This document shows, in pieces, positions 1 through 18,135 of a DNA stretch of 18,135 nucleotides. A program made the translations under genes and the position numbers. The notes beneath the pieces are model-generated. The model was not told the DNA's origin. It saw only the letters and a list, made by a program, of their open reading frames with translations, and ran no database searches. The stretch covers positions 1 to 18,135 of the forward strand of contig BTVV01000124.1 in NCBI GenBank assembly GCA_045863855.1, read 5' to 3'. The stretch comes from Planctomycetota bacterium. GTDB lineage: Bacteria > Planctomycetota > SZUA-567 > H5-PLA8. Within the stretch, counting starts at the first letter, position 1. Every line of letters begins with the position of its first letter.

Positions 1-58
1 CGAAGTCTTGCGAACCATTTACCCGCCAACCGTACAAGTGCCCCTTTTTGACTCTTGG

Positions 59-298
59 TGATGCGCACGCAAAAGGGGACCGGTTGAGGGTCCGAATGCG
101 CAAGTAAAAGGGGACCACCGCACGCGTCCGGCTTGGTTAGCTTGAGGATTTTCCTCGGTTGACCAGGGGGGCGAGGAGGTGCTAGCGGTGGAACCGTACG
201 AACGCATCCGGCGGTTGGTGAAGGTCGAAGGGAAGAGCATCCGCGAAGCGGCCGAGAGCTTGGGGCATTCGCGGAAGACGATTCGCAAGGCGCTAGTC
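59..298 (+). mobile_element. IS21-family insertion sequence remnant (left end plus start of istA only)
   Basis: Begins with TG at 59. Two tandem ~21-nt terminal sub-repeats (61-81, 96-116) containing AAAAGGGGACC are followed by an RBS and an IstA-like N-terminal HTH. No DDE domain, istB or right end is present. The right boundary is approximate. Confidence 0.8.
61..116 (+). repeat. Direct sub-repeats of the IS21 left end (putative transposase-binding sites)
   Basis: ATGCGCACGCAAAAGGGGACC (61-81) vs ATGCGCAAGTAAAAGGGGACC (96-116): 19/21 identical, 35-nt period. Confidence 0.85.
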
Positions 299-415
299 GG
301 ATTTGGTGACCGCATCCCAAGCCATGAAACGGATTCTGCACCCGCCACTTGCACCTTGTACCCTTCCTTCTATAACGGCTCCACCCCTGGGCGGGATTCT
401 GCATCTCGACATTAA
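179..415 (+). pseudogene. istA: Truncated IS21 transposase IstA (N-terminal HTH, about 40 aa, then unrelated read-through)
   Basis: GTG start after a GAGGAG-rich stretch. MLAVEPYERIRRLVKVEGKSIREAAESLGHSRKTIRKAL matches the typical IstA N-terminus (..GxSIREIARxxGxSRxTIRKAL). Resemblance is lost after about position 298. Confidence 0.8.
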
Positions 416-523
416 ACTTGGCACCGGCCAACGGCGGAGCACGTAAGAATGCCGGAAAAAAAGTCTAGGATAAAGGCTACGCCAGCGAAAAGTGAAAAGC
501 AGGATAATTAAAAGGACTCACCC

Positions 524-1825
524 ATGGACCTGCGTTTTCATTGGCAAATGGGAAAGGCCGAAGGCACCTTAGCCAAGGGCCTGCTTGCCGACCTGCGGAT
601 GGCTCAGAGCATCGAGATCTGTGTCGCGTGGATTACGGATGGACCCATCCTGGAAGAATTGCGGCGTGCAGGACGGCGTGGGACGGAAATTATCCTTCGT
701 GTGGGCCTGGGTGGGTTTGTGACTGATCCGCGTGCCCTGAAGACGCTTCTCCGAGCCCCCAACACCCAAGTCCGCGTATGGGAAACGAGTCAGGGATCAC
801 TTTTCCACCCTAAGGTTTACCTGTGCGAGCAGAAGCGTCAGCGCAGCATCTGGATTGGCTCCAACAACGCCACGCGCTCCGCCTTGGAAGCGAACTGTGA
901 AGCGGCTTCCTGTGTCGCAAATCCAGACCCTGCATTTCTGCTGCAAGTCCGCAGCTTCTTCAGCGAAATAGAGGCTCGCTGTGTGCCCCTTTCCACGGCC
1001 ATATTGGAACGATACACAAAGAAGTACACCAAAGCCGCAGAGGCTCAACGGCGTGCGGAGGCCGCGGCGCGCGCGCGCCTAAAGACCGTGGCGAAAGCCA
1101 AGCGCAGCCAAGTGGGCGGTCACTGGTTCACGATGACGTGGCCCGAATATTTCCGCGCCTTGAAATCACAGAGTCGGGCCACTGGTGAGCATAGGGATCG
1201 CGACAAAGACTGGAGTGTCCTGCGTACACCTAAGGACAGCTACCTATCAACCATTGAAGATACGGCGAAGGTATTGCGAAGCAGGGGCCGAAACATCTCT
1301 AGGTTCGATTGCCAAAAAATTGTCGGCGACCATGCCTCCAAGGGAGAAGAGTGGTGGGAGTATGGACACCTCGGGACGATGACCGCCAGCGGCAAGACCA
1401 AGAATGGCGTCCTAGAGAACACCCGCGGCATGCGCGACCGGATTCTTGACATCTGCCGAGATCGTACGTTTTGGAAGGACCGGGAGTCATCTGTCAGTGG
1501 TGTTGCAGCGCTCTGGAAGATCCCGCGTGTCGGCCCTGGTTTGGCCAGCCGCATTGGCGCAATCCTGCGGCCGGATCTGCTGGTCTCAATCAACAACGCA
1601 GCGGTCGAACGACTTGCCAAAGAAACCGGCATCCCGGCAGGAAGAATCAGAAGCGATTGGCATGGCTATCGGGAGCTACTCGAGGTCATCTGGCAAGCAC
1701 CTTGGATGAATGAGACAACCAAGGCCAAGCCAGGCAGTTTGGAGCATCGCTGTTGGAAGGCCCGCTGCGCGCTGATCGACATGTTCGCGTATATGCATGC
1801 CCCGGAATTCAAGAGCGGGAGATAA
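524..1825 (+). CDS. PLD-superfamily (single HxK motif) nuclease, BfiI/NgoFVII-like N-terminal domain plus helical C-terminal domain, 433 aa
   Basis: RBS AAAGGA precedes the ATG. Motifs: IEICVAWIT, FHPKVYLCE (H at 806) and IWIGSNNATRSALEANCEA. A charged helical linker follows, then a C-terminal KIPRVGPGLASRIGAILRPD segment. Confidence 0.85.
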   Translation: MDLRFHWQMGKAEGTLAKGLLADLRMAQSIEICVAWITDGPILEELRRAGRRGTEIILRVGLGGFVTDPRALKTLLRAPNTQVRVWETSQGSLFHPKVYLCEQKRQRSIWIGSNNATRSALEANCEAASCVANPDPAFLLQVRSFFSEIEARCVPLSTAILERYTKKYTKAAEAQRRAEAAARARLKTVAKAKRSQVGGHWFTMTWPEYFRALKSQSRATGEHRDRDKDWSVLRTPKDSYLSTIEDTAKVLRSRGRNISRFDCQKIVGDHASKGEEWWEYGHLGTMTASGKTKNGVLENTRGMRDRILDICRDRTFWKDRESSVSGVAALWKIPRVGPGLASRIGAILRPDLLVSINNAAVERLAKETGIPAGRIRSDWHGYRELLEVIWQAPWMNETTKAKPGSLEHRCWKARCALIDMFAYMHAPEFKSGR

Positions 1826-1861
1826 CTGCTCTTGACTAAGAGTGATTGCTTCAATATCCGG

Positions 1862-1936
1862 CAGATTCGCCAACAACTCTTCGACCTCGCGAAGCTACTC
1901 GATGACCTGCTCCGGCGTGAATCGACTCCGTGGCAT
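1862..1936 (-). pseudogene. IS3 OrfA fragment with an in-frame stop
   Basis: Hand translation from ATG 1936 gives MPRSRFTPEQVIE*LREVEELLAN, similar to OrfA starts (MxRxRFTxEQIIxKLREAE). TAG at 1895-1897 sits where Lys is usual. It is not in the ORF track. Confidence 0.8.
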
Positions 1937-2010
1937 CACAACCCCCTTTCTGAGACCAAGTTAGCGAGTTTCTCTAGCTAAGCCTGGATCAGTTTTTTGG
2001 GGGCAGGTCA
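1862..2010 (-). mobile_element. IS3-family (IS407-like) insertion sequence remnant, left end only
   Basis: Minus strand from 2010 reads TGACCTGCCCCCAAAAAACTGATCCAG, a typical IS3/IS407-group terminal repeat, followed by RBS AGAAAGGGGG and an OrfA-like start. The inner boundary is approximate. Confidence 0.8.
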
Positions 2011-2284
2011 GGTACGGCTCGGTCTCCGGCACCAGCGCCTTGGCCTGCTCGGGGTTCCCGAACTGCTCGGGCCTGACCTTGGGCAGCGAGCGCCCCTCGA
2101 ACTCCCACACGTCGGGCTTGGCCTCGCCCTCGTAAAGCGCAGGGAAGAAGCCCTCGTGCGGGACGTTTTCGCCGGGGATGGCCGCTTCCTCGCCTGCGAC
2201 CCTCAGCAGGCGATGGGCGGGACTGGATTCGAGAATCTCGGCACGCTTGAAGCCTTCTTGGGTGCGCAACCAGGCGATCGACAT
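1961..2284 (-). pseudogene. Hypothetical gene interrupted by IS3 at 2010; the last ~16 codons read through into the IS end
   Basis: RBS GGGAGA and ATG at 2284 (MSIAWLRTQEG...), with GC-rich coding-like codons up to ...VPETEPY. The frame then runs into the IS3 terminal repeat (LTCPQKTDPG). Confidence 0.65.
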
Positions 2285-2309
2285 GAGCGTTATCTCCCTG
2301 AACCATAAC

Positions 2310-2337
2310 GGTGTCAGGGGAAAGCCCAGTTGACACC
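2310..2337. promoter_or_regulatory. Inverted repeat GGTGTCA-N14-TGACACC (operator, hairpin or recombination site)
   Basis: Perfect 7-bp arms at 2310-2316 and 2331-2337 with an inner GGG-GAAAG-CCC. It lies next to a minus-strand TATGGT (-10-like, 2302-2307) upstream of the 2284 gene. Confidence 0.45.
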
Positions 2338-2448
2338 CCAAACTCGAGCGGCACGGAGGAGTTCAGAATGCAAAGTGGACCGATTGCATGTAATGCAAGA
2401 CGTCCTTCGATCAGCCAAACTAGGTCAGTTCAATTCTTGGCGCGATGG

Positions 2449-3447
2449 TCAACTCCAAGCTTTGAATAATTCGTCAAATGAGAAAAATCGCTTACTCAAC
2501 CAGCCTTTCCCCTTTTGAAGGTTATCCTTTTTAATCGGTGGGTTAAAAACCAATCGCGGTTCGCCTAGAAAGAGGATGCTCCTAACCTTCTTATCCTTCC
2601 GCCACTCCTCGCGTAGGCTGGAATTAGCGGTTGGCCTCCACCCTTCCAGGAGGACTTTGTTCTGGCGATACCATCTTCGACCTCGCGCGCGCTCTAGCGT
2701 GGCACGTAAATTGTCCCATGAGTCCACTACCTCAACATTCTCAAGTTTTGCGATGAAACTGATTCCCTGGCAAATTCCTGGGTGGTCATTCGCGATTCTT
2801 GCTCCAAAATGGGGCGCAAAATACATGGACTCTGCGAGCCTACTTCCGCGCTCGAACAGGCATGTGTAGAGTCTCGCGTGCAAGAACAGCTTCAAGGTAT
2901 TTTCGTTGTTGATCTCGCGGGCGTAGATCTCAACTGGTTCAGTTCGTATCATCCCATGTTCCTCCAAATGTCGCACCAATTCCAAGCAGTAGCCCTTGAA
3001 TGGCTGTCCGCTTCGATTGCCCACGCTCCGTAATGCTTTTGCAAGCACCTGCCATGAAACGTATCGGACGCTGCGACCTTTTCCCCGAACAACTTGGTCA
3101 GGAAGAGCGGACAGGATTACGTGCCAACGGCCCGCATACCTGCTGGCCTGCAAGCTCGAATCGGTCGCACCAATCTTTGCCTCGACCACACACCTGCCCT
3201 TGGAAGTTTCGATAACGATGTCTGTCCGCCCGCCATCTTCGGTCGTCTCAAGTTCGACTGAATTTGGCTGGCCATCAAAGCCCAAGAGTTCCCTGAAGGC
3301 TTCTAAACGTTGAGCGATGAGAAACCCCAAGTATGCGGTGAGCCTAGTCTCCTTTACCTGGCGCCCAAAAGCGCCAAGTAAAGTTGTTACGGTGGAGCCG
3401 CCCCTATAGAGGCAAACTTGCTCAATTTCTTTTGAACGATTATTCAT
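2449..3447 (-). CDS. PD-(D/E)XK nuclease N-terminal domain plus uncharacterised C-terminal domain, about 332 aa (start uncertain, up to 3483)
   Basis: ETRLTAYLGFLI...VELE...GRTDIVIETSKGRCVVEAK...QASRY...YVSWQVL is the E..D..ExK..Q..Y pattern of restriction-endonuclease-like proteins (catalytic motif at 3175-3228). The gene is visibly more AT-rich than its neighbours. Confidence 0.8.
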   Translation of the reverse strand: MNNRSKEIEQVCLYRGGSTVTTLLGAFGRQVKETRLTAYLGFLIAQRLEAFRELLGFDGQPNSVELETTEDGGRTDIVIETSKGRCVVEAKIGATDSSLQASRYAGRWHVILSALPDQVVRGKGRSVRYVSWQVLAKALRSVGNRSGQPFKGYCLELVRHLEEHGMIRTEPVEIYAREINNENTLKLFLHARLYTCLFERGSRLAESMYFAPHFGARIANDHPGICQGISFIAKLENVEVVDSWDNLRATLERARGRRWYRQNKVLLEGWRPTANSSLREEWRKDKKVRSILFLGEPRLVFNPPIKKDNLQKGKGWLSKRFFSFDELFKAWS

Positions 3448-3816
3448 TACCGAAATTGGACGGCTAACCATAGAAACAGTCAAGAGACTTCACGTTCGCA
3501 CCCTCGGTAACTCCTCCCACCGCGCCGTGAACCTCAGCAAGCGTTGCTCGGACTTCATGTACCAGGGTTTTCTGAAACCCTCGGCCGCTTAACGGACCTG
3601 CCCGGTGCCCCGGGAAACAAGGATGGAGATTTCGTGATTGAGCGCACTTATGCGGGGAGGCTGAACTCGCGCTGATGCTGGGGCATAAATCGCCCTTACC
3701 GTAGGTCCTGGCGCGGCCAGCGCTATCGTTGAATCAGTCAAAAAGTTCTATAGCCTATTGTCTCAGGTTATGGATACGGATTGACCGGTCGGAATTTTGC
3801 GCGTGGGAGGCCCAAC

Positions 3817-5457
3817 ATGCCATTTCGAGCCCTGTTGCTGCTTGCCGTCACCCTAGGTGTGCACGTCGTTGCCGGCGAGGCCTCGGATCACCAGGCCGAG
3901 ATCGAGTGGAAGGTGGCACCTGACGGCTCGCTTCAATTCGTGGCCCCCACTTGGAAGAAGACCGGCTACAAGGTCCAGCCACCCATCCCACCGGCGGTGT
4001 CATTGGCGGACATCATCTGGCCGACCGAGCCAATGGAACGCTCGGTCAAGGCCTTCCAGCAGTCGAAGCGCGTCTTCTGGCTGGAGTACTTCGACGGCGT
4101 GCAGACGATGCTGCCGCACTTCCTCCACGGCGGCCAAGACCTGGCCAGCCTGTCCGACCCCGAGCGGCACTTCCAGAAGCTCAACCTGGGAGTCACGGAC
4201 GAGGACTTGATCGCGAGGGCGGGTAAGGAGCCGCAGCCTGGTCTCGCCAAGCAAATGGCCGAGCGCCACCACTTGGACCGCATTTTGGCCGTGCGGCTGT
4301 GCGGCATCCGCAAGCTCGCCAAGTCTAAGACTGTATTGAGCTCATTAGCCGCCGCGAAGGATGCGGATCCCCACCTCAGGGAAGCAGCACGGCAATCGCT
4401 CGCCCACATCGAAGGCAAGGACTCCAGGATCGCCCCCTCGGGAACGGATGACTTCATCCTGGCGCAGGTTCCATCCGAGTTTGACATCCTGATCGTCTTC
4501 CGGCCGGCCCTTGCGCCTTTATGGACTCAATCGTGGCTCGGGGAAAAGCGAAGCAACGAAGAGCTTGAGAGGTTCTGCAAGAAGGACCTGAAGGAGTACG
4601 CGGACAATCCCAACAACCTGTGGTTCACCCAGGACATGATGGCTTGCCTTGATATCGGCACGGAATTCTCCTACGAGATCGCCCGCGCCTTCGGGAATGC
4701 GCGCTGCGACCGCGGGATGATCGCGCTCAAGGTCGAGATGATGAAGCGAGAGGTGCCGCCGGACCTCGAGATGGCGGGAGGACCAAGTGCGTTTCCCCAG
4801 CCCAAGCTGATCGCCCTGGCCCTTGAGGGGGCCTTCCCCAAGGACCGCTGGAAGGAGCACTTGGCGGACTTGAAGCCGGCGGCCTCTGGAGGCTTTCTGG
4901 TTTGCCGGAAGGACGATGCCTTGCCCGCGTTCGCGTGGTCCGAGAAGCAGGTTGCCGTGGCGATGAATCCTGTCCTTGGCGCAGGCGTGTCCAAGGAAAG
5001 GGAGGTCCAACTCGCTGACCTGCGCAAGGCCGGCATCGGCGCGCCTGCCGCTCTGTTGGTGATGCTGCGCGACCACTCGCTGCTGTCGGATGAGCCACAA
5101 TTCGCGTTCCTCAAGCCGGCAAGACTGGTCACTCTTTCCCTGGCCACGAGCGCAGAAGCCATGGACCTGGAGGTGGCGTTTCACTGTGGCAAGGCGGAAG
5201 ACGCGCAGGCGATCGTGAAAGGTTTCGAGCCTCTACTGCGGCAAGCCGCCGAGGGCATTCGACCGCCTCCGGGGCTGGACAAGCTCAAGGTGCTCGGCGA
5301 CTTGGCCGCCGCGCTCGGGCAGGCCAAGCCCGCGGTGAAGGAAACCAATGCGTCGGTTCTGATCAAGATCCCATGCACGCCTGAGACCCTGATGAACGCT
5401 TTCATTGAGATGGGGATTGAGCAGAGGAAGGCGATGATGCGAGAGGCGGGCGAATAG
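3817..5457 (+). CDS. Secreted hypothetical protein with a HEAT-like helical repeat, 546 aa
   Basis: RBS GGGAGG precedes ATG 3817. Signal-peptide-like N-terminus MPFRALLLLAVTLGVHVVAG and HEAT/PBS-like segment RILAVRLCG...DADPHLREAARQSLAHI. GC-rich third codon positions. Confidence 0.75.
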   Translation: MPFRALLLLAVTLGVHVVAGEASDHQAEIEWKVAPDGSLQFVAPTWKKTGYKVQPPIPPAVSLADIIWPTEPMERSVKAFQQSKRVFWLEYFDGVQTMLPHFLHGGQDLASLSDPERHFQKLNLGVTDEDLIARAGKEPQPGLAKQMAERHHLDRILAVRLCGIRKLAKSKTVLSSLAAAKDADPHLREAARQSLAHIEGKDSRIAPSGTDDFILAQVPSEFDILIVFRPALAPLWTQSWLGEKRSNEELERFCKKDLKEYADNPNNLWFTQDMMACLDIGTEFSYEIARAFGNARCDRGMIALKVEMMKREVPPDLEMAGGPSAFPQPKLIALALEGAFPKDRWKEHLADLKPAASGGFLVCRKDDALPAFAWSEKQVAVAMNPVLGAGVSKEREVQLADLRKAGIGAPAALLVMLRDHSLLSDEPQFAFLKPARLVTLSLATSAEAMDLEVAFHCGKAEDAQAIVKGFEPLLRQAAEGIRPPPGLDKLKVLGDLAAALGQAKPAVKETNASVLIKIPCTPETLMNAFIEMGIEQRKAMMREAGE

Positions 5458-5508
5458 CAGTCGAGTTGCCATGTATGGACGAACGGAGTAGGAAGCAGGG
5501 AGTGCATT

Positions 5509-6039
5509 GTGGCGAACGAGAACGACGGACGCTTCACCATCGGGTCGGCCGAGGAACTCCAGGCTCGCTTCGGCTGGACGGCTGAGAACTGGAATCCGCC
5601 AAAGTTCAATCCAGAAGTGATTCCCGAGGGGCTAAGAGATCTCATCCCACTGGCGCAACGGTGGGGGGTCACGTGTGACATTACTCGGCATGACGTGGCG
5701 GTAAAGGCCAGCAAGGCCGAGTTATCCCATCTCGCCGCAAGCCTGCGAGGTCGCCACCACGAGATTGAGGACTGGCTGAATACCGCTGAGGATGAAGAAT
5801 CCGAAGAGGAACGCGCGGCCTTCCAGGCGATGATTGTGCTTGAGATGGAAGAGTGCGATGGCCCCGGATTGAAGGGGTTAATCGACTGGGCGATTCGGTG
5901 GTACAAGGACGCCCCATCCCCCAACCGCTTGCACAGGCTGAAGGCAGCTTATCAGGAGGTGCGCGGCTGGAAGTTCAACGAGGATTATCGGGACGCACTC
6001 TCGGAAGCACTTGCCCTGATTAAGCGCGCCTCCCAGTAG
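5509..6039 (+). CDS. Hypothetical acidic helical protein, 176 aa
   Basis: RBS AGGGAG precedes the GTG. Co-oriented 51 nt after the previous gene, with a protein-like sequence (IPEGLRDLIPLAQRWG...IEDWL). Confidence 0.7.
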   Translation: MANENDGRFTIGSAEELQARFGWTAENWNPPKFNPEVIPEGLRDLIPLAQRWGVTCDITRHDVAVKASKAELSHLAASLRGRHHEIEDWLNTAEDEESEEERAAFQAMIVLEMEECDGPGLKGLIDWAIRWYKDAPSPNRLHRLKAAYQEVRGWKFNEDYRDALSEALALIKRASQ

Positions 6040-6062
6040 CGCATCCGCGATCAGCGGACGCG
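6040..6062. terminator. GC hairpin right after the 6039 stop, between convergent genes
   Basis: CGC-A-TCCGC GATCA GCGGA-C-GCG. There is no U-tract, so terminator function is uncertain. Confidence 0.3.
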
Positions 6063-6160
6063 ACCTCGTCGAGGAACAAGATGCAGGAGCACATAGAGGC
6101 GATTCGCTTGATCGACCGGTAAGCCCGGCGCTCGCGGACAAGCTCGCCATTTACGATCCC

Positions 6161-6457
6161 CTAGTCGTAGTTCTCCCTATCGCCGAGGCGGCTGTAGTCG
6201 TACTCGGCCTCCTCCGGCGGGGCCTCGATGGGAACCTGCTGCACCAGCATGGGGAACCCCAGGGCGCCGAGGTAGTCCAGCGGCTCGCACAGGCCCGGCT
6301 CGCTGGCGCTCAGGACGACGTGTCGGGCGCCGTTGTTTGCCAGCAAGACTCTCGCCCGTTCGATGACCCGGTCATGGACCTCCTCGGCTGGCAGGCCTTC
6401 CGGCAGGTCCAGCTCGACGCGGACGGGAAAGACGGAGACGGCGGCGGTGACCTTCAT
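6161..6457 (-). CDS. Small hypothetical protein, 98 aa
   Basis: RBS AAAGGAG precedes ATG 6457 (MKVTAAVSVFPVRVELDLPEG). TATGAT lies upstream at 6489-6494. Confidence 0.7.
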   Translation of the reverse strand: MKVTAAVSVFPVRVELDLPEGLPAEEVHDRVIERARVLLANNGARHVVLSASEPGLCEPLDYLGALGFPMLVQQVPIEAPPEEAEYDYSRLGDRENYD

Positions 6458-6488
6458 GTGTTCAATGCTCCTTTCCATTCTCGGCGCG

Positions 6489-6494
6489 ATCATA
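6489..6494 (-). promoter_or_regulatory. Putative -10 box TATGAT for the 6457 gene
   Basis: Near-consensus hexamer in GC-rich DNA, 31 nt upstream of the ATG. No canonical -35 is present. Confidence 0.45.
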
Positions 6495-6522
6495 CGGGGC
6501 GAGGATCGACGCCATCAGCCAG

Positions 6523-7098
6523 TTATGCGGGCGCGCCTTGGTTCTCCGGGACCATTTTCAATTCCCCGACCAGGTACTCCAGCATGGGCACGAAACTCTC
6601 CGAGCCCACGTGGCAGACGGCATCTTCGCCGCCCAGTGGCTGGCCGTTCACCAGCACGCACCCGCGAACTCCGGGACCGACGCAGGTTGGCCCGAATCCC
6701 AGGTATTCGTAGTACGCCCAGCGCACGTAGGGACCGCTAGGGTCTCCCAGGGTTCCGGACTCAATGCAGCAGGGGACCGATTTCGGGCCATGTTCCCGAC
6801 CGCGCCGGGTCCGCTCGACGTCCCCCGGGGTGATGTCGGCGACGGGTTCCTCGTCAAAGGCGAAGGGGACGCCGTGGCGCGCCGCGATTTCTGCGACGAT
6901 TTGACGATCGTCCTGGGGCGCTGAGTCCTCCAAGTCGCCCCGCTCCTCGACCGTGGCCGGTGAGCCGCCGGCAGAAGCCTGATCGTCGGTCACGTCTGCC
7001 CGGAGGTACTCCGTGTACACATCGTCAGGATCGCCGTAACGCTCCTCGTACCACTCCTCGGTGTAATCTTCGGATTCCCAACTCACGAACTTTGACAT
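6523..7098 (-). CDS. Hypothetical protein with a very acidic N-terminus, 191 aa
   Basis: RBS AAAGGAG precedes ATG 7098 (MSKFVSWESEDYTEEWYEERYGDPDD). TATGAT lies upstream at 7137-7142. Confidence 0.7.
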   Translation of the reverse strand: MSKFVSWESEDYTEEWYEERYGDPDDVYTEYLRADVTDDQASAGGSPATVEERGDLEDSAPQDDRQIVAEIAARHGVPFAFDEEPVADITPGDVERTRRGREHGPKSVPCCIESGTLGDPSGPYVRWAYYEYLGFGPTCVGPGVRGCVLVNGQPLGGEDAVCHVGSESFVPMLEYLVGELKMVPENQGAPA

Positions 7099-7136
7099 TG
7101 GCTCGCTCCTTTCGCTCCCCTTCGCCATGGAATCGC

Positions 7137-7142
7137 ATCATA
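7137..7142 (-). promoter_or_regulatory. Putative -10 box TATGAT for the 7098 gene
   Basis: Same GTATGAT as at 6489-6495, at a similar distance from the RBS and ATG. Confidence 0.45.
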
Positions 7143-7159
7143 CAGATTCGCCCAGCCGA

Positions 7160-7396
7160 TCATCCGGTTGCGCCGGTCATTCCCTGACTTGCCTTCCTGC
7201 GATCCCGCCGCTCCCGCGCCGCCCTTATCTCCGGCTCCCGCTCGCGGACGAACCTCAGGACGCGATCGAGGTCGTACTCGCACGTGCGGCCCCGCGGTTG
7301 GTAGGGGTTGTAGCCGTGCTCGTCCGGCGGGCCGAGATCCTCGATCATCTTGGGCGTCAGGCCGTAGTCCTTGAGCTGGCTCTTGTAGACGCGCAT
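7160..7396 (-). CDS. Small basic protein, possible MerR/excisionase-like winged-HTH DNA binder, 78 aa
   Basis: RBS GAAGGA precedes ATG 7396. LKDYGLTPKMIEDLGPPD...NPY...YDLDRV has the helix-helix-wing-YxxxxV pattern of small DNA-binding proteins from mobile elements, with an Arg-rich tail. TATAAG lies upstream at 7468-7473. Confidence 0.65.
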   Translation of the reverse strand: MRVYKSQLKDYGLTPKMIEDLGPPDEHGYNPYQPRGRTCEYDLDRVLRFVREREPEIRAARERRDRRKASQGMTGATG

Positions 7397-7630
7397 TTTC
7401 GGTGTCCTTCCCTGGGTTCCTGACGCTGCTTCATTTCGGCAATCACCACATGTGTTCGCCAACTACTCTTATACAGGGAGGCGCGAGGACCTCGTCTTGG
7501 GCCGAGAGCACATGGAGATTCAGGCTTGGTCTTGCGGGTCGATCTTCCGGTTGGGCTCTGGCTGCCCGGTCACGCGCCCACGCGATTAGGTTGACCTCTT
7601 CCCGGTGCTTTGTTACTTCTTCCAGTTCCA

Positions 7631-8851
7631 ATGGATGCAAGCATGGACCGGCCCTCCACGCCCTTGAGCCCCTTGCCCTATCAGGGGGACATGGTGTCCT
7701 ACCTGCGGACCCGCGAGAAGGCCGTGTGGGCCTGGTACGCGGAGGACAAGCAGCAGTCCGCCTATGCGGACGCGGTTCGCCTGGAGCTCCTGAAGAAGAC
7801 CTACCGGCTGGACCGCCAGGCGCACGGCACGCTCTACGCGCGGGGCGACGAGGCCGCGCGGAAGCTCGGCGTGGACGTGCCCCTGACCTTCTATCAGGCG
7901 CAGCAGGACCATAACGCCATCAACGCGGCCATCTGCTGCCTGCCCGGCGAGGCCCACATCCTGCTGATGGGCCCGATCCTTGAGGTCCTGTCCGAGCCGG
8001 AGACGGACGCCCTGCTCGGCCACGAGCTGGGGCACTACAAGCTTCGCGAGCACGAGGGTGGCCAGCCGGCCGTCGCGGATCGCATCCTGGACGCGGTCGC
8101 CGCCGATTCCCGAGCCGAGCCCAGCCACGTCTGGAGCGCATTGCGGTTCAGGCAGTACGCGGAGATCTTCGCCGACCGGTGCTCCTACGCGGTCAGCGGG
8201 GACCTGAAGGCGGTCGTGGGCTGCCTGGTCAAGACGAGCACAGGCTCCAGGGACGTGAACGCGGAGTCCTACCTGGCGCAGGCCGAGGAGATATTCTCCA
8301 AGGGCGGCGTGGTGACCGAGGGCATCGTCCACCCCGAGACCTTCATTCGAACGCGAGCGCTTTCTCTCTGGGTCGGGGGAGCGCCGGATGCCGACGCGCG
8401 GATACGGGAGATGATCGAGGGTCCCACCAACCTTGAAAAGCTCGACCTGCTGGGACAGCAGGCCCTGGTGGCCTTGACGCGCCGGCTGATCGACGCGCTC
8501 CTCTCGAAGCGATGGATTCAATCCGATCCGGTCCTCGCACATGCTCGACTGCTGTTTCACGACTACACGCCGCCCTCGGCGGCAGCCGAGGACGAGGCCC
8601 TCTGGGGCGAGCTGGGACTCCTCGACAAGAGCGCGCGGGACTACTTCTGCTACATCCTGCTCGACTTCGCCTCCGTCGATACCAGCCTGGAAGACCTGCC
8701 CTTGGCCCGCGCCCTGGAGCTCGCCGAGAAGGCGGGGCTGCGCGAGCGCGTGGAGGAACTCGCCAATCGCGAGCTTCGGATCAGCAAGAAGATGCTCGCG
8801 AGCCTGAAGAAGGACGGCCCCGACATGCTGACGAGGGCCGAGACCGCGTGA
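7631..8851 (+). CDS. Soluble M48-like zinc metallopeptidase with a helical C-terminal domain, about 406 aa (alternative start 7643)
   Basis: INAAI strand, ILEVLSEPETDALLGHELGH (HExxH at 8021-8035), third ligand in YAEIFADR, and a downstream HP motif (GIVHPETFIR). No transmembrane segments are evident. Confidence 0.85.
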   Translation: MDASMDRPSTPLSPLPYQGDMVSYLRTREKAVWAWYAEDKQQSAYADAVRLELLKKTYRLDRQAHGTLYARGDEAARKLGVDVPLTFYQAQQDHNAINAAICCLPGEAHILLMGPILEVLSEPETDALLGHELGHYKLREHEGGQPAVADRILDAVAADSRAEPSHVWSALRFRQYAEIFADRCSYAVSGDLKAVVGCLVKTSTGSRDVNAESYLAQAEEIFSKGGVVTEGIVHPETFIRTRALSLWVGGAPDADARIREMIEGPTNLEKLDLLGQQALVALTRRLIDALLSKRWIQSDPVLAHARLLFHDYTPPSAAAEDEALWGELGLLDKSARDYFCYILLDFASVDTSLEDLPLARALELAEKAGLRERVEELANRELRISKKMLASLKKDGPDMLTRAETA

Positions 8852-11800
8852 CCACCTCTAGGCCGACCGAGGCACCAGCCGGCGACGCGCTGCACGCGTA
8901 CCTGAAGGCTCGCGCGGGGGGAGACCCGCCCGCTACCGACGAGATCCTGGGAACGCTCCTGCCGCTCTTCCGCCAGGTCATGGCCGCGCACAACCAGGGA
9001 CACGTCGCGCCGCTCGCGGGCCTGGATGACCTCCTGGTCACGAACGACACGTGCTGGTTCAACGAGCAGGCACGCCTCAAGCCCGCCCTCAACCTGGATG
9101 CCTTGCGCCGGATCGAGCGCGTCGAAAGCCGCGCCCTGCACATCGCGGGTTACCAGGACATCCGCGAGGAGGACGACGGCTCGCGCAAGGTCCGTAACCT
9201 TCTCGTGTCCAAGCGAGGGGATGCCATCGTCCGCCCGGTTTTTCTGCCCGGCTACGTCTCGTGGGAGCACGAGGTCGAGCACCACGACCAGCTAACCGAC
9301 ATTTTCTCGCTAGGGCTGATCGCCGCGAGCTTGGCCTGCGGCTTCGACTTCGCCGAGGAGGAGGATCTGGAGCGCTTCGTCGATCTTCGGGTCAACCTGT
9401 TCCAGGTGAATCCCCGCCTGCACCAAGTCGTGGCAAAGGCCATTTCCGGCATGACGGAGATTCGCAGGCACGATCGCGTGCCCGACCTGAATGGCCTGAT
9501 CGAGACCCTGACGAATTACCGCCACCAGGTGGCGATGCCGGACCTCGACTTCCACAGGATCGCCGGGTTCAAGGAGGCCACGCACCTCGACCGCAGCAAG
9601 ATCATCCAGCAGCGCCTGCGCGACCGGCTCTTCGACATCTCCAGGCGCAACCGGCTGCTCTATTTCCGGCCGACCTTGCAGATGCTCAACCTGACCGTCG
9701 CCTCCGTGCCGTTGATGCTCGACCACAAGCACATCAAGCCGGACGCCCTGTGCACCTGGCAGGGCGAGTTCGCCGGGACGATCTCGGAGGGCGGCACTGT
9801 CCACCTGGGCAAGTACCTGCGGTTCGAGGACGCCCCGTACCTGCCCAGCGTGCTGGACCAGATCCGGAACCAGGAGGCGCGGGACAGGAACGAGTACGGG
9901 TTCAGCCAGTTGCGCCTGGTCCTCGCGTTCCTACGCTGGCACAACCTGAAGGAGGCGAAGGAGGAGCGGATCACCTCGCCGCTGGTGCTGCTGCCGGTGG
10001 CCCTGGAGCGACAGAAGGGCGTGCGCGACAGCTACAAGATCACGCCTCATTCGACGGAGGCCGAGGTCAACCCTGTCCTGCGTTACCACCTCAAGCAGCT
10101 CTACGGGCTACAGTTGCCGGAGATCATCGACCTGTCGCAGGCGAGCCTCGACTCGTTCTTCGAGATCCTCCAGTCCCAGATTCACGCCAGCGAGCCGGGC
10201 ATCACGCTCCGGAGGCTGGATCGCCCGCAGGTGAAACTCGTCCACGAGCGCGCACGGGCCCGGGTGGAGGTCTTCCGCAGGAGGGCGCGCCTGACCGGTA
10301 AGGGCGTGCGGTCCCTTGACGGCATCGACTACTCCTACTCGCGGGACAACTTCCAGCCTCTTGGCCTCCAACTGTTCCTGAAGCGCGTCCGTCCCAGTCC
10401 GTTGCCGCAGCAGGACGTGGCCGGCGAGGCCCCCAGGCCCAGGCTGTTGCACATCCAGCCCGAGTCGCCGCCTTCGGGCGCCATGCGCGAGCGGGACATG
10501 TACGTGCTCCAGGAGGAGCGCGAGAGCAACCCCTACGTCTGGGACTTCGACCTCTGCAACCTGACGCTGGGGAACTTCAACTACCGCAAGATGTCGCTGG
10601 TGCGCGACTACAACACGCTCCTGGAAGGCGACTTCCCCAACCCGGCCTTCGACGCGACCTTCTCGCTCCAACCCAGGAAGACCGAGCCGACGGGGAATGC
10701 CGTCCTCCCGCACGAAGACGCGTACCAGATCGTCCACAGCGACCCGACGCAGACGACCGCCGTGGCGCGCGCCCGGACCGGGGCCAGCTTCATCATCCAG
10801 GGGCCTCCCGGAACGGGGAAGTCGCAGACCATCACCAACCTGATCGCGGACTACGTGGCGCGGGGCAAGCGCGTGCTCTTCGTCTGCGAGAAGCGCGCGG
10901 CGATCGACGTCGTTTACCACCGGCTCAAGCAGCGCGGCATGGACAGGCTCTGCTGCCTCATCCACGACTCGCAGGCGGACAAGAAGGCCTTCATCCTCGA
11001 CTTGAAGCAGACCTACGAGAAGTACCTGGCCGAAGCCAGTGCCCTGAGGGTAGTGAGGGAGGAGCGTGAGCAGGTCGTCAAGCACCTGAGGTTCGAACTG
11101 GACGCCCTGGAGCGATTCTCGACGGCAATGGGCCATGCGGACCCGCGGGACGGCGTGCCCCTGCGATTCGTCTACAACCGGCTCATCGAGCTCTCGGACC
11201 GGCTCCCCGAGGTGACCGACGCGGACGCCGAGCGGCTTCCCGGGTACGCGGCGTGGGGCAAGTTCGACAAGAGCGTCCGCTCCCTGTCCCGCATCCTTAA
11301 GGAGGCGTCCGGGGAGGAGGTCTTCGGGAACCACGCCCTGCGCGACCTGGCCATGCCGATGATCCAGGCCGATCGACCCATCGAGGCCATCACCAGGAGC
11401 ATCGACGAGCTGGGACCGCTCCTGGACGAACTCCATGGGAAGCTGGGATCGTGCGGCCTGCCGGGCGAGACCCTTCCCTCGCTGGAGGCGGTCCTGGAGG
11501 TCGTGGGGTACGCGGAGCGGCTCAAGCTCCTCTGCGACACCGGCCAAGGCAACCTGCTGAACGCCCGGGACCCCGCCGTGCAGCGGCTCCACGCGGCCGT
11601 CTCGGACATTCGTGGGCTGAGCGGCCGGCTCGACAAGGCTGCCCAGAAGACCACGCACTGGCGCGAGAAGATCCCGCCGGATGACCTGCAAGCCGTCCTG
11701 GATCAGGCGCGCGACCTCGAAGGCTCCATCTTCAGGTTCCTCCTGCCCTCGTTCTGGAAGCTCCGAGGGATCTTGAAGTCGCGTTACGACTTCCCGGCGC

Positions 11801-14031
11801 ATGTCGTCGCGCCGGCCTGGAGCAGAATCCTGGCCGATCTCAAGGCGGAGTACGACGCGCGGGACGCCCACGACGAGGCCCTCGGGAAGGCGCGGGCCCA
11901 ATTCAAGACGGACGACCTGGAAAGTCTGGCCTCTCTCGTCGAGGAACTGCACGCCGCCGAGCCGATGCTCAAGCCCGCGATGCGTGCCCTGCGCGAGCGT
12001 GTGCTTTCCAACGCGGTCACCGCCCAGGAACTCGCCGCCATCCTCGGCGCGGGCCCCGTCGCGAAGGCCATGGGCCAGATCCTTGGCCATTTGCTCGTCG
12101 ACCATGACAAGAAGAAGCTCGCTCGCCTGGCGGACGAGCTGGCGGCCATGCGCGAGGCATTGCCGGTCCTGCCGGAGATCCTGCCCGTCCTCACGGACTT
12201 GCTGACTGCTCCCCCCGATCTGTACCGGGCGCTTCGCGAGCGGCCCTGGACCCCGGACGAGCTGGAGGCCGGCATCCTGCTCGCGGCGCTCTTGCGCGCT
12301 TACCGGCGCGACCGCTCCCTGCCCAGGACCGACGGCCGCGTCCTGTCGCAGCACGTCGAGCGGATTCGGGATCATCACAACGCGTGGATGGGACTGAACT
12401 CCAGGCTGATCCTCGAAGGGGTCCACGAGCACTTCGTGACCAAGGCCAACCTGACGAGCTTGCCCGCCGCGCAACTGACGACCGAGCAGAAGGAGCTGAA
12501 GAAGGTCTACTCCAAGGGGCGGCGCGAGCTGGAGCACGAGTTCGGGAAGGTTATGCGCTACCGCTCCATCCGGGACCTGTCAGACGACGAGACCGGCGTG
12601 CTCGTTGCTGACCTCAAGCCGATCTGGCTGATGAGCCCCTTGAGCGTCTCGGATACCCTGCCCCTGACGGGGACGAGCTTCGACGTGGTCATCTTCGACG
12701 AGGCCAGCCAGATCCCCCTTGAGGAGGCTGTCCCCGCGCTCTACCGCGCCCCGCAGATCATCGTCGTGGGCGACGAGAAGCAGCTCCCGCCGACCGACTT
12801 CTTCTCGTCCAAGGGCGAGGAGGCGGAAGAGGAACCCGGCGCCGACGAGCTGCCGGACGCGCTTGGCTATGAGTTGTCCAGCGACAGCTTCCTCTCCCAG
12901 TCGGCCGAGAACCTGCCCGCGACCATGCTGTGCTGGCACTACCGCAGCCGGTCCGAGTCGCTGATCAGCTTCTCGAACTCCGCGTTCTACAGCCGCAAGC
13001 TCCTGACGGTCCCGGACGTGGCCCTCCAGACCGCGACCCAGCCCATCTTGGCGGCCTCGGCGACGGCGGGTGACCAGCACATGAGCCACGTGCTTGATCG
13101 CCCGCTGAGTTTCCATTTCATGCCCAACGGGGTGTATCGGGACCGTCGCAACGCGGGCGAGGCCGAGTACATCGCCCGGGTCGTGCGGGGACTCCTGAAG
13201 GAGAAGGTCGGCCTGAGCATCGGCATCGTGGCGTTCTCGGAGGCGCAGCAGGGCGAGATCGAGGGGGCCATGAACTCCCTGGCGGGCCAGGATTCCGAGT
13301 TCGACGAGTTGCTCCAGGCCGAGATGGAGCGTGAGGAGGACGACCAGTTCTGCGGGCTGTTCGTGAAGAACCTGGAGAACGTGCAGGGCGACGAGCGCGA
13401 CATCATCATCATGAGCGTCTGCTATGGCCACGACGCGAACGGCAAGATGCTCATGAACTTCGGGCCCATCAATAAGCGCGGCGGCGAGAAGAGGCTGAAC
13501 GTGGTCTTCTCCCGAGCCCGCCGGCACATGGCGCTGGTCTCCTCGATCAAGCACACGGACATCACCAACGACTACAACGACGGCGCGAGCTGCCTGAAGC
13601 GCTACCTGGCCTACGCCGAGGCGCTCTCGGGCGGACAGGCTGACCTGGCCCGCCGGATTCTGGGAACCTTTTCGACTGGTGCGGAGACGGACGGCAGGGA
13701 CGCCACCCAGCAAGGACTCGTGAGCGCCTTAGCAGCCGCGCTGCGAGAACGCGGGTACGTGGTTGACCTGAGCGTGGGCGACTCGGACTTCCGATGCGAC
13801 GTCGCGATACGCAGGCCCGAGGATGATCGCTATCGACTGGGAATTCTCATCGAGCGCGCCAATAGTGCTCCTCAGGAGAATGTACTGGAGGAATGCGTCC
13901 TTCGCCCAGCCGTCTTGGGCGCGTTTGATTGGCAAGTTCTGCGGGTCTTGGCAAAGGACTGGCACCATGACCGGGACTCCGTGTTGGCTGGCATCGAACG
14001 AACCCTGTCGGCTTCAGTGCCCCTAAGGTAA
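8848..14031 (+). CDS. Multidomain protein: degenerate kinase C-lobe, DUF4011, UPF1/DNA2-like SF1 helicase and Vsr/MTES_1575-like nuclease fold, about 1727 aa
   Basis: GTG 8848 overlaps the peptidase TGA (GTGA). Motifs: PGYVSWE..DQLTDIFSLG; LRDRLFDISRRNRLLYF (DUF4011); IQGPPGTGKSQTI (10801); VLFVCEKRAAIDVV; VIFDEASQ (12697); VVGDEKQLPP; HYRS; ENVQGDERD; RLNVVFSRAR; C-terminal FRCDVAI..YRLGILIE..WQVLRV. Confidence 0.92.
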   Translation: MTTSRPTEAPAGDALHAYLKARAGGDPPATDEILGTLLPLFRQVMAAHNQGHVAPLAGLDDLLVTNDTCWFNEQARLKPALNLDALRRIERVESRALHIAGYQDIREEDDGSRKVRNLLVSKRGDAIVRPVFLPGYVSWEHEVEHHDQLTDIFSLGLIAASLACGFDFAEEEDLERFVDLRVNLFQVNPRLHQVVAKAISGMTEIRRHDRVPDLNGLIETLTNYRHQVAMPDLDFHRIAGFKEATHLDRSKIIQQRLRDRLFDISRRNRLLYFRPTLQMLNLTVASVPLMLDHKHIKPDALCTWQGEFAGTISEGGTVHLGKYLRFEDAPYLPSVLDQIRNQEARDRNEYGFSQLRLVLAFLRWHNLKEAKEERITSPLVLLPVALERQKGVRDSYKITPHSTEAEVNPVLRYHLKQLYGLQLPEIIDLSQASLDSFFEILQSQIHASEPGITLRRLDRPQVKLVHERARARVEVFRRRARLTGKGVRSLDGIDYSYSRDNFQPLGLQLFLKRVRPSPLPQQDVAGEAPRPRLLHIQPESPPSGAMRERDMYVLQEERESNPYVWDFDLCNLTLGNFNYRKMSLVRDYNTLLEGDFPNPAFDATFSLQPRKTEPTGNAVLPHEDAYQIVHSDPTQTTAVARARTGASFIIQGPPGTGKSQTITNLIADYVARGKRVLFVCEKRAAIDVVYHRLKQRGMDRLCCLIHDSQADKKAFILDLKQTYEKYLAEASALRVVREEREQVVKHLRFELDALERFSTAMGHADPRDGVPLRFVYNRLIELSDRLPEVTDADAERLPGYAAWGKFDKSVRSLSRILKEASGEEVFGNHALRDLAMPMIQADRPIEAITRSIDELGPLLDELHGKLGSCGLPGETLPSLEAVLEVVGYAERLKLLCDTGQGNLLNARDPAVQRLHAAVSDIRGLSGRLDKAAQKTTHWREKIPPDDLQAVLDQARDLEGSIFRFLLPSFWKLRGILKSRYDFPAHVVAPAWSRILADLKAEYDARDAHDEALGKARAQFKTDDLESLASLVEELHAAEPMLKPAMRALRERVLSNAVTAQELAAILGAGPVAKAMGQILGHLLVDHDKKKLARLADELAAMREALPVLPEILPVLTDLLTAPPDLYRALRERPWTPDELEAGILLAALLRAYRRDRSLPRTDGRVLSQHVERIRDHHNAWMGLNSRLILEGVHEHFVTKANLTSLPAAQLTTEQKELKKVYSKGRRELEHEFGKVMRYRSIRDLSDDETGVLVADLKPIWLMSPLSVSDTLPLTGTSFDVVIFDEASQIPLEEAVPALYRAPQIIVVGDEKQLPPTDFFSSKGEEAEEEPGADELPDALGYELSSDSFLSQSAENLPATMLCWHYRSRSESLISFSNSAFYSRKLLTVPDVALQTATQPILAASATAGDQHMSHVLDRPLSFHFMPNGVYRDRRNAGEAEYIARVVRGLLKEKVGLSIGIVAFSEAQQGEIEGAMNSLAGQDSEFDELLQAEMEREEDDQFCGLFVKNLENVQGDERDIIIMSVCYGHDANGKMLMNFGPINKRGGEKRLNVVFSRARRHMALVSSIKHTDITNDYNDGASCLKRYLAYAEALSGGQADLARRILGTFSTGAETDGRDATQQGLVSALAAALRERGYVVDLSVGDSDFRCDVAIRRPEDDRYRLGILIERANSAPQENVLEECVLRPAVLGAFDWQVLRVLAKDWHHDRDSVLAGIERTLSASVPLR

Positions 14032-14041
14032 GGATCACCCC

Positions 14042-14479
14042 ATGTCCTCCTTCGCCTCCGCCCTCAAATCCGAAATCTCCCGCATCGCCCGCAAGGAATC
14101 GCGCGCCCAAGCCGCCCCGCTCCACCGCGCCTCGACCCAGTACCGCCGCGACGTAGCCGCCCTGAAGCGCCAGGTAGCGCGCCTGACCAAACAGGTCGCG
14201 TTCCTGGAAGGCCAGGAGCGTAGCCGTGTCGCCCAGCCCGTCGTAGCCGCCGATACTAAGGCCCGATTCAGTCCCATGTGGCTCAAGAAACATCGCGCCA
14301 AACTGGATCTCTCGGCCGAGCAGTACGCCAAGCTCGCCGGCGCCTCAGCGCAATCGGTCTACTTCTGGGAGTTGGGCAAGACGAAGCCCCGGGCATCGCA
14401 GGTGGCGGCGCTGGCGGCCTTGAGGGGCCTGGGCAAGCGCGAGGCGTTGGAGCGGCTACGGGTGCTGGAGGGGGCGTGA
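14042..14479 (+). CDS. XRE-family HTH DNA-binding protein with an N-terminal coiled coil, 145 aa
   Basis: RBS AAGGA. LKSEISRIARKE...VAALKRQVARL coiled coil, then LKKHRAKLDLSAEQYAKLAGASAQSVYFWELGKTKP, an XRE HTH. Confidence 0.85.
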   Translation: MSSFASALKSEISRIARKESRAQAAPLHRASTQYRRDVAALKRQVARLTKQVAFLEGQERSRVAQPVVAADTKARFSPMWLKKHRAKLDLSAEQYAKLAGASAQSVYFWELGKTKPRASQVAALAALRGLGKREALERLRVLEGA

Positions 14480-14601
14480 TGGCGAAGAAGGGCAAGCGCG
14501 GCCGTAAGGCGATCTTTACGGGTGAGCAGAAGCGCGTCTTGGGGCGGCTAATAAGGGCGGCTTTAAAGGCTCAGTTGAGGCGGGTGGTGAAGGGCTTGTA
14601 G
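14479..14601 (+). CDS. Small basic protein, 40 aa (MAKKGKRGRKAIFTGEQKRVLGRLIRAALKAQLRRVVKGL)
   Basis: TGATG stop/start overlap with the HTH gene, RBS GGAGGGGG, and an amphipathic basic helix. Confidence 0.55.
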   Translation: MAKKGKRGRKAIFTGEQKRVLGRLIRAALKAQLRRVVKGL

Positions 14602-14672
14602 CGGAATGCCCGCCCCGATCCAAAGAACGCCGATTGCCTCGCCGAGATCTTCCGACGCCAATTCGGTAACGG
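14596..14672 (+). repeat. 77-bp direct repeat, copy 1 (upstream of the sulfatase)
   Basis: Ungapped 70/77 identity with 16170-16246 by hand alignment. Confidence 0.92.
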
Positions 14673-14721
14673 ACCGTACCCTTCGTACCAAACGAGCCGC
14701 CCGAACCAACAAGGAGCCCGC

Positions 14722-16131
14722 ATGCCCCCGCCCAATATCCTGTGGATTTACTGCGACGAACTGCGCGACGACGCGCTGGGCTGCTACGGCAACCGCCACT
14801 TTGCGCCGCGCACCCCGCACCTGGATTCGCTGGCCGCCGGCGGCATGCGCTTCACCCGCAGCTACTGCCCGTCGCCCGTCTGCGCCGCCAGCCGAATGGC
14901 CGTGCTGACGGCGCTGCCGCCCGAAGCCACGGCCACGTACCATAACGAATGCGCCTGGGGCAAGTTCACCCTCGACCCCGTGCCCAAAACCTTCACCGAA
15001 GTCTTTGCCGAACACGGCTACGCGACGGCCAACTTCGGCAAGATTCATTACCCCAAGCAGCTCAAACCGTGGCAGCATTGCGACACCACCGGCGGCGACA
15101 TGGCCTCCATCAAGAAGCTGATGGCCGCGCACGACCCCGATGCGATCATCGACATTCCCGGCGTGGGCAGCACCATTGGCGGGCGCTTCCCACCCGACAC
15201 GGCCTATCCTGCCGCCCGCGTAGCCGATAACACGATTCAATTCCTCCGCGCGCACCGCGGCAGGCCCTTCCTGGCCCGTGCGTCCATTTTGCAGCCGCAC
15301 ACGCCCGTCGGCGCACCGCCGCCCTACGAAACCATGTACGCCGGCGAAGCCTTTCCGCGCACGCTGGACACCGCCGACCGCACGCCCAGCGCCTTCATCC
15401 GCATCCTGGCCGAAGCCCAGGCCGCGCACCGCCTGACGCCCGAACAGATATTCCTGACGCAGCAATACTACTACGGCCTGGTGAGCTGGATTGACGCCGA
15501 AGTCGGACGCATGCTGGCCTGCCTGGACGAGAACGGCCTGCGCGACAACACGCTGGTGGTCTTCACCGCCGACCACGGCGCACAACTGGGCGAAGCGGGG
15601 CTGTACGCCAAGCTGACCTTCGAACCGGCCTCGCACCGCGTGCCGCTCATCCTGGCCGGGCCGGGCGTCGAACGCGGCACGGTGCGCGACGACCTGGCCA
15701 GCGGCATCGACCTGGCGCGCACGCTGTTAGGCGCCGCGAACCTGCCGGCGCTGGAAAGTTTTGGCGGGCGCAACCTGTTGGGCGATCCCGAACCCGAAGC
15801 CGTCTACGCCACCATCGGCTACGGCATGCCCGGCAGCCGCGCGTTCTCGAACCTGGGGGCCGGGGCTTATGAAGGCGGCCGCGGCTGGCCGCGCCGCACC
15901 TGCGTGCGCACGCGGCAGTACCGGCTGGACGCCAACGTGCGAATGGACGGCGAAGGGGTGGGCGAGGCCGATCGGGATTACTTCCTGGCCGACACCCTGG
16001 CCGATCCCGATGAACGCCACAACCTGGCTGGGCGGCCCGAACACGCCGGGGCGTTGAAGAAGCTGGCGGCGTTGCTGGACCGGCACGTGGCCGGCGCGAA
16101 GGAAGTGCCGCTGGAGGTGCTTACGAAGTAG
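14722..16131 (+). CDS. Formylglycine-dependent (S1) sulfatase, cytoplasmic, 469 aa
   Basis: RBS AAGGAG. PNILWIYCDELR, TPHLDSLAAGGMRF, SPVCAASRMAVLT (C at 14881), GYATANFGKIH, PHTP, DNTLVVFTADHG..G..G..AK, RVPLIL, DPDERHNLA. No signal peptide. Confidence 0.95.
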   Translation: MPPPNILWIYCDELRDDALGCYGNRHFAPRTPHLDSLAAGGMRFTRSYCPSPVCAASRMAVLTALPPEATATYHNECAWGKFTLDPVPKTFTEVFAEHGYATANFGKIHYPKQLKPWQHCDTTGGDMASIKKLMAAHDPDAIIDIPGVGSTIGGRFPPDTAYPAARVADNTIQFLRAHRGRPFLARASILQPHTPVGAPPPYETMYAGEAFPRTLDTADRTPSAFIRILAEAQAAHRLTPEQIFLTQQYYYGLVSWIDAEVGRMLACLDENGLRDNTLVVFTADHGAQLGEAGLYAKLTFEPASHRVPLILAGPGVERGTVRDDLASGIDLARTLLGAANLPALESFGGRNLLGDPEPEAVYATIGYGMPGSRAFSNLGAGAYEGGRGWPRRTCVRTRQYRLDANVRMDGEGVGEADRDYFLADTLADPDERHNLAGRPEHAGALKKLAALLDRHVAGAKEVPLEVLTK

Positions 16132-16169
16132 TGACGGAGGGCATTAAAGGCGTCGCGCGGTTAAGGGGG

Positions 16170-16246
16170 TTGTAGCGGAATGGCCGCCCCGATCCGAAGA
16201 ACGCCGAACGCCTCGCCGAGATCTTTCGGCGCCAATTCGGCAACGG
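16170..16246 (+). repeat. 77-bp direct repeat, copy 2 (downstream of the sulfatase), with a nested hairpin
   Basis: Matches 14596-14672. Contains GCCGAA..CGCCGA-GATCTT-TCGGCG..TTCGGC. Confidence 0.92.
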
Positions 16247-16474
16247 GCCAGCTTGAACCTACGATCCGATCTTGGGAATCAAAGACCGCCATGCTCTCTC
16301 AGCGGAAAGTTCCGACGCCAATTCGGGAATGGGGGCTCGAAAAGGCGTTATCGAAAGGGCCTGGTTTACGATGCCAAATTGGGAATCCGCCCAGGGAGCG
16401 CCACGGAAATTTCTGGCAATTCGGTAAAACACCCCAGCGAACGCCGAACATCCAGTGAAAACTAATTTGGGAAA
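16231..16474 (+). repeat. Run of about six degenerate 14-nt motifs, consensus near GCCAATTCGGGAAT
   Basis: Copies start at about 16231, 16266, 16317, 16373, 16415 and 16461, with another at 14657. TTCCGACGCCAATTCGG at 16310-16326 is identical to 14650-14666. Confidence 0.6.
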
Positions 16475-16544
16475 AAGTTCGATCAGAATTTAGTCGGGTA
16501 CACATTACGGCGGTGACCCAACCTGATCAAGCTCGACATCCGCG

Positions 16545-16916
16545 TCATGCGGACCGTGCGGCTGATCGCGTAGCACGCTTAAACCTAAAGCTCGATATAT
16601 TCATTATATAGAATACTGCCACATTGACTACCGCAACAAATATAATGTTAGTCGCAACAAAATGCCACGACCAACATTTACTTGTTCCCCCCCATACGCT
16701 CGGTAGCCCATGCCGCTCTATTTGCATTTCCCCAGTCATGCTTACATACTCGTACATAATCATGGGCCAGCCGGCTTTAATAGTAACAATCGCCACGTTA
16801 TCTGGGTCGTGTTCAATAATATCAACGCTACTGCTCGGCATAAGATTTAAGCCCATTATGACTCCCGTCAACAGAACGCAAATAATATACGCGACCAAGG
16901 ATATTCTCATACTCAT
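16545..16916 (-). CDS. Candidate RHS immunity/partner protein with two hydrophobic segments, 123 aa
   Basis: ATG 16916 overlaps the RHS TGA (ATGA). AT-rich like the RHS tip. Hydrophobic stretches ISLVAYIICVLLTGVIMGL and FVATNIIFVAVVNVAVFYIM. Confidence 0.7.
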   Translation of the reverse strand: MSMRISLVAYIICVLLTGVIMGLNLMPSSSVDIIEHDPDNVAIVTIKAGWPMIMYEYVSMTGEMQIERHGLPSVWGGTSKCWSWHFVATNIIFVAVVNVAVFYIMNISSFRFKRATRSAARSA

Positions 16917-18135
16917 CCACCAGTCCATTTCGCTTTATCACACAGTTCTTTCAGCATTACCTCCTCGCCCTTCTTGTTCTTGATTTTCGAGCCTCCATCC
17001 TCTTTTGATGGCCTCAGGTTGCTTGGAACCTTAGCAGTTCCTTTCCGCAGACCGCCTTCACCAACACTCCAATCCAGCTCGTAACCCCACTTCATCGCCC
17101 CCAGAAACTTTCGAGGCTCATAGCAACAAAACACCGTATAGAACTCAGTTCGGACCACGTAATGAGGATTGGTTCTTCCAAGTCCCTCTCTCACTCGCTT
17201 CCAATTTGCATACTCCCTATAGCCGGGCGCGTCTTCAACAAAAGGAGTCTTTCCTGCTTGGCCTGGTGCAGCCGAAGCCTCATCTTCTTTTTTCTTTCTC
17301 ACATTAGTATACCAATATCCATCTCTTGGGTTTTTGTCCAAATCCCACTCTCCCCACTTGAACTCTCCACCTTCCTCGGTTTGTGTGCCTTCTCTAAAAA
17401 ATTGCACCACTTCAACATTCTCGCACCCGCATTCCTTCACTTGCATCTCAACTACCAACCCGGCCCCGATGCCAAGATCTTCTCCTTTCGGTTCTCTTGC
17501 CTCCCGAAGAGTAATATCAACCGTTACAGTGACCTCTCCAAGTTCAACGTCAATGGGATCCCCAAATGGATCAGTAAATACAAGAGGCATACCAAACTGA
17601 TATTGATAGAAACTCGGGTCTAAATACTCATTCAACCACCTCCCCACAAACCTCCCCAACTCCGCCGAGTAATACCGGTTCTTGTAGTACATCAGGCCCG
17701 TCTCGGCATCCAAGCGCTGCCCCGTGTAGAACCACGGGTTCCCAATCGCCGAAGTCGACGCCGTCACGTCATCGCCCGTAAACCACGTCGCGTCCGTCCC
17801 CGCCCCCGTGATGATCGTCGGCTTACCGTACGCGTCGTAGCTCTTCACGGCCTCGACGATGTTCCCCGAGGCGTTCGTGATCGCGTGGACGGAGTAGAGG
17901 TGGTTGGAATGGTAGTAATACTTGGTTCCGGCCGAATTGCGCATCATCAGGACTTCATCGAGGTAGGTCCCGAACACGAACAGCCGATCCGGCGAAGCCA
18001 CGTTCGCGCCGTTGTCGTACTCCGAGATGCACCGCCAGCCGTCGTAAACGAAGACCGTCGAATTTCCGTCGAAGGTCTTCTTCACGCGCCGGCGGAACGC
18101 ATCGTAAACATAATCGGCCGTGTTCGCGCCGACCG
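16913..18135 (-). CDS. RHS/YD-repeat protein, 3' part (open past the window edge), with a ~215-aa variable C-terminal domain
   Basis: The frame is open to the edge (YVYDAFRRRVKK). Motifs FVYDGWRCISEYD, YYYHSNHLYSV, SYDAYG, NPWFYTGQRLDAETGLMYYKNRYYSAELGRF and TDPFG (17561-17572), then an AT-richer tip. Confidence 0.95.
   Translation of the reverse strand, partial: VGANTADYVYDAFRRRVKKTFDGNSTVFVYDGWRCISEYDNGANVASPDRLFVFGTYLDEVLMMRNSAGTKYYYHSNHLYSVHAITNASGNIVEAVKSYDAYGKPTIITGAGTDATWFTGDDVTASTSAIGNPWFYTGQRLDAETGLMYYKNRYYSAELGRFVGRWLNEYLDPSFYQYQFGMPLVFTDPFGDPIDVELGEVTVTVDITLREAREPKGEDLGIGAGLVVEMQVKECGCENVEVVQFFREGTQTEEGGEFKWGEWDLDKNPRDGYWYTNVRKKKEDEASAAPGQAGKTPFVEDAPGYREYANWKRVREGLGRTNPHYVVRTEFYTVFCCYEPRKFLGAMKWGYELDWSVGEGGLRKGTAKVPSNLRPSKEDGGSKIKNKKGEEVMLKELCDKAKWTGG

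Follow-up and report, generated by a model that had tools for sequence, protein, structure and literature searches.

Organization of the locus

Within the window, which is the whole 18,135-nt stretch of DNA analysed here, two co-oriented genes meet in a GTGA overlap, as the preliminary description had stated. The features of this pair are as follows.

7631..8851, + strand: gene A, 406 aa, soluble zinc protease of the M48 (gluzincin) type, its C-terminal domain helical
8021..8035, + strand: HExxH zinc site, HELGH, residues 131-135 (H131, E132, H135), conserved in homologues
8162..8164, + strand: E178, likely third zinc ligand, Glu in 268 of 269 homologues
8459..8785, + strand: tentative TerB-like helical domain, residues 277-385, from structure matches
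8848..8851, + strand: GTGA start/stop overlap (translational coupling), read directly in the sequence
8848..14031, + strand: gene B, 1727 aa, with kinase lobe, DUF4011, SF1 helicase and eroded nuclease; start GTG 8848, stop TAA 14031
8869..9531, + strand: protein-kinase C-lobe remnant, residues about 8-228, without the ATP-binding N-lobe, HRD or DFG
9625..10092, + strand: DUF4011, residues 260-415, Pfam E = 1.2e-13
10801..10824, + strand: Walker A, GPPGTGKS, helicase motif I (GPPGTGKSQT, residue 652)
11095..12531, + strand: insert of ~480 residues within the helicase, from motif Ia to motif II, without a Pfam match
12532..13563, + strand: remainder of the Upf1/DNA2-type SF1 helicase, motifs II-VI, from motif scan and Pfam
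13726..14004, + strand: MTES_1575/Vsr-like domain, Pfam REase_MTES_1575, residues 1627-1719

Gene A starts at ATG 7631 or at ATG 7643 (giving 402 aa) and stops at TGA 8851; a scan of positions 7300-7700 gave no promoter or terminator match. An HTH_3 gene begins 10 nt past the gene B stop. The nearby nucleases that had been claimed lie 4-6 kb upstream of the pair; they are a PLD-like gene (Pfam, E = 4.5e-10) and a weak PDDEXK_4 match that falls under the Pfam cut-off.

Gene A encodes a soluble zinc protease

Gene A matches Pfam Peptidase_M48 (E = 8e-7; 29.5 bits against a cut-off of 20.3), and the three HExxH residues are nearly invariant among 269 homologues (H in 267, E in 269, H in 268). In gluzincins a downstream Glu serves as third zinc ligand, which is the likely role of E178. 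The predicted structure (pLDDT 93.9) is closest to the folds of ZMPSTE24, 3c37 and Ste24p (Z 8.6-9.0), so that gene A, with its HExxH motif, downstream Glu and HtpX/Ste24-like fold, is a Peptidase M48/gluzincin protein. A search of its protease profile against the sequences of solved structures returned no match under E = 0.1, and Foldseek returned none under 1e-3. Its peak 19-residue hydropathy is 1.6, and it therefore has no transmembrane helix; values above 1.9 occur in only 5 of the 269 homologues. The protein is thus the soluble HExxH peptidase that the preliminary description had made of it. It is not HtpX proper, for which it scores 24 bits against an NCBIfam cut-off of 275 and lacks the membrane helices. 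Some members of the family also have SprT-like Pfam matches.

The C-terminal domain of gene A resembles 2h5n (Z 7.5) and the TerB-family structure 2ou3 (Z 6.2), values that are middling for a helical domain. No TerB match appeared in the Pfam search of gene A. In some rows of the single-chain relatives described below, the place of this domain is occupied by PF05099 (TerB), and the profile match between the two domains is weak (E = 0.05).

Gene B carries a kinase remnant and an intact helicase

The N-terminal domain of gene B has the fold of a protein-kinase C-lobe (Z 14.3, rmsd 5.6, 173 residues aligned to PknB). The model begins at the C-lobe, and most matches start at about residue 80-130 of the kinase domain. 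HRD and DFG are absent from the consensus of 45 rows, and only the GYxxxE...D-I-F-S-L-G part aligns with kinases. An insert of ~50 residues contains a hairpin (residues about 91-120, pLDDT 60-76) in which no residue is invariant. An active Ser/Thr kinase can be rejected, since the N-lobe (Gly loop and Lys), HRD and DFG are all missing, and the earlier assignment as a pseudokinase is borne out.

The helicase region, matched by Pfam AAA_11/AAA_12, contains the complete set of motifs Q, I, Ia, II (DEASQ, residue 1284), III, IV, V and VI, which are retained in 25-27 of 27 paired proteins; the 1727-aa protein with DUF4011 and an intact SF1 helicase was therefore correctly described. A WGR domain is present in 15 of 19 complete gene B relatives, and the copy in the window is without this tail.

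The nuclease domain is eroded

The Vsr-like C-terminus that had been noted is there as a fold, and its conserved catalytic residues are not: gene B lacks the Glu, Glu-x-Asp-Gly, His and second Asp that are conserved in the family. We compared the motif Glu, Asp, E-x-D-G, His and R-D-x-x-R across families. E-x-D-G is present in none of 27 paired proteins and none of 112 fused (single-chain) proteins, as against 20 of 25 ProA rows and 4 of 4 Hhe-like controls, and the domain of the fused proteins is more eroded still than that of the paired ones. The nuclease fold of the paired proteins still holds two or three acidic residues (the first Asp in 26 of 27), and 5 of the 25 ProA rows likewise lack E-x-D-G; for these reasons we only infer that the nuclease of the paired proteins is inactive. 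The proposal that a helicase-nuclease is activated by the protease is not supported, because the nuclease motif is lost throughout the paired and fused proteins, whereas the residues of the protease site hardly vary.

The two genes are linked in both directions

Among metagenome loci selected by the protease pattern only, 72 were informative, and in 71 of these the helicase gene came directly after the protease gene; the pairing is therefore more than chance. With the window's protein as sole probe, 70 of 80 loci matched, and the remaining 10 broke off within 132 nt; these are the closest 80 of 468 loci and are partly redundant, since clustering their 70 proteins at 90, 70 and 60% identity leaves 61, 24 and 12 groups. 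The genes overlap by -4 or -8 in 53 of the 70. In the reverse direction, the kinase lobe was found in 10 of 401 genomes, all sampled from the window's own phylum; the protease lies directly upstream in 9 and one copy is cut by the contig end (9/9 informative genomes, the window's own included). As a control, neither the protease nor the kinase lobe occurs within 1.5 kb in any of 30 ProA loci above the cut-off. The protease-helicase pairing is close to obligate, and the two-component unit of the preliminary description, related to Hhe and ProA, is conserved.

The pair is found in 7 of 301 genomes of the phylum, 4 of 62 of the class and 1 of 2 other genomes of the genus, and a genome-contig search with a single protein gave only one close relative. 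A relative of the pair occurs in Roseimaritima ulvae (P0048). Viral contigs contained no copy by either profile, and 50,697 phage records contained none.

A separate, single-chain family (at least 202 clusters at 90% identity) has the order M48-(TerB)-DUF4011-helicase-MTES, with examples in Denitratisoma (P0378) and Polyangium (P0328). HExxH lies within the first 300 residues in 118 of 120 of these fused proteins, Walker A is present in 117 of 120, the zinc ligands are present in 40 of 40 sampled, and the kinase lobe is present in none of 120. One sequence, P0269, was considered as a fusion of the present pair and rejected; it is most likely a sequence error, because it departs from the frame of the protease near residue 290 and is out of frame again at its end.

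Comparison with known systems

The top models for gene B are Prometheus ProA (NF058533, 662.6 bits), the PADLOC candidate PDC-S37 (663), which scores the same region as the ProA model, and Hhe (NF042953, 449). The ProA score is under the curated cut-off of 1500 bits, a value exceeded by an NF058533 match in 38 of 301 genomes of the phylum, and the Hhe score is far under its cut-off of 2000.

Like ProA, gene B has DUF4011, a split SF1 helicase with a long insert, and the MTES_1575 fold. Unlike ProA, the system consists of two genes, and gene B has an N-terminal kinase lobe and has lost the nuclease motif. The gene B family also forms a branch separate from ProA in a quick tree, which does not tell whether the split and fused forms share one origin. 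The 17 Pfam families with matches in 23 gene B members do not include the C-terminal DUF3320; 15 of these members have WGR instead. ProA is described as a single four-domain protein, all four domains of which are reported to be required (PMC13700489). With Hhe, gene B shares the DUF4011-helicase-Vsr core domains; the Hhe-like controls differ in keeping the nuclease motif and in having no M48 gene annotated alongside. This DUF4011-helicase-Vsr protein was reportedly described by Gao et al. in 2020.

TerB domains are described in the tested defence systems Shango, Bunzi and Dionysus (PMC10250203; 10.1101/2025.09.30.679545), and in Shango a TerB-like domain is reported to act with a helicase in phage defence (PMC10250203). 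The tentative TerB-like domain alongside a helicase recalls this arrangement; however, Shango has three genes (a TerB-like protein, an ATPase and a DEAD-box helicase of a different superfamily) and no protease, whereas the pair has two genes and an SF1 helicase, and the Shango models match neither protein. Immune metallopeptidases activated by ssDNA are reported to exist (10.64898/2026.05.16.725639). CapP-CapH and IrrE/PprI-DdrO, as described, likewise use a soluble zinc metallopeptidase that a nucleic-acid signal activates, but CapP is itself the ssDNA binder and its substrate is a fixed repressor, whereas the pair has a helicase partner and no conserved HTH partner. The SF1 helicase of Mokosh MkoA, a protein that carries kinase domains, matches the helicase region (137 bits); the match is confined to the helicase, and the pair differs in its non-catalytic kinase C-lobe and protease partner.

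A literature search found no named system with this pairing, which, with the ProA and Hhe scores under their cut-offs, agrees with the preliminary description. The M48 gene in the available text of PMC12255303 adjoins a type I R-M system and is not this pair, and the available portions of the Tiamat preprint, the ParA preprint and PMC11232893 do not describe it.

Genomic neighbourhood

The defence-island setting that had been suggested is not supported in the relatives. At 1e-15, PADLOC matches 9 of 168 pair neighbours and 11 of 68 ProA neighbours, the latter being a weak control with a non-generic match in only 3 of 10 ProA loci. Most neighbours are housekeeping genes, but there are also some clusters of RNA-repair genes, which leaves room for a repair role. 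There is no conserved third gene, no neighbour family occurring in more than 5 of 89 clustered loci. The exception in this clustering is a set of 8 antisense frames lying over the pair itself.

A proposed helicase-gated protease and its alternatives

At the level of sequence, the analysis shows coupled genes with intact protease and helicase motifs, a lost nuclease motif, a non-catalytic kinase remnant and a fused counterpart that is free of this remnant. Because the helicase has lost conserved nuclease-site residues, the protease is likely the acting part, and proteolysis is a more likely output than nuclease activity. ProA and Hhe, the closest characterised relatives, are anti-phage, the pair has a patchy spread, and TerB domains occur in tested defence systems; these points would favour a defence role. 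We tentatively prefer, as plausible though well short of secure, a model in which the helicase would be a nucleic-acid sensor, the kinase remnant would dock the protease, and a likely anti-phage response would act through proteolysis. The helicase would load on foreign or damaged nucleic acid (ssDNA, RNA or an R-loop), perhaps with the eroded nuclease fold, joined in most relatives by the WGR domain, serving as a binder. The kinase C-lobe would dock the protease and therefore stand in for the covalent link of the fused form, and an ATP-driven change would free the protease site. The protease would then cut a protein encoded outside the unit, which might be a host protein, with growth arrest as the result, or a phage protein bound to the nucleic acid.

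An unlikely reading, though one to be reckoned with, is clean-up rather than immunity, with the helicase moving along RNA or DNA and feeding stuck or cross-linked proteins to the protease. Wss1, a eukaryotic protease, is described as acting on DNA-protein cross-links (10.64898/2026.09.30.754977), and on this reading the pair would be a bacterial counterpart of such proteases. It would fit the WGR domains, the SprT-like matches, the few defence neighbours, and several individual loci: RtcB lies nearby in L001, L006 and L108 (with PNKP in L006, and RtcR and TROVE in L108), Tpt1, ADP-ribosylglycohydrolase and NUDIX in L032, Mfd in L027, DNA ligase in L040 and a long uvrA in L090. However, these repair neighbours come from a handful of partly related loci with variable order, the spread of the pair is rare and patchy, unlike that of a core repair pathway, and the closest characterised relatives are anti-phage.

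It is doubtful that the protease instead acts by cleaving the large protein, perhaps within the kinase-lobe insert, or by sensing a phage protein, so that a released helicase or helicase-nuclease would be the effector. Strict linkage of the two genes and the acidic residues that persist in the nuclease fold are consistent with this, and the hairpin, exposed and of low confidence in the model, could be a cut site, but it has no invariant residue, the fused family does without the kinase lobe, and not one of the 139 protease-linked proteins has the nuclease motif. Less probable still is a signal relay, in which a helicase-activated protease would cleave a distant transcriptional repressor and induce other genes, as CapP does with CapH. 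Immune metallopeptidases activated by ssDNA provide a precedent, and HTH genes do adjoin the pair (HTH_3 in the window; HTH_17 in L034, L044 and L104), but they differ in family and position, and, the antisense frames apart, no neighbour family reaches more than 5 of the 89 clustered loci. That two unrelated genes merely travel together is effectively refuted by the fused family and the two-way linkage, to which the frequent overlap may be added, despite an intervening gene in one locus (L080) and broken copies in L043, L045 and L050.

Returning to the helicase-gated protease, it is possible, though we hold this wider claim with less assurance, that the pair belongs to an undescribed class of immune machine in which Prometheus/Hhe-type helicases have swapped their nuclease for a zinc-protease effector, in one chain or in two bridged by a kinase lobe. 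In such a machine the helicase would travel on the invader's nucleic acid and either set off the protease or pass proteins to it. This would be a natural effector swap, with a protease in place of a nuclease, on a scaffold shared with Prometheus and Hhe, helicases that are themselves little understood so far. A protease coupled to a helicase and gated by nucleic acid would also be a switch of a new type. The family is sizeable: 469 representatives of clusters at 50% identity score E<1e-30, and the fused form has the clusters counted above.

Organization and linkage of the protease and helicase genes

7631 (or 7643)-8851, forward strand: gene A, M48 peptidase with ATG start (Pfam, E=8e-7)
8848-14031, forward strand: gene B, DUF4011, split SF1 helicase and MTES_1575, with GTG start (Pfam)

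As the preliminary description had it, the two genes are co-oriented, with a GTGA common to the end of gene A and the start of gene B. The reading frames are real, since in a close relative (a Planctomycetota bacterium MAG) the two genes are 96% identical and overlap in the same way.

The protease-helicase pair is real and strongly coupled. Our sample consisted of the best 80 of 468 metagenome loci, retrieved by protease-alignment patterns alone. With gene B as probe, 70 of the 80 have a same-strand match immediately 3' of the protease, and the remaining 10 end within 132 nt. A kinase-lobe profile, derived in part from the very loci it scored, gives direct adjacency in 71 of 72 informative loci (8 were too short), which bears out the proposed pairing. 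The genes overlap by 4 or 8 nt in 53/70 loci, and clustering of the 70 proteases at 90, 70 and 60% identity leaves 61, 24 and 12 groups. In the sole non-adjacent informative locus, an AAA_21 ATPase gene on the opposite strand lies between the two (L080:2811-3797, reverse). Two loci carry broken copies with an internal deletion of ~1000 residues (L043, L045), and L050 has a frame break.

Among 301 genomes, the protease occurs in 7, the kinase lobe in those 7 and in one more where a contig end interrupts the locus, and matches resembling ProA (the DUF4011 helicase of the anti-phage system Prometheus) in 124. A draw of 401 genomes yielded two further kinase-lobe genomes, both with an adjacent protease. 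Neither protease nor kinase lobe was found within 1.5 kb of ProA at 30 loci above the cut-off. For plasmid records, the protease is present in 14, all Ralstonia (adjacency was inspected in 4 of these), and a helicase match in 451, near full-length in 14. A piece of a second, ProA-like DUF4011 protein is found elsewhere in the window's own genome (G000:C193:7315-8205).

The zinc protease

The soluble HExxH peptidase reported earlier is an M48 member by Pfam, with no membrane helix found by sequence check. Its predicted structure (pLDDT 93.9; alignment of 78 sequences) matches ZMPSTE24, 3c37 and Ste24p over residues ~25-250 (Z 8.6-9.0), and residues 277-385 separately match 2h5n (Z 7.5) and the tellurite-resistance protein 2ou3 (Z 6.2). 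We label the latter region TerB-like only tentatively, because these matches are middling for a helical domain. Among 269 homologues, H131 is kept in 267, E132 in 269, H135 in 268, E178 in 268 and H234 in 266, and we infer from the sequence that the product is an active gluzincin.

The kinase lobe and helicase

Residues 8-228 of gene B have a predicted protein-kinase C-lobe fold (pLDDT 89; Z 14.3 to PknB; Foldseek best E=3e-4), and Atlas features are consistent with this assignment. Only the late motifs are alignable with true kinases; the N-lobe is absent from this region, and neither HRD nor DFG occurs in its 45-row alignment. By established kinase chemistry, a lobe without these elements cannot be a working kinase. 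The DUF4011 and SF1 helicase parts were recovered as Pfam domains, as first described, with motifs Q to VI kept by 25 to 27 of the 27 paired proteins; the nearest solved structures are IGHMBP2, Sen1, DNA2 and Upf1. A WGR domain follows the helicase-nuclease part in 15 of 19 complete paired proteins (4 of the 23 rows are truncated at contig ends), and is missing from the window's copy.

The nuclease domain

The four plasmid proteins resembling Hhe, another anti-phage DUF4011 helicase, share the pattern FE...ID...(I/V)ECDG..YH...RDRD, which the paired proteins lack. In an alignment-free count, E-x-D-G occurs in 4/4 Hhe-like, 20/25 ProA (30 fetched, 5 dropped for a missing anchor motif or length), 0/27 paired and 0/112 fused proteins (single chains, treated below; 120 fetched, 8 dropped). 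We take eight positions to be catalytic, by analogy with Vsr-type nucleases and from conservation in the controls; in the window's gene B they are Val, Asp, Leu, Glu, Arg, Ala, Glu and Cys. In paired proteins, the helix-1 Glu position is Val in 20/27, the motif Glu position Leu, Ile or Val in 27/27, and the second Asp position Tyr in 20/27. To judge from these residues, the nuclease site is eroded; of the Vsr-like helicase-nuclease originally described, the MTES_1575 domain stands and the nuclease motif does not. The first Asp persists in 26/27, so some residual activity may be retained. The corresponding position in fused proteins is Pro in 102/112.

Fused proteins

P0270 is a true single chain containing M48, a TerB-type region, DUF4011, helicase and MTES; P0269, considered as another such fusion, was rejected as a probable sequence error. 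The N-terminal region of P0270 matches at least 202 clusters (1150-3650 aa), with Polyangium, Nannocystis, Kofleriaceae and Denitratisoma among the named sources, and helicase domains are listed for all of the best 120 of the 202. The window's protease profile matches 120/120 fused proteins and the kinase-lobe profile 0/120; zinc ligands are intact in 40/40 sampled. In a quick tree, 80 helicase cores (a quarter of the fused rows included, 3 near-copies and 8 anchor-less rows omitted) fall into three groups, ProA plus Hhe, paired and fused proteins, with support of 99-100 each; being unrooted, the tree is neutral as to a common origin of the latter two. P0332 (P0335 is of similar length) is a fused-type chain that has regained a nuclease, in the form of an extra DEDDh exonuclease domain at its N-terminus.

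Relation to known systems

The pair has the same overall build as ProA and Hhe, but is not a member of either: it scores below both model cut-offs, it has an obligate protease partner, and its proteins lack the nuclease motif mostly kept in these controls. ProA, a single four-domain protein (PMC13700489), also has DUF3320, for which the 23 paired-protein rows give no match. Among the openly accessible papers listed for DUF4011, alone or with M48, TerB, WGR or metalloprotease, none describes the pair, though a candidate table elsewhere may contain it, nor is it matched in the accessible portions of PMC12255303, PMC11232893, 10.64898/2026.09.30.754977 and 10.64898/2026.10.19.760177. Within the literature searchable here it is undescribed, in keeping with the earlier statement that no named system is known to have this pairing.

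Mechanism and genomic context

Constraint falls on the helicase motor and on the site of the protease, and not on that of the nuclease; a swap of effector from nuclease to protease is probable on this sequence evidence. In the simplest wiring, the helicase would be a sensor that switches on the protease as effector, a reading we give slightly less than an even chance. Confinement of the kinase lobe to the split form suggests that it may be a docking platform for the separate protease chain. Neighbour clustering gave no conserved third gene beside the pair, so the protease substrate comes from outside the unit.

179-415, forward strand: short HTH fragment (sequence), presumably IS21 IstA-like
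524-1825, forward strand: PLD-like gene (PLDc_2 E=4.5e-10; weak ZacB/DrmC matches)
1961-2341, reverse strand: remnant resembling the start of an AAA_5 ATPase gene (by eye; whole in L105:5333-6889)
2449-3483, reverse strand: weak PD-(D/E)XK gene (PDC-S26 E=5e-6)
14042-14479, forward strand: HTH_3 gene, starting 10 nt past the helicase stop
16913-18133, reverse strand: RHS-like repeat core with variable C-terminal tail (by eye)

A role in clean-up (repair) rather than immunity is unlikely but draws some support from RNA- and NAD-repair genes that recur at a few pair loci: RtcB, PNKP, RtcR, TROVE, Tpt1, ADP-ribosylglycohydrolase and NUDIX lie near the pair in L006, L032, L062, L065, L108 and L001. 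For defence we count the nearest models (ProA, the PADLOC candidate PDC-S37, and Hhe), the patchy spread (7/301 genomes, 4/62 in the class, 1/2 other genomes of the genus), a type I restriction subunit ~13 kb from the pair in the relative L105, and the two nuclease-like genes 4-6 kb upstream, possibly stand-alone nucleases, which agree with the nearby nucleases noted before, one being a weak match. TerB domains are present in experimentally tested defence systems, according to the accessible parts of PMC10250203 and 10.1101/2025.09.30.679545.

Against defence, PADLOC matches at 1e-15 number 9/168 around the pair (of 181 frames from the first set 133 were scanned, along with 35 taken from seven regions of genomes) vs 11/68 around 10 ProA genes chosen for long contigs, or 5/168 vs 6/68 once generic families such as kinases and ABC transporters are set aside by eye. 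This comparison has little power, because the frame caller overlooked genes where GC is high, and only 3/10 ProA loci have a non-generic match alongside. Activation of the large protein by protease cleavage, as first proposed, is improbable, the nuclease site being unconstrained, and a CapP-like relay is more improbable still. Immune metallopeptidases activated by ssDNA are described in 10.64898/2026.05.16.725639.

The HTH fragment and AAA_5 remnant point to rearrangement of this region. At the HTH_3 position, the close relative L001 carries other DNA. The RHS-like region has no Pfam match at 0.01, and its GC is below that of the rest of the window. A second, unrelated M48 gene stands head to head with the pair in L062 (5475-7802, reverse). 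An unannotated gene lies directly 3' of the pair in three related loci (L023:8223-8681, L032:15179-16663, L061:14867-16735), and in L032 a SWIM-type gene comes next. Downstream of the Ralstonia pair lies a uvrA of unusual length, ~1945 codons (L090:21892-27729).
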